A DNA stretch of 64,000 nt. It comes from Escherichia coli. Lineage in GTDB: Bacteria > Pseudomonadota > Gammaproteobacteria > Enterobacterales > Enterobacteriaceae. The stretch lies in NCBI RefSeq assembly GCF_003334305.1, contig NZ_QOWS01000025.1; one strand, written 5' to 3'. The notes beneath the pieces were generated by a model. The model worked only from the letters and a program-made list of their open reading frames with translations. It made no database searches and was not told the DNA's origin. Position numbers and translations under genes: made by a program. Positions 1-64,000 of the stretch are shown here, one piece after another. How positions within the stretch are numbered: the stretch's first letter is position 1; each line of letters opens with the position of its first letter.

Positions 1-38
1 GGGTAAACTGTAGGAAAATTAGAAATAGAGACAGATAA

Positions 39-590
39 ATGAAAAAGAAAACAACACTTAGCGAGGAGGACCAGGCTCTGTTTCGCCAGTTGATGGCGGG
101 GACTCGCAAGATTAAGCAGGACACGATTGTCCACCGACCGCAGCGTAAAAAAATCAGCGAAGTGCCGGTGAAACGCTTGATCCAGGAGCAGGCTGATGCC
201 AGCCATTATTTCTCCGATGAGTTTCAGCCGTTATTAAATACCGAAGGTCCGGTGAAATATGTTCGCCCGGATGTCAGCCATTTTGAGGCGAAGAAACTGC
301 GCCGCGGCGATTATTCACCGGAATTGTTTTTGGATTTACACGGTCTGACGCAGCTGCAGGCCAAGCAGGAACTGGGCGCGTTGATTGCCGCCTGTCGCCG
401 CGAACATGTGTTTTGTGCCTGCGTGATGCATGGGCACGGGAAGCATATTTTGAAGCAACAAACACCGCTGTGGCTGGCACAACATCCGCATGTGATGGCA
501 TTTCACCAGGCACCGAAAGAGTACGGCGGTGATGCGGCTTTGTTGGTGTTGATTGAAGTGGAAGAGTGGTTGCCGCCGGAGTTGCCCTGA
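39..590 (+). CDS. smrB: Smr-domain protein SmrB (YfcN)
   Basis: 183-aa ORF with C-terminal Smr-like region ([42 protein letters not shown]); lies immediately upstream of the yfc fimbrial cluster as in E. coli. Confidence 0.9.
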
Positions 591-662
591 GGAGTTGAGC
601 GTGTTGTGCCAGGAGCGCGGAATGGCAGGGGCGAATGACCCTGCCAGGTGAGAAAAGGTGCG

Positions 663-1532
663 CTAATACATATTCAGTATGTAAGTGAATCGGCAGGTAG
701 AATCTATGGGCTGTCGAGATGTCGTGTCCACGCGTAGCTTCATATCATGCAGTTGCCTGGACGTAATCGGTTGCGGCTCAGGCGTCACCGTCACTTTGGC
801 ATTATCACAGCCGGAAGTCGAGAAGGTCATCTGCTGTGCGATAAAACGGCAGTAGGCACCACGCTCATCAAAATTATTCCCGTTACACAGTTTGCCATTT
901 TCCATCAGGAAAGTGGGCAGTGTTTGCTCAATAACACCACCTGTTGACTGCAACCTGACGACTTTGTTATGTACAACATAATTTTCATTCCAGGAAACAT
1001 CATACGGTGCCAGGGGCACCGCCGGACATGAAGAACTCACCTTCGTTGGGCCAATATAGTCAGGAAAATCATCATCATACGTTTTAGCGAAGGGATCTCT
1101 ACTCTTAACAAACGACGACACAATCCACGGACAACCATGTAAATTCCCATCGTAATAAACAAACATCTTTAATTCATTACATGTCCATCCCGTTTTGGTC
1201 TGGCTATCATACTGCTCTAATCCAGGACAGGCTGACATGGATACCCTGCTGTCCGAAATTTTCGACATAGATGGTTGAGTAGAACTATCGCCAGTCCACG
1301 AAACTAAATCCGGCTGTGAATTGGGCATGAATGTAGCCTTAAATATAGCGTAATTAACTGAATCTGGCGTCGCTATAATCAGATGAAACTCAAACTCTGT
1401 CGCAGGTGAACTGGCACCAGCTGGCACATATAACTCACCAACTTTCGTCGCCGCCTGGCCGCATGTATTGAACATTAACAGCAATAAAAGACATAAAACA
1501 TGACGAAGGATTTTCATTTTAAATATACTCAA
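663..1532 (-). CDS. yfcO: Yfc fimbrial-like protein YfcO (last gene of operon, putative tip component)
   Basis: 289-aa ORF with N-terminal signal peptide (MKILRHVLCLLLLLMF); real start is probably the internal Met near 1517; last gene of the yfcV-to-yfcO operon. Confidence 0.8.
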   Translation of the reverse strand: MSIFKMKILRHVLCLLLLLMFNTCGQAATKVGELYVPAGASSPATEFEFHLIIATPDSVNYAIFKATFMPNSQPDLVSWTGDSSTQPSMSKISDSRVSMSACPGLEQYDSQTKTGWTCNELKMFVYYDGNLHGCPWIVSSFVKSRDPFAKTYDDDFPDYIGPTKVSSSCPAVPLAPYDVSWNENYVVHNKVVRLQSTGGVIEQTLPTFLMENGKLCNGNNFDERGAYCRFIAQQMTFSTSGCDNAKVTVTPEPQPITSRQLHDMKLRVDTTSRQPIDSTCRFTYILNMY

Positions 1533-2058
1533 AAGTTGCTGTCAGGCTGGCGGTGAAATCACCGATGGTTACATCACGACCGCTTTTCGCCTGGATCCAG
1601 GCCCGGAAATTAATATCATTGTTGCCGTTGGTAAGCGCAAAGGTCGCCCCGGTGGTGTTGTTAATATCCACCCGCTTGCCGTCGAGCGTTTCCATCCCTA
1701 TCCCCACGCCCTGCGCGGTGGAGGTGTCATCGACTGCCAGAAAACCCGGCTGACCGCTGTCTTCGGTGCCGCTCAGCGTGACTTTGACGTTGTATCCCGC
1801 CGGCCCTTTGCAGTCTTTCAGCTTAAACACAACCGGCAGATGCGCGGACTGCCCAGATACCATCAAATCCCGGTTGCTGACGGTGGGAAAATGGATTTCT
1901 GCCAGGTTGGCACCATCCACCACCAGCGTGCAGGATTTACTCAGCAGGTTGCCGTAAAAATGCAGGTTGTTGTCGACTGCCTGAGCTCCTGTGCTGGCGG
2001 TCAGCAGCAGGCCTGCTAACAGCGCATAACCGGGTGAATAAATGTGTGCTGTTTTCAT
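1519..2058 (-). CDS. yfcP: fimbrial-like minor subunit YfcP
   Basis: 179-aa ORF with signal peptide and pilin-like C-terminal beta-strand (TATFEYI); position in yfc operon. Confidence 0.85.
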   Translation of the reverse strand: MKTAHIYSPGYALLAGLLLTASTGAQAVDNNLHFYGNLLSKSCTLVVDGANLAEIHFPTVSNRDLMVSGQSAHLPVVFKLKDCKGPAGYNVKVTLSGTEDSGQPGFLAVDDTSTAQGVGIGMETLDGKRVDINNTTGATFALTNGNNDINFRAWIQAKSGRDVTIGDFTASLTATFEYI

Positions 2059-2543
2059 TGGTAATCCACCCGTAAGGTTGCGTAAGCAGAAAAGGTCGTG
2101 TCCGTCAGCACCGCATCAGCCGCTTTGACCGGTACCGCCTCCAGCTTTGGCTTCTGGCTAAAATCGGTGGCGTTAATGGAAAGCGGCTCGTTGAGCTTAA
2201 AACGCTGACCGTCATGCTGAAGCTCAATTCCGAAGCCCGGTACATCCGTCTCAATAGCAGAGTCGTTGTAGGAGGTGGCAGTCCCCGTCCAGGAGAGTGT
2301 CATATTCCACTCGGGATCGCGGACATCCGAGTCGCAGCTCAGTTCGTAGTCCACTTTCTGACGACCATAATTGCCATCAATGCTGTCGATAATGAGATCG
2401 CGAAATTGCACTTCGATGGTTTGCCCGCCGCTGATGCTACAGGCGGGCGGCGACATCAGCGTACCGTGGAATGTGATGTCATCTTCCGCCGCCAGCACAG
2501 CCCCGCAACCAGCGCACAGTAAAAGGAGCAGGAATTTTTTCAT
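2055..2543 (-). CDS. yfcQ: fimbrial-like minor subunit YfcQ
   Basis: 162-aa secreted pilin-like ORF; 4-nt overlaps with both neighbours suggest translational coupling. Confidence 0.85.
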   Translation of the reverse strand: MKKFLLLLLCAGCGAVLAAEDDITFHGTLMSPPACSISGGQTIEVQFRDLIIDSIDGNYGRQKVDYELSCDSDVRDPEWNMTLSWTGTATSYNDSAIETDVPGFGIELQHDGQRFKLNEPLSINATDFSQKPKLEAVPVKAADAVLTDTTFSAYATLRVDYQ

Positions 2544-3049
2544 TGGTAATCCACCACCATGGTCATCGTGGCGTTAAACTCCGACGGCGTCAGTTGCACC
2601 CCGCTCTGTTTTACCGGCACCGCTTTCAGCTGAGGCTGAGTGTTGACATTAAAAGGCGTCCAGTTATTTTCACCAACTGCAAACAGGGAGTTGTCGGCGG
2701 CGTTTTCTATCCGCACCCCCAGGCCGGCGATATCCGTGCTGAGAACCGTTTCTCCGTTGATCACGGCGGTATTGCCTTTGAGCTGCATCCGTAAGTCATC
2801 GCTGACTTTATTACCGCAGTTGAGGGTGTATTTCGCATCCTGTTGGTAATTGGTACCATCGATCCTGTTGATTATCACATTGCCAAATTTCACAGCGCTT
2901 CCCTTCACGGAGCAAGGCGGCGGTCCATCGACCAGGATTCGCAGCGTCAGATCCACCTGTTTGATATCACTGCCAGCAACAGCCAAACCGCTGATGCCCC
3001 ATCCGGCCAGCACCAGCAACCCTGCGCCCGCTACAAACTTGTGACTCAT
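2540..3049 (-). CDS. yfcR: fimbrial-like minor subunit YfcR
   Basis: 169-aa secreted pilin-like ORF with C-terminal motif TMTMVVDYQ resembling that of YfcQ (ATLRVDYQ). Confidence 0.85.
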   Translation of the reverse strand: MSHKFVAGAGLLVLAGWGISGLAVAGSDIKQVDLTLRILVDGPPPCSVKGSAVKFGNVIINRIDGTNYQQDAKYTLNCGNKVSDDLRMQLKGNTAVINGETVLSTDIAGLGVRIENAADNSLFAVGENNWTPFNVNTQPQLKAVPVKQSGVQLTPSEFNATMTMVVDYQ

Positions 3050-3064
3050 AAGTCCCTCCCGGCA

Positions 3065-3817
3065 TCAGCCTTTGCGGCTCTGCTCTTCATCCACCTGGCA
3101 GCTGTTGCCGGTGCATATGAAGTACAGCGGCATCCGCGCGCCGTAGTCGTTGATGTAAGTCAGCACCGGCACGCTGTCCATCTTCGCATTCAGCGGTGCG
3201 GAGGTTTTCGGCTCCATCATCAGCGGTGTGAATCCCGCCGGCGGGTTGCCGCCTTTTTTAGCGCTGGCGTTGCTGATGATCACGTAGTACGGCGTCGGGT
3301 TATTGACGGTGAAGTCCTGGCCGTTACGGATGAGCGTCACCTTATGCTGCCACGGACTTTTCATGCTGGTGTTCTCCAGCGCCTTCGGTCGCCAGAACAG
3401 TTTGATACGCGTCTGCAGCGCAATCTGCAGTGTGTTCGGTTTATTTGATTTCGGCGGAATTTCGCGCACGTTGAAATAGAACACGCTCTCGCGGTCGGCC
3501 GGCAGTTTGTTGATATCCGGCAGCCCCTGCACCTTCACCTGGCCGTTCATCATCGCATCGATGCGCTGCACTGGCGGAAGCACCGCAAGCGGCGAGCTGA
3601 TTTTGTTGCCCTTTGCATCCTCTATCCAGCTCTGCGCCAGATAAGGCAGTGTGGGATCGTTGTTGCGCAGCGTGACGCTGATGGACTTGTCGCTTTCGTT
3701 AAACACCAGCCGTGTCCTGTCGGGCGTCACCGAAGCGTGGCTGGAGAAACTGACCGCTGTCGCCAGCAGCGCCAGTGCCGGGACAACGATTTTTGCAGTG
3801 TTAGTCAGATTAAACAT
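3065..3817 (-). CDS. yfcS: periplasmic pilus chaperone (PapD-like) YfcS
   Basis: 250-aa ORF with signal peptide and chaperone-family sequence character; position between usher and minor subunits. Confidence 0.9.
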   Translation of the reverse strand: MFNLTNTAKIVVPALALLATAVSFSSHASVTPDRTRLVFNESDKSISVTLRNNDPTLPYLAQSWIEDAKGNKISSPLAVLPPVQRIDAMMNGQVKVQGLPDINKLPADRESVFYFNVREIPPKSNKPNTLQIALQTRIKLFWRPKALENTSMKSPWQHKVTLIRNGQDFTVNNPTPYYVIISNASAKKGGNPPAGFTPLMMEPKTSAPLNAKMDSVPVLTYINDYGARMPLYFICTGNSCQVDEEQSRKG

Positions 3818-3836
3818 GGATCATTCCTTAATCACG

Positions 3837-6479
3837 TTACTGGTTTACTGAAATTGAAGTCGGAGGTTCCGTTGGCGTCACCCGCTGTGTCTGTTCCTGA
3901 ATCGCCGGTTTGACCGCCGGCGAAGTGATAGGTGCTACATTGCCTTTATGCTGGCATGGCAGTAACAAGCCGTTAAACAGATCGGCAGGCAGCGGGTCCG
4001 GCAGGTTGATATCGCAATGCGCAACACCACTCCAGAACACACTCATGTGTTCGCCAGGTTTCACCCCAGCCAGATAAACATTGCCGTCATCATCGACAAG
4101 GCCCACTGTCTGCTCGTTATCATTTTTTACTTCTGCGCCAAACGGAGGATGGCTGCCGTCTTGTAAACGCAGCACCGCCATCGCTTTTTGACCACTGATG
4201 ACGGCAAATTTGCGGTAGCCAATCGCCCCTTCAGTTAGCGTGGCTTGTACCACCGACTGGGTTGCTTCGGCGTTTTCCGGCAGTTTGTTGAGGTCGATAT
4301 ACGCCTGATTGCGGTAATAGTTATTGACGTCAGAAACGACGGCTTTACCAAACATATTGGTATAAACAGCAGCACCGTTACCTTCTACCGGAACATCGGC
4401 AACGCCATCGGCATCAATCAACAAGCGTGTCCCGCCCATATTCTGGGTACGGTGAAGTGCGCCACCGTGGGCAGTAAGCGTTGCGCCGCCCTGTAACGAC
4501 AAGCCCGCAGAGGTGTATTGCCCTTCATGGTAGTTCGCACTGAGGTCAACCTGCGCCAGCGAACCATCATGGCTGTAATAGCCGTCAACGCTGGTGTGTT
4601 TGTCACTGGTGCCGACGTTCAACTGATAGTGAGTCGCGTCATCGACACGGCTGAAATAACCGACCTGACTGCTGTCCGTCCCACTGCCATAGTTACCGTT
4701 ATAGCTAACGGTACTGTTGTCGCCCCACGGCATACTGAGCGAAATGTACATGCCTTTGTCGGCCTGGTTGTCATACTCGTAACGGTAGCCAGTCATCGAG
4801 ATGCTGACATTACGAATACTGCCCATATTGAAATAGTGCGAGAGCATGATGTTGTAGTTTGTCTGCTCCTCGCGATCCCAGTAGGTATGGCGGGTATAGT
4901 TGAGATAAACCGAAACACCCGCATCGCGGAAGTTCTGGTTATAAGTGGCGGTGTACATCTCTTTGTCGTTGCCCGTGCGTACCATTCCGCTGTCACTGGC
5001 ATCCAGATACTCGCTCATGGTCATAAAGTTCTCTTCCGAGAAGCGATATCCAGCAAAAGTAACGCGGCTGTTGAGCTGGTCAAAGTCTTTGGAATAACTC
5101 ACACGGAAGGAGTTACCGTCCAGCGAACCTTTGCCATAAGCGGTGTCTTTATCCAGTTTGGTGTGCGAGTGAGTAACATCAAACGCGACCGCGCCGAATG
5201 TAGACAAATCGCGACCGACGCCAAGCGCCGCAGACTGATAGTTTTCATCTCCCAGTGCGCCGCCATATAACGACCAGCCGTTAGCGATCCCCCAGGAAGC
5301 TTCAGCACCAGAAAAAAATTCACCCTCGACATGGTGTCCCCACTCTTGCGGACGGCCCATCATGATCTTATAGCGAACCTGACCTGGGCGAGTGAGGTAT
5401 GGCATCGAGGCGGTGCTGATGTCATATTCCTGCACCTGGCCGTTCTGTTCTTCAATGCGAATATGCAACGTACCGGAGACAGAATCACCAAGATCCTGAA
5501 TACGAAACGGTCCAGCCGGAACCTGCGTTTCGTAAATCACACGCCCCATCTGGCTGACGGTCACTTTTGCTGTGGTGTGTGCCACGCCGGAAATGTCTGG
5601 CGCGTAGCCGCGCAGATTGGGAGGCAACATTTGATCGTCAGTACTGACACTGCCACCAACATAGTTAAAACCATCAAAAATATCGGATCTGAGGTAATCC
5701 TCGCCCAGCGCCAGTTTGGCTTTTAATGATGGTAACGCCCGCCAGGCATAGTAGCGACTCCACTCCCATTTTTTTTGAGTTTCATCGCCGCTGAATTCAT
5801 CGTCATCATTACTGCGAGTATGTTGATAGTTAGTCTGCCAGTCAGCACGCATACGCCACGGCCCCAGGTTAACCCCGACCGTCCCGTTGCCGCTGATCTC
5901 GTTACTATCATCACCGCCATTTTCTTCGTGCCGGGTTTGTGCGTTGATGCTGTAGTCCGCGACGATCCCGGAGATGCCGTCATCCCAACGTGAAGGCGGA
6001 TCCCAGTCGGGATAAGTATATTCGAGGTAAGCCTGTGGCAGTGAAATGACTAATGCGGACTGGCTTAAATCAGCCTTAATTTCCATGCCTTCCAGTTGAC
6101 CGGATTTCAGGCATTTAGCATCGTGGCTCCATTGCAGATTTTTCGCCACGTCTTCTTTTAAACCAAACTGCGCTACCAGTTCCGGTGTCAGACAAGCATA
6201 GCTTTTGCTCGCGTCATCTTCACCAGCATACCAGTAAATATCGTACTCTTCCGCCAATGGCTGTTTATTTAGTTGAACCTGTAAATTGTATTTTCCGGGC
6301 TCAACATATCCCTGGCTGGAAAAACGCTTCAGATCAATTTTTGTGTCGCCTTTTAATTCCAGAAAACGGGAATCAAACTGAATGTCGTCTTCAGCCCAGA
6401 CACTGCTATAACTCCCTGACATTGCCAGCGCAATGCACCACGGAAGAATCCGTAATCGAAAAAGAGAATGGTCAGGCAT
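3837..6479 (-). CDS. yfcU: outer-membrane fimbrial usher YfcU, full length
   Basis: Uninterrupted 880-aa ORF with signal peptide, typical usher size; in K-12 this gene is a disrupted pseudogene. Confidence 0.9.
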   Translation of the reverse strand: MPDHSLFRLRILPWCIALAMSGSYSSVWAEDDIQFDSRFLELKGDTKIDLKRFSSQGYVEPGKYNLQVQLNKQPLAEEYDIYWYAGEDDASKSYACLTPELVAQFGLKEDVAKNLQWSHDAKCLKSGQLEGMEIKADLSQSALVISLPQAYLEYTYPDWDPPSRWDDGISGIVADYSINAQTRHEENGGDDSNEISGNGTVGVNLGPWRMRADWQTNYQHTRSNDDDEFSGDETQKKWEWSRYYAWRALPSLKAKLALGEDYLRSDIFDGFNYVGGSVSTDDQMLPPNLRGYAPDISGVAHTTAKVTVSQMGRVIYETQVPAGPFRIQDLGDSVSGTLHIRIEEQNGQVQEYDISTASMPYLTRPGQVRYKIMMGRPQEWGHHVEGEFFSGAEASWGIANGWSLYGGALGDENYQSAALGVGRDLSTFGAVAFDVTHSHTKLDKDTAYGKGSLDGNSFRVSYSKDFDQLNSRVTFAGYRFSEENFMTMSEYLDASDSGMVRTGNDKEMYTATYNQNFRDAGVSVYLNYTRHTYWDREEQTNYNIMLSHYFNMGSIRNVSISMTGYRYEYDNQADKGMYISLSMPWGDNSTVSYNGNYGSGTDSSQVGYFSRVDDATHYQLNVGTSDKHTSVDGYYSHDGSLAQVDLSANYHEGQYTSAGLSLQGGATLTAHGGALHRTQNMGGTRLLIDADGVADVPVEGNGAAVYTNMFGKAVVSDVNNYYRNQAYIDLNKLPENAEATQSVVQATLTEGAIGYRKFAVISGQKAMAVLRLQDGSHPPFGAEVKNDNEQTVGLVDDDGNVYLAGVKPGEHMSVFWSGVAHCDINLPDPLPADLFNGLLLPCQHKGNVAPITSPAVKPAIQEQTQRVTPTEPPTSISVNQ

Positions 6480-6560
6480 ACACGTTTCTATCCGTTTTTA
6501 TTCTTGTTCGGTCAAAATCCATTTAAATCCCCCATAGCAGTGTCGCTATGGGGGTATGCC

Positions 6561-7124
6561 TTACAGGTAAGTAATCTGGAAGGTGGTATTTGCTTCGAAA
6601 TTACCCAGATCTGGCGCATCAGCTGCGCCGACCAGCCAGGCTTTAAAGTTCAGTGTCTGCTTCGCTTTGCCTTTATTGGTAGAAGTGTCTTTCACTATTT
6701 TCTGGTCAATACCCATGCCGCTTTTGTAAGAGGTACCCAGAGAGTCACCGATCGCTAGGCTAACATTGTTAAATGCCGCACCGGTATCGGTATTGAAAAT
6801 GGTGTAATAATTGCCGCTATTTGCAGAAGAAACGGTACCAGTAAAGGTAGTGGTCATTGTTTCCTGAGTATCAAATACGCAATCTTGCAGACGAATCTGG
6901 AAACTTTTCGGCGTGGTGGTGCCGTTATTTTTCAGTTTTTCGGCACCGATATCACCCATATCAACTTCCAGTTTGTGATCGTCCGGAACGATAGAACACA
7001 CTGAGTCTTCAATGGTGCCGTAAAAACGTGCAGTACCGTTGTTACCCGCAGCGATTGTTGCCGTAGAGGTGAAAACGCCCATCACCATTGCCGCAGCAAT
7101 AGCTGTTTTAACAAACTTACTCAT
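6561..7124 (-). CDS. yfcV: major fimbrial subunit YfcV
   Basis: 187-aa ORF with signal peptide and pilin-like C-terminus (TTFQITYL); first gene of operon, preceded by a long AT-rich control region. Confidence 0.85.
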   Translation of the reverse strand: MSKFVKTAIAAAMVMGVFTSTATIAAGNNGTARFYGTIEDSVCSIVPDDHKLEVDMGDIGAEKLKNNGTTTPKSFQIRLQDCVFDTQETMTTTFTGTVSSANSGNYYTIFNTDTGAAFNNVSLAIGDSLGTSYKSGMGIDQKIVKDTSTNKGKAKQTLNFKAWLVGAADAPDLGNFEANTTFQITYL

Positions 7125-7752
7125 TATTTGTCCTTAAACTATAAATAATTAAAAATATAAACATTACAATACATTGATTCAGTCAATACCCAATGTTTAT
7201 ACCCAGCCATTGAATACGGCATGCGATCCAAAAAGAACAGGTCGTAGAAAATTGTATTCTTTGGTGTGGGGCCGCATAGTGATGTTTTCACCCCCCTGAT
7301 GCAATTTAATTTTACTAAAGAGTAAATGTAGATTTAATTAATATATTGACAGAAGAAAGGTTATCTTAAGGACATCCTTAAAAAATACGGAATAAGTATT
7401 TAGAAAAAATAGAAAGTATATCAATAATGAATATCAACAGCTTAAAAAACAAACAATGAACATATAATGCGATTGGCATTTATCCACTTTTGACAATATA
7501 ATATATAAACACTATAGCCAGAATTTAATCAAGTTTCAATTACATCCTGCCTGATTATTCAACTCTATTATCTGTATTAATAAATGACAATGAGTGTCAA
7601 ACAGACATTATTCATTTCAACATGTAACTTTGGGCAAAATCAAGATACGCGCAGAAGAATAATTTCCGAATGAATGTAGAAAGTGTTTTATTTATAGATA
7701 AGGAGAGTCTTCGATAGTAGTGAGGTTGACAGATATCCGCTGCCTGATGAGC

Positions 7753-7789
7753 AATTATGCCCAATGAATCTACCTCATTGGGCATAATT
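7753..7789 (-). terminator. stem-loop downstream of sixA (15-bp perfect stem, weak U-tract)
   Basis: AATTATGCCCAATGA-atctacc-TCATTGGGCATAATT begins about 9 nt after the sixA stop codon. Confidence 0.45.
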
Positions 7790-7798
7790 TGGAACACA

Positions 7799-8284
7799 TC
7801 AGATAGCTTTTGCCATCTTCAGATTACACGGGCTCATCTGCCAGTTGAATGTACCGTTTCCGCTTTCATCAAGCGTTACGCTGGCAATGGCCGAGGTGGT
7901 AAACATAGGCGGCGTTTCGCCCGGACATAACTCGGCAACCAGATACCCGACTAACGGTAAGTGAGAGATCACCAGTACCGAAGCAACACCTTCATTGGTC
8001 AACGCCTGCAAATAGGCACTGACCAGACCAACATCGCCGCAGGGCGTTAACTCCGGCAGAACTTCTGCACTGGAAGGCAGGTTCAGACAATCCCCCACTT
8101 CTTCCAGTGTTTGCTCGGCTCGCAGGAACGGGCTCACCAGAACGCGTTCGATTTCCACTTTTTGACCTTTCAGCCAGTTCGCCATCAGGCGAGATTCGTC
8201 ACAACCATTAGTGGTCAGAGGACGAACGGAATCACTGGCGGCATCGAGGGCTGCGTCGCCGTGACGCATGATAAAAACTTGCAT
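7799..8284 (-). CDS. sixA: phosphohistidine phosphatase SixA
   Basis: 161-aa ORF beginning MQVFIMRHGDA (histidine phosphatase RHG motif); conserved position downstream of fadJ. Confidence 0.95.
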   Translation of the reverse strand: MQVFIMRHGDAALDAASDSVRPLTTNGCDESRLMANWLKGQKVEIERVLVSPFLRAEQTLEEVGDCLNLPSSAEVLPELTPCGDVGLVSAYLQALTNEGVASVLVISHLPLVGYLVAELCPGETPPMFTTSAIASVTLDESGNGTFNWQMSPCNLKMAKAI

Positions 8285-8486
8285 ATTGCACCGCTTTTGT
8301 TAACCAGATTCGCCCGTTTTCTTTCATCTGAAACCAGAGAAAGAAAACGGTGGCCGGCATTGTGCCTTATCCATTCACCGAATGAAACGCTGTTTTTTAC
8401 CTCAATGGCGTAAGTATAGTCAATATGCGTTTACATTTTGACCAACACTCCGCCATTCAGCGCGGATTCATATAGCTTTGACCTTC

Positions 8487-19615: not shown

Positions 19616-20530
19616 CTATTCCAGTTCTTGTCGACATGGCAGCGCTGTCATTGCCCCTTTCGCCGTTACTGCAAGCGCTCCGCAACGTTGAGCGAGATCG
19701 ATAATTCGTCGCATTTCTCTCTCATCTGTAGATAATCCCGTAGAGGACAGACCTGTGAGTAACCCGGCAACGAACGCATCTCCCGCCCCCGTGCTATCGA
19801 CACAATTCACAGACATTCCAGCAAAATGGTGAACTTGTCCTCGATAACAGACCACCACACCTTCTGCACCTTTAGTCACCAACAGCATGGCGATCTCATA
19901 CTCTTTTGCCAGGGCGCATATATCCCGATCGTTCTGTGTTTTTCCACTGATAAGTCGCCATTCTTCTTCCGAGAGCTTGACGACATCCGCCAGTTGTAGC
20001 GCCTGCCGCAAACACAAGCGGAGCAAATGCTCGTCTTGCCATAGATCTTCACGAATATTAGGATCGAAGCTGACAAAACCTCCGGCATGCCGGATCGCCG
20101 TCATCGCAGTAAATGCGCTGGTACGCGAAGGCTCGGCAGACAACGCAATTGAACAGAGATGTAACCATTCGCCATGTCGCCAGCAGGGCAAGTCTGTCGT
20201 CTCTAAAAAAAGATCGGCACTGGGGCGGACCATAAACGTAAATGAACGTTCCCCTTGATCGTTCAGATCGACAAGCACCGTGGATGTCCGGTGCCATTCA
20301 TCTTGCTTCAGATACGTGATATCGACTCCCTCAGTTAGCAGCGTTCTTTGCATTAACGCACCAAAAGGATCATCCCCCACCCGACCTATAAACCCACTTG
20401 TTCCGCCTAATCTGGCGATTCCCACCGCAACGTTAGCTGGCGCGCCGCCAGGACAAGGCAGTAGCCGCCCGTCTGATTCTGGCAAGAGATCTACGACCGC
20501 ATCCCCTAAAACCCATACTTTGGCTGACAT
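19616..20530 (-). CDS. cscK: fructokinase CscK (PfkB/ribokinase family)
   Basis: 304-aa ORF with PfkB-family motifs (VLGDAVVD near N-terminus, DSTGAGDAF near C-terminus); upstream of cscB on the same strand. Confidence 0.93.
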   Translation of the reverse strand: MSAKVWVLGDAVVDLLPESDGRLLPCPGGAPANVAVGIARLGGTSGFIGRVGDDPFGALMQRTLLTEGVDITYLKQDEWHRTSTVLVDLNDQGERSFTFMVRPSADLFLETTDLPCWRHGEWLHLCSIALSAEPSRTSAFTAMTAIRHAGGFVSFDPNIREDLWQDEHLLRLCLRQALQLADVVKLSEEEWRLISGKTQNDRDICALAKEYEIAMLLVTKGAEGVVVCYRGQVHHFAGMSVNCVDSTGAGDAFVAGLLTGLSSTGLSTDEREMRRIIDLAQRCGALAVTAKGAMTALPCRQELE

Positions 20531-20636
20531 TTTTTTCCCTTAAATTCATCTGAGTTACGCATAGTGATAAACCTCTTTTTCGCAAAAATCGTCATGGATT
20601 TACTAAAACATGCATATTCGATCACAAAACGTCATA

Positions 20637-20648
20637 GTTAACGTTAAC
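20637..20648. promoter_or_regulatory. candidate CscR operator 1 (perfect palindrome GTTAACGTTAAC)
   Basis: 12-bp perfect palindrome in the divergent cscK/cscA intergenic region; repeated identically 64 bp downstream. Confidence 0.5.
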
Positions 20649-20651
20649 ATT

Positions 20652-20667
20652 TGTGATATTCATCGCA
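20652..20667. promoter_or_regulatory. CRP-like site between the two csc operators
   Basis: TGTGAtattcaTCGCA matches TGTGA-N6-TCACA in 9 of 10 positions. Confidence 0.3.
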
Positions 20668-20700
20668 TTTATGAAAGTAAGGGACTTTATTTTTATAAAA

Positions 20701-20712
20701 GTTAACGTTAAC
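20701..20712. promoter_or_regulatory. candidate CscR operator 2 (perfect palindrome GTTAACGTTAAC)
   Basis: Second identical copy about 30 bp upstream of the cscA start; AT-rich flanks. Confidence 0.5.
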
Positions 20713-20746
20713 AATTCACCAAATTTGCTTAACCAGGATGATTAAA

Positions 20747-22180
20747 ATGACGCAATCTCGATTGCATGCGACGCAAAACGCCCTAGCAAAACTTCATGAG
20801 CACCGGGGTAACACTTTCTATCCCCATTTTCACCTCGCGCCTCCTGCCGGGTGGATGAACGATCCAAACGGCCTGATCTGGTTTAACGATCGTTATCACG
20901 CGTTTTATCAACATCACCCGATGAGCGAACACTGGGGGCCAATGCACTGGGGACATGCCACCAGCGACGATATGATCCACTGGCAGCATGAGCCTATTGC
21001 GCTAGCGCCAGGAGACGATAATGACAAAGACGGGTGTTTTTCAGGTAGTGCTGTCGATGACAATGGTGTCCTCTCACTTATCTACACCGGACACGTCTGG
21101 CTCGATGGTGCAGGTAATGACGATGCAATTCGCGAAGTACAATGTCTGGCTACCAGTCGGGATGGTATTCATTTCGAGAAACAGGGTGTGATCCTCACTC
21201 CACCAGAAGGAATCATGCACTTCCGCGATCCTAAAGTGTGGCGTGAAGCCGACACATGGTGGATGGTAGTCGGGGCGAAAGATCCAGGCAACACGGGGCA
21301 GATCCTGCTTTATCGCGGCAGTTCATTGCGTGAATGGACCTTCGATCGCGTACTGGCCCACGCTGATGCGGGTGAAAGCTATATGTGGGAATGTCCGGAC
21401 TTTTTCAGCCTTGGCGATCAGCATTATCTGATGTTTTCCCCGCAGGGAATGAATGCCGAGGGATACAGTTACCGAAATCGCTTTCAAAGTGGCGTAATAC
21501 CCGGAATGTGGTCGCCAGGACGACTTTTTGCACAATCCGGGCATTTTACTGAACTTGATAACGGGCATGACTTTTATGCACCACAAAGCTTTTTAGCGAA
21601 GGATGGTCGGCGTATTGTTATCGGCTGGATGGATATGTGGGAATCGCCAATGCCCTCAAAACGTGAAGGATGGGCAGGCTGCATGACGCTGGCGCGCGAG
21701 CTATCAGAGAGCAATGGCAAACTTCTACAACGCCCGGTTCACGAAGCTGAGTCGTTACGCCAGCAGCATCAATCTGTCTCTCCCCGCACAATCAGCAATA
21801 AATATGTTTTGCAGGAAAACGCGCAAGCAGTTGAGATTCAGTTGCAGTGGGCGCTGAAGAACAGTGATGCCGAACATTACGGATTACAGCTCGGCACTGG
21901 AATGCGGCTGTATATTGATAACCAATCTGAGCGACTTGTTTTGTGGCGGTATTACCCACACGAGAATTTAGACGGCTACCGTAGTATTCCCCTCCCGCAG
22001 CGTGACACGCTCGCCCTAAGGATATTTATCGATACATCATCCGTGGAAGTATTTATTAACGACGGGGAAGCGGTGATGAGTAGTCGAATCTATCCGCAGC
22101 CAGAAGAACGGGAACTGTCGCTTTATGCCTCCCACGGAGTGGCTGTGCTGCAACATGGAGCACTCTGGCTACTGGGTTAA
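20747..22180 (+). CDS. cscA: sucrose-6-phosphate hydrolase / invertase CscA (GH32)
   Basis: GH32 motifs (WMNDPNG, FRDP, WECPD); ORF track starts at 20738, but the Met at 20747 gives the 477-aa form I recall for CscA (either start is possible). Confidence 0.93.
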   Translation: MTQSRLHATQNALAKLHEHRGNTFYPHFHLAPPAGWMNDPNGLIWFNDRYHAFYQHHPMSEHWGPMHWGHATSDDMIHWQHEPIALAPGDDNDKDGCFSGSAVDDNGVLSLIYTGHVWLDGAGNDDAIREVQCLATSRDGIHFEKQGVILTPPEGIMHFRDPKVWREADTWWMVVGAKDPGNTGQILLYRGSSLREWTFDRVLAHADAGESYMWECPDFFSLGDQHYLMFSPQGMNAEGYSYRNRFQSGVIPGMWSPGRLFAQSGHFTELDNGHDFYAPQSFLAKDGRRIVIGWMDMWESPMPSKREGWAGCMTLARELSESNGKLLQRPVHEAESLRQQHQSVSPRTISNKYVLQENAQAVEIQLQWALKNSDAEHYGLQLGTGMRLYIDNQSERLVLWRYYPHENLDGYRSIPLPQRDTLALRIFIDTSSVEVFINDGEAVMSSRIYPQPEERELSLYASHGVAVLQHGALWLLG

Positions 22181-22187
22181 CATAATA

Positions 22188-23183
22188 TCAGGTGGAACAA
22201 CGGATCAACAGCGGGCAAGGGATCCGCGTCACTCTTCCCCCTTCACGACCTTCAATAATATGCAATGCAGCTTCCCGCCCGATAATGTCATGTGGAAGCT
22301 GAATTGTGGTCAGCGGCGGTAAAAACAGATGCCCGACGCCAACCAGATTATCAAAGCCCATTACGGCGACATCCTGCGGGATACGTACCCCCTTCGCCAG
22401 GAGAACCTGATAAGCGACAAAGGCTGCGCGATCGTTACCACATATCAGAACATCAAAATCTGGTTTGCCCGGTTTGAAGTGGGCATTGAGTAAACTTGCG
22501 AGATCGGTGTAGTGATCATCACCTGTTGCCATGTGAAATTGTTTCACCTCAGCCAGATCTCGTCCAGCATCACGCCAGGCCTGCTCAAATCCCTGCCGAC
22601 GATACCCTGTTGCCAACGCACTTTCCGGTAGCCAGAAGCATAACGGTTGACGATAGCCCGCCGCGAGCAAATGCTGTGTTGATTCATATTGTGCAGTGTA
22701 ATCATCAGGGATATAACTGGGTAACGCTGGGTCATCCGCCACACAGTTCGCCAATACAATATTTTCACCATACAGAGACTCAGGCAGCGTGATATGTCGC
22801 AGCCCCATTGTAGTATAGATAATGCCATCCGGACGGTGGGCAAGCAGCTGACGTGCCGCGCGGGCAGCGTCATCTTCAGAAAAAATATTGATTAAAAAAC
22901 TATTCCAGCCGAACTCGCTGGCGGTTTGCTCAATGGCAAGCAGAATATCAACAGAGAAAGGAGTGGTAGCCGTGTCCTGCGCCAGCACGGCGAGAGTCGA
23001 CGGCTTACGTCCTTGAGCGCGCATCTTACGGGCGGAAAGATCAGGAACATAATTCAGGGTCTGGATTGCCTGCAATACGCGGTCACGCGTTGCAGGACGC
23101 ACAGATTCTGCATTATGCATCACCCGGGAGACTGTCATCATCGACACTCCCGCCAGGCGTGCGACATCCTTTAATGAAGCCAT
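22188..23183 (-). CDS. cscR: LacI-family sucrose operon repressor CscR
   Basis: Start moved to internal Met (MASLKDVARLAGVSMMTVSRV, an HTH LacI-type N-terminus), giving 331 aa; the 397-aa track ORF carries a non-coding 5' extension. Confidence 0.9.
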   Translation of the reverse strand: MASLKDVARLAGVSMMTVSRVMHNAESVRPATRDRVLQAIQTLNYVPDLSARKMRAQGRKPSTLAVLAQDTATTPFSVDILLAIEQTASEFGWNSFLINIFSEDDAARAARQLLAHRPDGIIYTTMGLRHITLPESLYGENIVLANCVADDPALPSYIPDDYTAQYESTQHLLAAGYRQPLCFWLPESALATGYRRQGFEQAWRDAGRDLAEVKQFHMATGDDHYTDLASLLNAHFKPGKPDFDVLICGNDRAAFVAYQVLLAKGVRIPQDVAVMGFDNLVGVGHLFLPPLTTIQLPHDIIGREAALHIIEGREGGRVTRIPCPLLIRCST

Positions 23184-23425
23184 ACCCAAGCCGTTTGCCG
23201 TAAAACGGGCACTGTAGCAGAAACAGACGTCACTGGCGAGATCCAACGATATTCTCAACGCCCTATCACCCAACACGGCAATACAATAAAAAATAACAAT
23301 AATTGCCGGATAATTGTACTCAATTCCGCCTCTGTTCTCGCCAACGAGTAACCATATAGGCAAGTAAGTAAAACATGCCAACTGGCATCGCCAACCTGGA
23401 GAAGAAAATATAAATATGGATCATT

Positions 23426-23644
23426 GTGCTGCCGCTGTATCCCGACATCAGCCCGGAAATTATTGCGATTGCTATCGGTTCAGGTGCAATTGGCTGCACG
23501 ATCGTTACGGACTCGCTTTTCTGGCTAGTGAAGCAATATTGCGGCGCTACGCTCAATGAAACATTTAAATACTATACGACAGCGACATTTATCGCTTCAG
23601 TCGTCGCTCTGGCGGGCACATTCCTGCTGTCATTTATCATCTAA
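23426..23644 (+). pseudogene. dsdX: 3' remnant of a GntP-family permease gene, most likely dsdX (D-serine transporter), truncated by the csc islet
   Basis: 72-codon frame ending 18 nt before dsdA with GntP-type C-terminal motifs (ISPEIIAIAIGSGAIG, DSLFWLVKQY); no matching N-terminal region or promoter present. Confidence 0.6.
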
Positions 23645-23661
23645 GCGCAAAGAGACGTACT

Positions 23662-24990
23662 ATGGAAAACGCTAAAATGAACTCGCTCATCGCCCAGTAT
23701 CCGTTGGTAAAGGAGCTGGTTGCTCTTAAAGAAACCACCTGGTTTAATCCTGGCACGACCTCATTGGCTGAAGGTTTACCTTATGTTGGCCTGACCGAAC
23801 AGGATGTTCAGGACGCCCATGCGCGCTTATCCCGTTTTGCACCCTATCTGGCAAAAGCATTTCCTGAAACTGCTGCCACTGGGGGGATTATTGAATCAGA
23901 ACTGGTTGCCATTCCAGCTATGCAAAAACGGCTGGAAAAAGAATATCAGCAACCGATCAGCGGGCAACTGTTACTGAAAAAAGATAGCCATTTGCCCATT
24001 TCCGGCTCCATAAAAGCACGCGGCGGGATTTATGAAGTCCTGGCACACGCAGAAAAACTGGCTCTGGAAGCGGGGTTGCTGACGCTTGATGATGACTACA
24101 GCAAACTGCTTTCTCCGGAGTTTAAACAGTTCTTTAGCCAATACAGCATTGCTGTGGGCTCAACCGGAAATCTGGGGTTATCAATCGGCATTATGAGCGC
24201 CCGCATTGGCTTTAAGGTGACAGTTCATATGTCTGCTGATGCCCGGGCATGGAAAAAAGCGAAACTGCGCAGCCATGGCGTTACGGTCGTGGAATATGAG
24301 CAAGATTATGGTGTTGCCGTCGAGGAAGGACGTAAAGCAGCGCAGTCTGACCCGAACTGTTTCTTTATTGATGACGAAAATTCCCGCACGTTGTTCCTTG
24401 GGTATTCCGTCGCTGGCCAGCGTCTTAAAGCGCAATTTGCCCAGCAAGGCCGTATCGTCGATGCTGATAACCCTCTGTTTGTCTATCTGCCGTGTGGTGT
24501 TGGCGGTGGTCCTGGTGGCGTCGCATTCGGGCTTAAACTGGCGTTTGGCGATCATGTTCACTGCTTTTTTGCCGAACCAACGCACTCCCCTTGTATGTTG
24601 TTAGGCGTCCATACAGGATTACACGATCAGATTTCTGTTCAGGATATTGGTATCGACAACCTTACCGCAGCGGATGGCCTTGCAGTTGGTCGCGCATCAG
24701 GCTTTGTCGGGCGGGCAATGGAGCGTCTGCTGGATGGCTTCTATACCCTTAGCGATCAAACCATGTATGACATGCTTGGCTGGCTGGCGCAGGAAGAAGG
24801 TATTCGTCTTGAACCTTCGGCACTGGCGGGTATGGCCGGACCTCAGCGCGTGTGTGCATCAGTAAGTTACCAACAGATGCACGGTTTCAGCGCAGAACAA
24901 CTGCGTAATACCACTCATCTGGTGTGGGCGACGGGAGGTGGAATGGTGCCGGAAGAAGAGATGAATCAATATCTGGCAAAAGGCCGTTAA
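23662..24990 (+). CDS. dsdA: D-serine dehydratase (D-serine ammonia-lyase), PLP-dependent
   Basis: 442-aa ORF ([31 protein letters not shown]) with PLP-lysine region (SGSIKARGG). Confidence 0.96.
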
Positions 24991-25097
24991 TAACGTTTCA
25001 ACGCAGCATCGCAATCCTTTCCCTGGGTGAGCGATGCTGCCGATGGCGCAGACTTAAGATCCCCGGTCTTACCCGCTATAACCCCCTCCTTTTATCA

Positions 25098-26636
25098 TCA
25101 CCCAACGCCTTTCGCTGTAAACGGCGGTTTCGCAAACCAAACCAAAACCGTAAGTAAGATAAAAGCAATAGCCGCCATACGGAAAATCTCATTTGCAGAA
25201 ATAGAAAGTGACTGCTGGGTTATTTCATTATTAATTTCATTAAGAACTCCTGAAAGCGAACCATAGTATTTATCCATAATTTGTGACGATGAATTAAACA
25301 CGGGGTTAAATTGATCGATGGTTGCTGTCAACTGACTATGGTGTAACGATTCGCGTCGTCCCCACAGCGTCATTGTCAACGACGTACCAACTGATCCTGA
25401 CAAGGTACGAAAAAAATTACTCATACTCGAGGCATTGGCAAATTTATTATCTGGCAAGCCTGAAAACGAAATCGTTGTTAAGGGTAAAAAGAAACAGGCA
25501 ACGGCGAATCCCTGGAAAAACTGTGGCAAAATGATGCCTGTAAAATCAATCGTTGGCATAAATGTCACAGAACGCCAGTAATAGCAAACCGCATACATCA
25601 AAAAACTGAATGTCACTAACACCCGCATGTCTATTTTATTGCCATAACGTCCTATCAAAGGTGAAATCAATAGTGGCATGATGCCGATGGGCGCATAAGC
25701 AAGCCCGGCCCATATCGCATTATACCCCATCGTTTCCTGGAGTAACTGCGGCATAAGGACGATCGCTCCAGAGTAAAATAAATACGCGCAGGTGATACTC
25801 ACAATACCAATGGTGAAATTACGAGACTTAAACAAACTGAGATCAAGAATCGGATTCTCTGAGGTCGACTCCCAAATGACTAAAGAGATCAGAGAAATAA
25901 CTGATACTACTGTTAATATTATTATTGTACTCGAGTTGAACCAATCCAGATCGCGCCCTTTATCAAGCATAATTTGCAAGCCACCAACACCGAGCACTAA
26001 CAGGGTCAGTCCTGGTAGATTCATTTTTACCGGTGAAGTTTCAGTTTCTCTTCCTTTAAGTAAGGTTAAGCATAATGTCAGGACGATAATCCCCATAGGG
26101 ACATTGATTAAAAATATCCAACCCCAGCTAAAGTTATCGCAAATATAACCGCCCAATATCGGCCCACATATCGGAGCGATAATCACGGTCATTGACCATA
26201 ATGCCAGAGCAAATGTTCTTTTTTCTGGTGGATAATTCCTCAATAATAAACTCTGTGACAGTGGAATTAACGGCCCCGCCATTAATCCCTGAACGACTCT
26301 AAAAAATATCAGCACATCAAGATTGGTCGATAAACTACACATTAAGGAAGACAGCGAAAAAAAAGTGACTGAAAGTAAAAATAACCTTAATTCGCCTATT
26401 CTTTGTGCCAGCCTGCCGGTAACAGGGATCGCAATGGCATTTGCTACGCCAAACGAGGTGATAACCCAGGTGCCTTCGTCTGTTGATGCTCCCAGAAAGC
26501 CAGATATTGTCGGTATTGCGACGTTAGAAATAGTGGAATCCAACATTTGCATAAATGTCGCTAATGACAATGCAATAGTGACGCACCATAACGTCCCACC
26601 GGTTAATGGTGCCGGAGTTGATTTAGTGATTGCCAT
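25098..26636 (-). CDS. emrY: MFS multidrug efflux pump EmrY (EmrB paralogue, 14-TM)
   Basis: 512-aa polytopic MFS ORF; start overlaps emrK stop; downstream of EvgA-regulated emrK. Confidence 0.95.
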   Translation of the reverse strand: MAITKSTPAPLTGGTLWCVTIALSLATFMQMLDSTISNVAIPTISGFLGASTDEGTWVITSFGVANAIAIPVTGRLAQRIGELRLFLLSVTFFSLSSLMCSLSTNLDVLIFFRVVQGLMAGPLIPLSQSLLLRNYPPEKRTFALALWSMTVIIAPICGPILGGYICDNFSWGWIFLINVPMGIIVLTLCLTLLKGRETETSPVKMNLPGLTLLVLGVGGLQIMLDKGRDLDWFNSSTIIILTVVSVISLISLVIWESTSENPILDLSLFKSRNFTIGIVSITCAYLFYSGAIVLMPQLLQETMGYNAIWAGLAYAPIGIMPLLISPLIGRYGNKIDMRVLVTFSFLMYAVCYYWRSVTFMPTIDFTGIILPQFFQGFAVACFFLPLTTISFSGLPDNKFANASSMSNFFRTLSGSVGTSLTMTLWGRRESLHHSQLTATIDQFNPVFNSSSQIMDKYYGSLSGVLNEINNEITQQSLSISANEIFRMAAIAFILLTVLVWFAKPPFTAKGVG

Positions 26637-27799
26637 TAAAGTTGTCCATTATGCGAAATAATGTTGCTAATTTCTTTTTCTATCGGACTGGTATCGATAA
26701 CTAAAGCCTTACTGGTATAAGCCGGCATGGAGGTCACGGTTGAAGCCAGCTCAGGCATCTCGGCAATGTCTTCGTTCTTCGTATCAATAGTTGCTGTCAT
26801 CGATAAACCAATACGCAAGGGATGTTCCATGAGTTCTTTTGGATCAAGAGAAACTTCAACCGGTACACGCTGAACGATTTTGATCCAGTTCCCTGTCGCA
26901 TTTTGTGCAGGTAATAAGGAGAACGCATTGCCGGTTCCCATATTGATCCCTGTCACCCGACCATGAAACACAACATTTTCACCATAAAGATCGCTGATAA
27001 TATTGACCGATTGACCAATCCGTACATCCGTAAGTTGTGTTTCTTTAAAGTTGGCATTAACCCACATTTGACGTGCCGGTACGACAGCCATTAACGATTG
27101 TCCGGGGCTCACTGTTTCGCCGACCTGAACACTTCTCTGGGCAATATAGCCGGTAACCGGACTCTTAATATCCGTACGTTTAAGCGCCAACCAGGCTTCT
27201 TTAGTTGCATCCGCCGCTTCAACGACTTGTGGCTGACGGTTTAATGGTGTGTTCATTATTAAAGCTTTATTCGCTTTATAAGCCTGGATAGCGGCATTCA
27301 ATGCCGCTTTGCTACTTATTAACGTATCTTTGGTATGCTCCAGCGTTTCTTTTGAAATAACCCCCTGCTTCGCTAACGGCACTCGACGGTTATAATCTTC
27401 TAAAGATTGTTGATACTGAATACGTGCTGAAGCGACTTCGGCACTGTATTGTTTATCCTGTAAGTATAGTTTATTCGTTTGCCGAACAATATTTGCCAGA
27501 TTATTTTTAGCTTTATTGAGTGCGATAGTGGCATCAGTTTTATCCAGTGAAACTAAAATGTCACCTTGTCGAACGTAGTTCGTATCTTTATGATTAACGA
27601 CAGTGACACTACCTGAGACTTGTGCAGAAATTGGATCTGCATTCCCCGTGACATAGGCGTCATCTGTACTAATCATGTCTTCTAATTCCATTGACCAATA
27701 GGCATAGGCACCTGAAAACGCAATAAATAAAACTACCGCCAATAAAGAAAAGTATTTTCTTCTGTTAGAATGTTTTTTATTTGAATTAATCTGTTCCAC
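26636..27799 (-). CDS. emrK: multidrug efflux membrane-fusion protein EmrK (EmrA paralogue)
   Basis: 387-aa ORF with N-terminal membrane anchor and coiled-coil/HlyD-like body; GTG start; divergent from evgA. Confidence 0.93.
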   Translation of the reverse strand: MEQINSNKKHSNRRKYFSLLAVVLFIAFSGAYAYWSMELEDMISTDDAYVTGNADPISAQVSGSVTVVNHKDTNYVRQGDILVSLDKTDATIALNKAKNNLANIVRQTNKLYLQDKQYSAEVASARIQYQQSLEDYNRRVPLAKQGVISKETLEHTKDTLISSKAALNAAIQAYKANKALIMNTPLNRQPQVVEAADATKEAWLALKRTDIKSPVTGYIAQRSVQVGETVSPGQSLMAVVPARQMWVNANFKETQLTDVRIGQSVNIISDLYGENVVFHGRVTGINMGTGNAFSLLPAQNATGNWIKIVQRVPVEVSLDPKELMEHPLRIGLSMTATIDTKNEDIAEMPELASTVTSMPAYTSKALVIDTSPIEKEISNIISHNGQL

Positions 27800-27972
27800 T
27801 ATTATCTCTCATTTCTCATAGATGAAATTTATGAATTGAATGAAAAGAGCATTCATTCTTCATATCAAACACAGTGCATGTGTTGCACATTATCCCAGGA
27901 ACGTTGGAGGCCTAATTTAAATGAGGTGCAAAAAAAACAACAGAGGACTAAACCGTGGCTTTTGCAATACAA

Positions 27973-27990
27973 TTCTTACGCCTGTAGGAT
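27973..27990. promoter_or_regulatory. EvgA-box-like inverted repeat in the emrK/evgA divergent region
   Basis: TTCTTACGCCTGTAGGAT against consensus TTCYTACA-NN-TGTARGAA (7/8 and 7/8). Confidence 0.5.
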
Positions 27991-28214
27991 TAGTAAGAAG
28001 ACTTATAGTGCCAACTTGAAACTATAAATCATCGGTACAATCCCTGATTTTATTGTTGACATTTCATTTATGCCGACTATTTATATGGTATACTTGTCGA
28101 ATTATCTTAAAGGAAGCTCAGATTTTCTTATTTTTATTGAGAAAATGAGATGACGCCTTATGTCTGTATTACTACAGGGAGAAGGGAGATGCTTCATTGC
28201 AAAGGGAATAATCT

Positions 28215-28829
28215 ATGAACGCAATAATTATTGATGACCATCCTCTTGCTATCGCAGCAATTCGTAATTTATTGATCAAAAACGATATTGAAATCTTAGC
28301 GGAGTTGACTGAAGGGGGAAGCGCCGTTCAGCGGGTGGAAACACTTAAGCCTGATATCGTCATCATTGATGTCGATATCCCCGGAGTTAACGGTATCCAG
28401 GTGTTAGAAACGCTGAGGAAGCGCCAATATAGCGGAATTATTATTATTGTCTCCGCTAAAAATGACCATTTTTACGGGAAACATTGTGCTGATGCTGGCG
28501 CTAATGGATTCGTGAGTAAAAAAGAAGGCATGAACAATATCATTGCGGCTATTGAAGCTGCAAAAAATGGCTACTGCTATTTCCCCTTCTCTCTCAACCG
28601 GTTTGTTGGAAGTTTAACGTCCGACCAGCAAAAACTCGACTCCTTATCGAAACAAGAAATTAGTGTCATGCGGTATATTCTTGATGGCAAGGATAATAAT
28701 GACATTGCTGAAAAAATGTTCATCAGCAACAAAACTGTCAGCACTTATAAAAGTCGCCTGATGGAAAAATTAGAATGTAAATCACTGATGGATCTTTACA
28801 CATTCGCGCAACGTAACAAAATCGGCTAA
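28215..28829 (+). CDS. evgA: response regulator EvgA (NarL/FixJ family)
   Basis: 204-aa ORF with receiver domain (MNAIIIDDHPLA, DIVIIDVDIPGVNG) and LuxR-type HTH C-terminus. Confidence 0.96.
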   Translation: MNAIIIDDHPLAIAAIRNLLIKNDIEILAELTEGGSAVQRVETLKPDIVIIDVDIPGVNGIQVLETLRKRQYSGIIIIVSAKNDHFYGKHCADAGANGFVSKKEGMNNIIAAIEAAKNGYCYFPFSLNRFVGSLTSDQQKLDSLSKQEISVMRYILDGKDNNDIAEKMFISNKTVSTYKSRLMEKLECKSLMDLYTFAQRNKIG

Positions 28830-28833
28830 TCAC

Positions 28834-31800
28834 ATGAAGTTTTTACCCTATTTTTTTCTTCTCTGTTGTGGTCTTTGGTCGACCATAAGTTTCGCAGACG
28901 AAGATTACATCGAATATCGTGGCATCAGTAGTAACAACCGTGTCACACTTGATCCAGTACGTCTGAGCAACAAGGAATTACGTTGGTTAGCGAGCAAAAA
29001 AAATCTTGTGATTGCAGTACACAAGTCCCAAACGGCTACCTTGTTGCATATCGATTCGCAGCAACAGGTTCGTGGTATTAATGCTGATTATTTAAATCTT
29101 TTAAAAAGAGCGTTAAATATCAAATTAACACTCCGGGAATACGCAGATCATCAAAAAGCAATGGACGCGCTGGAAGAAGGTGAAGTCGATATAGTGTTAT
29201 CACATTTAGTTACTTCGCCGCCTCTTAATAATGACATTGCTGCAACCAAACCATTGATAATTACCTTTCCGGCGCTGGTAACCACCCTTCACGACTCAAT
29301 GCGACCGCTTACCTCACCAAAACCAGTAAATATTGCTCGGGTAGCAAATTACCCCCCAGACGAGGTAATTCATCAATCATTTCCAAAAGCAACAATTATC
29401 TCTTTTACAAATTTATATCAGGCATTAGCATCCGTCTCAGCTGGGCACAATGATTACTTTATTGGTAGTAACATCATTACCAGCAGTATGATTTCCCGCT
29501 ATTTCACTCACTCCTTAAATGTAGTGAAATATTATAACTCGCCGCGTCAATATAATTTTTTCTTGACCAGAAAAGAATCTGTCATTCTTAATGAAGTACT
29601 CAATAGATTTGTTGATGCTTTAACAAATGAAGTTCGCTATGAAGTATCACAAAATTGGCTTGATACAGGAAACCTGGCCTTTCTGAACAAACCATTAGAA
29701 CTCACTGAACATGAAAAACAGTGGATTAAGCAGCATCCCAATTTAAAGGTGCTGGAAAATCCTTACTCGCCCCCCTATTCTATGACGGATGAAAATGGCT
29801 CGGTTCGGGGCGTTATGGGGGACATTCTTAATATTATTACCTTGCAAACAGGTTTAAATTTTTCTCCGATCACCGTTTCACACAATATCCATGCTGGAAC
29901 ACAGCTTAGCCCCGGAGGATGGGATATAATACCTGGCGCTATTTATAGTGAAGATCGAGAAAATAATGTTTTATTTGCTGAAGCCTTCATAACAACGCCT
30001 TACGTTTTTGTCATGCAAAAAGCGCCTGACAGTGAACAAACATTAAAAAAAGGAATGAAAGTTGCCATTCCATATTATTATGAGCTGCATTCGCAATTAA
30101 AAGAGATGTATCCGGAGGTTGAATGGATACAGGTCGATAATGCCAGCGCTGCATTTCACAAGGTTAAGGAAGGTGAACTTGATGCTCTGGTCGCGACACA
30201 GTTAAATTCGCGTTACATGATCGATCATTACTATCCTAATGAACTTTATCATTTTCTTATTCCTGGCGTTCCGAATGCATCGCTTTCGTTCGCTTTTCCT
30301 CGCGGAGAACCGGAACTTAAGGATATTATTAATAAAGCACTGAATGCAATTCCCCCAAGCGAAGTTCTGCGCCTGACGGAAAAATGGATTAAAATGCCCA
30401 ATGTGACCATTGACACATGGGATCTATATAGCGAGCAATTTTATATTGTTACGACATTATCCGTTTTATTAGTTGGCAGTAGCCTTTTATGGGGATTCTA
30501 CCTGTTACGCTCAGTTCGTCGTCGTAAAGTCATTCAGGGTGATTTAGAAAACCAAATATCATTCCGAAAAGCACTCTCGGATTCCTTACCGAATCCAACT
30601 TATGTTGTAAACTGGCAAGGTAATGTCATTAGTCATAATAGTGCTTTTGAACATTATTTCACTGCGGATTACTACAAAAATGCAATGTTACCATTAGAAA
30701 ACAGTGACTCACCCTTTAAAGATGTTTTTTCTAATGCGCATGAAGTCACAGCAGAAACGAAAGAAAATCGAACAATATACACACAGGTATTTGAAATTGA
30801 TAATGGCATCGAGAAAAGATGCATTAATCACTGGCATACATTATGCAATCTTCCTGCAAGTGACAATGCAGTATATATTTGTGGTTGGCAAGATATTACT
30901 GAAACGCGTGATCTAATTAATGCACTCGAGGTAGAAAAAAATAAAGCGATAAAGGCTACCGTAGCAAAAAGTCAGTTTCTGGCAACGATGAGTCACGAAA
31001 TAAGAACACCAATAAGCTCTATTATGGGCTTCCTGGAACTTCTGTCGGGTTCTGGTCTTAGCAAGGAGCAACGGGTGGAGGCGATTTCACTTGCCTACGC
31101 CACCGGACAATCACTCCTCGGCTTAATTGGTGAAATCCTTGATGTCGACAAAATTGAATCGGGTAACTATCAACTTCAACCACAATGGGTCGATATCCCT
31201 ACTTTAGTCCAGAACACTTGTCACTCTTTCGGTGCGATTGCTGCAAGCAAATCCATCGCATTAAGTTGCAGCAGTACATTTCCTGATCATTACCTGGTTA
31301 AGATCGATCCTCAGGCGTTTAAGCAGGTCTTATCAAATTTACTGAGCAATGCTCTCAAATTTACCACCGAGGGGGCAGTAAAAATTACGACCTCCCTGGT
31401 TCACATTGATGACAACCACGCTGTTATCAAAATGACGATTATGGATTCTGGAAGTGGATTATCGCAGGAAGAACAACAACAACTCTTTAAACGCTACAGC
31501 CAAACAAGTGCAGGTCGCCAGCAAACAGGATCTGGCTTAGGCTTAATGATCTGCAAAGAATTAATTAAAAATATGCAGGGCGATTTGTCATTAGAAAGTC
31601 ATCCAGGCATAGGAACAACATTTACGATCACAATCCCGGTAGAAATTAGCCAGCAAGTGGCGACTGTCGAGGCAAAAGCAGAACACCCCATCACACTACC
31701 TGAAAAGTTGAGCATATTAATCGCGGATGATCATCCGACCAACAGGCTATTACTCAAACGCCAGCTAAATCTATTAGGATATGATGTTGATGAAGCCACT

Positions 31801-32427
31801 GATGGTGTGCAAGCGCTACACAAAGTCAGTATGCAACATTATGATCTGCTTATTACTGACGTTAATATGCCGAATATGGATGGTTTTGAGTTGACTCGCA
31901 AACTCCGTGAGCAAAATTCTTCCTTACCCATCTGGGGGCTTACAGCCAACGCACAGGCTAACGAACGTGAAAAAGGGTTAAGTTGCGGCATGAACTTATG
32001 TTTGTTCAAACCGTTGACCCTGGATGTACTGAAAACACATTTAAGTCAGTTACACCAGGTTGCGCATATTGCACCTCAGTATCGCCACCTTGATATCGAA
32101 GCCCTGAAAAATAATACGGCGAACGATCTACAACTGATGCAGGAGATTCTCATGACTTTCCAGCATGAAACGCATAAAGATCTACCCGCTGCGTTTCAAG
32201 CACTAGAAGCTGGCGATAACAGAACTTTCCATCAGTGTATTCATCGCATCCACGGTGCGGCTAACATCCTGAATTTGCAAAAGTTGATTAATATTAGCCA
32301 TCAGTTAGAAATAACACCTGTTTCAGATGACAGTAAGCCTGAAATTCTTCAGTTGCTGAACTCTGTAAAAGAACACATTGCAGAGCTGGACCAGGAGATT
32401 GCTGTTTTCTGTCAGAAAAATGACTAA
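28834..32427 (+). CDS. evgS: hybrid sensor histidine kinase EvgS (periplasmic domains, HisKA/HATPase, receiver, HPt)
   Basis: 1197-aa ORF with signal peptide, H-box (MSHEIRTPISSIMGF), receiver (ILIADDHPTNRLL) and C-terminal HPt region. Confidence 0.96.
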   Translation: MKFLPYFFLLCCGLWSTISFADEDYIEYRGISSNNRVTLDPVRLSNKELRWLASKKNLVIAVHKSQTATLLHIDSQQQVRGINADYLNLLKRALNIKLTLREYADHQKAMDALEEGEVDIVLSHLVTSPPLNNDIAATKPLIITFPALVTTLHDSMRPLTSPKPVNIARVANYPPDEVIHQSFPKATIISFTNLYQALASVSAGHNDYFIGSNIITSSMISRYFTHSLNVVKYYNSPRQYNFFLTRKESVILNEVLNRFVDALTNEVRYEVSQNWLDTGNLAFLNKPLELTEHEKQWIKQHPNLKVLENPYSPPYSMTDENGSVRGVMGDILNIITLQTGLNFSPITVSHNIHAGTQLSPGGWDIIPGAIYSEDRENNVLFAEAFITTPYVFVMQKAPDSEQTLKKGMKVAIPYYYELHSQLKEMYPEVEWIQVDNASAAFHKVKEGELDALVATQLNSRYMIDHYYPNELYHFLIPGVPNASLSFAFPRGEPELKDIINKALNAIPPSEVLRLTEKWIKMPNVTIDTWDLYSEQFYIVTTLSVLLVGSSLLWGFYLLRSVRRRKVIQGDLENQISFRKALSDSLPNPTYVVNWQGNVISHNSAFEHYFTADYYKNAMLPLENSDSPFKDVFSNAHEVTAETKENRTIYTQVFEIDNGIEKRCINHWHTLCNLPASDNAVYICGWQDITETRDLINALEVEKNKAIKATVAKSQFLATMSHEIRTPISSIMGFLELLSGSGLSKEQRVEAISLAYATGQSLLGLIGEILDVDKIESGNYQLQPQWVDIPTLVQNTCHSFGAIAASKSIALSCSSTFPDHYLVKIDPQAFKQVLSNLLSNALKFTTEGAVKITTSLVHIDDNHAVIKMTIMDSGSGLSQEEQQQLFKRYSQTSAGRQQTGSGLGLMICKELIKNMQGDLSLESHPGIGTTFTITIPVEISQQVATVEAKAEHPITLPEKLSILIADDHPTNRLLLKRQLNLLGYDVDEATDGVQALHKVSMQHYDLLITDVNMPNMDGFELTRKLREQNSSLPIWGLTANAQANEREKGLSCGMNLCLFKPLTLDVLKTHLSQLHQVAHIAPQYRHLDIEALKNNTANDLQLMQEILMTFQHETHKDLPAAFQALEAGDNRTFHQCIHRIHGAANILNLQKLINISHQLEITPVSDDSKPEILQLLNSVKEHIAELDQEIAVFCQKND

Positions 32428-32430
32428 ATA

Positions 32431-32465
32431 GCGGCTCCCACAATGTTCAAATGTGGGAGCTATTT
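32431..32465. terminator. hairpin between convergent evgS and yfdE
   Basis: GCTCCCACA-atgttcaaa-TGTGGGAGC; flanking U-tracts are weak. Confidence 0.4.
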
Positions 32466-32482
32466 ACCAGCACATCTTACAT

Positions 32483-33628
32483 TTATGATGAGAACTCCTG
32501 GCGAATTTGTTCCCCATGCTGGTCGAGCGTTGCCGCTCCCGGCATAACATGCGGGTCCGCGCAGCCGCTGATTTTTATCGGATTACCCGGCATCATTATT
32601 CCCCCGGCTTCAATCAACATATTTCTCGCCTGAGTTTGTGGCAATTTAATGGCCTCAGCCACACTTAATAACGGCGCGACGGGTACACCAACTTCATGTA
32701 TTCTGGCTAACCAAACTTCAGCTGCCTGCGTTTTTAACGTCCGCTCAATATATTGTTTAAGAATAGCCTGGTTTTGTACGCGTAAAATATTGCTGCTAAA
32801 TCGGGGATCATTAACCAGTTCCGTAAGCTCCAGTGCCTGGCATAACGCAGAAAAAAGCTTGTCATTACCACAACAAATCGTAATCGGCTTATCCTGAGTA
32901 TTGAAAACATCAAAAGGTGCCATGTAGGGATGGCGATTTCCCAGACGTTGTGGTGACTTCCCTGTCGCGATATATGCCATCAGACCATGCTCCAGAAAAC
33001 TCAGCGTGGCATCAAACATCGCTATATCGACATGCGCCCCTCTCTGGCTCTTTTCGCGGCCATAAAGTGCACTCACTATTCCGCTGAATAAATAGACACC
33101 GCCGCATAGATCCGCAAGAGATGTACCAACGCGCACTGGCGGAGCATCAGGATATCCTGTTTCCATCATTATCCCGCTCATTGCCTGAATGATGGTATCG
33201 TAGGCAGGAGCATCTTTTAGCGGACCGGTATGTCCGAAACCTGACGATGAAGCATATATGAGGCGCGGGTTGATTTCTTGAAGCATTTCCCATGAAAACC
33301 CCAGTTTTTCCATTGTACCTGGGCGAAAATTCTCAGCTAATACATCAGCTTGTTTGAGCATATTTATAAATATACTTTTATCGTGATCATTCTTTAAATC
33401 AAGAACCACACTCTCTTTGCCATGATTAATAAAACTGTAATAGAGTGACTGTCCATCCACATAGGGACCAAATGTGCGGGTATCATCACCATGACCTGGT
33501 GGCTCAACTTTAATTACCCTTGCGCCCATATTACAAAGAAGTTGAGTTCCGAAAGGTCCATTAAGGACATGTGTCATATCGATAACTAATAAGCCTTCAA
33601 ACGGCCCTTTGCTTTCATTATTTGTCAT
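32483..33628 (-). CDS. yfdE: acetyl-CoA:oxalate CoA-transferase YfdE (family III CoA-transferase)
   Basis: Family III CoA-transferase (CaiB/BaiF type); start moved to internal Met (MTNNESKGPFEGLLVID), giving 381 aa. Confidence 0.9.
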   Translation of the reverse strand: MTNNESKGPFEGLLVIDMTHVLNGPFGTQLLCNMGARVIKVEPPGHGDDTRTFGPYVDGQSLYYSFINHGKESVVLDLKNDHDKSIFINMLKQADVLAENFRPGTMEKLGFSWEMLQEINPRLIYASSSGFGHTGPLKDAPAYDTIIQAMSGIMMETGYPDAPPVRVGTSLADLCGGVYLFSGIVSALYGREKSQRGAHVDIAMFDATLSFLEHGLMAYIATGKSPQRLGNRHPYMAPFDVFNTQDKPITICCGNDKLFSALCQALELTELVNDPRFSSNILRVQNQAILKQYIERTLKTQAAEVWLARIHEVGVPVAPLLSVAEAIKLPQTQARNMLIEAGGIMMPGNPIKISGCADPHVMPGAATLDQHGEQIRQEFSS

Positions 33629-33701
33629 TTGCTTATGCCTTGAAAAAAGCCGAAGGTGAAAAGACACTTCGGCATTTATGTAAAATCAATAACATGATTA
33701 A

Positions 33702-34646
33702 TTATGAAACCAGTCGACTGACATAAATCCACAAGGGAGCCGTGACGACAAAACCCAGTACGCTCACAGCCAATGACGCTGTACCAGTGCGGGTGTAGAC
33801 ATTAAACCGGCTGGCAATAATGATTCCGGAGAATGCCGGCGGTAATGCGCCTGCCAGTACCATCATCTGCAAATGTTCGCTGTTCAAATGACATGCCATA
33901 CCAACGAGAAGCAGCGCCAGTGGCATCAGAATCAGCTTCAGGAAGGTGTTATAAGCAATTTCGGCACTGAACTCGAATTTATGTGCAGCCAGAGTCAACC
34001 CCGCAGCGAATACCGCTACCCCTGAGTTAGCCTTCGCAATCAGATTAAAGGTTGGGTCCCATGCTGCCGGAATTTTTACCCCAACCAACACCAGGATCGT
34101 TGCCAGAACAGGTGCCCATACAACTGGCTCCTTTGCCGCAGAAATTAATGCGCTCAGATTACTATTCTTCTTACCATCCGCTCCTGAGGAAGGATTCAGC
34201 AAATACAGACCAATAGGAATAGTAATTGCGTTAACAATAATAGAAATAATTGCTACCACTAAACCTGTTGATACGGAATCACCATAAATAGGATCGAGAA
34301 CTGCAAACCCCAGGAATCCAATGGTAGGTGAACCTGCAATTAATGCACATACAGCTGCTTCTGCATGGGTACGTTTAAAAAATTTGTAGCAACCGAACCA
34401 GGAGAAAAAGAAACATCCGACAATAACCACAAGTGATACAAGGGTCAGACGAGTGTCCGCAAAAATCATTTCCCTGTTTGCCCGAGTAATAGATACAAAT
34501 AGAGCCGCAGGAAGCGCGTAGTTTAATACCAGTTTATTAAATGCCCGAGCTTGATCTTCTGAAAAAGTTTCTCGTCTGCCGCTAAAATAACCCAACAGCA
34601 TGATTACGATAATAGGCAATAAATCGCCAATAAAAAATGTTAGCAT
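33702..34646 (-). CDS. yfdV: auxin-efflux-carrier (AEC) family membrane transporter YfdV
   Basis: 314-aa polytopic membrane ORF located between oxc and yfdE. Confidence 0.9.
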
Positions 34647-34715
34647 AATAGTATTTCCGATAAGGGTCCCCTCACCATCGCATAATGAGTTGGCAAGAGG
34701 AGACGATGTCAGTAT

Positions 34716-36410
34716 TTAATTACCAGCGACTTGTTTTGGGTTAAGTTTGGTAATATGGCCACTTTCAGTTCCTGCTGCAGGGTCGATGACCACATTAATA
34801 ATGGTCGGTTTGCGCGACTGAATACCGGTGGTTAAAGCATGACGAAGTTCATCTGTCGTGGTGACGTTATAGCCAACGCCACGAAACGCATCCATTAATT
34901 TGTCATACCTTGCATGGTGCAACAGATCCGTTGGTGATGGTGCACCAGCGCCACTGAGATCAACACCGTCTCCTCTGTAGATGCCGCCATTATTAAAAAT
35001 AACGATCGTCACCGGCAGGTTATATCGACAAATCGTTTCAATTTCCATCCCACTGAAACCAAAAGCACTATCACCTTCAATGGCGACAACCGGAGAACCA
35101 GAAGTCACGCTAGCACCGATGGCATAGCCCATACCGATGCCCATGACACCCCAGGTACCACAATCCAGACGACGACGTGGTTTATACATATCAATAATAT
35201 TTCGTGCATTATCCAGGGTATTTGCACCTTCATTAACTAAATAAATATCCTGGTTCTCGCGCAATACGTCGCGCACAGCACTTAATGCATTAAAGTAATT
35301 TAATGGTTGAGTATCTGTACTTAATTTTTCATGCATTTTTTGTGCATTTTGCTGCTTGTGGATATTTAAAATATCGCGCCATACCAGTGGAGTCGTAAAT
35401 GTGTTTTGTTTCAGTTCTGCCAGCATACCTTGCATACTGGATGCAATATCACCAACGACTGGCACAGCAATGGGGCGGTTGCTGTCAATTTCCTGCGGTT
35501 CAATATCCAGTTGAATAAACTGTGTATCTGCCGCCCATCCTTTTTTACCGTGTGCCAATAACCAATTCAGTCGTGCACCAACAAGCATGACAACGTCAGC
35601 ATTTGCCAGGGCAAACGAACGCGCAGCTGCCGCAGAAAGTGGATGCGTATCTTCAAGGATCCCTTTCGCCATAGACATTGGCAGGAATGGAATCTGAGTA
35701 CTTTCAATAAATTCACGAAGCTGTTCATCAGCTTGTGAATACGCCGCGCCTTTGCCAAGGATAATTAATGGCCGTTCAGCTTTTGCTAAAAGCGAAATTG
35801 CGCTAGTGACTGACTTCGGGCATGGCAATAATGCTGGCGATGGATTTTCAACTTTAACAATCGTGGTTAACGCTTCGTCTTTTTCCATCGTCGCGGCCAG
35901 GACATTTGCTGGCAAATCAAGATAAACTCCGCCAGGGCGACCCGATACAGAGACCCGGATAGCGCGTGCCAATGCAATGCCAAGATCCTGCGGCTGATTA
36001 ACGCGAAATGCTGCTTTGGCATACGGTTTTGCCGCATTCATTTGGTCCAGCTCTTCATAATCACCTTGCTGTAGGTCGACGATCGCGCGGTCGCTGGAGC
36101 CGCTAATCATGATCATCGGAAAACCATTTACCGTTGCGTTGGCCAATGCGGTCAAACCATTGAGGAATCCTGGCGCAGAAACTGTCAGGCAGATCCCCGG
36201 TTTTTGGGTAAGAAAACCGCTTGCCGCAGCGGCATAGCCTGCCGACTGCTCATGACGAAAACCAATATAACGAATGCCTTCCGCCTGGGCATGGCGTGCC
36301 ATATCCGTCACAGGAATACCTACAACACCATAAATAGTGTCAATATTATTCTGTTTTAATGCTTCAACGATGATATGCATACCATCTGTCATTTGAAGTT
36401 GATCTGACAT
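34716..36410 (-). CDS. oxc: oxalyl-CoA decarboxylase (ThDP-dependent)
   Basis: 564-aa ORF with ThDP-enzyme architecture including the GDSAFGFSGMEIETICRYNLPVTIVIFNNGG motif. Confidence 0.95.
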   Translation of the reverse strand: MSDQLQMTDGMHIIVEALKQNNIDTIYGVVGIPVTDMARHAQAEGIRYIGFRHEQSAGYAAAASGFLTQKPGICLTVSAPGFLNGLTALANATVNGFPMIMISGSSDRAIVDLQQGDYEELDQMNAAKPYAKAAFRVNQPQDLGIALARAIRVSVSGRPGGVYLDLPANVLAATMEKDEALTTIVKVENPSPALLPCPKSVTSAISLLAKAERPLIILGKGAAYSQADEQLREFIESTQIPFLPMSMAKGILEDTHPLSAAAARSFALANADVVMLVGARLNWLLAHGKKGWAADTQFIQLDIEPQEIDSNRPIAVPVVGDIASSMQGMLAELKQNTFTTPLVWRDILNIHKQQNAQKMHEKLSTDTQPLNYFNALSAVRDVLRENQDIYLVNEGANTLDNARNIIDMYKPRRRLDCGTWGVMGIGMGYAIGASVTSGSPVVAIEGDSAFGFSGMEIETICRYNLPVTIVIFNNGGIYRGDGVDLSGAGAPSPTDLLHHARYDKLMDAFRGVGYNVTTTDELRHALTTGIQSRKPTIINVVIDPAAGTESGHITKLNPKQVAGN

Positions 36411-36463
36411 GATTAATAACCTCGAAATTTTTATAAATTGGGAGCCAGAAGCCCCCGTTAATA

Positions 36464-37714
36464 TCAGATGGCGTGGTTTTGCTTCATTGCAGCAATTTCA
36501 TCGTCGCTATAACCCAGCTCCTGCAATACAGCAGCGGTATGTTCACCTAATAGCGGCGCAGCTTTAATATCCGGCGTAAAGGCAGAGAATTTCATTGGAC
36601 AACCAACGGTCAGATATTTTCCACGCAACGGTTGTTCCACTTCAACAACACTGCCACTTTGGCGCAAAGAGGGATCAAGTGAAATTTCTTTCATACTTAA
36701 AACCGGTGCACAAGGAATATCAAACTGAGTCAAATAGGCCACCGCTTCATGTTTATCAATAGTGACAGTGTATTTTTCGATTTCAGCAAAAATATCGAAA
36801 ATATGTGGCTGTCGTGCATGGGCTGTACTGTATGCCGGATCGGTAATCCATTCTGGTTTGCCGATGGCTTTACAGGTGTTTTCCCAGTTTTGCTCCTGAA
36901 TAGTGAAATAAATATAGGCGTTAGGATCGGTTTCCCAGCCTTTACATTTCAGGATCCAGCCAGGCTGACCGCCACCACCTGCATTACCACCGCGGGGAAC
37001 TGCATCACCAAATGTACCATTCGGATACTGCGGGTATTCTTCCAGATAACCCAATTTATCGAGACGCTGCTGGTCACGTAATTTCACGCGGCAAAGGTTC
37101 AATACGGCATCCTGCATTGACATGGTGACTCGTTGCCCACGCCCCGTTTTTTCGCGATGCAGCAAAGCAGCAAGTAAACCGATCAGCAAATGCATTCCGG
37201 TGTTGCTGTCACCCAACGCTGCAGCGCTTACCAGCGGCGGACCATCCCAAAAACCCGTAGTGGATGCCGCGCCACCCGCTGCCTGAGCAACGTTTTCATA
37301 GGCTTTTACATTCACATAAGGCGAACACTCATCAAACCCTTTGATCGAACCAAAAATCAGACGTGGATTGATTTCTTGAATATGCTCCCAGGTGAAGCCC
37401 ATGTGATCAATGGCCCCTGGATGAAAGTTCTCGACTAAGATATCAGCTTCGCGGATCAGCTTTTCCATTACCTCTTTGCCTTCCGCTGTTTTGGTATTTA
37501 ACTCAATAGAACGTTTGTTACTGTTAAGCATGGTGAAGTAAAGCGCATCGATATCAGGAATATCTCGCAGCTGGTGACGCGTTACGTCACCAACGCCGGG
37601 ACGTTCAATTTTAATAACGTCAGCGCCAAACCAGGCCAGCATTTGAGTACAAGATGGGCCAGATTGCACACCGGTGAAATCGAGAACTTTAATTCCTTGA
37701 AGTGGAGTTGACAT
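36464..37714 (-). CDS. frc: formyl-CoA:oxalate CoA-transferase Frc (YfdW)
   Basis: 416-aa family III CoA-transferase ([43 protein letters not shown]). Confidence 0.95.
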
Positions 37715-37965
37715 AGCAATACCTATTAGTTAATTAAATATGTGTTAATTTAGCGTTTATTTAAGGCGTAATATCTTCTATAAATAACCCGCAAAATATC
37801 GTCGTAGCTGCACTCGATATTTTTAAAATCCTGTATCAAGTGCTGAAAATCATTTCATCGCCACTTCCAATTCCTTTCTGCATGGTAAGTAGTGAGGACG
37901 AAAAGAAGAATATGATAAATATTGATTCGTGGTAATCAGAGAGAGTCGCGACATTTGTGATGTTA

Positions 37966-37983
37966 TTCTTACAACTGTAAGAA
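37966..37983. promoter_or_regulatory. perfect EvgA consensus box upstream of frc
   Basis: TTCTTACAACTGTAAGAA matches both half-sites exactly; about 250 bp upstream of frc start; coordinates cross-checked against an overlapping ORF-track frame. Confidence 0.55.
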
Positions 37984-38226
37984 GCGCCGGTGATTTACAA
38001 GTAAGGGTATGATTACGCTTTTTAAAGCGTACCATAAAACATAACATAATAAATGATTTGTGATGACACGGGATTATTGGGATTTACTTTGAGGAAGATA
38101 AAATGCGTGTTTATAGAACCGCGAGCGCCAAATAATTTTATGACCACAACCTGTCGTATTGTGGTCATAAAAAATTGTCGGCTGGAGGGAGTTAAATCCT
38201 TTACCTCAATATACTGCCTGTCAGCA

Positions 38227-38859
38227 TTAGTTCACAAACAGTGCTTCGCTGTCGACGATGATTCCATCTTCCGCACCTTTAAGCGCCAGGTTTGCCTCGT
38301 AGTATTGCTTTTTATCAAGCAGTTTCTGCGCATCAGCAAGTGCATTACGAGTCTGTTTAAGCGGCATCAGATATTGGTTTTCCATTACGCCAACACCGGC
38401 CAGGCGAAGTTCTTCCATTGCGCCCTTTTTATCCCCTTTCGCCATTTTTTCATTGGCAATTTTTATCGCGGCTTCTTTTTCGGGAGTTGCTACATAGCTC
38501 TCAGAAATTCCGACAGATGCATTAATGACAATATATTGGTCATCATTGAGATTGGTCTTTTTACCTGGCTTAGCGAACTTTGCCCATTCGGTACTGTCAT
38601 CTGACAGCAAAGCGGAAGCTTCATTGGTCAGTTCTTTTGCCTTTTCTGGATCGCCATGAAACAGAGCCAGGCGCGCTACCTGCACGTCACGCATCGCATA
38701 TAAACCTTGTTCAGAGATACGCTCTGCTGCTGCCGTTTTCTGGGTTTGCTGAACTTGCTGAGTTTGCTGTTGTGCCGCTACCGGTGCATTATCAGCAGCC
38801 CATACAGTTGAAGATGCCAGAATTGCTGTGACCATCGTGGCCATAATTAAACGTTTCAT
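38227..38859 (-). CDS. yfdX: periplasmic protein YfdX (EvgA-induced)
   Basis: 210-aa ORF with signal peptide, Q-rich linker and YfdX-family body; EvgA boxes upstream. Confidence 0.9.
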
Positions 38860-38956
38860 ACTTACCTCATTCTTTAACAGTTTTAGAAAACGCCGCCATC
38901 ATATTGGGTGAGCATGAAATGAGAAATCAGAGAGCAACGGTCATTTTGAAAGGGTT

Positions 38957-39012
38957 ATCTTACAGTTGTAGTTATTATCGCAAGAAGTATTTTAGTCTTA
39001 CAATTGTAGGAA
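38957..39012. promoter_or_regulatory. two EvgA-box-like sites upstream of yfdX
   Basis: ATCTTACAGTTGTAGTTA (weaker) and GTCTTACAATTGTAGGAA (15/16 half-site match), 100-150 bp upstream of yfdX start. Confidence 0.5.
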
Positions 39013-39154
39013 TATGCTTCCTGTCACAGAGAACTATTCTTATGTACCACAAAGAGATGTCATTTATTATATCGATGTAAATATTGATTAATTATATGTA
39101 AATACAGCCATAACATCGTAGGTCCTCAGTGAACCATTTTCAGGATAACTTTCT

Positions 39155-39430
39155 ATGAAAGTAAACTTAATACTTTTTAGCTTATTTTTATTGGTCTCTA
39201 TTATGGCATGCAATGTTTTTGCATTTTCCATTTCTGGTGGTGGAAGTGAGAGGAGCTATAAAGAGACGGAAAAAACATCAGCGATGACGATAACTCACTC
39301 TACAAAACTTCAGCCATCACAGGCAATTTTGTTTAAGATGAGAGAAGATGCGCCACCATTAAACCTCACAGAAGAAACCACGCCCCCTTTTCCGACAAAG
39401 GCGAATTATCTTATTCATCCTGTGCGATAG
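39155..39430 (+). CDS. ypdI: small lipoprotein YpdI
   Basis: 91-aa ORF with signal peptide and lipobox-like MAC motif (VSIMACNVF); K-12 syntenic position. Confidence 0.8.
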   Translation: MKVNLILFSLFLLVSIMACNVFAFSISGGGSERSYKETEKTSAMTITHSTKLQPSQAILFKMREDAPPLNLTEETTPPFPTKANYLIHPVR

Positions 39431-39506
39431 CGTCTGTCACCTGGCAGGTGAACAATCATGTCTGATGCTGATGTGAACACCTGCCCAAATGAGCCATCCT
39501 GACCCA

Positions 39507-39749
39507 CTACCGCCTGCCATACCCCACCATAAAGCGAATCATCAAGCCACAAGCCGGGGCAAGAAACATAAATATCCCCGTCACCAGTTCATTACCGCCT
39601 GTTAACCACATGGTGAAGTAATAAATGAGTGCAGCGAGGATCACCATGCCGAAGAAAGAAGAGACCGCCGATACCACGTTCAGTACCTGACCGATGTATC
39701 CGCTTACGCAGACAATACACAGGGCGAGAAACATCCATAAATAAATCAT
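39507..39749 (-). CDS. yfdY: small inner-membrane protein YfdY
   Basis: 80-aa ORF with two to three hydrophobic helices; K-12 syntenic position. Confidence 0.8.
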   Translation of the reverse strand: MIYLWMFLALCIVCVSGYIGQVLNVVSAVSSFFGMVILAALIYYFTMWLTGGNELVTGIFMFLAPACGLMIRFMVGYGRR

Positions 39750-40101
39750 AGCTCAACCTCCTGCCGCGCTAAAAAACCTGTAACTTCAGTCACTTTAATA
39801 GTAAGACAATCCTTAACCTCTGGCAATTTTTGCTAAGCATCAATGAAAACAGCATGTTAAATGCAACGCTATTGCGTGCGGAAAATTTTTTACTTTGCAC
39901 GATTAATAATCAGTAGCTGAAAGCAGTCAGCCAGTGATAAAGTAGAGCCACCGCATTCATGCTCCTCGTGGTTATGTCCTGACTAGTCTTTACACTCTTT
40001 ACAGGAACCATTGTCGTACATGATGGCCCAACCAATTGAGTGTACCGCTGTCGACATGGAATCTTCTGCGATACAACAATTCGTATCTACAGAAGGTAAC
40101 T

Positions 40102-52373: not shown

Positions 52374-52700
52374 TTACTGTTGTTCAGAGGCAATCATCTC
52401 TTCGATTTCTTTGATGATGCCTACAGCGTTTTTAATTGCGTCCTGCAAAGTGATTTCATAAACGTCGCGTGATTCGAAACGTTCGTTATCTTCCGGGGTA
52501 ACTGCCACGGAATGGATGATGATGGTCGCTTCGGCGATATCCTGCGCCGTCAGGCGATTCTGGATGCCGTCCGCGTCCTGGGTTTCAATTTTCACTTCAT
52601 AACCGGCTTCTACCGCCGCTTCTTCCAGCGCCTGAGCGGCCATAAAGGTGTGAGCCAGGCCCATTGGGCAGGCACATAAGGCAATCAGTTTCTTACTCAT
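52374..52700 (-). CDS. fryB: PTS fructose-like IIB component FryB
   Basis: Start at internal Met (MSKKLIALCACPMGLAHTFMAA) carrying the IIB active-site Cys context, giving 108 aa. Confidence 0.88.
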   Translation of the reverse strand: MSKKLIALCACPMGLAHTFMAAQALEEAAVEAGYEVKIETQDADGIQNRLTAQDIAEATIIIHSVAVTPEDNERFESRDVYEITLQDAIKNAVGIIKEIEEMIASEQQ

Positions 52701-52870
52701 CGTTAATTCCTCATTCAGTGATAGTTGACGAGTGAAATTATGAACGTGCAAAACAAATCGCCGTTACCAGACAAATAATGCATTTACTGGAGAATTAATC
52801 CCGCTGTACGGAAGTGTGACGCAGGTCGGCCTTGTGAGGGGACACAAAGAAAAATTGAATTAACTGTATG

Positions 52871-52905
52871 ATTTAAAAGATTATCGGGAGAGTTACCTCC
52901 CGATA
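52871..52905 (-). terminator. putative intrinsic terminator of glk
   Basis: TATCGGGAG-agttac-CTCCCGATA followed on the minus strand by TCTTTTAAAT. Confidence 0.5.
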
Positions 52906-52918
52906 TAACAGGAAGGAT

Positions 52919-53884
52919 TTACAGAATGTGACCTAAGGTCTGGCGTAAATGTGCACCGGAACCGAGAAGACCCGGATTGTTATGGACGATGAGATACACC
53001 GGAATATCATGGACATATTCTTTAAAGCGCCCTTTATCTTCAAATGCGGCACGGAAACCAGAGGCTTTGAAGAACTCAAGGAAGCGCGGCACGATACCGC
53101 CCGCAATAAACACGCCGCCAAATGTCCCGAGATTGAGCGCCAGATTGCCGCCAAAACGGCCCATAATGACGCAAAACAGCGACAATGCGCGGCGGCAATC
53201 GGTGCAGCTGTCAGCCAGCGCGCGTTCGGTAATATCTTTTGGCTTGAGATTTTCTGGCAGGCGGTTGTCAGCTTTCACAATTGCGCGATACAAATTCACC
53301 AGCCCAGGGCCAGAAAGCACGCGCTCCGCCGAAACATGACCAATTTCCGCACGCAATATTTCGAGGATAATGGCCTCTTCTTCACTATTCGGCGCAAAAT
53401 CAACGTGACCGCCTTCGCCCGGCAAGCTTACCCAACGCTTATCGACATGGACCAGATGCGCAACCCCAAGCCCTGTTCCGGCACCGTAAACCGCAATAGG
53501 TTTACCTTCTACCGGTTCTGCGCCACCAAACTGAATCAGATGCTCTTTTTTCAGCATCGGGATCGCCATTGATACAGCGGTAAAATCGTTAATAATTTCC
53601 AGATGGCTAAAACCGAGATTCTTTTTCATTTCGGCAATTGAGAACGCCCAGGTATGGTTGGTCATTGCCACCCAGTCACCGGTAATTGGGCAAGCGATGG
53701 CAATACAGCCGTCTTTCACCTCGACCTTATGTTCTTCAAGATAAACGCGAATGACCGCTTCGAGGCTGGGGTAATCAAGCCCTGAATAGGTCTTAGCCTG
53801 CGAGATTTCACCACTGGCAATATCACACAGAGCAAGACGTGCGTTGGTGCCGCCCACATCACCGACTAATGCATACTTTGTCAT
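52919..53884 (-). CDS. glk: glucokinase
   Basis: 321-aa ORF ([20 protein letters not shown]) with ROK-like ATP-binding N-terminus. Confidence 0.96.
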
Positions 53885-54087
53885 TCTTCAACTGCTCCGC
53901 TAAAGTCAAAATAATTCTTTCTCACACTGTAAATACCTGGGGGCATAACAACAACGCCGGAAAGGCAGGCTCCCTGTAAATATCGATCTGGGTCACACAA
54001 TTACTTTATCGTTTCAGCACCAATTGCAGCGATGCCTTTTTGCAAGCTGGGCAAACTAAGTATCTGACCCCGCATAAGGAATAGAAC

Positions 54088-55344
54088 ATGCTCCATCCGC
54101 GAGCCAGAACCATGTTGTTATTATCGCTCCCCGCCGTGGCAATTGGGATTGCGTCCAGTCTTATTCTGATTGTGGTGATGAAAATCGCCTCGGCATTACA
54201 GAATTTGCTCTGGCAACGACTGCCGGGAACTCTGGGGATAGCCCAGGATTCACCCCTCTGGATCATCGGTGTATTAACGCTAACGGGTATTGCGGTGGGG
54301 TTGGTTATCCGTTTCAGCCAGGGTCATGCCGGACCAGACCCCGCCTGTGAACCGCTGATCGGCGCACCGGTTCCGCCCTCTGCGCTACCAGGACTTATCG
54401 TAGCATTAATTCTTGGTCTTGCTGGTGGCGTCAGCCTGGGGCCAGAACATCCGATCATGACCGTCAATATCGCCCTTGCGGTTGCCATTGGCGCTCGTCT
54501 GTTACCGCGCGTCAACCGAATGGAGTGGACTATTTTAGCCTCTGCCGGAACCATCGGCGCGCTGTTTGGCACACCTGTTGCGGCGGCGTTGATATTTTCG
54601 CAAACCTTAAATGGCAGTAGTGAAGTTCCGCTATGGGATCGTCTCTTTGCGCCGTTAATGGCGGCAGCAGCTGGTGCACTTACTACCGGATTATTTTTCC
54701 ATCCTCATTTTTCACTGCCCATTGCGCATTACGGACAGATGGAAATGACCGATATTCTCAGCGGTGCAATTGTCGCGGCGATTGCCATCGCAGCAGGGAT
54801 GGTCGCCGTATGGTGCTTACCACGGTTGCACTCAATGATGCATCAAATGAAAAATCCGGTGCTCGTGCTGGGTATTGGCGGATTTATTCTCGGTATTCTG
54901 GGGGTTATTGGTGGACCAGTTTCGCTGTTTAAAGGGCTGGATGAGATGCAGCAGATGGTGGCAAATCAGGCTTTCAGCACCAGCGATTACTTTTTGCTGG
55001 CGGTAATTAAACTTGCCGCCCTGGTCGTTGCTGCCGCCAGTGGCTTTCGCGGTGGGCGAATCTTCCCGGCAGTGTTTGTCGGCGTGGCATTAGGGTTGAT
55101 GCTGCATGAGCACGTTCCCGCCGTACCAGCGGCAATAACCGTTTCTTGCGCTATTCTCGGCATCGTGCTGGTGGTAACACGCGATGGCTGGTTAAGTCTT
55201 TTTATGGCGGCAGTCGTTGTACCCAATACCACATTGCTACCGCTGCTCTGTATCGTCATGCTTCCGGCATGGCTGTTATTAGCAGGTAAGCCGATGATGA
55301 TGGTCAATCGTCCGAAGCAACAGCCACCCCACGATAACGTTTAG
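54088..55344 (+). CDS. yfeO: ClC-family-like putative ion-transport membrane protein YfeO
   Basis: 418-aa polytopic membrane ORF rich in G/A/L helices. Confidence 0.9.
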
Positions 55345-55458
55345 CAAAAAATGCTCTCCTTTATGATTTAAGAGTTATGGCGATGATACGGGGCTTTACC
55401 TCCCCGTAATATTGCGTTAACAGGCCGCTGACGGCTTCGATCGTGAAGGAGAATAACA

Positions 55459-55785
55459 ATGTTCAGGTCACTGTTTCTGGCGGCCGCCCTGATGGCATTT
55501 ACCCCGCTTGTAGCAAACGCAGGTGAAATCACCCTACTGCCATCAATCAAATTACAAATTGGCGATCGCGATCATTACGGTAATTACTGGGACGGTGGTC
55601 ACTGGCGCGACCGTGACTACTGGCATCGCAATTATGAATGGCGTAAAAACCGCTGGTGGCGTCATGATAATGGCTATCATCGTGGCTGGGATAAGCGTAA
55701 AGCGTATGAGCGTGGCTATCGTGAAGGCTGGCGCGATCGTGACGATCATCGCGGAAAAGGCCGCGGACATGGACACCGCCATTAA
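55459..55785 (+). CDS. ypeC: secreted DUF2502-family protein YpeC (basic, Trp/Arg/His-rich)
   Basis: 108-aa ORF with signal peptide ([21 protein letters not shown]) followed by a low-complexity W/R/H/D/Y-rich mature region. Confidence 0.8.
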
Positions 55786-55809
55786 ACACATTCGCCAATG
55801 GAGCACAAT

Positions 55810-55845
55810 GCCTGATGCGACGCTAGCGCGTCTTATCAGGCCTAC
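55810..55845. repeat. REP (repetitive extragenic palindrome) element
   Basis: GCCTGATGCGACGCTAGCGCGTCTTATCAGGCCTAC, the classic E. coli REP family sequence, in the ypeC/mntH convergent intergenic region. Confidence 0.5.
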
Positions 55846-55863
55846 AAACCGGCTCTTTAACGC

Positions 55864-55897
55864 GTAGGGCGGATAAGGCATTTACGCCGCATCCGCC
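55864..55897. repeat. second REP element (forms a BIME-like pair with the first; a partial third copy follows to about 55920)
   Basis: GTAGGGCGGATAAGGCATTTACGCCGCATCCGCC, then partial GCCAGATGCGACGCT. Confidence 0.5.
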
Positions 55898-55925
55898 AAT
55901 AGTGCCAGATGCGACGCTCATTCAA

Positions 55926-57173
<1,248 letters not shown>

Positions 57174-57176
57174 CTA

Positions 57177-57198
57177 AAACATAGCCTTTGCTATGTTT
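57177..57198. promoter_or_regulatory. MntR operator (palindrome AAACATAGC-N4-GCTATGTTT)
   Basis: Perfect 9-bp inverted repeat with 4-bp spacer immediately upstream of the mntH ribosome-binding site. Confidence 0.55.
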
Positions 57199-57213
57199 CA
57201 TGCTATGCCAAAC

Positions 57214-57234
57214 GAGAATGATTATCAAATTCAT
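57214..57234. promoter_or_regulatory. Fur box upstream of mntH
   Basis: Minus-strand GATAATCATTCTC matches the Fur consensus core GATAATCATTATC with one mismatch. Confidence 0.5.
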
Positions 57235-57499
57235 TTAAATGGGTTGTGGTGATTTCTCTGATAGACCTGGATTATGACTACGAAAAGATTGATGACTTGA
57301 ATGTTATGGTTATGTTTAATGTTAGCACATTTACATAACTTTCAGCTTCCATACACAACATAGCAGAAATGTATGACAGATCACTATTTTTGAAGCTTGT
57401 CACAGGACGTCATTATAGTGTGTGTCAGATCTCGTTTTCCTTAACCATGTTACATAGAATGTGCACGGAAATTTAACCTGCCTCATATTTGGAGCAAAT

Positions 57500-58702
57500 A
57501 TGGACCGCGTCCTTCATTTTGTACTGGCACTTGCCGTTGTTGCGATTCTCGCACTGCTGGTAAGCAGCGACCGCAAAAAAATTCGTATCCGTTATGTTAT
57601 TCAACTACTTGTTATCGAAGTGTTACTGGCGTGGTTCTTCCTGAACTCCGACGTTGGTTTAGGCTTCGTGAAAGGCTTCTCCGAAATGTTCGAAAAACTG
57701 CTCGGATTTGCCAACGAAGGGACTAACTTCGTCTTTGGTAGCATGAATGATCAAGGCCTGGCATTCTTCTTCCTGAAAGTGCTGTGCCCAATCGTCTTTA
57801 TCTCTGCACTGATCGGTATTCTCCAGCACATTCGCGTGTTGCCGGTGATCATCCGCGCAATTGGTTTCCTGCTCTCCAAAGTCAACGGCATGGGCAAACT
57901 GGAATCCTTTAACGCCGTCAGCTCCCTGATTCTGGGTCAGTCTGAAAACTTTATTGCCTATAAAGATATCCTCGGCAAAATCTCCCGTAATCGTATGTAC
58001 ACCATGGCTGCCACGGCAATGTCCACCGTGTCGATGTCCATCGTTGGTGCATACATGACCATGCTGGAACCGAAATACGTCGTTGCTGCGCTGGTACTGA
58101 ACATGTTCAGCACCTTTATCGTGCTGTCGCTGATCAATCCTTACCGTGTTGATGCCAGTGAAGAAAACATCCAGATGTCCAACCTGCACGAAGGTCAGAG
58201 CTTCTTCGAAATGCTGGGTGAATACATTCTGGCAGGTTTCAAAGTTGCCATTATCGTTGCCGCGATGCTGATCGGCTTTATCGCCCTGATCGCCGCGCTG
58301 AACGCACTGTTTGCCACCGTTACTGGCTGGTTTGGCTACAGCATCTCCTTCCAGGGCATCCTGGGCTACATCTTCTATCCGATTGCATGGGTGATGGGTG
58401 TTCCTTCCAGTGAAGCACTGCAAGTGGGCAGTATCATGGCGACCAAACTGGTTTCCAACGAGTTCGTTGCGATGATGGATCTGCAGAAAATTGCTTCCAC
58501 GCTCTCTCCGCGTGCTGAAGGCATCATCTCTGTGTTCCTGGTTTCCTTCGCTAACTTCTCTTCAATCGGGATTATCGCAGGTGCAGTTAAAGGCCTGAAT
58601 GAAGAGCAAGGTAACGTGGTTTCTCGCTTCGGTCTGAAGCTGGTTTACGGCTCTACCCTGGTGAGTGTGCTGTCTGCGTCAATCGCAGCACTGGTGCTGT
58701 AA
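57500..58702 (+). CDS. nupC: concentrative nucleoside:H+ symporter NupC
   Basis: CNT family; start set at Met [14 protein letters not shown] with GGAG upstream, giving 400 aa. Confidence 0.95.
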
Positions 58703-58711
58703 GACCATACA

Positions 58712-58745
58712 TAAAAAAGCCGGGGATAATTCCCCGGTTTTTTTA
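58712..58745. terminator. bidirectional terminator between convergent nupC and pdeA
   Basis: AAAAAAGCCGGGGA-taat-TCCCCGGTTTTTTTT: GC stem with A-run and T-run on either side. Confidence 0.65.
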
Positions 58746-58751
58746 CGCCTG

Positions 58752-60941
58752 TTAATCAGCTAATGGCTGCGGGCGACCAATCAAATACCCTTGCAGATAT
58801 TGCACCCCGAGCTTATGCAATAGCGCCTGCTGCTGTTGCGTCTCGACAAACTCCGCGACCACACTCAATGACTTCGCTTTCGCCAGATCGGTAATTGATC
58901 TCACAATCATCGCATCCAGCGTGTTCGTGACAATATCTTTCACAAAGACGCCATCAATTTTGATGATATCAGCCTGCAAACGCTTTAACCGTTCGTAGTT
59001 GGCATATCCGGTGCCAAAGTCATCAATCGCAATCCGGAAACCAAACTTATGCAGCTGCTCGATGTTGTACATGCTGCTTTCTGCGTTAGAAAACGCCTGC
59101 TCCTCGGTGATCTCAAGAATGACCGCCTGCGGGGAGATGTGATAACGCTTAAACAGACGAATAATCCGCCCGGCAATATTCTTTTGCAGCAGCGTGAGCG
59201 GCATTAAATTGACTGAAAAGCGCGGTCCTTTTTTGTCGCAAGGGTGTGTTGCCAGCCACTTCAACAAGGATTCCAGCACTTGCAAATCAAAACGCGCGCT
59301 AAGGTTAAACTGAGCAATAAGGGGCAGAAACTTATCCGGGGTCATAATGCCGCCGTCATATTTCAGTCGCGCGAGGATCTCATCATAACCTTCACCCTCT
59401 TTGTTGCGAATTGGCTGGGCGTAGAGCAGCAAATCACCCTGATCTAACGCCGTGCGAATGGTATTCAGCAATAGCACCTGTTTAGTGGTCTGCCCGGAAA
59501 CCATCTCCTCTCTGCTATCCAGCGCCAGCACATGATGATGTGCGCAGGATTGCTCCGCCAGCCAGCTTAACTGCCCCAACAAGGGTTGCAGGGTTTCCTG
59601 ATTTCCATCAAAACGCCCCCAGGCAGCACCATAGCCCATATCCAGCCCGGTATTGTTCCAGTGAATTTGCCGACTATTCAGGATGTTAATCATATGCTGG
59701 AGTCGCCCTTCCGTTTCCGGCCCGCTCAGCACTAACAGCAGTTCACTACCCGGCAATTGATACAACTTTTCGTTTTCCTGCATCAACGGCAGCAGCGTAC
59801 GGCAAATTGAGCGGATACAGTGAACGCGCATCATTAAGCCGTAATGACGACTCATAAACTCAAGATTATCAATGCGCAGGCAGCAAAAACTCTTGCCCGC
59901 CTCTTGTTCCGGCGCTTGTTCCAACGCACGAAAGTTGGGTAGGAGCGTTAACGGATCTGTCAGCGCCTGCAAATGCCAGCGGCGATTAAGCCATTCACTG
60001 CGATGATAAATGCGCACCATATAGAGCAGGCAAACGCTAAAGGAAATCAGCACCGCAAGAATAAATGCCAGCGAATATTCGGTTTCCACCCCTTGCAAAA
60101 AGTTCTGGTTGTAATTCAGCAGGCAAAGCGTTGAAACAGCCCAGGTGAGATTTAAAAACGGATAGCGAAGCTTACCGACCCCGAGGGTAAAGATGATGAA
60201 GAAAACGGGTACCAAGTAACCGGCAATAAAGTCGTTTTCATAAGGTGTGCACAACAGAAGTAGCAGCACGCTTAACGCTGCCAGCCAGCTTAAGGTAAAT
60301 GCGCGTTTCTCTTTGCCCAACGACGGAGCGATATCCCTGCGCCACAATATCTGCGCAAAGTGGGGACTTACAATCATGCGAGTGAGATAGTAGAAAAGCA
60401 TGTTGTAAATCAGCACAGCGGTGAAAAGGCTTAGCAAATCAACGACCGTGAAAATGGCATCCGCATCGCCGAAAAAGGTGGATATCTTTAGCGGGAAATC
60501 AAAGAAGCTCCCCACAAGATACATGCTGCATTTGATGCCGATCGGCGTCACCAAACCAAGCCAGAACAGACGTTGCCAGACATATCGGCTGGTCAATCCA
60601 TAACGCCAACGCGTCCCCAGCTGCCAGCGTAATATTGCGCAGGCACACAACACGACAAACGTCTGGCTACCGAGCATGACCGCAGTCTGTAAAAAAGAGA
60701 GATGAAAGTTCCACAGATTGGTGCAAAACATCCCGCATAAAACGGGAACGACACCGCGCCAGCCAAAGATAAACAAGATTGACAGCATTACGCACAGTGG
60801 CATCCACGCCAGAAAGATATAACTGGAATGGATAATGGCAAGTGGCGAAATAAAACGGGATAGCTGAATAAGTACCACGGTGAGCGTAAACGCTAGTGTG
60901 AATATCTTGATATTTTTTATCAGGTTATGCTCCACAAACAT
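58752..60941 (-). CDS. pdeA: c-di-GMP phosphodiesterase PdeA (YfeA): MASE1 membrane domain, degenerate GGDEF, EAL
   Basis: N-terminal multi-TM MASE1 region and C-terminal EAL domain (EITEEQAF, DDFGTGYANYERLKRL); start at internal Met gives 729 aa. Confidence 0.9.
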   Translation of the reverse strand: MFVEHNLIKNIKIFTLAFTLTVVLIQLSRFISPLAIIHSSYIFLAWMPLCVMLSILFIFGWRGVVPVLCGMFCTNLWNFHLSFLQTAVMLGSQTFVVLCACAILRWQLGTRWRYGLTSRYVWQRLFWLGLVTPIGIKCSMYLVGSFFDFPLKISTFFGDADAIFTVVDLLSLFTAVLIYNMLFYYLTRMIVSPHFAQILWRRDIAPSLGKEKRAFTLSWLAALSVLLLLLCTPYENDFIAGYLVPVFFIIFTLGVGKLRYPFLNLTWAVSTLCLLNYNQNFLQGVETEYSLAFILAVLISFSVCLLYMVRIYHRSEWLNRRWHLQALTDPLTLLPNFRALEQAPEQEAGKSFCCLRIDNLEFMSRHYGLMMRVHCIRSICRTLLPLMQENEKLYQLPGSELLLVLSGPETEGRLQHMINILNSRQIHWNNTGLDMGYGAAWGRFDGNQETLQPLLGQLSWLAEQSCAHHHVLALDSREEMVSGQTTKQVLLLNTIRTALDQGDLLLYAQPIRNKEGEGYDEILARLKYDGGIMTPDKFLPLIAQFNLSARFDLQVLESLLKWLATHPCDKKGPRFSVNLMPLTLLQKNIAGRIIRLFKRYHISPQAVILEITEEQAFSNAESSMYNIEQLHKFGFRIAIDDFGTGYANYERLKRLQADIIKIDGVFVKDIVTNTLDAMIVRSITDLAKAKSLSVVAEFVETQQQQALLHKLGVQYLQGYLIGRPQPLAD

Positions 60942-61148
60942 GAGTACACTACTCTCACTGATCGGGGTTTTCAGGCACACAAATAATAAGTTTATTCGCA
61001 TCGCGAAGCAAACAGGGGCCAGCCTGTTGCCGATTTTTCATCCAATGATGCTTTCACCAGGCGGCGCTAACCCGGACGTAGACTGTATTACAAAAGCGGC
61101 AAAAAGCAGAGACAAAAAACCCCCGCTTTGCAGCGAGGGTTGGAAATT

Positions 61149-61224
<76 letters not shown>

Positions 61225-61256
61225 GTCACGTAAAGCTTGTCGAGTTGACGGGCGGC

Positions 61257-61285
61257 ATCATATGAATTCCGCCCGAATGTGTCAA
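61257..61285 (-). promoter_or_regulatory. putative tRNA-Ala promoter
   Basis: Minus strand reads TTGACA, 17-bp spacer, TATGAT, GC-rich discriminator, about 30 nt upstream of the tRNA 5' end. Confidence 0.5.
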
Positions 61286-61459
61286 CGGCAAATTGCAACG
61301 TGTAGTTTCAATCGCTGAAAAATCAGGCAAATGAACAATTTTGGAAAACCGCTCGCATTCAGTAGTTATTCATGTCACGGTTTCCTGTAAAGTGGTGTTA
61401 TAAAATGAACTACTAATAGACCCACATACATTCAGGGAATTGTTATGTTCAAGGAGAGG

Positions 61460-61804
61460 ATGACACCAGATGAACTTGCCAGACTGACCGGCTATAGCCG
61501 CCAGACCATTAATAAATGGGTACGCAAGGAAGGCTGGACAACGTCACCAAAACCTGGCGTCCAGGGTGGCAAAGCCCGACTGGTGCACGTCAATGAACAG
61601 GTTCGTGAATATATTCGCAATGCTGAACGTCCAGAAGGTCAGGGAGAAGCGCCTGCCCTTTCTGGTGATGCGCCGCTTGAAGTATTGCTGGTGACACTGG
61701 CGAAAGAGATGACGCCAGTTGAACAAAAACAGTTTACATCCTTGCTTCTGCGGGAAGGGATTATCGGATTGTTACAACGCTTAGGGATTCGCGATAGCAA
61801 ATAA
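61460..61804 (+). CDS. yfeC: putative DNA-binding protein YfeC (DUF1323)
   Basis: Start set at Met MTPDELARLTGYSRQTINKWVRKEGW preceded by AAGGAGAGG, giving 114 aa; N-terminal HTH-like segment. Confidence 0.8.
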   Translation: MTPDELARLTGYSRQTINKWVRKEGWTTSPKPGVQGGKARLVHVNEQVREYIRNAERPEGQGEAPALSGDAPLEVLLVTLAKEMTPVEQKQFTSLLLREGIIGLLQRLGIRDSK

Positions 61805-61805
61805 T

Positions 61806-62198
61806 ATGAAAAGATTACGCAACAAAATGACCACCGAAGAACTGGCTGAATGCCTCGGTGTGGCTAAACAAACTGTTAACCGTTGGATCAGAGAAAAAGG
61901 CTGGAAAACGGAAAAATTTCCCGGCGTGAAAGGCGGTCGTGCCAGACTTATTCTGGTCGATACGCAAGTTTGCGAGTTTATTCAGAACACGCCAGCCTTC
62001 CATAACACACCAATGTTGATGGAAGCTGAAGAGAGAATTGCTGAATACGCTCCTGGAGCACGCGCCCCGGCGTATCGACAAATCATCAACGCGATAGATA
62101 ATATGACAGACATTGAGCAGGAAAAAGTCGCGCAATTTTTGTCACGTGAAGGAATTCGCAATTTCCTCGCCCGTCTCGATATTGACGAATCAGCATAA
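61806..62198 (+). CDS. yfeD: putative DNA-binding protein YfeD (DUF1323), paralogue of YfeC
   Basis: 130-aa ORF whose N-terminus (MTTEELAECLGVAKQTVNRWIREKGWKTEKFPGVKGGRARL) parallels YfeC. Confidence 0.8.
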   Translation: MKRLRNKMTTEELAECLGVAKQTVNRWIREKGWKTEKFPGVKGGRARLILVDTQVCEFIQNTPAFHNTPMLMEAEERIAEYAPGARAPAYRQIINAIDNMTDIEQEKVAQFLSREGIRNFLARLDIDESA

Positions 62199-62199
62199 A

Positions 62200-62240
62200 T
62201 AAAAAACGGCAGGATATTATCTCCTGCCGTTTATCTTTTT
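62200..62240. terminator. bidirectional terminator between yfeD and convergent gltX
   Basis: AAAAAACGGCAGGA-tattatc-TCCTGCCGTTTATCTTTTT. Confidence 0.6.
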
Positions 62241-62249
62241 ACACGCTAA

Positions 62250-63665
62250 TTACTGCTGATTTTCGCGTTCAGCAATAAAATCCAGCGCTTTGTTGATACG
62301 CTCGATACTGCGGGTCTTACCAATTGCGTGAACGGTAACATCCAGTGCTGGAGACTGCCCCGCACCGGTTACGGCGACACGCAGCGGCATACCAACTTTA
62401 CCCATACCCACTTCCAGCTCATCCGCCGTCGCCTGAATAGCGTGATGAACGTTTTCAGCGGTCCAGTCAGTAATCGCGGCCAGTTTGTCACGAACCACTT
62501 CCAGCGGCTGACGCGCTACCGGACGCAGATGTTTTTTCGCCGCATCGGCATCGAACTCAGCAAAATCTTCGTAGAAATAACGGCAGCTCTGTGCCATCTC
62601 TTTCAGCGTCTTGCAGCGTTCGCCCAGCAGTTTCACCAGATCAGCCAGCTGCGGGCCGTTACGGGTATCGATATTTTCCTGCTCAATGTGCCACTGTAAG
62701 TGAGTAGCAACATACTCCGGCGGCAGCGCGTTAATGTAGTGATGGTTCAGCCACAGCAGCTTGTCGGTGTTGAACGCACTGGCAGATTTGCTGACGGCAT
62801 TCAAAGTGAAGTATTTGATCATCTCTTCACGAGTGAAGATTTCCTGATCGCCGTGGGACCAGCCCAGACGCACCAGATAGTTCAGCAGTGCTTCTGGCAA
62901 ATAACCGTCATCACGATACTGCATTACGCTGACTGCCCCGTGACGTTTGGACAGTTTTTTACCGTCATCGCCATTGATCATAGAAACGTGCGCGTAAACC
63001 GGCACCGGCGCTTTCAGGGCCTTAAGAATGTTGATCTGGCGCGGCGTGTTGTTGATATGGTCTTCGCCACGGATAACGTGGGTGATTTCCATATCCCAGT
63101 CATCGACAACCACACAGAAGTTATAGGTTGGGGAACCATCGGTACGGCGGATAATCAGATCATCCAGCTCCTGGTTGCTGAACTCGATCGGACCACGGAT
63201 CTGATCGTCAAAAACAACAGAACCTTCCTGCGGATTAGCAAAACGCACGACACACGGTTCATCATCAGCATGATGCTCATGGCTGTGGCGGCAGCGACCG
63301 TCATAACGCGGCTTCTCACCTTTCGCCATTTGCTCTTCGCGCAGCGCTTCCAGGCGCTCTTTAGAGCAATAGCATTTATAAGCAGTGCCCTCTTCCAGCA
63401 TCTGATCGATCACCGCATTGTAGCGATCAAAACGTTTGGTCTGGTAGTACGGACCTTCATCCCACTCCAGGCTCAGCCAGTTCATGCCATCCATAATGGC
63501 TTCGATAGCTTCCGGCGTGGAACGCTCAAGATCGGTGTCTTCAATACGCAGCACGAACTCACCGCCGTGGTTACGTGCAAAAAGCCAGGAGTAAAGAGCA
63601 GTACGCGCGCCGCCAACGTGCAGATAGCCTGTTGGGCTTGGCGCGAAGCGAGTTTTGATTTTCAT
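62250..63665 (-). CDS. gltX: glutamyl-tRNA synthetase
   Basis: 471-aa class I aaRS with HVGG-type motif ([19 protein letters not shown]) and KMSKS-type motif (KLSKR). Confidence 0.97.
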
Positions 63666-63878
63666 GAAATGGCCTTACGTTTAGAAAGATGCCGACAACC
63701 GGCAAATCCTGGAAAAATTGAGTGGGCGATATTCTATCACTCCCGCCTGATTCCTCAATGTAGTTCGGGTTGCAACCTTACGCATTATTGTTTTCGTTGA
63801 CAAATTGCGCAACACGGTCTGTTTTGCGATCATCTTGCTTAAATTTACGACGAACGAACAATTTCTTTAGAAAATGCG

Positions 63879-63906
63879 TTGACTCATTTTGAACTCTCCC
63901 TATAAT
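63879..63906 (+). promoter_or_regulatory. putative valU operon promoter
   Basis: TTGACT, 16-bp spacer, TATAAT, about 17 nt upstream of the tRNA-Val 5' end. Confidence 0.55.
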
Positions 63907-63923
63907 GCGACTCCACACAGCGG

Positions 63924-64000: not shown

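Follow-up and report, generated by a model that had tools for sequence, protein, structure and literature searches.

Two EvgA-box-like repeats between yfdX and ypdI of Escherichia coli: a putative pair of back-to-back EvgA promoters with a variable number of boxes

Introduction

In exponential-phase E. coli, the acid-resistance cascade begins with the EvgS/EvgA two-component system. The inverted repeat of EvgA, which is 18 bp in length, reportedly goes back to work by Masuda and Church in 2003 (cited in PMC3720670); the consensus used here is TTCYTACANNTGTARGAA. EvgA is a homologue of BvgA. In the fha-type promoters of Bordetella, an upstream high-affinity inverted repeat of TTTCCTA-like heptads is accompanied by phased lower-affinity sites that reach the −35 region.

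EvgA binds to inverted repeats located before yfdX and yfdWUVE (PMC3720670). The yfdX promoter is directly activated by EvgA and serves as the standard reporter of EvgS/EvgA activity (PMC5706723), and EvgA binding to the yfdX promoter region is also reported in a review (PMC8147483). That EvgA controls yfdX via an inverted repeat is already published, and the present work refines a known regulon and does not describe a new type of system. To that picture it appears to add three points: a weaker box seems to lie at the canonical promoter distance for yfdX; a stronger box appears to fit a promoter of the divergent gene ypdI, which would make ypdI a direct EvgA target; and the copy number of the box array varies among strains.

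Results

Two repeats in the yfdX-ypdI intergenic region

The 64-kb stretch of DNA analyzed in this study (the window) carries emrK, evgA, evgS, yfdE, yfdV, oxc, frc, yfdX, ypdI, yfdY and lpxP. Its segment 38700-39300 was found in 5,413 of 5,426 complete genomes, and it is 100% identical to that of strain AMSHJX01. The genes yfdX and ypdI are divergent, and the 295-bp intergenic region between them holds two candidate EvgA boxes, s1 and s2. The features needed here are listed below.

38227..38859, minus strand: yfdX coding sequence (open reading frame; periplasmic YfdX family protein, a known EvgA-induced gene)
39155..39430, plus strand: ypdI coding sequence (open reading frame; 91-aa lipoprotein)
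38957..38974, minus strand: s1, the weaker candidate EvgA box, ATCTTACAGTTGTAGTTA (read toward yfdX, TAACTACAACTGTAAGAT), 3 mismatches
38995..39012, plus strand: s2, the stronger candidate EvgA box, GTCTTACAATTGTAGGAA, 1 mismatch
38975..38994, no strand: linker between s1 and s2; the s1-adjacent half, TTATCGCAA, is conserved and the s2-adjacent stretch 38985-38991 is hypervariable
37966..37983, minus strand: EvgA box of frc (yfdW), 0 mismatches to the consensus, a reference promoter
27973..27990, minus strand: EvgA box of the emrK/evgA intergenic region, 2 mismatches, a reference promoter read toward emrK

The two repeats are separated by a 20-bp gap (38975-38994), which places them 38 bp apart from start to start. 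With respect to the yfdX ATG, s1 lies 98-115 bp and s2 lies 136-153 bp upstream, and s2 is also located 143-160 bp upstream of the ypdI start. A preliminary description of this DNA had reported a weak and a strong site about 20 bp apart upstream of yfdX, and both sequences lie exactly where it placed them. It had also counted three sites across the locus; this count is incomplete, as a fourth box is present in the emrK-evgA intergenic region within the window.

Box statistics and conservation

We searched for EvgA boxes as 18-bp inverted repeats of the form TTCYTACA-N2-TGTARGAA. When up to three mismatches to the consensus were allowed, four matches were obtained in the 64-kb window as opposed to 0.73 expected, a number that was reached in 1 of 100 shuffles. 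These matches are s1 (three mismatches), s2 (one), the frc box (none) and the emrK/evgA box (two). The 14-nt core common to s1 and s2, TCTTACAnTTGTAG, occurs three times with no more than one mismatch (0.05 expected), and none of 100 shuffles reached three. Using a position weight matrix (PWM) for the box that was built from five other EvgA targets (safA, ydeP, yegR, emrK and frc), s1 and s2, in either orientation, are within the 8 best of the 127,966 window positions. The s1 score (12.8-13.9) is close to that of the accepted yegR site when the latter was left out of the training (13.3).

Among eight E. coli strains of different phylogroups (94-100% identity), the only differences in s1 are at its central NN, which is GT, CT or AC, and those in s2 are confined to position 1 and a single central N. 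In the same strains the linker has a 7-bp hypervariable patch that is almost wholly rewritten. A dimer that touches both half-sites but makes no contact with the centre would produce such a pattern of fixed half-sites around a free centre, and purifying selection on the half-sites together with a free central dinucleotide is seen for both s1 and s2. In more distant Escherichia, whose loci were reached via YpdI homologues, the cores of both boxes are kept, and one divergent Escherichia locus (L019) carries s2 with no mismatches. A cross-species scan with YfdX yielded nine loci only, with neither E. albertii nor E. fergusonii among them. The motif statistics and the pattern of conservation bear out the EvgA-box-like nature of both sites put forward in the preliminary description, and s1 and s2 both look like genuine EvgA boxes rather than one real box and one chance look-alike.

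A promoter context shared with other EvgA targets

The regions of safA, ydeP and yegR (scanned in MG1655), emrK and frc each contain a single box with no more than three mismatches. The gene gadE was considered as a sixth reference, and no box with five or fewer mismatches was found in the MG1655 hdeD-gadE intergenic region. The five reference contexts were anchored on the box and read toward the gene, with n denoting the position after the box. In all five, the promoter-proximal half of the box is TGTA(A/G)GAA, with CGTAAGAA at emrK; CA is present at n=9-10; TC(C/T)T followed by A, C or G is present at n=26-30; and a TAnnnT hexamer is located at n=53-58 or 54-59. TT follows at n=31-32 in four of the five (TG in emrK). 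The hexamers of safA (TATATT) and ydeP (TAATTT) each have TGt in front. If TAnnnT is the −10 element, the box centre would be near −74 and TCYTA would be at about −40 to −36.

A 66-nt context PWM was trained solely on the five reference promoters, which is a small training set. With this matrix, s1 read toward yfdX has p=0.002 versus all window positions and p=0.006 versus an AT-rich null, and s2 read toward ypdI has p=0.0017 and p=0.0034, respectively. The opposite readings fail (p 0.64-0.88 for s2 toward yfdX, and p 0.29-0.55 for s1 toward ypdI). For comparison, the leave-one-out p-values of the references range from 1.6e-5 to 5.8e-3. The context p-values are only moderate because there are five training promoters, and the contexts of safA and ydeP are clearly paralogous (40 of 66 positions identical). 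The context of s2 toward ypdI is identical to that of safA, and to that of ydeP, at 27 of 66 positions, the shuffle mean being 18.4 and the 99th percentile 27.

Of AT-rich 66-mers, 0.15% combine TCYTA (at least 4 of 5 positions) at n=26-30 with TAnnnT at n=53/54, and both features are present in all five references, in s1 toward yfdX and in s2 toward ypdI; this feature test was defined after the sequences had been seen, and the PWM test is the unbiased one. By the context PWM, a position relative to a predicted core promoter like that in other EvgA targets was found for s1 with yfdX and for s2 with ypdI only. Asymmetry within the box was also tried as a test of orientation. It was uninformative and slightly contrary to the assignment of s1 to yfdX and s2 to ypdI, as the oriented box-only PWM gave 18.3 for s2 toward yfdX versus 15.7 toward ypdI, and 13.9 for s1 toward ypdI versus 12.8 toward yfdX. 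The assignment is made on the flanking context only.

Predicted promoter elements

The following elements were identified downstream of the two boxes and within the linker.

38924..38931, minus strand: half-site-like element TCTGATTT, n=26-33 after s1; same sequence and distance at the frc promoter
38898..38925, minus strand: predicted yfdX core promoter, −35 TTCTCA (38925..38920), 16-bp spacer, −10 TATGAT (38903..38898)
39038..39045, plus strand: half-site-like element TCTTATGT, n=26-33 after s2; compare TCTTATTT at ydeP
39065..39070, plus strand: predicted ypdI −10 hexamer TATTAT, n=53-58 after s2, at the distance of the safA and ydeP hexamers
38982..38974, minus strand: extended −10-like TGcGATAAT in the linker, with TTGTAA 18 bp upstream, inside s2 (promoter scan)

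On the yfdX side, the TCTGATTT element is conserved in Buttiauxella and in locus L011 (a contig labelled Yersinia vastinensis), TTCTCA-16-TATGAT was also found by a generic promoter scan, and the predicted transcriptional start site (TSS) of yfdX is at about 38891. On the ypdI side, TCTTA (39038-39042) is invariant in Escherichia, TATTAT is invariant in 10 of 10 aligned sequences with the bases just 3' of it diverging between Escherichia lineages, and the predicted ypdI TSS is at about 39077. In MG1655, where coordinates are offset by +2,455,543, the predicted yfdX and ypdI sites correspond to about 2,494,434 and 2,494,620, respectively. The TGcGATAAT/TTGTAA pair is conserved in Escherichia and could define another yfdX promoter.

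Neither of the two genes, nor any of the predicted coordinates, is listed in the TSS supplements of Kim et al. 2012 (PMC3415461), and the Reg-Seq preprint covers neither yfdX nor ypdI. A full-text literature search with the motif strings returned unrelated papers only, and no Rfam match of any weight to a structured RNA was obtained for 37700-39500.

Responses of yfdX and ypdI to EvgA

Both boxes are located upstream of genes whose expression rises upon activation of EvgS/EvgA. The log2 fold changes measured in an evgS-constitutive mutant were 6.97 for yfdX, 7.75 for yegR and 2.75 for ypdI (PMC4283999, supplement). The gene list of the EvgA iModulon includes ypdI (b2376) (PMC10833566, supplementary file 2). 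Upon exposure to glutathione, ypdI was up 5.5-fold alongside yfdX, yegR, ydeO, emrK, frc and oxc (PMC5811628). These three independent data sets indicate that ypdI is EvgA-responsive. At the same time, ypdI is not among the EvgA-bound promoters named in PMC8147483. Even though ypdI would own the better box, it is induced much less than yfdX, which suggests that s2 also contributes to yfdX.

Variation in the number of boxes

A 38-bp insertion was seen in 2 of 30 sampled genomes. Alleles with this insertion have three boxes, namely s1, a hybrid box (GTCTTACAATTGTAGTTA) and s2, and a query with the hybrid junction detected the three-box allele in 414 of 5,426 complete genomes (about 7.6%). Most genomes have two boxes (MG1655, for example), strain YF-1 is an example of the three-box allele, and strain IBS28, the sole such genome, carries four boxes. 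In these three- and four-box alleles the flanks from s1 to yfdX and from s2 to ypdI are unchanged. One contig has a box spacing of 39 bp. On sequence grounds, the extra boxes are attributable to unequal crossover on the shared 14-nt box core. In a query for the reciprocal one-box deletion allele, in which the two half matches of normal genomes merge into one place, the first-ranked match was not a single-piece exact one. Ancestral duplication of a 38-bp unit was considered and rejected: the 20-nt stretches that follow s1 and s2 are unrelated to each other, and the repeated sequence is limited to the box core.

The yfdX region in other genera and lineages

In six Buttiauxella genomes, yfdX (58-60% protein identity) adjoins a gene for an EvgS-like kinase, and the genes divergent from it are hdeD, hdeB and one for glutamate decarboxylase. 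The region upstream of yfdX in B. noackiae (L013) has TTCTGACATATGTAAGAC as its one main box; after this box, CA occupies n=9-10, CTCTGATT occupies n=25-32 and TATTCT occupies n=54-59. This context shares 36 of 66 positions with that of s1 in an ungapped comparison, and the architecture of the Buttiauxella yfdX promoter is, by its sequence, the one found at s1 and not the one at s2. A second, weaker repeat is located 20 bp upstream of the main box, with TCTTATTT at n=26-33 toward hdeD; the divergent partner hdeD also appears to have a box of its own.

In L011, YfdX is 84% identical to the E. coli protein, both boxes are kept 38 bp apart and the frc box is present as well. This locus lacks ypdI and has arsRBC upstream. 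Compared with the window, its yfdX side is well preserved (16 of 18 positions of s1 identical, promoter 76%), and the ypdI side has decayed (13 of 18 positions of s2 identical, ypdI-side promoter 47%, TCTTA lost). This pattern of decay fits a reading in which s2 belongs to the ypdI unit, although it comes from a single lineage in which s2 is still recognizable. In a homologue search, YpdI homologues were obtained from Escherichia/Shigella only.

Half-site-like matches downstream of the box

In the seven E. coli contexts, the left half-site TTCYTACA was best matched at two places after the box, n=25-32, with a mean of 4.71 of 8, and n=3-10, with a mean of 4.57. Both are in the orientation of the primary left half and start 42 and 20 bp further downstream, respectively. 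Each mean reaches or exceeds the 99th percentile for the shuffle maximum (4.57), with the pattern being partly derived from the same seven sequences. By analogy, such a putative array of EvgA half-sites would resemble that of BvgA at the Bordetella fha promoter.

Discussion

We lean, by a modest margin over an even chance, toward an arrangement of two back-to-back EvgA promoters, in which s1 is the −74 box of yfdX and s2 is the −74 box of ypdI. Phosphorylated EvgA, a response regulator of the NarL/FixJ family that is activated by EvgS at mildly acidic pH, would bind each 18-bp repeat as a dimer. Bound to s1, which is centred at about −74.5, it would activate yfdX from the distance used at all other EvgA targets, with the TCYTA half-site-like element just upstream of −35 and the −10 hexamer 53-59 nt after the box. 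Bound to s2, which is centred at about −73.5, it would activate ypdI via a rightward core promoter over the same distance. In addition, s2 may raise the local occupancy by EvgA to the benefit of the weak s1, and it is quite possible that s2 contributes to yfdX. The occupancy of each box by EvgA and the pairing of boxes with genes are what we infer here. That 414 genomes tolerate 38-bp insertions separating the two promoter units is counted in favour of this arrangement; the fact that L011 keeps a recognizable s2 without ypdI is counted against it.

The preliminary description had taken both sites as a tandem pair upstream of yfdX and had raised the question of their cooperative occupancy. In the form that competes best with the two-promoter arrangement, the strong s2 would recruit EvgA to s1 as a cooperative tandem partner on yfdX, and ypdI would be induced indirectly or as a side effect. 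Several observations speak for this: yfdX is among the most strongly EvgA-induced genes, yet the box at its canonical position is weak; the box-only PWM favours s2 toward yfdX; L011 has both boxes 38 bp apart without ypdI; and the half of the linker adjacent to s1 is conserved. However, the other five EvgA promoters manage with a single box, and a distance of 38 bp (about 3.6 helical turns) would put the dimers on different sides of the helix, in addition to being polymorphic. Moreover, the region is divergent, and the context of s2 fits ypdI and not yfdX: the ypdI-side flank of s2 has the full context of an EvgA promoter (p about 0.002-0.003) with invariant TCTTA and TATTAT, and three independent data sets show co-regulation of ypdI with the EvgA regulon. 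We therefore depart from the preliminary description on both the tandem reading and the cooperative one, and regard such a pair as rather doubtful, at perhaps one chance in four. Some cooperation between s1 and s2 may occur.

It is improbable that s2 alone is functional and serves both genes, s1 being a decaying or neutral copy. In favour of this reading, s1 has three mismatches, one of which falls on the position-3 C of its yfdX-distal half-site, and this base is invariant in the five reference boxes. Nevertheless, s1 shows no variation in its half-sites across E. coli phylogroups and has its central NN in three states, which is the signature of constraint by dimer contacts, and L011 keeps s1 (16/18) better than s2. 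In position and context, the single Buttiauxella yfdX box and the frc box also match s1 and not s2, and s2 would be centred near −112 of the predicted yfdX promoter, unlike any other EvgA target.

Alternatively, s1 might be an operator. In this case, yfdX would be expressed from TTGTAA-18-TGcGATAAT (39003..38974), with s2 overlapping the −35 element and s1 spanning about −7 to +11, and EvgA at s1 would limit expression, or switch it off, when phosphorylated EvgA is abundant. The promoter scan did find this hexamer pair with its TG extension, and TGCGATAAT is conserved in all Escherichia and in L011. Against this, the TTGTAA/TGcGATAAT element is absent upstream of Buttiauxella yfdX, whereas the architecture further downstream is retained there; a box over the −35 element occurs at none of the other EvgA promoters, and a centre at about −36.5 is unusual for an activator; and constitutive EvgS strongly activates yfdX, without limiting it. 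We give this possibility very little credence.

Equally remote is the idea that the repeats are chance palindromes, which the motif statistics exclude, or are mainly bound by another NarL-family regulator (e.g., RcsB or GadE). It is true that RcsB binds the yfdX-hdeDB intergenic DNA of Klebsiella pneumoniae and is needed there for yfdX expression (PMC6394985), and that the degenerate RcsB element given in PMC6394985 is fitted, by eye, at 12 of its 14 positions by 39007-39020. However, all established EvgA targets that we examined have the 18-bp repeat in front of them, the yfdX promoter is directly activated by EvgA (PMC5706723) and EvgA binding to it is reported (PMC8147483).

Returning to the two-promoter arrangement, the sequences, their conservation, the architecture shared with other EvgA promoters and the co-expression of ypdI with the EvgA regulon are directly observed, and several consequences follow for work on this regulon whose known picture is unchanged in kind. 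A reporter fragment of the yfdX promoter that is cut between the boxes would differ in its behaviour from one carrying the full region. As for annotation of the regulon, ypdI is probably a direct target that is missing from the EvgA-bound list of PMC8147483. The variable box array bears on comparisons of EvgA output from strain to strain, and a box near −74 with a proximal half-site offers a testable model of how EvgA contacts RNA polymerase.

A bolder proposal, which we regard as speculative and would bet against, is that: the yfdX/ypdI region is a bidirectional EvgA switch; the natural copy number of its boxes tunes acid-induced expression of yfdX and ypdI; and EvgA promoters are BvgA-like arrays. 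If so, ypdI, encoding a lineage-specific lipoprotein linked to colanic acid synthesis, would be a direct target of EvgA, acid sensing would be tied to envelope/capsule signalling, and EvgA promoters in general would combine half-sites at a phasing of about 21 bp with the primary inverted repeat near −74.

With respect to fha-type promoters controlled by BvgA, the half-site is similar to the EvgA TTCYTA, and the primary inverted repeat is well upstream of −35 in both systems, although its predicted location is about −74 for EvgA, as opposed to about −88 for BvgA. Among yfdX loci, those of Klebsiella pneumoniae, which has KvhAS (PMC6394985), and of Buttiauxella are like the E. coli locus in that yfdX is linked to an EvgAS-type two-component system. 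Their yfdX-hdeD(B) control regions are likewise divergent with box-like repeats, and the architecture on the yfdX side is identical to that in E. coli. However, the divergent partner of yfdX is hdeD in these genera and ypdI in E. coli, the Buttiauxella half-site is TCTGACA as opposed to TCTTACA, the Buttiauxella repeats are 20 bp apart instead of 38, and the regulator shown to bind in Klebsiella is RcsB (PMC6394985). Finally, s1 and s2 have in common with the known EvgA boxes (ydeP, safA-ydeO, yegR, frc/yfdW, emrKY and yfdX) the 18-bp repeat, the locus, the regulon and the downstream context. Unlike those, they share one divergent intergenic region in a back-to-back arrangement with a spacing of 38 bp, where the weaker box occupies the canonical yfdX distance, the stronger one fits a putative ypdI promoter, and the number of boxes ranges from two to four.

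Variation in the number of EvgA boxes

The two boxes between the divergent yfdX and ypdI genes, s1 (the weaker, 38957-38974) and s2 (the stronger, 38995-39012), together make up a 38-bp variable-number tandem repeat (window 38957-39012). A three-box allele, with the boxes in the order s1, hybrid GTCTTACAATTGTAGTTA and s2, was found in 414 of 5,426 complete E. coli genomes, and strain IBS28 carries a four-box allele. Both the yfdX-side and the ypdI-side flanks are unchanged in the three- and four-box alleles. Among the loci compared from other genomes, multi-box arrays lie at:

L026 and L027, 309-402
L028, 185-316

Within the linker, a 7-bp patch at 38985-38991 is hypervariable, reading GAAGTAT, AGCGGCA or AGCCGCT according to phylogroup, while the intergenic region is otherwise 97% conserved; the yfdX promoter and leader (38860-38956) have a single variable site among eight strains.

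Elements overlapping the boxes

Two hexamer-like elements oriented toward yfdX overlap the array:

39003..38998, minus strand: TTGTAA, inside s2
38974-38982, minus strand: extended -10-like TGcGATAAT, 18 bp downstream of TTGTAA

The extended -10-like element is kept in all Escherichia and in L011 (a locus labelled Yersinia vastinensis), and is missing 5' of yfdX in Buttiauxella. Judged from sequence, it could constitute a second, basal yfdX promoter with a predicted start within s1.

The right arm of s2 is also overlapped by an inverted repeat, AGGAA-N5-TTCCT (window 39007-39022). Compared by eye, TAGGAATATGCTTC (39007-39020) agrees at 12 of 14 positions with the degenerate RcsB element KMRGAWTMWYCTGS given for Klebsiella yfdX (PMC6394985). 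This match might be of relevance given that the annotation of ypdI is that of a lipoprotein for colanic-acid biosynthesis.

yfdX loci outside typical E. coli

The loci recovered by the YfdX search include:

L011, contig NZ_CACVAF010000001.1, 1-6612: labelled Yersinia vastinensis
L012-L017, about 400-6600: yfdX loci of Buttiauxella spp.

L011 holds an E. coli-like yfdX-frc block (YfdX identity 84%) that retains s1, s2 and the frc box, with an arsR-arsB-arsC operon directly upstream; ypdI is absent, and its promoter survives just as a remnant. The locus appears to have been either horizontally acquired or rearranged. In the Buttiauxella loci, yfdX has on one side a convergent gene for an EvgS-like hybrid kinase, and on the other, in divergent orientation, hdeD, hdeB and a gene for glutamate decarboxylase. 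The half-site of the box in these loci reads TCTGACA as against TCTTACA, suggesting that the local EvgA homologue has a shifted specificity.

Some yfdX records are irregular. L018 (NZ_GG693475.1, a 241-bp scaffold labelled Limosilactobacillus vaginalis) codes for the final 54 residues of YfdX with 100% identity to E. coli, and is almost certainly E. coli contamination of that assembly. In L021 (575-1206; 63 and 122 aa) and L022 (634-1206; 45 and 98 aa), the yfdX call consists of two short ORFs, reflecting either a disrupted gene in those strains or assembly errors.

Relationships among EvgA promoters

In the 35 nt that follow their boxes (37966-37983 for frc and 38957-38974 for yfdX), these two promoters have CTCTCTGATT in common at an identical distance, as well as CAAA at nucleotides 9-12 after the box. 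When safA was compared with ydeP, 40 of the 66 context positions downstream of the box were identical. EvgA promoters seem to group as paralogous pairs.

Follow-up and report, generated by a model that had tools for sequence, protein, structure and literature searches.

YpeC of Escherichia coli, an exported DUF2502 protein of the Rcs and mar/sox responses with a possible role in binding an envelope ligand

The stretch of Escherichia coli DNA considered here, 64,000 nucleotides long and called the window below, carries near one end a short gene that RefSeq labels 'DUF2502 domain-containing protein YpeC'. The gene occupies exactly the open reading frame for which an earlier note on this DNA had proposed a small secreted protein rich in Trp, Arg and His. 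Pfam PF10697 (DUF2502) matches the product with E=1e-23, residues 23-106 aligning to positions 1-90 of the 90-position model. The 651 bases around ypeC match E. coli strain A7 at 100%, and the region is found in 5,425 of the 5,426 complete E. coli genomes. In the RefSeq annotation the local gene order is glk, yfeO, ypeC, mntH (on the opposite strand), ypeD and nupC. The two neighbours ypeC and mntH, whose adjacency had been pointed out before, converge, so that they are not co-transcribed and share no promoter. The features of the locus are collected in Table 1.

Table 1. Positions of the features at and around ypeC, in window coordinates
Feature	Position	Strand	Remarks
Marbox (MarA/SoxS site)	55340-55354	-	reads GCATTTTTTGCTAAA on the minus strand; runs across the stop codon of yfeO (55342-55344)
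Conserved block GATTTAAGAGTT	55366-55377	+	phylogenetic footprint TTTARGAGTT
Candidate RcsB half-site TAAGA	55369-55373	+	as a complete 14-nt box it would cover 55369-55382, about -52 to -39
Dyad ACGGGG-N8-CCCCGT	55388-55407		inverted repeat in the promoter spacer, about -33 to -14
-10 hexamer TAATAT	55408-55413	+	conserved as GTAA.AT; 7 nt upstream of the mapped TSS
Inferred transcription start site (TSS)	55421	+	by alignment from the Salmonella cappable-seq TSS; 38-nt 5' UTR
Shine-Dalgarno AAGGAG	55446-55451	+	strong; 7 nt before the ATG; kept in 77 upstream regions
ypeC coding sequence	55459-55785	+	ATG start, 108 codons plus stop; ORF list and RefSeq annotation
Sec signal peptide	55459-55521	+	residues 1-21; n-h-c layout with A-x-A, by inspection
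DUF2502 core module	55522-55668	+	residues 22-70; invariant residues, AlphaFold pLDDT
Amphipathic helix	55693-55737	+	residues 79-93; conservation, low-confidence helix prediction
Cationic Gly/His/Arg tail	55747-55782	+	residues 97-108; pLDDT below 50, predicted disordered
REP element 1	55810-55845	+	GCCTGATGCGACGCTAGCGCGTCTTATCAGGCCTAC; palindrome, stable hairpin
REP element 2	55864-55897	-	inverted repeats, direct repeat, RNA fold; BIME-like pair with REP element 1
Partial third REP copy	55903-55918	+	sequence repeats
mntH (Nramp Mn/Fe importer)	55926-57164	-	convergent with ypeC; ORF and annotation
MntR box	57178-57197		upstream of mntH; no other MntR palindrome in the window; the ypeC promoter is 1.7 kb away

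The gene is old and well kept. Orthologues were found in 80 species genomes, and the composition rich in Trp, Arg and His is retained in them. The ratio dN/dS is 0.05-0.09 against ten genera, the C-terminal part included, which amounts to strong purifying selection. Considering both the retention in orthologues and the dN/dS values, the composition of YpeC is not a product of chance. The tail-to-tail placement of ypeC and mntH recurs at almost every one of the 80 species loci, and Pantoea and Chimaeribacter show it as well; it is an old synteny, inherited vertically. The other flank is more variable: yfeO lies directly beside ypeC in Escherichia only, and elsewhere ipdC and gpr intervene (PMC5770404). 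Three further reading frames of 83-114 codons overlap ypeC, one on the same strand (55523-55867) and two on the opposite strand (55547-55798 and 55552-55881). Since selection acts on the ypeC frame, as judged by dN/dS, they were dismissed as by-products of codon repetition. It is nearly certain that ypeC is a real, correctly annotated gene for a Sec-exported periplasmic DUF2502 protein.

The REP elements that had been noted after ypeC are present as an inverted pair. They fit their type, an imperfect palindrome of about 35 nt with the pattern GCC(T/G)GATGCG...CCTAC, placed in intergenic DNA on the 3' side of a gene. The Rfam model naRNA4 (CssrE) matches them with 48 (REP element 1) and 43 bits, below its gathering score of 59.5, and the RNA fold of the ypeC-mntH spacer has z=-3.9. 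The scan for intrinsic terminators gave none after ypeC, and the REP hairpins are the sole 3' structures.

What kind of protein does the gene encode? By eye, the N-terminus begins with MFR, continues with a hydrophobic stretch and ends in A-N-A|G; it contains no Cys and hence no lipobox. The same layout is seen on inspection in all homologues examined. Cleavage is predicted after A21, which would leave a mature protein of 87 residues, in agreement with the signal peptide and mature length proposed earlier. The mature protein is 19% R, 14% G, 12% D, 10% H, 9% W and 8% Y. Residues 23-108 comprise 16 R, 12 G, 10 D, 9 H, 8 W, 7 Y, 5 K, 4 E and 4 N; this segment has a pI of about 10, 17% aromatic residues, 14 Asp plus Glu and a GRAVY of -2.1. 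From D36 on, W, R, H, D, Y and G make up 84% of the 73 residues. The repeated patterns described before are real but short: WRDRD occurs twice, and the related motifs GY-x-RGW (GYHRGW), YERGY and GYREGW are matched by direct repeats in the DNA. An internal duplication was considered and rejected, as a BLASTP comparison of one half of YpeC with the other found only WRDRD in common (E=0.049).

The most conserved part of YpeC is the DUF2502 core. It carries the motif GDRDxxGxYWDGxxWRD at residues 35-51, just after the signal peptide, a layout common to all members examined. Nine residues are invariant in 44 orthologues (G35, D36, D38, G41, W44, D45, G46, R50 and W55), and four (G35, G41, W44 and W49) are invariant across 43 diverse DUF2502 members. 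An AlphaFold model of full-length YpeC is confident for residues 31-70 only (pLDDT 83-87); when the module alone was modelled with a diverse alignment, the mean pLDDT was 88.9. In the prediction, short strands, one helix and a beta-hairpin pack into a compact unit; the family alignment behind it is shallow and narrow. The label 'low-complexity' in the earlier note is apt in part only, as residues 22-70 or so make up a conserved and confidently modelled module. A search of the PDB by fold gave no match to the module, and sequence profiles, one of the whole protein and one of the core, gave chance matches there only (E>0.2). NCBIfam, PADLOC and PHROGs gave no meaningful match for YpeC, and its sequence has no catalytic signature.

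Beyond the module, AlphaFold places a helix at residues 79-92 with low confidence, and the conservation of this segment is high. G86, Y87, G90 and D93 are invariant in YpeC orthologues, about 90% or more of which also retain A82, Y83, E84, R85, R88 and W91. On a helical wheel of residues 79-93, a stripe of small residues (A82/G86/G90) runs beside an aromatic stripe (Y83/Y87/W91), with the charges on the opposite side. The tail that follows differs between genera in both length and sequence and is rich in His and Gly throughout; the final 15 residues of the 44 YpeC orthologues are on average 35% His. The E. coli tail is short and ends in GHGHRH, with four His in the last six residues. On these predictions, mature YpeC would consist of a folded module, a conserved amphipathic helix and a disordered, cationic, His-rich tail.

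This anatomy bears on the suggestion, made in the earlier note, that YpeC might be a membrane-active cationic peptide. Such a peptide, rich in Trp and Arg like indolicidin, tritrpticin or lactoferricin, would permeabilise membranes and could serve as a weapon or as a self-directed regulator. The high Trp and Arg content, the net positive charge and the amphipathic helix with its aromatic stripe are what one would look for in it. The proposal nonetheless fits poorly and is hardly credible: YpeC has 14 acidic residues and a core module that is near charge-neutral and predicted to fold, and its 87 residues exceed the length of such peptides. The protein is targeted to the periplasm of its own producer, and no immunity or export genes occur in the annotated neighbourhood. 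In addition, ypeC is a vertically inherited core gene with stable synteny in the Enterobacterales and is under purifying selection.

The family to which YpeC belongs is small. A survey of 1.84 billion representative proteins found 86 DUF2502-like representatives with E<0.001, some of them frameshifted or truncated predictions. All 43 of the 43 diverse core sequences match PF10697. The Pfam scan of YpeC and these core sequences gave no match to carbohydrate-binding families, and YpeC matches DUF2502 only. Of the named members that were examined, almost all come from the Enterobacterales (Enterobacteriaceae, Pantoea, Erwinia, Yersinia, Serratia, Chimaeribacter and Rouxiella), the exceptions being a pair of Betaproteobacteria, Jeongeupia and one Rhodocyclaceae genome. 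The only part common to the whole family is a module of about 50 residues, [IV]xLxPG[IV]SLxIGDRDxxGxYWDGxxWRDxxWW, which some distant members carry in tandem double copies. The aromatic-rich repeats of cell-wall-binding and choline-binding proteins are likewise short units rich in Gly, Trp, Tyr and Asp that can stand in tandem, with aromatic residues that stack on the ligand. The DUF2502 module resembles such carbohydrate-binding repeats in its tandem copies, and differs in that it has no Pfam or structural match to them, so that the likeness is a lead only.

His-rich tails are found across the family. Most tails of distant members are 14-35% His and are rich in His/Asp, His/Pro or His/Lys, with examples such as HGHGHGHH, HHHHHHH and HHDHDHDD. 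Some Pantoea members are recorded as 'zinc ABC transporter substrate-binding protein', a name that probably just reflects the His-rich stretch. Proteins with metal-binding His-rich tails or loops (for example ZnuA, HypB, SlyD and Hpn) also have, at a flexible end, runs in which His takes turns with Gly or Asp and in which composition is conserved rather than sequence, as in DUF2502. The likeness is compositional only: there is no homology between YpeC and these proteins, and the ypeC promoter is without an MntR or Fur site.

The E. coli paralogue of YpeC is YaaX (b0005), which is 60% identical to YpeC over residues 2-66 and shares its signal peptide and module. Both proteins have a His-rich tail, and both have been tied to Rcs in the literature. 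YaaX lacks an amphipathic helix of the YpeC type and has a Pro/His-rich tail in its place. Like ypeC, yaaX has a convergent neighbour, in this case yaaA, with a near-identical REP element lying between the two genes, an arrangement that parallels ypeC and mntH. Expression of yaaA rises with hydrogen peroxide, as does that of mntH. Reportedly, by the title of one paper, yaaA is a member of the OxyR regulon and lowers unincorporated iron; mntH is also under OxyR control. The parallel between the two gene pairs was drawn after the fact from two cases and may be a coincidence.

Several published studies bear on the paralogue and the wider family. The yaaX gene is listed in a table of the RcsB regulon (PMC2731931) and is induced by colicin M (PMC3599342), and the promoter of a Serratia DUF2502 gene has been used as an Rcs reporter (PMC8470065). 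In cusS mutants, the expression of yaaX shifts together with the cus genes and zraP (PMC10920338). No marbox could be seen by eye upstream of yaaX, a gene that is likewise missing from the MarA targets shown in PMC5684230.

The promoter region of ypeC was mapped by comparing 77 distinct upstream regions from other genera with the window. A Salmonella TSS, ...GTAAATTGCATTAA*CAGGCC (PMC10268841, supplementary figure), aligns to ...GTAATATTGCGTTAA|CAGGCC here. With the TSS at about 55421, TAATAT takes the position of the -10 hexamer and the centre of the marbox falls at about -74. The marbox is conserved at 95% or more in the 77 regions and is reversed with respect to ypeC, that is, in class I position and orientation. 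The sequence GTAATATTGCGTTAACAGG at 55407-55425 is also conserved in these regions. All of these promoter elements are conserved although the upstream gene differs between genera. A generic sigma-70 scan found no ypeC promoter, as expected of an activator-dependent promoter with a poor -35 element. A class II promoter, with TATGAT at 55362-55367, directly behind the marbox, as its -10 hexamer, was rejected: the hexamer is unconserved, the marbox points the other way and the Salmonella TSS falls at about 55421.

Two further elements lie between the marbox and the -10 hexamer. The RcsB box has the consensus TNRGA-N4-TCYNA and is usually placed just upstream of the -35 element. Within the conserved block, TAAGA lies at such a place and matches the left half, TNRGA, only; the corresponding right half, TGGCG, neither matches the consensus nor is conserved. 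The paralogue yaaX carries TTAGAGATTAGG at a similar distance from its own start codon. Perhaps TAAGA is a direct contact for RcsB at the ypeC promoter; the RcsB dependence of ypeC could also be indirect. The second element is the dyad, in which 80% of the aligned cells are Watson-Crick paired in register, compared with 27-39% when the two arms are shifted. At one pair, 14 of the 77 sequences have replaced G:C with A:T on both sides. In class I mar/sox/rob promoters such as those of marRAB and fpr, a reverse marbox, bound in vivo by MarA and SoxS, lies about 72-74 bp upstream of the TSS, as it does at ypeC. Unlike them, ypeC has further conserved elements, namely the block with TAAGA and the spacer dyad, and its -35 element is poor. 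The combination of block, dyad and poor -35 suggests the input of a second activator.

Published studies show how ypeC is controlled. Among the data shown for MarA ChIP-seq in ETEC, the ypeC site is the identical 15-mer, and the same source names ypeC among E. coli SoxS ChIP-exo targets (PMC5684230). In Salmonella, a SoxS ChIP-seq peak falls on the same marbox at ypeC, and class I geometry is described as a marbox in reverse orientation at about -62 or -72 (PMC10268841). An inhibitor of LolCDE raises ypeC RNA 42-60-fold, alongside wza, wcaE, bdm, ycfJ and spy, in a response that includes degP and other envelope-quality-control genes (PMC5105897). In an O157 isolate with a disrupted rcsB, ypeC RNA is 23.7-fold lower (PMC5343319). 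The earlier note had named absence of expression, along with absence of metal binding, as what would count against it; as the last two studies show, the gene is strongly induced under envelope stress and its RNA is about 24-fold lower when rcsB is disrupted. We consider it nearly certain that ypeC belongs to the Rcs envelope-stress and mar/sox responses, and not to a metal regulon.

Small exported proteins that are induced by envelope damage and bind periplasmic targets without catalysis are well represented by Spy, CpxP, ZraP, Ivy and MliC; ZraP and Spy have also been linked to metal stress. The co-induction of spy with ypeC supports a comparison of YpeC with these small stress proteins induced by Rcs, Cpx and Bae. 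Could YpeC work in the periplasm as Spy, CpxP or ZraP do, as a chaperone or holdase that needs no ATP and whose aromatic and charged surface and flexible tail bind unfolded or mislocalised envelope proteins, such as stranded lipoproteins or outer-membrane proteins? The gene is co-induced with spy and degP when lipoprotein sorting is blocked (PMC5105897), the paralogue yaaX responds to peptidoglycan and colicin M stress, and YpeC is a small basic protein of the periplasm in which a disordered tail and an amphipathic helix are predicted. However, Trp, Arg and His are much more abundant in YpeC than in Spy, CpxP and ZraP, and the mini-fold predicted for YpeC is distinct; there is no likeness in sequence or fold, and no relationship. 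With a GRAVY of -2.1 and few aliphatic residues, it would have little to offer an unfolded client. A holdase role is quite unlikely.

How much weight should be given to the neighbouring manganese importer? The earlier note mentioned mntH beside a likeness of YpeC to metal-binding peptides; inspection of the control regions gives no regulatory link between the two genes. The genes converge, the MntR box lies upstream of mntH only, and the regulators of ypeC are MarA/SoxS and RcsB. A scan for the Fur consensus at up to 3 mismatches gave no site in the window, and hence none near ypeC. One Fur-like sequence within the ypeC coding sequence, GATAATGGCTATCATCG at 55666-55682, is more than 3 mismatches from the consensus and was set aside as a chance resemblance. 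The MntR and Fur scans together thus show no operator of either metal regulator at the ypeC promoter. The adjacency of mntH does not imply shared control with ypeC, and the metal hypothesis drawn from it is without backing in the regulatory evidence.

The case for metal can also be argued from the protein. On this account the His tail, and possibly an Asp/Gly loop, binds Zn, Ni, Cu, Mn or Ca, so that YpeC buffers periplasmic metal or hands it over under stress, possibly linked in function to the Mn importer next door. That the His tail of YpeC binds metal is indeed plausible, considering that the richness in His is kept while the sequence of the tail drifts and that D36, D38, G41, D45 and G46 never vary. 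The co-regulation of yaaX with the cus genes and zraP in cusS mutants, the Pantoea 'zinc ABC transporter' records and the convergence of both paralogues with peroxide-stress genes for Mn/Fe handling (mntH and yaaA) can be cited in the same sense. On the other hand, the Pfam, NCBIfam and PDB searches, the last by both sequence and fold, found no homology to metal-binding families or structures; the E. coli protein has no Cys, and its tail offers only the four His in its last six residues. His-rich tails can equally be pH-dependent charge switches. The promoter has no MntR or Fur site nearby and answers to MarA/SoxS and RcsB, and the convergent genes have separate promoters. Nor is the pairing with the importer universal: an Nramp neighbour is absent at the DUF2502 loci of both betaproteobacterial genomes, where other neighbours are found. 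Metal binding or buffering, the main rival reading of the function of YpeC, is somewhat unlikely.

The reading that we prefer is that YpeC is a stress-induced periplasmic protein that binds an anionic ligand of the envelope without catalysis. We put its probability at about two in five, and that of the biochemical mechanism at about one in three. Envelope damage would lead RcsB to activate the ypeC promoter, and MarA and SoxS would do so under antibiotic or redox stress. YpeC would then accumulate in the periplasm and act there non-catalytically, the aromatic, acidic and basic surface of the module binding an anionic glycan or lipid head group. Peptidoglycan, osmoregulated glucans, phospholipid or LPS in transit would be candidates for the ligand. 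The cationic tail, rich in His, may contribute binding that depends on charge, on pH or on divalent metal.

Some points tell against the envelope-ligand reading. No structural analogue backs a binding role for the module as it is predicted. D36, D38 and D45, together with the glycines and the His tails, would fit a metal site as well as a site for a glycan or lipid. Finally, the shift of yaaX with the cus genes and zraP points toward metal stress. A bolder proposal, which we consider unlikely, would combine the two lines of thought: the DUF2502 module would be an undescribed Trp-rich mini-fold for ligand binding which, with the His tail, acts as a metal- or pH-gated envelope protector or sensor input, and the tail-to-tail placement of ypeC with mntH and of yaaX with yaaA would reflect a real functional link between the responses to envelope stress and to metal imbalance.

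The ypeC gene, the DUF2502 family, the MarA/SoxS site and the Rcs dependence were already on record. Added here are the division of YpeC into three parts, a confidently predicted mini-fold without known relatives, the conservation of His-rich tails across the family and a promoter map at the level of coordinates. A functional study of YpeC or YaaX dealing with ligand, phenotype or localisation was not found in the searchable literature, and a search with the locus names b2390 and STM2407 brought no further microbiological paper.

Few members of the Rcs response are induced as strongly as YpeC and YaaX, which are still functional blanks. On this response depend, in part, how enterobacteria tolerate antibiotics, make capsule and form biofilms. 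In addition, ypeC is a direct target of MarA and SoxS, regulators of antibiotic resistance. To know what this conserved and apparently new small fold binds would fill a gap in our understanding of how enterobacteria repair or shield a damaged envelope.

The spacer of the ypeC promoter holds a conserved dyad, ACGGGG-N8-CCCCGT, placed between a weak -35 element and the -10 element. In an alignment of 77 upstream regions, pairing between the two arms was found in 80% of cells when read in register, against 27-39% when the register was shifted, and some of the changes were compensatory, affecting both sides of the dyad. As judged from these sequences, the dyad may be a site for a dimeric regulator. 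Further upstream, the stop codon of yfeO lies inside the ypeC marbox in Escherichia because the ipdC-gpr segment, which separates yfeO from ypeC in other genera, is missing there; the ypeC promoter block is still intact beside this junction.

On the mntH side, RefSeq annotates a small protein of 29 residues, YpeD, whose reading frame overlaps mntH over the first 20 nt of that gene and contains the MntR box, so that its translation would pass through the mntH operator region.

Features of the ypeC-mntH region and of related loci
Feature	Location	Strand
Dyad in ypeC promoter spacer	window 55388-55407	
Overlap of the yfeO end with the ypeC marbox	window 55340-55344	
ypeD	window 57145-57234	-
MntR box within ypeD	window 57178-57197	
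ypeC and mntH, convergent	window 55459-57164	
Counterpart of extended YpeC records	window 55523-55867	+
yaaX and yaaA, convergent	L082 (yaaX locus) 635-1860	
HSP20 and DUF2502 genes, divergent	L084 (Rhodocyclaceae) 4385-5303	

Both E. coli DUF2502 paralogues, ypeC and yaaX, lie tail to tail with a neighbour (mntH and yaaA, respectively), and each of these neighbours is peroxide-induced with a role in Mn/Fe handling. Near-identical copies of a REP element (GCCTGATGCGACGCT..CGCGTCTTATCAGGCCTAC) occupy the two intervening spacers. The shared arrangement is a coincidence noticed post hoc in two cases; read-through or antisense interplay between the convergent genes would be possible.

A 398-nt contig labelled Rhizobium wenxiniae (L002) shares 99% identity with ypeC of E. 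coli, and one labelled Chryseobacterium sp. 18061 (L052) carries complete enterobacterial synteny (yfeO, mntH, nupC); both are almost certainly enterobacterial contamination or mislabelled assemblies. Many database 'proteins' of about 135 residues (P0002-P0006, P0011, P0023 and P0029) are versions of YpeC in which a frameshift or the loss of the stop codon lets the reading frame run on into the REP element. They may stem either from errors in assembling the repetitive codons or from natural variation.

Among distant members of the family, three proteins (P0169, P0185 and P0201) end in a Cys-containing CPPGQ(A/G)KKG(N/R)C in place of the His-rich tail, and these sequences suggest that the C-terminal appendage can be exchanged between functional types. 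The DUF2502 gene of a Rhodocyclaceae genome lies divergent to a gene for an HSP20 small heat-shock protein, and in Jeongeupia (L083) the DUF2502 gene follows, on the same strand, a gene for a Na+/H+ exchanger with a CorC domain. These neighbours hint weakly at a stress-related or ion-related setting for DUF2502 proteins outside Enterobacterales.

Follow-up and report, generated by a model that had tools for sequence, protein, structure and literature searches.

The window, a 64-kb stretch of Escherichia coli DNA, contains the converging genes ypeC (55459–55785, plus strand) and mntH (55926–57164, minus strand). The gene names are taken from the annotation of matching E. coli genomes, and the gene order is that of K-12, with yfeO upstream and nupC beyond mntH. 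The open reading frames bound a spacer of 140 nt (55786–55925), from the TAA stop codon of ypeC (55783–55785, plus strand) to the stop codon of mntH, which is TAG and appears as CTA on the plus strand (55926–55928, minus strand). A cluster of REP sequences lies wholly inside this spacer and is extragenic. A preliminary description of the window had placed a BIME-like cluster at 55810–55920, in the convergent space between ypeC and mntH. The open reading frames and the annotation confirm the setting, and a reading of the sequence puts the coordinates right to within 1–2 nt. A 642-nt query around the site was matched in 5,425 of 5,426 complete E. coli genomes, with strain A7 being 100% identical to it. 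K-12 MG1655 has the same 140-nt spacer and the same element, with 5 substitutions in 171 aligned bases. Neither a scan with the REP core pattern nor a consensus BLAST search found a REP cluster elsewhere in the 64 kb, leaving the one at ypeC–mntH as the sole cluster in the window.

The element is built from two full REP copies and a partial one. After a left flank, ACACATTCGCCAATGGAGCACAA (55786–55808), comes REP1, a full z2-type copy of 37 nt, TGCCTGATGCGACGCTAGCGCGTCTTATCAGGCCTAC (55809–55845). REP1 lies on the minus strand, where it has the GTAG-first, or REP, orientation. On the plus strand, it reads head-first as an iREP and ends in CTAC (55842–55845), the complement of GTAG. An 18-nt tail-to-tail linker, AAACCGGCTCTTTAACGC (55846–55863), then separates this CTAC from the GTAG (55864–55867) that forms the plus-strand 5' end of REP2, a full y-type copy of 35 nt, GTAGGGCGGATAAGGCATTTACGCCGCATCCGCCA (55864–55898). 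The head of REP2 is followed in the sequence by a short head-to-head linker of the S type, ATAG (4 nt, 55899–55902), and by the head half of another z2 copy on the minus strand, TGCCAGATGCGACGCT (16 nt, 55903–55918). The similarity of this partial copy to z2 ends after ...GACGCT, and the end that would carry GTAG is absent. Seven nucleotides, CATTCAA (55919–55925), remain before the mntH stop codon. The two or more inverted copies and the partial third copy of the preliminary description are therefore REP1 with the inverted REP2, and the 16-nt half z2. In all, there is one full z2–y pair plus half a z2, possibly with the remnant of a y head on the left, or about 1.5 units.

The two full copies are highly significant. 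One match to the REP core pattern GATGCGNCG..CGNCTTATC occurs in the 64 kb, against an expectation of 0.00 from 100 shuffles. Comparison with the consensus families, which the preliminary description had proposed as the check, gives z2 and y matches with E = 6.5e-15 for REP1 and E = 3.5e-7 for REP2. The partial copy matches a z2 head in 15 of 16 positions with E = 0.09, which is not significant alone; its register supports it, since it comes after the y head and a short linker just as a z2 copy does in reference BIME-2 units. E. albertii has the same 16 letters, and E. whittamii and the cryptic clades have nearly the same. On these comparisons, the partial copy is evidently an old, genus-wide feature and not a recent truncation.

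A REP of E. coli is an imperfect palindrome of 30–40 nt with GTAG 5' of its foot and a mismatch in its stem, and types y, z1 and z2 are distinguished (PMC3333891). The mismatch or internal loop in the stem is needed for binding by the RAYT protein (PMC3333891). The pairs are organized as BIME-1, consisting of z1 and y with a long IHF-binding L linker, or as BIME-2, consisting of z2 and y with a short S linker and s, l or r flanks (PMC3333891). We typed the copies against K-12 references from BIME-2 loci, namely the rayT REPtron (whose y and z2 copies were labelled by Ton-Hoang et al.), sucB–sucC and tldD–yhdP, and in addition yaaX–yaaA. REP1 matches the reference z2 copies at 33–36 of 37 positions versus 27–29 of 37 for the y copies. 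REP2 matches the reference y copies at 28–32 of 35 positions versus 24–27 of 35 for z2, and agrees at 31 of 35 with the published consensus GCCGGATGCGGCGTGAACGCCTTATCCGGCCTAC (quoted in PMC12306157). The partial copy leans toward z2, with 13–15 of 16 positions matching z2 heads versus 12–13 of 16 for y heads. Near-identical REP copies exist at five other K-12 loci.

The copies alternate in orientation and are of the z2 and y types, which is the composition that defines BIME-2. The linkers are 4 nt head to head and 18 nt tail to tail, compared to 5–12 and 12–17 nt in the reference BIME-2 loci; the comparison with the S, s, l and r motifs of BIME-2 is by length and position only, and the first four bases of the tail-to-tail linker, AAAC, are those of the REPtron linker. 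The BIME-2 label normally implies tandem copies, and only one full pair is present. For BIME-1, or RIP, the linker would be about 35 nt rather than 18; REP1 is 37 nt long and z2-like, and the IHF consensus WATCAANNNNTTR was not found in 55786–55925 when at most one mismatch was allowed. By composition and orientation, the element is a BIME-2-type REP cluster in the order z2, linker, y, S and half z2, and it is already known. The preliminary description's assignment to a standard E. coli repeat class stands and is refined to the BIME-2 type as opposed to BIME-1.

The earlier record of the element is in Table DS3 of Sutormin et al. (PMC6379681), which lists 341 BIME intervals in W3110-MuSGS coordinates and whose 'BIMEs2' list includes single REPs. 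The 'BIMEs2' entry at 2,517,921–2,518,008 (87 nt) maps to our element and is the only BIME in that table between 2,450,437 and 2,528,107. The mapping uses the W3110 positions of ypeC (2,516,447–2,516,773) and of the end of nrdA (2,351,820); the nrdA–nrdB BIME and this entry both fall into place with an offset of about +1,124. The mapped interval runs from the first base of z2 to almost the last base of y. The RefSeq annotation of K-12, NC_000913.3, has zero REP features genome-wide, even at the well-known yaaX–yaaA site; the missing feature at ypeC–mntH is uninformative because no REP is annotated anywhere in that record. A full-text literature search with ypeC, mntH and REP returned nothing specific to the REPs of these genes. 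The palindromes between ypeC and mntH are an ordinary, already catalogued BIME-2-type REP cluster, and in annotation they should be labelled REP/BIME-2 and not terminator, operator or small RNA gene.

Among known systems, the nearest likeness is to the K-12 rayT REPtron (yafL–rayT–lfhA), which also alternates y and z2. REP1 matches its z2 copies at 35–36 of 37 positions and REP2 its y copies at 31–32 of 35, and its tail-to-tail linker is 17 nt compared to 18 nt here, with both beginning in AAAC. It differs in having a head-to-head linker of 12 nt rather than 4 and in having rayT adjacent, which is not the case at ypeC–mntH; here, there is one full pair only, and no more than 16 nt remain of the second z2. 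The multi-copy BIME-2 loci sucB–sucC, tldD–yhdP and eco–mqo likewise alternate y and z2, and the head-to-head linkers of the first two are 5 nt compared to 4 nt here. They contain 3 to 7 or more REPs and have scored gyrase cleavage in Topo-Seq, whereas the ypeC–mntH element has 2.5 REPs and no scored cleavage. The BIME-1 (RIP) type is represented by K-12 yaaX–yaaA, where two inverted REPs also lie tail to tail between converging genes, and yaaX is a DUF2502 paralogue of ypeC. That site differs in its 35-nt AT-rich linker, which belongs to the IHF-site class and compares to 18 nt here, and it is listed as BIME-1 in the Topo-Seq table (5,566–5,670). The naRNA4 family (Rfam RF02564) is made of the same REP units, being derived from REP325, which is a six-unit cluster (PMC4550694). 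The naRNA4 model matches our locus with E = 3e-7 and 5e-6, and the scores of 48.1, 42.7 and 25.5 bits fall below the gathering threshold of 59.5 bits. Such sub-threshold matches are the expected cross-match among REPs, and nothing suggests a nucleoid-associated RNA here.

The sequence motifs used by RAYT can be recognized in the element. RAYT cuts single-stranded BIMEs at C|T within TGCC|TGAT and GGCC|TACA, which flank an iREP, and it needs a neighboring REP bearing GTAG (PMC3333891). Both motifs are intact around the full z2, with TGCC|TGAT at 55809–55816 and GGCC|TACA at 55839–55846. The y REP and the z2 iREP upstream of it on the plus strand are therefore predicted to form a RAYT-type substrate, and K-12 encodes a rayT gene that is flanked by the same y and z2 types. 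The half z2 reads TGCC|AGAT and lacks the T required for cleavage. Its end (...GACGC|T) would suit a RAYT junction, but a CT would fall within 1 nt by chance about once in 6–8 cases, and the idea of a junction footprint was dropped.

BIMEs are known to differ between strains in copy number and linker sequence (PMC3333891), and the natural alleles of this spacer agree. The alleles came from alignments of E. coli genomes and from species-representative genomes located by a degenerate pattern for the MntH C-terminus. The full arrangement is found in several E. coli lineages, in E. whittamii, and in a cryptic-clade or separate 'E. coli' species representative. In E. albertii, the left flank and z2 are missing, and a related linker, the y REP and an identical copy of the half z2 are retained. 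A deletion of about 40 nt between CGCGTC repeats has taken the left flank together with the 5' half of z2 from Escherichia sp. MOD1-EC7003. In Escherichia sp. E1V33, the y REP is internally deleted, and z2 has a compensatory change from C:G to U:A. E. coli strain 135 has a 5-nt duplication, GCGAC, within z2. There is also a short allele that is missing 74 nt (the left flank, z2 and the linker), placing the y REP 4 nt past the ypeC stop codon. Single-piece matches at 100% show this allele in 31 of the 5,426 complete E. coli genomes (about 0.6%), SMS-3-5 included. Direct repeats of 8 nt, CATTAAAC and CATTTAAC/CTTTAAC, lie on either side of its breakpoint, and its simplest reading is a deletion by slippage across a hairpin. 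We rejected the idea that the short allele is an empty site, since it is rare, the long form is in all the sister lineages except E. albertii, and the break has the 8-nt repeats. Deletion boundaries away from the half-z2 end fall in direct repeats of AAAC, CGCGTC or CATTWAAC and not at C|T. As the short allele is maintained in about 31 genomes and z2 is missing from E. albertii, the full REP pair is dispensable. The y REP is at least partly present in 13 of 13 Escherichia alleles, being intact in 12 and internally deleted in E1V33.

Both full REPs fold as imperfect hairpins whichever strand is taken, with energies of –19 to –22 kcal/mol and z from –3.1 to –5.9. The REP1 hairpin has –21.4 and –21.9 kcal/mol (z = –5.9 and –5.0) on the two strands and contains a 1x1 mismatch at 55818/55833. 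The REP2 hairpin has –19.1 and –19.5 kcal/mol (z = –4.0 and –3.1) and contains a 2x2 internal loop at 55875–76/55889–90. Over the 13 alleles, the pairing is 98.4% maintained. A single compensatory change occurs among the 23 pairs, a result equalled by 57 of 500 shuffles. Covariation was accordingly rejected as proof of an RNA structure, as the one compensatory change is not significant. Conservation of the pairs is almost wholly sequence invariance, and selection on RNA structure is not demonstrated. Conservation of the REPs could equally come from constraints at the DNA level or from homogenization among REP copies.

We also examined the spacer in related genera. Converging ypeC and mntH are kept in Citrobacter werkmanii, Citrobacter sp. 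R56, Citrobacter sp. NCU1, C. sedlakii and Franconibacter helveticus, and none of these five genomes has a REP in the spacer. Instead, all five spacers have a hairpin with a G+C core and a T tract, for example AAAAAAAGAGCC-TTCG-GGCTCTTTTTT, and three of the five have it on both strands. This was scored with a custom test, applied to each strand, that asks for a G+C-core hairpin with at least 5 T in the next 8 nt. Of the Citrobacter hairpins, a standard terminator scan recognized that of C. sedlakii alone, probably because in the others the A tract pairs with the T tract and so uses up the tail. The scan found no terminator in the E. coli spacer, and in none of three Escherichia alleles did the custom test detect, on either strand, a hairpin with its T tract. 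The preliminary description had remarked that the repeats explain the intergenic palindromes and could be confused with a terminator or regulatory site; that holds, and no signature of an intrinsic terminator is present. By parsimony, the terminator would be ancestral, and the REPs would have replaced it in Escherichia. The resemblance of an 8-mer in the E. coli linker, GGCTCTTT, to one arm of the Citrobacter terminator, GGGCTCTTTT, was weighed as a sign of a relic and rejected as a coincidence. At this place, the sequence is CCGCTCCATTT in E. whittamii, CAGATCCATTT in E1V33 and CGTTCCATTA in E. albertii, which makes the 8-mer the derived product of a 2-nt deletion.

The best explanation, to which we give a probability of about 0.85, is that this is a BIME-2-type cluster of presumed RAYT-derived origin whose hairpins would serve as exonuclease-blocking 3' structures for both transcripts. 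The REP population was presumably spread and reshuffled in the Escherichia lineage by the domesticated Y1 transposase RAYT/TnpA(REP), after which short direct repeats would have given rise to small deletions and duplications that reshaped this element. Transcripts from both ypeC and mntH would run into the REPs. As the spacer has no intrinsic terminator, RNA synthesis probably stops at scattered points farther downstream, with Rho as the likeliest agent. Exonucleases working 3' to 5' would next shorten these RNAs as far as the stable, U-less hairpins of the REPs, which the ypeC mRNA would meet in the order z2 then y and the mntH mRNA in the order y then z2. The hairpins would thereby define and protect the mature 3' ends, standing where Citrobacter and Franconibacter have their intrinsic terminator.

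Precedent for such a role comes from Dar & Sorek (PMC6061677), who described U-less protective stem-loops of Rho-dependent transcripts, 24% of them annotated REPs, with C-rich, G-poor, rut-like sequence downstream. The element resembles these stem-loops, and the REP mRNA stabilizers of Newbury et al. 1987 as cited there, in having a stable U-less hairpin followed by C-rich and G-poor sequence, and the role is presumed here by analogy. Within the window, the RNA past the REPs ranks at the 99th percentile for C/G ratio in the ypeC sense (2.1, a strong skew) and at the 81st in the mntH sense (1.28), where the skew is only mild.

The alternative that survives best is that the cluster is neutral selfish DNA, a decaying remnant of the RAYT-driven proliferation of REPs that is tolerated because no particular sequence is needed in the spacer. 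We consider this unlikely, although several features speak for it. Its structural alleles include the 74-nt deletion, the deletion of about 40 nt, a 19-nt deletion in y, the 5-nt duplication, and the absence of z2 in E. albertii; its third copy is truncated and has lost the C|T cleavage site; and there is no significant covariation. We calculated differences per site among eight E. coli haplotypes, a small sample picked partly for divergence. On that basis, the y REP has the lowest diversity in the spacer, at 0.027, followed by the tail-to-tail linker at 0.036, the z2 REP at 0.042 and the left flank at 0.107, and the segment comprising S, the half z2 and the final 7 nt has the highest, at 0.261. 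Third-codon positions give 0.051 in ypeC and 0.125 in mntH. The full REPs (0.027–0.042) are therefore less diverse than the third-codon positions of the flanking genes (0.051–0.125). The retention of the y REP, in whole or in part, in every Escherichia allele and its lower diversity than synonymous-like sites count against neutrality. So does the loss of the ancestral terminator, as something must define the 3' ends, and REP hairpins protect mRNA 3' ends on general evidence (PMC6061677). The high diversity near the mntH stop codon may stem from haplotypes that are old or were imported, and not from a hotspot of mutation; one divergent E. coli haplotype resembles the cryptic-clade sequence.

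A second alternative is that the element acts as a translational brake on mntH, with a stem-loop near the stop codon stalling the terminating ribosome. A stable stem-loop starting less than 15 nt from a stop codon lowers protein output according to Liang, Rudd and Deutscher, as cited in PMC12306157. In the haplotype of the window, the lowest-energy structure for the 3' region of mntH joins the partial z2 to the y-REP head half in a hairpin that starts about 10 nt past the mntH stop codon, inside that distance. This structure is best only in the window haplotype, and 10 other alleles favour the canonical y hairpin, so the head-to-head hairpin was rejected as a conserved stop-proximal structure. 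The canonical REP stems begin 24 nt past the ypeC stop codon and 27 nt past that of mntH, which is beyond the 15-nt limit. The partial-z2 stretch is also the most variable segment of the spacer, which argues against a conserved role. We regard a brake on mntH as improbable.

Slightly less credible still is a role at the DNA level, as a gyrase site relieving the positive supercoils between the converging genes. A converging gene pair is a place where positive supercoils build up, and the z2 and y composition is that of BIME-2, a subset of which is enriched for gyrase cleavage, preferentially in the y REPs (PMC6379681). That cleavage is a functional hallmark of the subset, although it is not strictly defining, and it is absent here: the mapped interval has 0 Topo-Seq sites with ciprofloxacin, rifampicin plus ciprofloxacin, microcin B17 or oxolinic acid (PMC6379681). 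In the same table and the same order of conditions, the multi-copy loci score clearly, with 6/4/0/5 at sucB–sucC and 11/7/2/5 at eco–mqo, and most short BIME-2 intervals have zero. On the available data, a strong gyrase site is disfavoured.

Finally, G+C-rich hairpins between converging genes might suggest an intrinsic bidirectional terminator or an IHF-binding BIME-1/RIP element, but both are refuted at the level of sequence and we give them almost no credence, given that on neither strand is a hairpin followed by a T/U tract and that the spacer combines an 18-nt linker (not about 35 nt) with z2 and y types and no IHF consensus.

Returning to the cluster as a presumed exonuclease-blocking 3' end for both transcripts, one evolutionary scenario may be offered tentatively. 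An ancestral bidirectional terminator might have been lost in Escherichia, with the REP hairpins and Rho taking over, and deletions at microhomologies might then have generated the allelic series; we hold this to be possible, with the balance somewhat against it. If it is true, the locus would be a clean natural case of terminator turnover, the series of full pair, y only, y plus linker, and half z2 would lend itself to testing the contribution of each REP to the 3' end, and the diverse partial-REP stretch would be either a local hotspot of mutation or conversion or an old introgressed haplotype. The replacement of the terminator, the deletion series and the old half copy illustrate known principles and are not new in themselves. 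The contrast between REPs in Escherichia and a bidirectional terminator in the sister genera, along with the natural deletion alleles, would offer a simple test of the long-assumed protection of 3' ends of Rho-terminated transcripts by REPs.

The left flank may preserve a trace of a larger array. The 23 nt at 55786–55808 form a direct repeat with 55890–55912, at 74% identity, and the segment CATTCGCC in the flank resembles CATCCGCC, with 8–9 of 12 positions matching y heads. It may be the remnant of a further BIME-2 unit, in the form of a degenerate y-REP head and an S-like linker. The match of 8–9 of 12 positions is weak support for such a remnant, and the E1V33 allele makes one plausible. 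The left flank in Escherichia sp. E1V33 reads GAGTCCGCC-AATGG-TGCCTGATGCG, almost identical to the right-hand arrangement of y head, S and z2 head, GGATCCGCC-AATGG-TGCCAAATGCG, and gives the strongest indication that this part of the spacer may derive from another unit.

The arrangement in which ypeC (+ strand) and mntH (- strand) converge on a shared spacer is retained beyond Escherichia, in Citrobacter and Franconibacter, and what occupies the spacer differs between these genera. In the five Citrobacter and Franconibacter sequences, REPs are absent from the spacer, and it contains a classical intrinsic terminator (L015, 9495-9545; L020, 2760-2810; L029, 5070-5110; L024, 1745-1780; L028, 955-995), which is bidirectional in three of the five. 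The Escherichia spacer carries REPs, without a terminator.

If ypeC transcription read through the spacer, the RNA made over window positions 55926-56045 (+ sense) would be antisense to the 3' end of mntH. This RNA would be strongly C-rich and G-poor. Since its C/G ratio of 2.1 ranks at the window's 99th percentile, we regard the segment as a candidate rut region.

E. coli also has a short natural allele, with a spacer of 67 nt versus 140 nt. Left flank, z2 REP and linker are all missing from it, corresponding to window positions 55788-55861. Its breakpoint falls between two direct repeats of 8 nt, CATTAAAC and C(A)TTTAAC. The short allele is present in NZ_CP098919.1 (L006, 620-700) and in SMS-3-5 (L014); among 5,426 complete genomes of E. 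coli, 31 match it at 100% in a single piece. Smaller rearrangements are found inside the REPs. In strain 135 (L013), the z2 REP has a 5-nt duplication, GCGAC; in Escherichia sp. MOD1-EC7003 (L026), the 5' half of z2 is deleted between CGCGTC repeats; and in Escherichia sp. E1V33 (L025, 10460-10535), the top of the y hairpin has a 19-nt internal deletion and z2 carries a compensatory C:G to U:A change.

By far the highest variability among E. coli haplotypes is found beside the mntH stop, at window positions 55899-55925, which comprise the head-to-head linker and the partial z2. Diversity there is 0.26 differences per site, versus 0.03-0.04 for the full REPs and 0.05-0.125 for third-codon positions. 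The stretch occurs in at least five distinct haplotypes, one of which is similar to a cryptic-clade sequence. The variability could reflect either a hotspot or introgression.

The DUF2502 paralogue of ypeC in K-12, yaaX (L002, 5234-5682), also has a REP pair on its 3' side, with a linker of 35 nt, and yaaX converges on its neighbor yaaA as ypeC does on mntH. The 3' contexts of these paralogues are thus parallel, each bearing REPs. The yaaX-yaaA pair is filed under BIME-1 in the Topo-Seq table of Sutormin et al. (Table DS3, PMC6379681).

The cluster between ypeC and mntH is the only REP cluster in the whole window (1-64000). The same table lists 341 BIME intervals in 4.52 Mb, so about 4.8 would be expected in 64 kb; by our own arithmetic, a single cluster is marginally unusual (Poisson P ~0.05). 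The same REP-free stretch appears in the K-12 table (PMC6379681) at 2,450,437-2,517,921.

In the K-12 and W3110 annotations, a 29-aa small protein, YpeD, lies on the mntH strand and overlaps mntH over the gene's first 20 nt. Its K-12 position, 2,512,687-2,512,776, would by analogy correspond to ~57145-57235 in the window. Both genomes also have an IS186/IS421 copy ~30 nt downstream of nupC, for which the equivalent window region would lie beyond 58702.

What the first reader, a model, noticed from the sequence alone, without database searches (positions are those of the whole stretch)
57177..57234. Adjacent MntR and Fur operators in the mntH control region
A perfect MntR-type palindrome (AAACATAGC-N4-GCTATGTTT) sits next to the ribosome-binding site and a Fur box lies about 20 bp further upstream, consistent with dual Mn/Fe repression of mntH. 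Both sites are intact in this strain.
Basis: partly seen in the sequence, partly recalled or inferred. Interest (0 to 1): 0.3.

Follow-up and report, generated by a model that had tools for sequence, protein, structure and literature searches.

The report
Known mntH promoter: MntR, Fur, OxyR sites

Summary
A perfect palindrome AAACATAGC-N4-GCTATGTTT lies at 57177-57198, 2 nt upstream of the mntH Shine-Dalgarno (mntH is on the minus strand, 57164..55926). A Fur-like box (GAATTTGATAATCATTCTC, 15/19 to consensus) lies at 57214-57232, over the predicted -35. The gap between the two sites is 15 bp, not about 20.

The window is E. coli. This stretch is base-for-base identical to K-12 MG1655 from -74 to +24 of the mntH ATG. 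Dual repression by Mn-MntR and Fe-Fur was described in K-12.

Phylogenetic footprinting across 80 other Enterobacteriaceae species shows conservation islands on the palindrome (0.95), the -10 (0.93) and the Fur core (0.99). The spacer between them scores 0.57 and far-upstream DNA 0.31. The same ATAGC-N4-GCTAT core sits at the mntS and mntP promoters.

RefSeq also annotates a 29-codon ORF, ypeD, lying over both operators.

An RNA-hairpin reading is disfavoured: 60 of 81 sequences break a stem pair and none compensates.

Verdict: real, intact, functional by strong inference, and already known. Interest is low.

The parts
55926..57164 (-). mntH coding sequence (NRAMP-type Mn2+/H+ importer, 412 aa), the regulated gene
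   Evidence: ORF list. NCBIfam NF001923 'Mn(2+) uptake NRAMP transporter MntH', 622.6 bits against a cut-off of 430. RefSeq annotates mntH at the same place in strain 503025 and in MG1655.
57171..57174 (-). Shine-Dalgarno GAGG, 6 nt before the ATG
   Evidence: Read directly from the sequence. Identity across 81 enterobacterial sequences is 0.98.
57177..57198 (.). MntR operator: perfect palindrome AAACATAGC-AAAG-GCTATGTTT (minus-strand reading), about -5 to +17 relative to the predicted transcription start
   Evidence: Unique in the window, 0.02 expected. The core ATAGC-N4-GCTAT is also unique in the window and is shared with sites at mntS and mntP in MG1655. It sits at the same place in all 80 other species. 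The upstream arm, the spacer and GCTAT are invariant apart from one spacer change in one species. Mean identity is 0.95.
57200..57205 (-). Predicted -10 hexamer TAGCAT; this implies a transcription start near 57192-57195 (not measured)
   Evidence: Promoter scan: TTGATA-17-TAGCAT, 9 of 12. Identity across species is 0.93, and the spacer stays at 16-17 nt.
57214..57232 (-). Fur box GAATTTGATAATCATTCTC (15/19). It contains the 7-1-7 element TGATAATCATTCTCG (57227..57213) and the predicted -35 TTGATA (57228..57223).
   Evidence: The core TTGATAATCATTC has identity 0.99 across 81 sequences. It matches the Fur cluster at -56 of mntH in PMC2189734. mntH is in the direct Fur regulon (PMC7157518).
57239..57275 (-).
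   Evidence: Only hit in the window at 4 mismatches or fewer. This is not significant window-wide (3.2 expected). In the intergenic region p is about 0.02. The central CTATCAGAGAAATCA is about 0.9-1.0 conserved; the whole site averages 0.64. Reviews report an OxyR site and H2O2 induction of mntH (PMC8632737, PMC4207228).

Best explanation
This is the canonical sigma-70 promoter-operator region of E. coli mntH.

Shown by the sequence and the comparisons:
- A promoter-like TTGATA-17-TAGCAT sits 36-64 nt upstream of the mntH ATG.
- A Fur box covers the -35 hexamer.
- A 9-N4-9 palindrome covers the predicted start site and early transcribed region, up to 2 nt from the Shine-Dalgarno.
- An OxyR-type tetranucleotide array abuts the -35 on the upstream side.
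- All of these are conservation islands in otherwise diverged DNA.

Inferred from established knowledge of these regulators and from the K-12 literature:
- When Fe2+ is plentiful, Fe2+-Fur dimers occupy the Fur box and occlude the -35.
- When Mn2+ is plentiful, the Mn2+-MntR dimer (DtxR family) occupies the palindrome. It blocks RNA polymerase at open-complex formation or promoter escape.
- The two repressors act independently.
- Oxidised OxyR bound upstream recruits RNA polymerase during H2O2 stress.
- The importer is therefore made only when Mn is needed (low Fe, low Mn, peroxide).

The sites in this window are identical to those of K-12, so the same behaviour is expected here.
For: - Sequence and uniqueness.
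- Promoter hexamers.
- Local significance: Fur p about 0.006; no MntR-type match in 5000 shuffles.
- Footprint across 80 species, as identity: MntR box 0.95, -10 0.93, Fur core 0.99, inter-site spacer 0.57, upstream 0.31.
- Within-E. coli variation falls between the sites, not in them.
- The 36-nt stretch of RBS, palindrome and -10 is identical in 5207 of 5426 records.
- Related palindromes with the same ATAGC-N4-GCTAT core occur at mntS and mntP.
- mntR is present in 5422 of 5426 complete E. coli genomes.
- The region is identical to MG1655 from -74 to +24.
- Literature: PMC8632737 (separate MntR, Fur and OxyR sites; independent repression), PMC3852070, PMC9315381, PMC4207228, PMC2189734 (Fur cluster at -56), PMC7157518 (direct Fur regulon).
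Against: - No binding or expression data can be generated here.
- The transcription start is predicted, not measured.
- The Fur-consensus match alone is not significant window-wide (21% of shuffles). The OxyR match is also not significant window-wide.
- The primary experimental papers (Patzer & Hantke 2001; Kehres 2002; Waters 2011) are not in the held library, so their content is cited through reviews.
- One plasmid reporter study saw no fluorescence at all from a PmntH-egfp fusion (PMC9806134). That is uninformative rather than contradictory.
- mntR and fur lie outside this window, so their presence in this particular genome is inferred from the species.
Confidence: 0.93

Rival explanations
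1. RNA-level element. The transcribed palindrome forms a terminator-like hairpin (AAACAUAGC-AAAG-GCUAUGUUU followed by U). This would attenuate mntH transcription in response to Mn2+, as claimed for the Salmonella mntH leader (Shi, Zhao & Kong 2014, as summarised in reviews). It could act instead of, or in addition to, MntR binding.
For: The full hairpin is stable (-12.4 kcal/mol, z = -6.0). [quoted passage not shown] No other hairpin lies between the promoter and the ATG.
Against: - Any perfect palindrome gives a stable hairpin automatically.
- With the predicted -10, the start falls inside the upstream arm. Only a 5-bp stem would then be transcribed (-3.9 kcal/mol, z = -0.9).
- Across 81 sequences, 60 have a C.A mismatch at pair 4 and 13 an A.C mismatch at pair 2. 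There are no compensatory changes, while both arm sequences are otherwise conserved.
- It fails the intrinsic-terminator scan.
- No Rfam family matches the region.
- The same core recurs at the mntS start and far upstream of mntP, where a leader hairpin makes no sense.
Confidence: 0.1
2. The conservation reflects protein coding. The annotated small ORF ypeD (57234..57145, 29 aa) spans both sites, and purifying selection on YpeD would keep the sequence constant.
For: RefSeq annotates ypeD (b4819) here. A ribosome-profiling study detected its translation and cited Salmonella and Citrobacter 'homologues' as evidence of function (bioRxiv 10.1101/2021.07.02.450978). The ATG is present in most species.
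Against: - The ORF is cut to 8 codons by a TAA in other E. coli lineages (PMV-1, E41-1) and in some other Escherichia.
- It is 8, 11, 23, 24, 25, 29 or 31 codons long, and frame-shifted, across genera. About half of the species have an 11-codon ORF that ends before the palindrome.
- Conservation follows the operator boundaries, not codon phase.
- NCBIfam has no matching family.
Confidence: 0.03
3. Chance. An AT-rich intergenic region happens to contain a palindrome and a Fur-like string.
For: The intergenic region is 35% G+C. The Fur consensus at 4 mismatches or fewer appears in 21% of shuffled windows. Perfect 9-bp inverted repeats are not rare in the window.
Against: There were zero MntR-type matches in 5000 local shuffles, and 0.56% of local shuffles gave a Fur match. 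Both sites keep the same position in 80 species while the flanks diverge.
Confidence: 0.01

Closest known systems
E. coli K-12 mntH promoter (MntR box plus Fur box; Patzer & Hantke 2001; Kehres et al. 2000/2002, as cited in PMC8632737)
   Same: The sequence is identical from -74 to +24 of the ATG. The gene and its neighbours are the same: yfeO, ypeC, mntH, ypeD, nupC, pdeA.
   Different: There are two substitutions in the OxyR-like site's variable spacers (57268 and 57243). The window also lacks the IS186C copy that MG1655 carries between nupC and pdeA. Neither difference touches the operators.
MntR sites of the E. coli mntS (rybA) and mntP promoters
   Same: They share the core ATAGC-N4-GCTAT and A/T-rich outer positions: AGATATAGCacagGCTATATTA at the rybA 5' end, and GAATTTAGCcaaaGCTATGTTT and AGACATAGCttagGCTATATTA upstream of mntP.
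   Different: The mntH site is the only perfect 9+9 palindrome; the others differ from it at 3-4 of 18 positions. The mntP sites lie far upstream (about -380 to -420 from the ATG). According to the literature they activate rather than repress.
Salmonella enterica mntH promoter (OxyR, Fur and MntR motifs; Kehres et al. 2002, as cited in PMC9315381)
   Same: The palindrome has the same sequence and the same position, 12 nt before the ATG. The Fur box is at the same offset (loci L012, L013).
   Different: The Salmonella Fur box is GCACTTGATAATCATTATC, closer to consensus in its 3' half. The upstream OxyR region is diverged.
Bacillus subtilis MntR / DtxR-family operators
   Same: Metal-dependent dimeric repressor binding an inverted repeat that overlaps the promoter of an Mn-uptake gene (established knowledge; PMC8632737).
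   Different: The proteins are only about 30% similar (PMC8632737), and the recognition sequence was not compared here.

Membership tests
Enterobacterial MntR operator | Inverted repeat of the type found at other MntR-regulon promoters (core ATAGC-N4-GCTAT with A/T-rich outer arms) | tested here: met
   Perfect AAACATAGC-N4-GCTATGTTT. The same core occurs at the mntS start and twice upstream of mntP in MG1655. The core occurs only once in the 64-kb window.
Enterobacterial MntR operator | Position compatible with repression: overlapping the core promoter or start site of a Mn-uptake gene | tested here: met
   It lies between the predicted -10 (57200-57205) and the Shine-Dalgarno (57171-57174) of mntH. 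The transcription start itself is predicted, not measured.
Enterobacterial MntR operator | Conserved as a footprint in related genomes | tested here: met
   Present at the same offset in 80 of 80 other species. Identity is 0.95 against 0.31 for upstream DNA.
Enterobacterial MntR operator | The regulator gene mntR is present in the organism | tested here: inconclusive
   mntR is not in this window. At species level it is in 5422 of 5426 complete E. coli genomes.
Enterobacterial MntR operator | Mn2+-dependent MntR binding and mntR-dependent Mn repression | not testable with these tools
   Reported for K-12 by the literature summarised in PMC8632737, PMC3852070 and PMC4207228. The K-12 sequence is identical here.
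Fur box | Match to the 19-bp consensus GATAATGATAATCATTATC, or to the 7-1-7 element | tested here: met
   15 of 19 for the 19-mer; 13 of 15 for the 7-1-7 element TGATAATCATTCTCG. The local p is about 0.006, but the match is not significant window-wide.
Fur box | Overlaps the -35/-10 of an iron-repressed promoter | tested here: met
   It contains the predicted -35 TTGATA.
Fur box | Conservation across species | tested here: met
   The core TTGATAATCATTC has identity 0.99 in 81 sequences.
Fur box | Fur occupancy in vivo or in vitro | not testable with these tools
   [quoted passage not shown] An information-theory Fur cluster lies at -56, 19.9 bits (PMC2189734).
OxyR binding site | ATAG-N7-CTAT-N7-ATAG-N7-CTAT array adjacent to the -35 | tested here: inconclusive
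   12 of 16 positions at 57239-57275. The local p is about 0.02, but 3.2 such matches are expected per window. The central part is strongly conserved and the outer parts are not.
yybP-ykoY or any other Rfam Mn2+ riboswitch / cis-regulatory RNA | Match to a curated covariance model | tested here: not met
   No credible hit in 57100-57560 even at E up to 10.
Intrinsic (Rho-independent) terminator / attenuator | G+C-rich stem followed by a U-run, with base pairing maintained in evolution | tested here: not met
   Nothing was found by the terminator scan. Pairs 2 and 4 are broken without compensation in 13 and 60 of 81 sequences respectively.

The most novel reading that the evidence does not exclude
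The 22-bp palindrome may work at two levels. It would be the MntR operator on DNA. On longer transcripts that start upstream of the main promoter, it would also be an RNA hairpin. Such transcripts must exist if the ypeD ATG at 57234 is really translated, because that ATG lies upstream of the predicted -35. The hairpin sits inside the ypeD reading frame, 2 nt from the mntH Shine-Dalgarno. Translation of the upstream ORF, or Mn2+-dependent stabilisation of the hairpin, could then tune mntH expression independently of MntR. That would account for the residual Mn2+ repression reported in Salmonella mntR mutants. It might also account for the otherwise unexplained invariance of the AAAG spacer.
Probability: 0.06. 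Interest if true: 0.4.

Novelty: already known. Interest (0 to 1): 0.08.

Why it matters
It adds nothing new biologically. It confirms that this E. coli strain carries the standard, undamaged Mn/Fe/peroxide control circuit for its manganese importer. The cross-species footprint is a clean textbook example of operators standing out from diverged intergenic DNA. Its one modestly useful by-product concerns ypeD, the recently annotated small protein gene. The 'conservation' of ypeD is better explained by the operators it overlaps than by selection on a protein.

Tried and rejected
1. Fur consensus search at 3 mismatches or fewer found nothing. The site has 4 mismatches and was found with a script.

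2. Rfam at E up to 10 over 57100-57560 gave only noise, such as eukaryotic snoRNA and miRNA models. No riboswitch is recognised.

3. The terminator scan found none.

4. A search at 3 mismatches or fewer for the mntH palindrome in the mntS-mntR region found nothing. The mntS site appears only at 4 mismatches or through the core pattern.

5. I tried to read the primary papers: Patzer & Hantke 2001 (PMC99535), Kehres 2002 (PMC135095), Waters 2011 (PMC3194919) and Shi 2014 (PMC4036272). None is held. Their content is cited only as reviews report it.

6. A literature search for the palindrome string and for a mapped mntH transcription start gave nothing usable.

7. I considered using Yersinia as a natural negative control. 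It has mntH but no MntR according to PMC3852070. The single genome-contig scan returned only the 80 closest species, none of them Yersinia. I judged a 13-CPU-hour protein search unjustified for an already-known feature.

8. Palindromicity as such was rejected as evidence, because 23 perfect 9-bp inverted repeats occur in the window.

Full report
**Where we are.** The window is Escherichia coli chromosome. The 336-bp stretch 57165-57500 is present in 5425 of 5426 complete E. coli genomes. It is 100% identical to strain 503025. Local gene order is yfeO (54088-55344, +), ypeC (55459-55785, +), mntH (57164..55926, minus strand), nupC (about 57501-58702, +) and pdeA (61001..58752, minus). The 412-aa product of the minus-strand ORF scores 622.6 bits against NCBIfam NF001923, 'Mn(2+) uptake NRAMP transporter MntH', whose cut-off is 430. 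Because mntH is on the minus strand, 'upstream' means higher coordinates.

**Checking the observation.** Read on the coding strand, the region is ...ccATTTAAATGAATTTGATAATCATTCTCGTTTGGCATAGCATGAAACATAGCAAAGGCTATGTTTTAGAGGCACAAGATG.

- The palindrome AAACATAGC-N4-GCTATGTTT occupies exactly 57177-57198 and is perfect.
- It is the only match in the window even with 3 mismatches allowed, where 0.02 are expected.
- No match arose in 5000 dinucleotide-preserving shuffles of the intergenic region.
- It ends 2 nt before the Shine-Dalgarno GAGG (57174..57171). The ATG follows 6 nt later.
- Palindromicity alone is not special. The window has two perfect 9-N4-9 inverted repeats and 23 with spacers of 0-10 nt, mostly terminator-like.

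The Fur-like box is GAATTTGATAATCATTCTC at 57232..57214. It matches 15 of 19 consensus positions. With 4 mismatches it escaped the 3-mismatch search, but it is the only site in the window at 4 mismatches or fewer. It contains a 7-1-7 element, TGATAATCATTCTCG. On its own the match is weak evidence at the scale of the window, since 21% of shuffled windows give one. Locally only 0.56% of shuffles of the 336-bp intergenic region do.

**Promoter anatomy.** The consensus scan finds one promoter-like site on the mntH strand: TTGATA (57228..57223), 17 nt, TAGCAT (57205..57200).

- The -35 lies inside the Fur box.
- The -10 ends one base before the palindrome.
- This predicts a transcription start near 57192-57195.
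- On that prediction the palindrome spans about -5 to +17 and the Fur box about -39 to -21.
- The start site is an inference. I found no held paper that reports it.

Immediately upstream of the -35 I noticed ATAa-N7-CTAT-N7-ATca-N7-CcAT at 57275..57239. This matches 12 of the 16 specified positions of the OxyR motif. It is not significant window-wide (3.2 expected) and is modestly unusual locally (p about 0.02).

**Evidence from related sequences.** One scan of species-representative genomes with the MntH protein returned 80 loci. They come from Escherichia, Citrobacter, Salmonella, Enterobacter, Klebsiella, Raoultella, Buttiauxella, Kosakonia, Atlantibacter and others, at 89-99% protein identity.

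- In every locus the palindrome is present 9-13 nt before the ATG. The one exception has a duplicated ribosome-binding region.
- A Fur-like box lies at about the same offset, roughly 45-50 nt before the ATG, in nearly all loci.
- An alignment of the upstream 170 nt shows discrete conservation islands:

| Segment | Mean identity |
|---|---|
| MntR palindrome | 0.95 |
| Palindrome upstream arm and AAAG spacer | 1.00 |
| -10 hexamer | 0.93 |
| Fur core TTGATAATCATTC | 0.99 |
| Shine-Dalgarno | 0.98 |
| Stretch between Fur box and -10 | 0.57 |
| OxyR-like site overall | 0.64 |
| OxyR central CTATCAGAGAAATCA | about 0.9-1.0 |
| DNA further upstream | 0.31 |

Within E. coli the same pattern holds. 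Divergent strains differ between the sites (TCGTTTGGCAT against TCATTTAACGT) and in the OxyR spacers, but never in the palindrome or the Fur core. The 36-nt stretch of RBS, palindrome and -10 is identical in 5207 of 5426 records.

**Is the palindrome an MntR site?** I took the MG1655 regions of the two other genes that the literature places under MntR control.

- At the annotated 5' end of rybA/mntS there is AGATATAGCacagGCTATATTA.
- Upstream of mntP there are GAATTTAGCcaaaGCTATGTTT and AGACATAGCttagGCTATATTA.
- All share the core ATAGC-N4-GCTAT with the mntH site. That core occurs only once in the 64-kb window.
- The regulator gene mntR is in 5422 of 5426 complete E. coli genomes. It lies outside this window.
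- From -74 to +24 the window is identical to MG1655, the strain in which the regulation was worked out.

**What the literature says (as held).**

- Reviews state that E. coli mntH is repressed by both Fur and MntR, that the two act independently, and that the promoter has separate MntR, Fur and OxyR sites (PMC8632737; also PMC3852070; PMC9315381).
- A RegulonDB curation paper lists MntR and Fur as repressors and OxyR as activator of mntH (PMC4207228).
- Chen et al. 2007 predicted a two-site Fur cluster at -56 of mntH, 19.9 bits (PMC2189734). Position -56 is window coordinate 57220, inside the box found here.
- The primary papers could not be opened.

**Mechanism.** The shown parts are the sequence anatomy, the footprints and the motif sharing. 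The rest is inferred.

- Fe2+-Fur occludes the -35.
- The Mn2+-MntR dimer sits across the start site and blocks initiation or escape.
- Oxidised OxyR abutting the -35 activates transcription under H2O2.
- Together these restrict MntH synthesis to conditions in which manganese must replace iron.

**Rival: an RNA element.** Reviews relay a claim (Shi et al. 2014) that the Salmonella mntH leader forms a Mn2+-responsive terminator-like structure, also present in E. coli. The only hairpin available between promoter and ATG is the transcript of this palindrome.

- The full hairpin folds at -12.4 kcal/mol, but any perfect palindrome would do the same.
- With the predicted start, only a 5-bp stem is transcribed (-3.9 kcal/mol, z = -0.9).
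- The structure fails the terminator scan.
- Rfam has no match.
- Evolution does not preserve the pairing. Only 21 of 81 sequences are perfect palindromes, 60 have a C.A mismatch at pair 4, 13 have A.C at pair 2, and none has a compensatory change.
- I therefore rate an RNA role as a minor possibility, perhaps additive. It depends on the true start site.

**Rival: coding constraint.** RefSeq annotates a 29-codon ORF, ypeD (57234..57145), that begins just upstream of the Fur 19-mer, runs through both operators and ends 20 nt inside mntH. It came from a ribosome-profiling study that cited Salmonella and Citrobacter 'homologues' as evidence of function.

- The ORF is cut to 8 codons by a TAA in other E. 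coli lineages and in some other Escherichia.
- Across genera it is 8-31 codons long, in shifting frames. About half of the species have an 11-codon version that stops before the palindrome.
- The conserved 'MNLIIIL' is simply the Fur box translated.
- Coding constraint therefore does not explain the footprint. Rather, the footprint explains the apparent protein conservation.

**Comparison, novelty and verdict.** The feature is the known mntH promoter-operator region and meets every membership criterion that can be tested in silico. It is not novel. The amendments are a 15-bp gap, a third (OxyR) site, an overlapping annotated small ORF, and the fact that 'perfect' symmetry is confined to Escherichia, Citrobacter, Salmonella and Kluyvera. 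Interest is 0.08. The most novel reading left open is dual DNA/RNA use of the palindrome, coupled to ypeD translation from an upstream transcript. I give that about 6% probability.

Noticed in passing
window 57145-57234 (minus strand): RefSeq annotates a 29-aa small protein YpeD (b4819 in MG1655). Its ORF starts just upstream of the Fur 19-mer, runs through the -10 and the MntR palindrome, and ends 20 nt inside mntH. Its ATG lies upstream of the predicted mntH -35, so translation would need a transcript from a further-upstream start. The ORF is truncated by a TAA in B2-type E. coli (PMV-1, E41-1) and is 8-31 codons long, in shifting frames, across 80 species. Its reported 'conservation' is best explained by the overlapping operators.
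   Followed up: yes
window 57239-57275 (minus strand): An OxyR-type array ATAa-N7-CTAT-N7-ATca-N7-CcAT (12 of 16) abuts the -35 of mntH, and its centre CTATCAGAGAAATCA is strongly conserved across genera. It is consistent with the H2O2 induction of mntH described in the literature.
   Followed up: partly
window 57186-57189 and 57190-57198: The 4-nt spacer AAAG of the palindrome and the whole upstream arm are invariant in 81 enterobacterial sequences, apart from one spacer change. All variation is in the downstream arm (G to A at pair 4, T to C at pair 2). A repressor dimer alone would not obviously require an invariant spacer. Overlap with the transcription start is a possible reason, but it is untested.
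   Followed up: partly
window 57206-57213: The short stretch between the Fur box and the -10 is a hot spot of variation within E. coli (TCGTTTGGCAT against TCATTTAACGT). About 1300 of 5426 genomes are only 90-95% identical over the 116 bp upstream of mntH. The whole 336-bp intergenic region is more uniform.
   Followed up: partly
window 58703-58751: nupC and pdeA (yfeA) are separated by only about 50 bp here. MG1655 carries an IS186C insertion (insL3) between them, so the window comes from a strain without that insertion.
   Followed up: partly
window 57390-57419 (+ strand): A promoter-like TTGAAG-18-TATAGT points towards nupC, the divergent neighbour. The rest of the 336-bp intergenic region (35% G+C) was not analysed for the nupC regulatory sites.
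   Followed up: no
L029 (Trabulsiella odontotermitis TbOT1.10), about 1-45 nt upstream of mntH: A tandem duplication of about 16 nt covers the ribosome-binding region (CAGAGGCAGAATATTTCAGAGGCAGAAAATG). This places the palindrome 28 nt rather than 12 nt from the ATG.
   Followed up: no
window 57199-57209 (minus strand): The motif CATAGC occurs a third time, as a direct repeat (ggCATAGCatgaaaCATAGC) overlapping the predicted -10. It could be an extra MntR half-site, or simply the -10 hexamer.
   Followed up: no

Follow-up and report, generated by a model that had tools for sequence, protein, structure and literature searches.

An unoccupied IS186 site in a predicted bidirectional terminator between nupC and pdeA of a non-K-12 Escherichia coli genome

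The converging Escherichia coli genes nupC and pdeA are separated by a copy of the insertion sequence IS186 in K-12 MG1655 and by just a short spacer in the 64,000-nucleotide stretch of E. coli DNA analysed here (the window; features in the table), which raises the question of what the uninterrupted junction represents and what it reveals of the genome that carries it. Our answer, in which we place high confidence, is that the spacer is the ancestral form, free of any insertion, of the site that holds IS186C in MG1655, that its hairpin is most likely a terminator common to the two genes, that the stem of this hairpin is a target preferred by IS186, and that the genome is of a non-K-12 lineage with a sequence identical to that of strain A7.

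Table. Features of the window, with positions counted from its first nucleotide
Feature	Position	Strand	Remarks
yfcU usher	3837-6479		intact 880-aa ORF; normal CDS in A7
argW	17781-17855		
cscB	18297-19544		
cscK	19616-20530		
cscA	20747-22180		
cscR	22188-23183		LacI-family
dsdX, truncated	23426-23644		
dsdA	23662-24990		intact
nupC	57500-58702	+	nucleoside:H+ symporter, 400 aa; stop TAA 58700-58702; ORF list and RefSeq annotation of strain A7
nupC/pdeA intergenic spacer	58703-58751	.	49 bp, between converging genes, set by two stop codons
Bidirectional intrinsic-terminator-like hairpin	58713-58744	.	A6, G, 7-bp stem CCGGGGA/TCCCCGG, loop TAAT, T7
Unoccupied IS186 target motif	58722-58735	.	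GGGG-ATAATT-CCCC (GGGGATAATTCCCC); sole match in window
pdeA (yfeA)	58752-60941	-	putative c-di-GMP phosphodiesterase, 729 aa; ORF list and RefSeq annotation of A7
tRNA-Ala(GGC)	61149-61224		single gene

The spacer and its predicted terminator

The genes on either side of the spacer are close to those of MG1655, NupC being the same at all 400 residues and PdeA at 728 of 729 (the sole change is V418I), and the order mntH-nupC-pdeA-tRNA-Ala-yfeC-yfeD-gltX is conserved; the TAA stop of pdeA reads TTA on the plus strand (58752-58754). A first-pass annotation of this DNA had put the gap between the converging genes at about 49 bp, which is exact, and had described the junction as clean. The spacer is indeed uninterrupted, and a blastn search with the 1337-bp IS186 gave no match in the window, whether at this site or elsewhere.

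The sequence of the spacer, GACCATACAT-AAAAAA-G-CCGGGGA-TAAT-TCCCCGG-TTTTTTT-ACGCCTG, contains a GC-rich hairpin (58719-58738 for the hairpin proper) that lies between an A-run and a T-run. The 7-bp stem has six G-C pairs (eight pairs in total if a closing G-U is counted), encloses a 4-nt loop, and starts 17 nt past the nupC stop and 14 nt past the pdeA stop. On the plus strand a U-tract of seven T (58738-58744) comes directly after the stem; on the minus strand a C separates the stem from six T (the complement of 58713-58718). A consensus scan of the spacer scored a terminator-like site on each strand. Folded as RNA, the 49 nt reach -22.6 kcal/mol on the plus strand (z -6.0) and -24.1 kcal/mol on the minus strand (z -5.6), an equally stable fold being obtained in none of 200 dinucleotide-preserving shuffles, and the core 8-pair stem by itself gives -15.6 kcal/mol. 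The stem-loop, the U-tracts and the placement after both stops are, at the level of sequence, those of a bidirectional Rho-independent terminator, and the hairpin is most likely one such terminator common to the nupC and pdeA transcripts, at which transcription would be expected to terminate in vivo. The earlier description of a single strong bidirectional terminator is accurate in this sense, because of the hairpin with U-tracts on both strands, the fold energies and the z-scores.

Two other candidate elements in the spacer were considered and rejected. An Rfam search at a permissive E-value returned sub-threshold matches only, all to terminator-bearing models and including Leu_leader at the hairpin (28 bits, where gathering requires 50) and two sRNA families; the scores are far under gathering and fit a generic hairpin-plus-U-tract, and the sRNA or leader reading was dropped. 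A sigma-70-like match on the minus strand (58755-58726, 9/12) was dismissed, since the region has 8 promoter-like sites where shuffles give 5.7 +/- 2.4, which is no more than chance.

Both the hairpin and its G4-N6-C4 motif are kept in ST131, O157:H7 and other lineages sampled. Variation between lineages is small and concerns the base right after the stem (T or C) and the length of the T-run, with the C of other lineages lying on the plus-strand side of the stem, as against the minus-strand side in this allele. In strain ECN24 the allele GGGGATCATTCCCGGC (aligned to 58722-58738) has lost one C and has a changed loop, by which the IS186 motif is broken and the stem weakened. A scan of genome contigs for the exact 29-mer of the hairpin returned a single match, in an Alkalicoccobacillus assembly, and nothing on other species; such a scan may have missed the E. 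coli representative through a C for T after the stem or another T-run length. The matching contig, NZ_VLXZ01000152.1 of the Alkalicoccobacillus porphyridii assembly (289 bp, 1.4x coverage), is 100% identical to window positions 58552-58840 and is almost certainly E. coli contamination.

The IS186C site in MG1655 and other genomes

In MG1655 (NC_000913.3) nupC (b2393, ending at 2514244) is followed by IS186C (2514273-2515617; its gene insL3/b2394 shares the strand of nupC) and then by pdeA (b2395, from 2515643). The first-pass annotation had placed an IS186 copy of MG1655 at this junction, and had staked its reading on MG1655 having an insertion sequence there; since IS186C does lie between nupC and pdeA, the reading stands. 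The element sits inside the hairpin, and its junctions read ...GCCGGGGATAATTCCC|ATAAGCGC...GCGCTTAT|GGGATAATTCCCCGGTTTTTTT or, in longer form, ...AAAAAAGCCGGGGATAATTCCC|ATAAGCGCTAAC...(1337 bp)...GTTAGCGCTTAT|GGGATAATTCCCCGGTTTTTTT... The 12-bp sequence GGGATAATTCCC, which occurs once in the window (58723-58734), is found on both flanks of IS186C, and when the window is aligned to MG1655 by blastn the two flanking blocks overlap by exactly these 12 bp. The share of this repeat that is target duplication as opposed to element end is ambiguous, owing to the palindromic target and to the IS ends being put four bases further out in the annotation of MG1655.

For each of the two genes MG1655 is left with a 4-bp stem without a U-tract, and the 60 nt after each stop fold to only -12.4 and -10.7 kcal/mol. 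Judged by these features, nupC and pdeA of MG1655 are predicted to have lost the native terminator on both sides, so that K-12 transcript-end maps would here be unrepresentative of most E. coli.

The window contains one GGGG(N6)CCCC site, that in the hairpin, and no GGGG(N7)CCCC site. With 0.65 N6 sites expected by chance in 64 kb, the one observed is about what chance would give, and the motif gains its meaning solely from its exact coincidence with the documented IS186 insertion point. The consensus target of IS186 was reportedly first defined by SaiSree et al. in 2001, whose title, as cited in PMC3045373, presents the lon promoter as an IS186 hot spot. The target is given as 5'-GGGG(N6/N7)CCCC-3' by Lee et al. 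2016 (PMC5009759), who count no more than 19 N6 sites in MG1655 and find that some sites are struck repeatedly and that insertion occurs in either orientation; the word "terminator" has no occurrence in that paper. Searching the literature for nupC along with IS186 gave no match.

The state of the junction was scored in 5426 complete E. coli genomes. It is uninterrupted in 4461 (82.2%), holds IS186 in the K-12 orientation in 472 (8.7%) and holds IS186 reversed at the same position in 465 (8.6%), i.e. the site is occupied in 937 genomes (~17%), with the element reversed in roughly half of these. The other 28 fall into none of these three classes, an example being Stbl4, whose match overlies an annotated IS2 transposase. 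ATCC 8739 has the flanks and the 12-bp GGGATAATTCCC repeat of MG1655, with an IS that is identical at 1337 of 1337 positions and flipped. Carriers include clearly non-K-12 strains, among them clinical, animal and seawater isolates, and IS186 at nupC-pdeA is not K-12-specific. The clean junction, as the majority state, therefore excludes K-12 on its own and names no lineage; the polymorphism of the site could nevertheless make it a simple typing marker.

The other two resident copies of MG1655 occupy similar sequences. IS186A (1392-2728 in the MG1655 segment compared) adjoins hokC and IS186B (3012-4348 in its segment) lies just downstream of hokE; each is flanked on both sides by a 12-bp GGG...CCC repeat, and their reconstructed empty sites are the GGGG-N6-CCCC hairpins GGCGGGGATCACTCCCCGCC and GCGGGGAGTAATCCCCGC. 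All three copies of MG1655 are found at GGGGA-N4-TCCCC hairpin sites with 4-nt loops and 12-bp repeats, and the site in the window is a hairpin of this form too. It is conceivable, though we think it rather unlikely, that IS186 selects stem-loop (terminator-type) DNA and not merely G4...C4, with the nupC/pdeA terminator a recurrent neutral "safe harbour" struck independently in both orientations across lineages. Since the motif coincides with hairpin stems, the element could land between converging genes at little cost, and the coincidence, which rests on four sites, is a mildly interesting generalisation. If such a choice of stem-loops were real, occupancy and orientation could serve to mark lineages, and IS186 could be predicted to land at the empty site.

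Genomic background of the window

Over 1-61224 the window matches E. coli strain A7 (NZ_CP028767.1), an isolate from orangutan faeces, at 100% identity, the sole difference being one missing 115-bp tRNA-Ala unit; its identity to MG1655 by blastn is 94-99%. The first-pass annotation had taken the junction, together with an intact usher gene, a csc islet and an empty argW site, to indicate a non-K-12 background, and each of these observations is borne out. The usher gene yfcU is a pseudogene (b4661) in MG1655 and uninterrupted here. The csc sucrose islet (17856-23644, with cscBKAR) comes directly after argW and stands in place of dsdC and the 5' portion of dsdX; K-12 has these two, together with the CPS-53 prophage, where the window has the 5.6 kb from argW to dsdX. 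Neither an integrase nor CPS-53 follows argW (17855) in the window, and the 3' end of argW, duplicated in K-12 as the pawZ att remnant, has no second copy downstream. IS186C, CPS-53, an intact dsdC-dsdX, the yfcU pseudogene and the alaX and alaW pair, all features of K-12, are absent from the window, and the conclusion that the background is non-K-12 is upheld by the 100% identity to A7, itself a non-K-12 strain, against only 94-99% to MG1655.

Identity to MG1655 is uneven along the window. Positions 1-713 and 1504-17855 are ~94.3% identical, with 64 gaps upstream of argW, and the yfcO adhesin gene between them (714-1503) had no megablast match in MG1655. The alignment stops at the end of argW (17855) and restarts within dsdX (23427), from where it is 98.9% identical up to the hairpin and 99.8% on the pdeA side. 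Identity accordingly steps sharply at argW, from ~94.3% (yfc fimbrial operon to yfdC) to 98.9-99.8% downstream, a step that suggests either a recombination boundary or divergence of the fimbrial/fad segment. Four further strains (41, WL164, FCI51 and TUM12355) are 100% identical over window positions 1-25000 but span ~30.5 kb, not 25 kb; they carry a "phage head-binding domain" gene and ~5.5 kb of extra phage-related DNA, whose position at argW is a guess.

Two tandem copies of the tRNA-Ala(GGC) gene, in a 115-bp unit, are present in MG1655 (alaX, alaW) and in A7, as against the single gene of the window. The single-copy state was found in none of the 15 best-matching complete genomes and in one (ETEC4077) of a spread sample of 30. 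Genomes with a single copy would make up a small minority, as a rough statement only, the two-copy query being a poor discriminator for which single-copy genomes reach 91% coverage once alignment pieces are joined. The single gene could reflect a real unequal-crossover deletion or a collapse in assembly.

Origin of the empty site and comparison with known systems

The preferred reading can be set out as a sequence of events. One hairpin with an A-run and a T-run would end both converging transcripts, nupC and pdeA, and the GGGG-N6-CCCC of its stem is a sequence favoured by the IS186 transposase. In K-12 and in the ~17% of sequenced E. coli with an occupied site, IS186 has entered this hairpin in either orientation, placing GGGATAATTCCC on both sides, splitting the predicted terminator and leaving each gene a 4-bp stem that lacks a U-tract. 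The source genome of the window, from a non-K-12 lineage that is sequence-identical to A7, has most probably never received the insertion.

A clean junction could also have been restored by precise excision of IS186 from a K-12-like, occupied ancestor, which would recreate this very sequence with its one copy of GGGATAATTCCC. We consider such a history highly improbable: excision is very rare, having been seen in 1 of 857 IS events over 520 mutation-accumulation lines (PMC5009759), the empty allele makes up 82% of genomes and is found in lineages as distant as ST131 and O157:H7, and the remainder of the window is non-K-12 too. Because most genomes have the empty allele, which is phylogenetically widespread, and because IS excision is so rare, we infer that the empty state is ancestral. 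There is similarly very little chance that IS186 is present in the source genome and was dropped in assembly, the repeat having been collapsed or skipped. The 115-bp tandem tRNA-Ala unit that is missing relative to A7 is a possible hint of repeat collapse, but a 1.3-kb multi-copy IS normally breaks a contig and is not spliced out to a perfect empty site, no target duplication remains, and several complete genomes, A7, L73 and C012 among them, match the junction at 100% identity.

The remaining rival concerns what the hairpin does, and not how the site came to be empty. Stable 3' hairpins guard mRNAs from exonucleases, and the hairpin might mainly stabilise mRNA 3' ends in this way, belong to a small-RNA gene or be a palindrome bound by a protein, with which the weak Rfam matches that overlap it would agree. 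We regard this as very improbable, given that those matches score far under gathering and are accounted for by a generic hairpin-plus-U-tract, that the layout is a textbook one for a terminator (17 and 14 nt after the stops, U-tracts on both strands), that no nearby promoter rises above chance, and that destruction of the hairpin is tolerated in K-12. A common terminator for nupC and pdeA, predicted from these features, remains the preferred function.

The locus, as judged from its sequence features, combines elements that are already known, i.e. a textbook bidirectional terminator, the empty form of a K-12 IS186 site and the canonical IS186 motif. It marks the window as non-K-12 and displays the form that the locus had before IS186C arrived, and is of little importance beyond this.

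The closest known counterpart is the IS186C site of MG1655 itself, which is the same locus with the same neighbours and a pdeA-side flank that is 99.8% identical, and from which the window differs in having neither the 1337-bp element nor the second copy of GGGATAATTCCC, i.e. in being the empty allele. The hairpins of IS186A and IS186B, in contrast, are without flanking A- or T-runs and lie beside hok/sok loci, not between converging housekeeping genes. Bidirectional Rho-independent terminators between convergent E. coli genes likewise consist of one GC-rich hairpin with an A-tract and a T-tract in a short gap; the present one differs in being predicted from sequence and in the C between the stem and the U-tract of the minus strand. 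Like IS186 hot-spot targets, the site fits the N6 form of the motif exactly and is, across genomes, occupied in both orientations, as reported at hot spots. Unlike those targets, the motif here is also the stem of a putative terminator between converging genes, so that insertion strikes neither a coding sequence nor a promoter.

Follow-up and report, generated by a model that had tools for sequence, protein, structure and literature searches.

Repressor c of phage Mu is encoded in a transposable phage, beside its operators and ner, and consists of an N-terminal winged helix, a linker, a helical hairpin, a second helical segment and a regulatory tail. Its central region mediates oligomerisation and its C-terminal tail controls degradation by, and sensitivity to, ClpXP. 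The I-alpha domain of Mu transposase (MuA), a winged helix-turn-helix (HTH), binds to the enhancer/operator region of Mu (PMC3362531). The small MerR-like winged-helix proteins of the excisionase/BldC/RacA/pSK1 Par group (Pfam HTH_17) carry other C-terminal parts or none. In enterobacteria, small proteins (~115–135 aa) encoded beside gltX form the Pfam family PF07037, ‘Transcription regulator YfeC-like’ (formerly DUF1323), to which the products of yfeC and yfeD themselves belong.

The two E. coli proteins are thus known objects, with gene names, a named family and published binding maps. Gao et al. 2021 tagged both and mapped them by ChIP-exo in glucose minimal medium, reporting 50 sites for YfeC with TTC-rich inverted repeats 6 nt apart, and 36 sites for YfeD; the yfeC deletion was profiled by RNA-seq, and the authors placed YfeC among the local dual regulators, with repression as its main activity (PMC8464067). 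The statement in the initial annotation of this locus that the targets are uncharacterised is therefore outdated, and the ChIP and deletion-transcriptomics checks it proposed have largely been published. As to phenotypes, a yfeC mutant was found to release more extracellular DNA in an earlier screen, as cited in PMC8464067, an E. coli K1 yfeC::kan mutant colonised the small intestine of neonatal rats more poorly and was less lethal (PMC5847654), and deletion of yfeC in EHEC had no effect on LEE expression (PMC11508082). The physiological role of the two proteins remains poorly defined, and the classifications in the literature differ: RASTA-Bacteria predicted yfeD/yfeC in 2007 as a toxin-antitoxin pair with high confidence (PMC2374986), a label repeated for yfeC/yfeD by McCarthy et al. 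2018, and Ishihama et al. 2016 listed both proteins under LysR (PMC4797297).

We analysed a window of E. coli DNA, by which we mean the whole stretch of 64,000 nucleotides. At its end, pdeA (yfeA) and tRNA-Ala(GGC) point leftward, yfeC and yfeD point rightward, and gltX is convergent to them, followed by tRNA-Val (Table 1). The two adjacent open reading frames described earlier at 61460–62198 were confirmed on the + strand as yfeC and yfeD, with a single base between the TAA of yfeC and the ATG of yfeD, and their genomic position is identical to that of K-12 yfeC (b2398) and yfeD (b2399). A megablast search with positions 61000–62300 found the region, annotated yfeC/yfeD, in all 5,426 of 5,426 complete E. 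coli genomes. The window differs from K-12 in having one tRNA-Ala upstream instead of two. Rfam gave no RNA family other than tRNA in the region, and the terminator behind yfeD is common to the convergent gltX.

Table 1. Features at the yfeC-yfeD locus (window coordinates; the element between 61396 and 61404 is part of the upstream block)
Feature	Coordinates	Strand	Basis or remarks
YfeC ChIP-exo peak assigned to ‘yfeC’	61138..61171		tRNA-Ala 3′ end and terminator
tRNA-Ala(GGC)	61149..61224	-	ARAGORN; Rfam tRNA, 63 bits; divergent from yfeC
tRNA-Ala promoter-like site, strong	61285-61257		TTGACA-17-TATGAT, 11/12 matches
Conserved block TGTCACGGTTTCCTGTAAAG, then extended -10-like TGtTATAAA (61396-61404)	61373..61406	+	18-genus alignment
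yfeC	61445..61804	+	119 aa from ATG 61445 (RefSeq PGAP)
yfeC, shorter call	61460..61804	+	114 aa from ATG 61460 (K-12 annotation and initial annotation)
YfeC Mu-type winged HTH, N-terminal, with wing GW.T...PGVQGGKA	61460..61624	+	PDB match 1tns; hhalign
YfeC C-terminal helical hairpin LEVLLVTLAKEMTPVEQKQFTSLLLREGIIGLLQRL	61673..61789	+	conserved alignment block; aligns with Mu c ~100-133
yfeD	61806..62198	+	130 aa; ORF, Pfam PF07037 E=1.1e-63
YfeD winged HTH, residues 7-61	61824..61988	+	strand, helix, helix, strand, strand, helix
YfeD variable linker, residues 62-87	61989..62066	+	predicted disordered
YfeD C-terminal helical hairpin, residues 88-123	62067..62174	+	pLDDT 91-96
Intrinsic terminator, bidirectional	62204..62232		11-bp stem, T runs on both strands

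For the start codon of yfeC, RefSeq and the K-12 annotation disagree. When 18 genera were aligned, the upstream ATG at 61445 was invariant, and the five codons from 61445 to 61460 (M-F/I/L-K-E-R) were kept in all loci. Codons 4 and 5 varied synonymously (GAG/GAA; AGG/CGG/CGA) with K-E-R retained, which points to a coding constraint beyond that of a Shine-Dalgarno sequence alone, and on these sequence grounds we favour the 119-aa form starting at 61445 as the more likely one. As a counterpoint, AAGGAG ahead of 61460 would make a good ribosome-binding site. The internal Met is absent from family members such as P0137 (‘MKNEWVTPEEL’). In YfeD, the N-terminal extension ‘MK(R/K)L..K’ (‘MK(R/K)L..KMTT’) is conserved among orthologues, and since its ATG follows the stop codon of yfeC after 1 nt and lacks a good Shine-Dalgarno sequence, translation of yfeD is likely coupled to that of yfeC.

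YfeC and YfeD are paralogues. BLASTP aligned them over 127 residues with 38% identity and 55% positives (E=3e-27) and just one gapped stretch, in the middle of the proteins, and both match PF07037 over model positions 1–122 of 122 (YfeC E=4.5e-51, YfeD E=1.1e-63), so that the paralogy was in fact already on record through their common Pfam family. The related N-termini noticed at the outset were borne out (‘MT.(D/E)ELA...QT(I/V)N.W(V/I)R..GW.T...PGV.GG.ARL’), and a second, C-terminal likeness absent from the earlier description was found (‘MT..EQ......L.REGI...L.RL.I’). The similarity thus spans the full length and is not confined to low-complexity sequence. That a tandem duplication had taken place was upheld, but the unit was not just an HTH-like module: the whole gene, with winged helix, linker and C-terminal hairpin, had been duplicated. 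An HTH-type DNA-binding module in each protein was supported by Pfam matches (HTH_17: YfeD E=5e-7, YfeC E=8e-4) and by the YfeD model described below. In a set of 1.84 billion proteins the family has only 78 representatives at 50% identity, which makes it very small.

Sequence searches connected this family with the Mu proteins. A search of the PDB with the YfeC sequence matched the I-alpha domain of Mu transposase (1tns, E=0.01) and also the Mu c repressor domain, and the family profile gave E=4.1e-6 for MuA I-alpha (1tns) and E=0.029 for the Mu c DNA-binding domain. By hhalign, the family aligned with MuA 1–100 (E=7.7e-8), with the single c protein from the Mu genome over 91 columns (E=2e-7), in an alignment running past the wing into the C-terminal block, and with an alignment of 11 Mu c relatives over 110 columns (97.5% probability, E=5.9e-12), where YfeD 4–121 corresponded to Mu c 13–133. 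Each half also matched the Mu c family by itself in hhalign: E=9.6e-11 for the N-terminal part, and E=2.4e-5 for the C-terminal part, in which AYRQIINAIDNMTDIEQEKVAQFLSREGIRNFL aligned with LTTTLINMIEELEPDEARKALKLLSKGGLLALM of Mu c; a reversed-sequence control for the C-terminal match gave nothing significant (E=0.29). The Pfam model PF02316 (HTH_Tnp_Mu_1) was matched by YfeC weakly (E=0.048), short of significance, and not by YfeD.

Judged from these alignments, YfeC and YfeD are equivalent to the N-terminal ~135 residues of the Mu repressor. They have in common with Mu c and MuA I-alpha the wing ‘W.(K/T)....GVKGGKA’ within the winged helix, and with Mu c the order of winged helix, linker and hairpin ‘E(L/M)(E/T)P.E..K....L(S/L)(K/R).G(L/I)..L(M/L)’. 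In contrast to Mu c, YfeC and YfeD (114–130 aa) end at about Mu c residue 135, and the last ~60 residues, comprising the second helical segment and the regulatory tail, are missing; sequence identity is about 21–27%; and they are encoded by chromosomal core genes in a tandem pair, in a context devoid of phage genes. A distant family member from Chimaeribacter bears the UniProt label ‘HTH Mu-type domain-containing’, so the Mu link of the DNA-binding domain is partly present in databases already, and our literature search found no paper naming yfeC alongside the Mu repressor. What is new here is the homology of the family to most of the Mu repressor, together with the critical re-reading of the published regulon given below.

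YfeD was modelled with AlphaFold2 from a 92-sequence alignment, and the model had three parts in the order given above. The winged HTH (residues 7–61) was modelled with pLDDT 74–89 and the C-terminal hairpin with the higher values listed in Table 1, and pLDDT fell below 50 for residues 71–85 in the linker, whose columns are the least conserved in the family alignments. The DNA-binding fold superposed on its nearest solved folds, RacA, Par and BldC among them, at 2.0–2.3 Å over ~52 residues, and is alike to the solved Mu c domain (1qpm/1g4d); the sequence likeness to the excisionase/BldC/RacA/pSK1 Par group is confined to the HTH. The hairpin of YfeC was also predicted to be helical, in a fused YfeC-YfeD model. 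Because the matching central region of Mu c serves oligomerisation, the C-terminal hairpin is by analogy a probable oligomerisation element. Two other family labels were not supported. The RefSeq product name of YfeD refers to MerR, a distantly related family of the winged-helix superfamily; Pfam MerR_1 was matched only at E=0.24 and 0.32, and the long antiparallel coiled-coil dimer helix and effector-binding domain of MerR proteins are absent here; in their place the YfeD model has a short hairpin behind a disordered linker. LysR proteins are ~300 aa long with HTH_1 and a substrate-binding domain, whereas YfeC and YfeD have 114–130 aa and no LysR domain match.

In the 18-genus alignment, the block upstream of yfeC (Table 1) lies ~40–85 bp before the start codon, and its GTCAC, TTTC, TAAA and TG.TATAA elements are invariant. 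From its sequence this block is probably the yfeCD promoter and possibly also an operator; a strict consensus promoter scan made no call at 61373..61406. Most genera also retain a second upstream element, the palindrome TGCGAG-N6-CTCGCA, whose left arm is decayed in E. coli (window 61341–61357). Motif searches in the ChIP-exo data gave little: the ten top YfeC sites contained at most a loose TTCCGGAA(AC)-like element, no four of them having a gapped palindrome in common, and the eight top YfeD sites yielded no convincing motif. A TTCCGGAAAC-like match in the yfeC promoter (61380–61389, 2 mismatches) was discarded as being at chance level, with 78 matches in the window versus 59 expected.

A scan of one genome per species, with an 8-sequence alignment as query, found 213 loci with a relative, the best 80 of which were examined and all belonged to Enterobacteriaceae. 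Among these best 80 of 213 loci, a yfeC orthologue stood immediately upstream of a yfeD orthologue in 79, with a gap of mostly 1 nt (range −20 to +9), gltX was convergent downstream in most, and about four-fifths had a divergent pdeA upstream; pdeA, tRNA-Ala and gltX recurred as core-gene neighbours across genera. Exceptions were one Escherichia genome with a truncated yfeC and one Enterobacter genome in which a recent duplication of yfeD has given a third copy. The distant family members P0137 and P0140 also adjoin gltX; of the more distant members beside gltX, one occurs as a single copy and that of Atlantibacter as a pair, and the Chimaeribacter (Yersiniaceae) member has a different gene context. 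In a neighbour-joining tree, a short-branched YfeC clade stood apart from a long-branched YfeD clade. Comparison with E. albertii, Citrobacter and Salmonella gave dN/dS of 0.05–0.1 for both genes and a dN of yfeD ~2 times that of yfeC. The G+C content of yfeC/yfeD is close to that of the flanking DNA. Phage records contained no match to YfeC or YfeD and encoded no close relative, and the plasmid matches were very large records labelled plasmid that are probably chromosomal in truth; a mobile-element origin was therefore rejected. The pair is an old whole-gene tandem duplication in a core-genome position, with both copies under purifying selection.

The reading that we prefer, with a probability of roughly 65%, is that YfeC and YfeD are tandem-duplicated, sequence-specific repressors of the Mu c type, which are co-expressed, oligomerise through their hairpins and have diverged in their targets. 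An ancient duplication of one small DNA-binding regulator gave rise to this gene pair of the Enterobacteriaceae core genome, which would be a two-gene operon co-transcribed from the conserved promoter with probable translational coupling. The ‘GV(K/Q)GG(K/R)A’ wing and the recognition helix would contact DNA, and the flexible linker would lead to the hairpin, through which the proteins would most likely oligomerise, like the equivalent region of Mu c. After the duplication the genes diverged, about twice as fast in the case of YfeD, and the published maps show largely different chromosomal sites for the two proteins; both proteins would act mainly as repressors, and YfeC would control the level of yfeD. 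For vaguely understood proteins, whose roles so far consist of reported extracellular DNA release and E. coli K1 gut colonisation, the Mu homology offers a structural and mechanistic template of winged-helix operator binding combined with hairpin oligomerisation.

Re-reading the published tables (PMC8464067) bears on the last two points of this scheme. In the yfeC deletion, yfeD was raised by log2 4.3 (padj 5e-133), i.e. 20-fold, and ybaQ was lowered by log2 5.2; a strong YfeD peak lies 25–32 bp upstream of the ybaQ start codon, in the ybaQ promoter (K-12 508186–508193), where no other factor in the file was found. These data are most simply explained by a probable repression of ybaQ by YfeD, with part of the ‘YfeC regulon’ being an effect of excess YfeD. 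The rise of yfeD itself could reflect derepression or read-through from a resistance cassette, removal of which from the deletion strain is unstated in PMC8464067. Moreover, the cus genes, the fim genes, small ribosomal proteins, lpp, bssS and rof changed also in the unrelated yciT deletion, an overlap that suggests batch effects, and most of the published regulon may be of this kind. With yfeD up 20-fold and many changes recurring in an unrelated deletion, the ‘YfeC regulon’ is worth re-examination.

The same tables speak to whether the two proteins act separately. An obligate hetero-oligomer of YfeC and YfeD, i.e. a single regulator that reads DNA through heads of two kinds, would fit genes that lie 1 nt apart, that are adjacent in all but one of the best 80 of 213 loci and whose products have related C-terminal hairpins, and the strongest behaviour common to both is an identical ChIP-exo peak at sfsB. 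That peak is, however, the only one they have in common: the published lists of 50 and 36 sites overlap at exactly one position, with the same start coordinate. When YfeC was joined to YfeD by a linker and modelled with AlphaFold2 from a paired alignment of 30 rows, the model was poor (pLDDT 60.7, pTM 0.27), and the hairpins reached pLDDT 50–64 in it against >90 in YfeD alone; the approach was crude, with neither a multimer model nor an error map, and its lack of support for a heterodimer is not decisive. Taking both sides together, we regard an obligate hetero-oligomer as unlikely.

Chromosome-architecture or nucleoid-associated proteins with many loosely defined sites, comparable to RacA, pSK1 Par and BldC, were also considered. 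These three are among the nearest solved folds, 40% of the YfeC sites are intragenic and the strongest include mukF and sbcC, no sharp motif emerged from the top sites, and the phenotype reported for the yfeC deletion is extracellular DNA release. Sites numbering 50 and 36 are nevertheless few for such a role, the change in ybaQ expression is strong, specific and coincident with a promoter-proximal YfeD peak, and the C-terminal element is a short hairpin and not a long coiled coil; we hold this role to be improbable.

Far less credit can be given to a type II toxin-antitoxin module, a label invited by the small size and near-contiguity of the two genes, by the HTH encoded in one of them, and by the RASTA listing (PMC2374986) and its repetition in McCarthy et al. 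2018: the products are paralogues of one domain architecture, NCBIfam, PHROGs and PADLOC gave no toxin or defence family match above noise, K-12, K1 and EHEC all survive deletion of yfeC despite yfeD being up 20-fold, and the locus is a fixed core-genome feature and not mobile. A leftover of a Mu-like prophage without host function, which the ~110 columns of homology with the Mu repressor might bring to mind, is just as hard to credit, given neighbours that are the same across genera and include no phage genes, purifying selection on both genes, G+C near that of the flanks and no close relative in any phage record.

For the Mu c-type repressors that we favour, two individual ChIP-exo sites deserve comment. 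The YfeC peak assigned to ‘yfeC’ is peak 33, at 2516052–2516085 in NC_000913.2, which we placed in the window by means of the K-12 annotation and an offset between K-12 record versions that we take to be +1978. It lies at the 3′ end of tRNA-Ala, a highly transcribed gene. The yfeC promoter is elsewhere, with yfeC itself ~400 bp away and pdeA ~200 bp downstream of the peak, and yfeC autoregulation was not accepted from this site. A connection with the adjacent pdeA or gltX was likewise set aside, neither being among the yfeC-deletion changes in the supplements examined.

The other is the site common to YfeC and YfeD, which covers codons 8–18 in the 5′ region of sfsB (K-12 3334932–3334961) and is the strongest of YfeD (signal/noise 57.6); the only other factor near it is YciT, with a peak at a different position. 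The listed yfeC-deletion expression changes do not include sfsB. SfsB (Nlp) and Mu Ner share 64% identity (E=5e-29). In Mu, c represses the promoter driving ner, a striking parallel with the sfsB site that comes from one ChIP site. By this analogy YfeC/YfeD and SfsB could together be a host-domesticated c/ner switch, a notion that we consider unlikely; were it true, the pair might recognise operators or enhancers of Mu-like phages, and lysogeny, immunity or transposition of these phages might be affected.

According to the published RNA-seq data for the yfeC deletion (PMC8464067), ybaQ decreased 36-fold and yfeD increased 20-fold in the deletion strain. Since a ChIP-exo peak of YfeD lies close to the ybaQ promoter and ybaQ expression drops where that of yfeD rises, these data suggest that ybaQ is directly repressed by YfeD, a point left undiscussed in PMC8464067. 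Regarding the same expression data, many of the genes listed as 'differentially expressed' were common to the yfeC and yciT deletion strains (PMC8464067, Dataset S6: cusCFB, fimA-I, lpp, bssS, rof, acrZ, osmB and small ribosomal protein genes), which suggests that batch or strain background, and not specific regulation, lies behind these changes.

The site within sfsB was the sole ChIP-exo site present in both the YfeC and YfeD lists, and contained an inverted repeat of 5 bp, CCCGC-N10-GCGGG. SfsB and Ner of phage Mu share 64% identity.

Coordinates of the binding sites and of the features upstream of yfeC
Feature	Coordinates	Location
YfeD ChIP-exo peak	K-12 NC_000913.3 508186-508193 (locus L088)	25-32 bp upstream of ybaQ start codon
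ChIP-exo site common to YfeC and YfeD	K-12 NC_000913.3 3334932-3334961 (locus L106 633-662)	within first 20 codons of sfsB (nlp)
tRNA-Ala(GGC), single gene	window 61149-61224	between pdeA and yfeC
Palindrome TGCGAG-N6-CTCGCA	window 61341-61357; A4 columns 123-141	between tRNA-Ala and yfeC promoters

In the alignment of the yfeC upstream region across genera (A4), the palindrome was kept in most Enterobacteriaceae genera, and in the E. coli version the right arm CTCGCA alone remains. No protein is known to bind it. In the same upstream region, two tRNA-Ala copies were found at the matching position in K-12 (alaX and alaW) and in every top-scoring complete E. coli genome, whereas the window has one. 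The tRNA-Ala interval of the window was shorter by 115 bp, corresponding to one tRNA plus the 39-bp spacer, as would be expected if the repeats had recombined or had been collapsed in the assembly.

In Enterobacter sp. BIGb0383 the family is represented by three genes in tandem, one yfeC followed by a pair of yfeD-like copies with a 4-nt overlap (L069 4259-5387), and Escherichia sp. MOD1-EC7003 retains yfeD with yfeC reduced to its last ~38 codons (L006 4655-5393).

Names for YfeC and YfeD disagree across annotation and literature: the RefSeq product name of YfeD is 'MerR family', both proteins were placed under LysR by Ishihama et al. 2016, and the pair was labelled a toxin-antitoxin locus in two papers. 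Each of these three labels failed when tested on the sequences. As for the homologous phage Mu repressor c (locus L099 339-935), the protein annotated in the RefSeq Mu record is 174 aa (339-863); its open frame extends upstream to a TTG, giving 196 aa as in protein databases. Mu c also seems to carry the hairpin-like motif twice, the second time as 'LDALPEEKRKEILSKYGI'.
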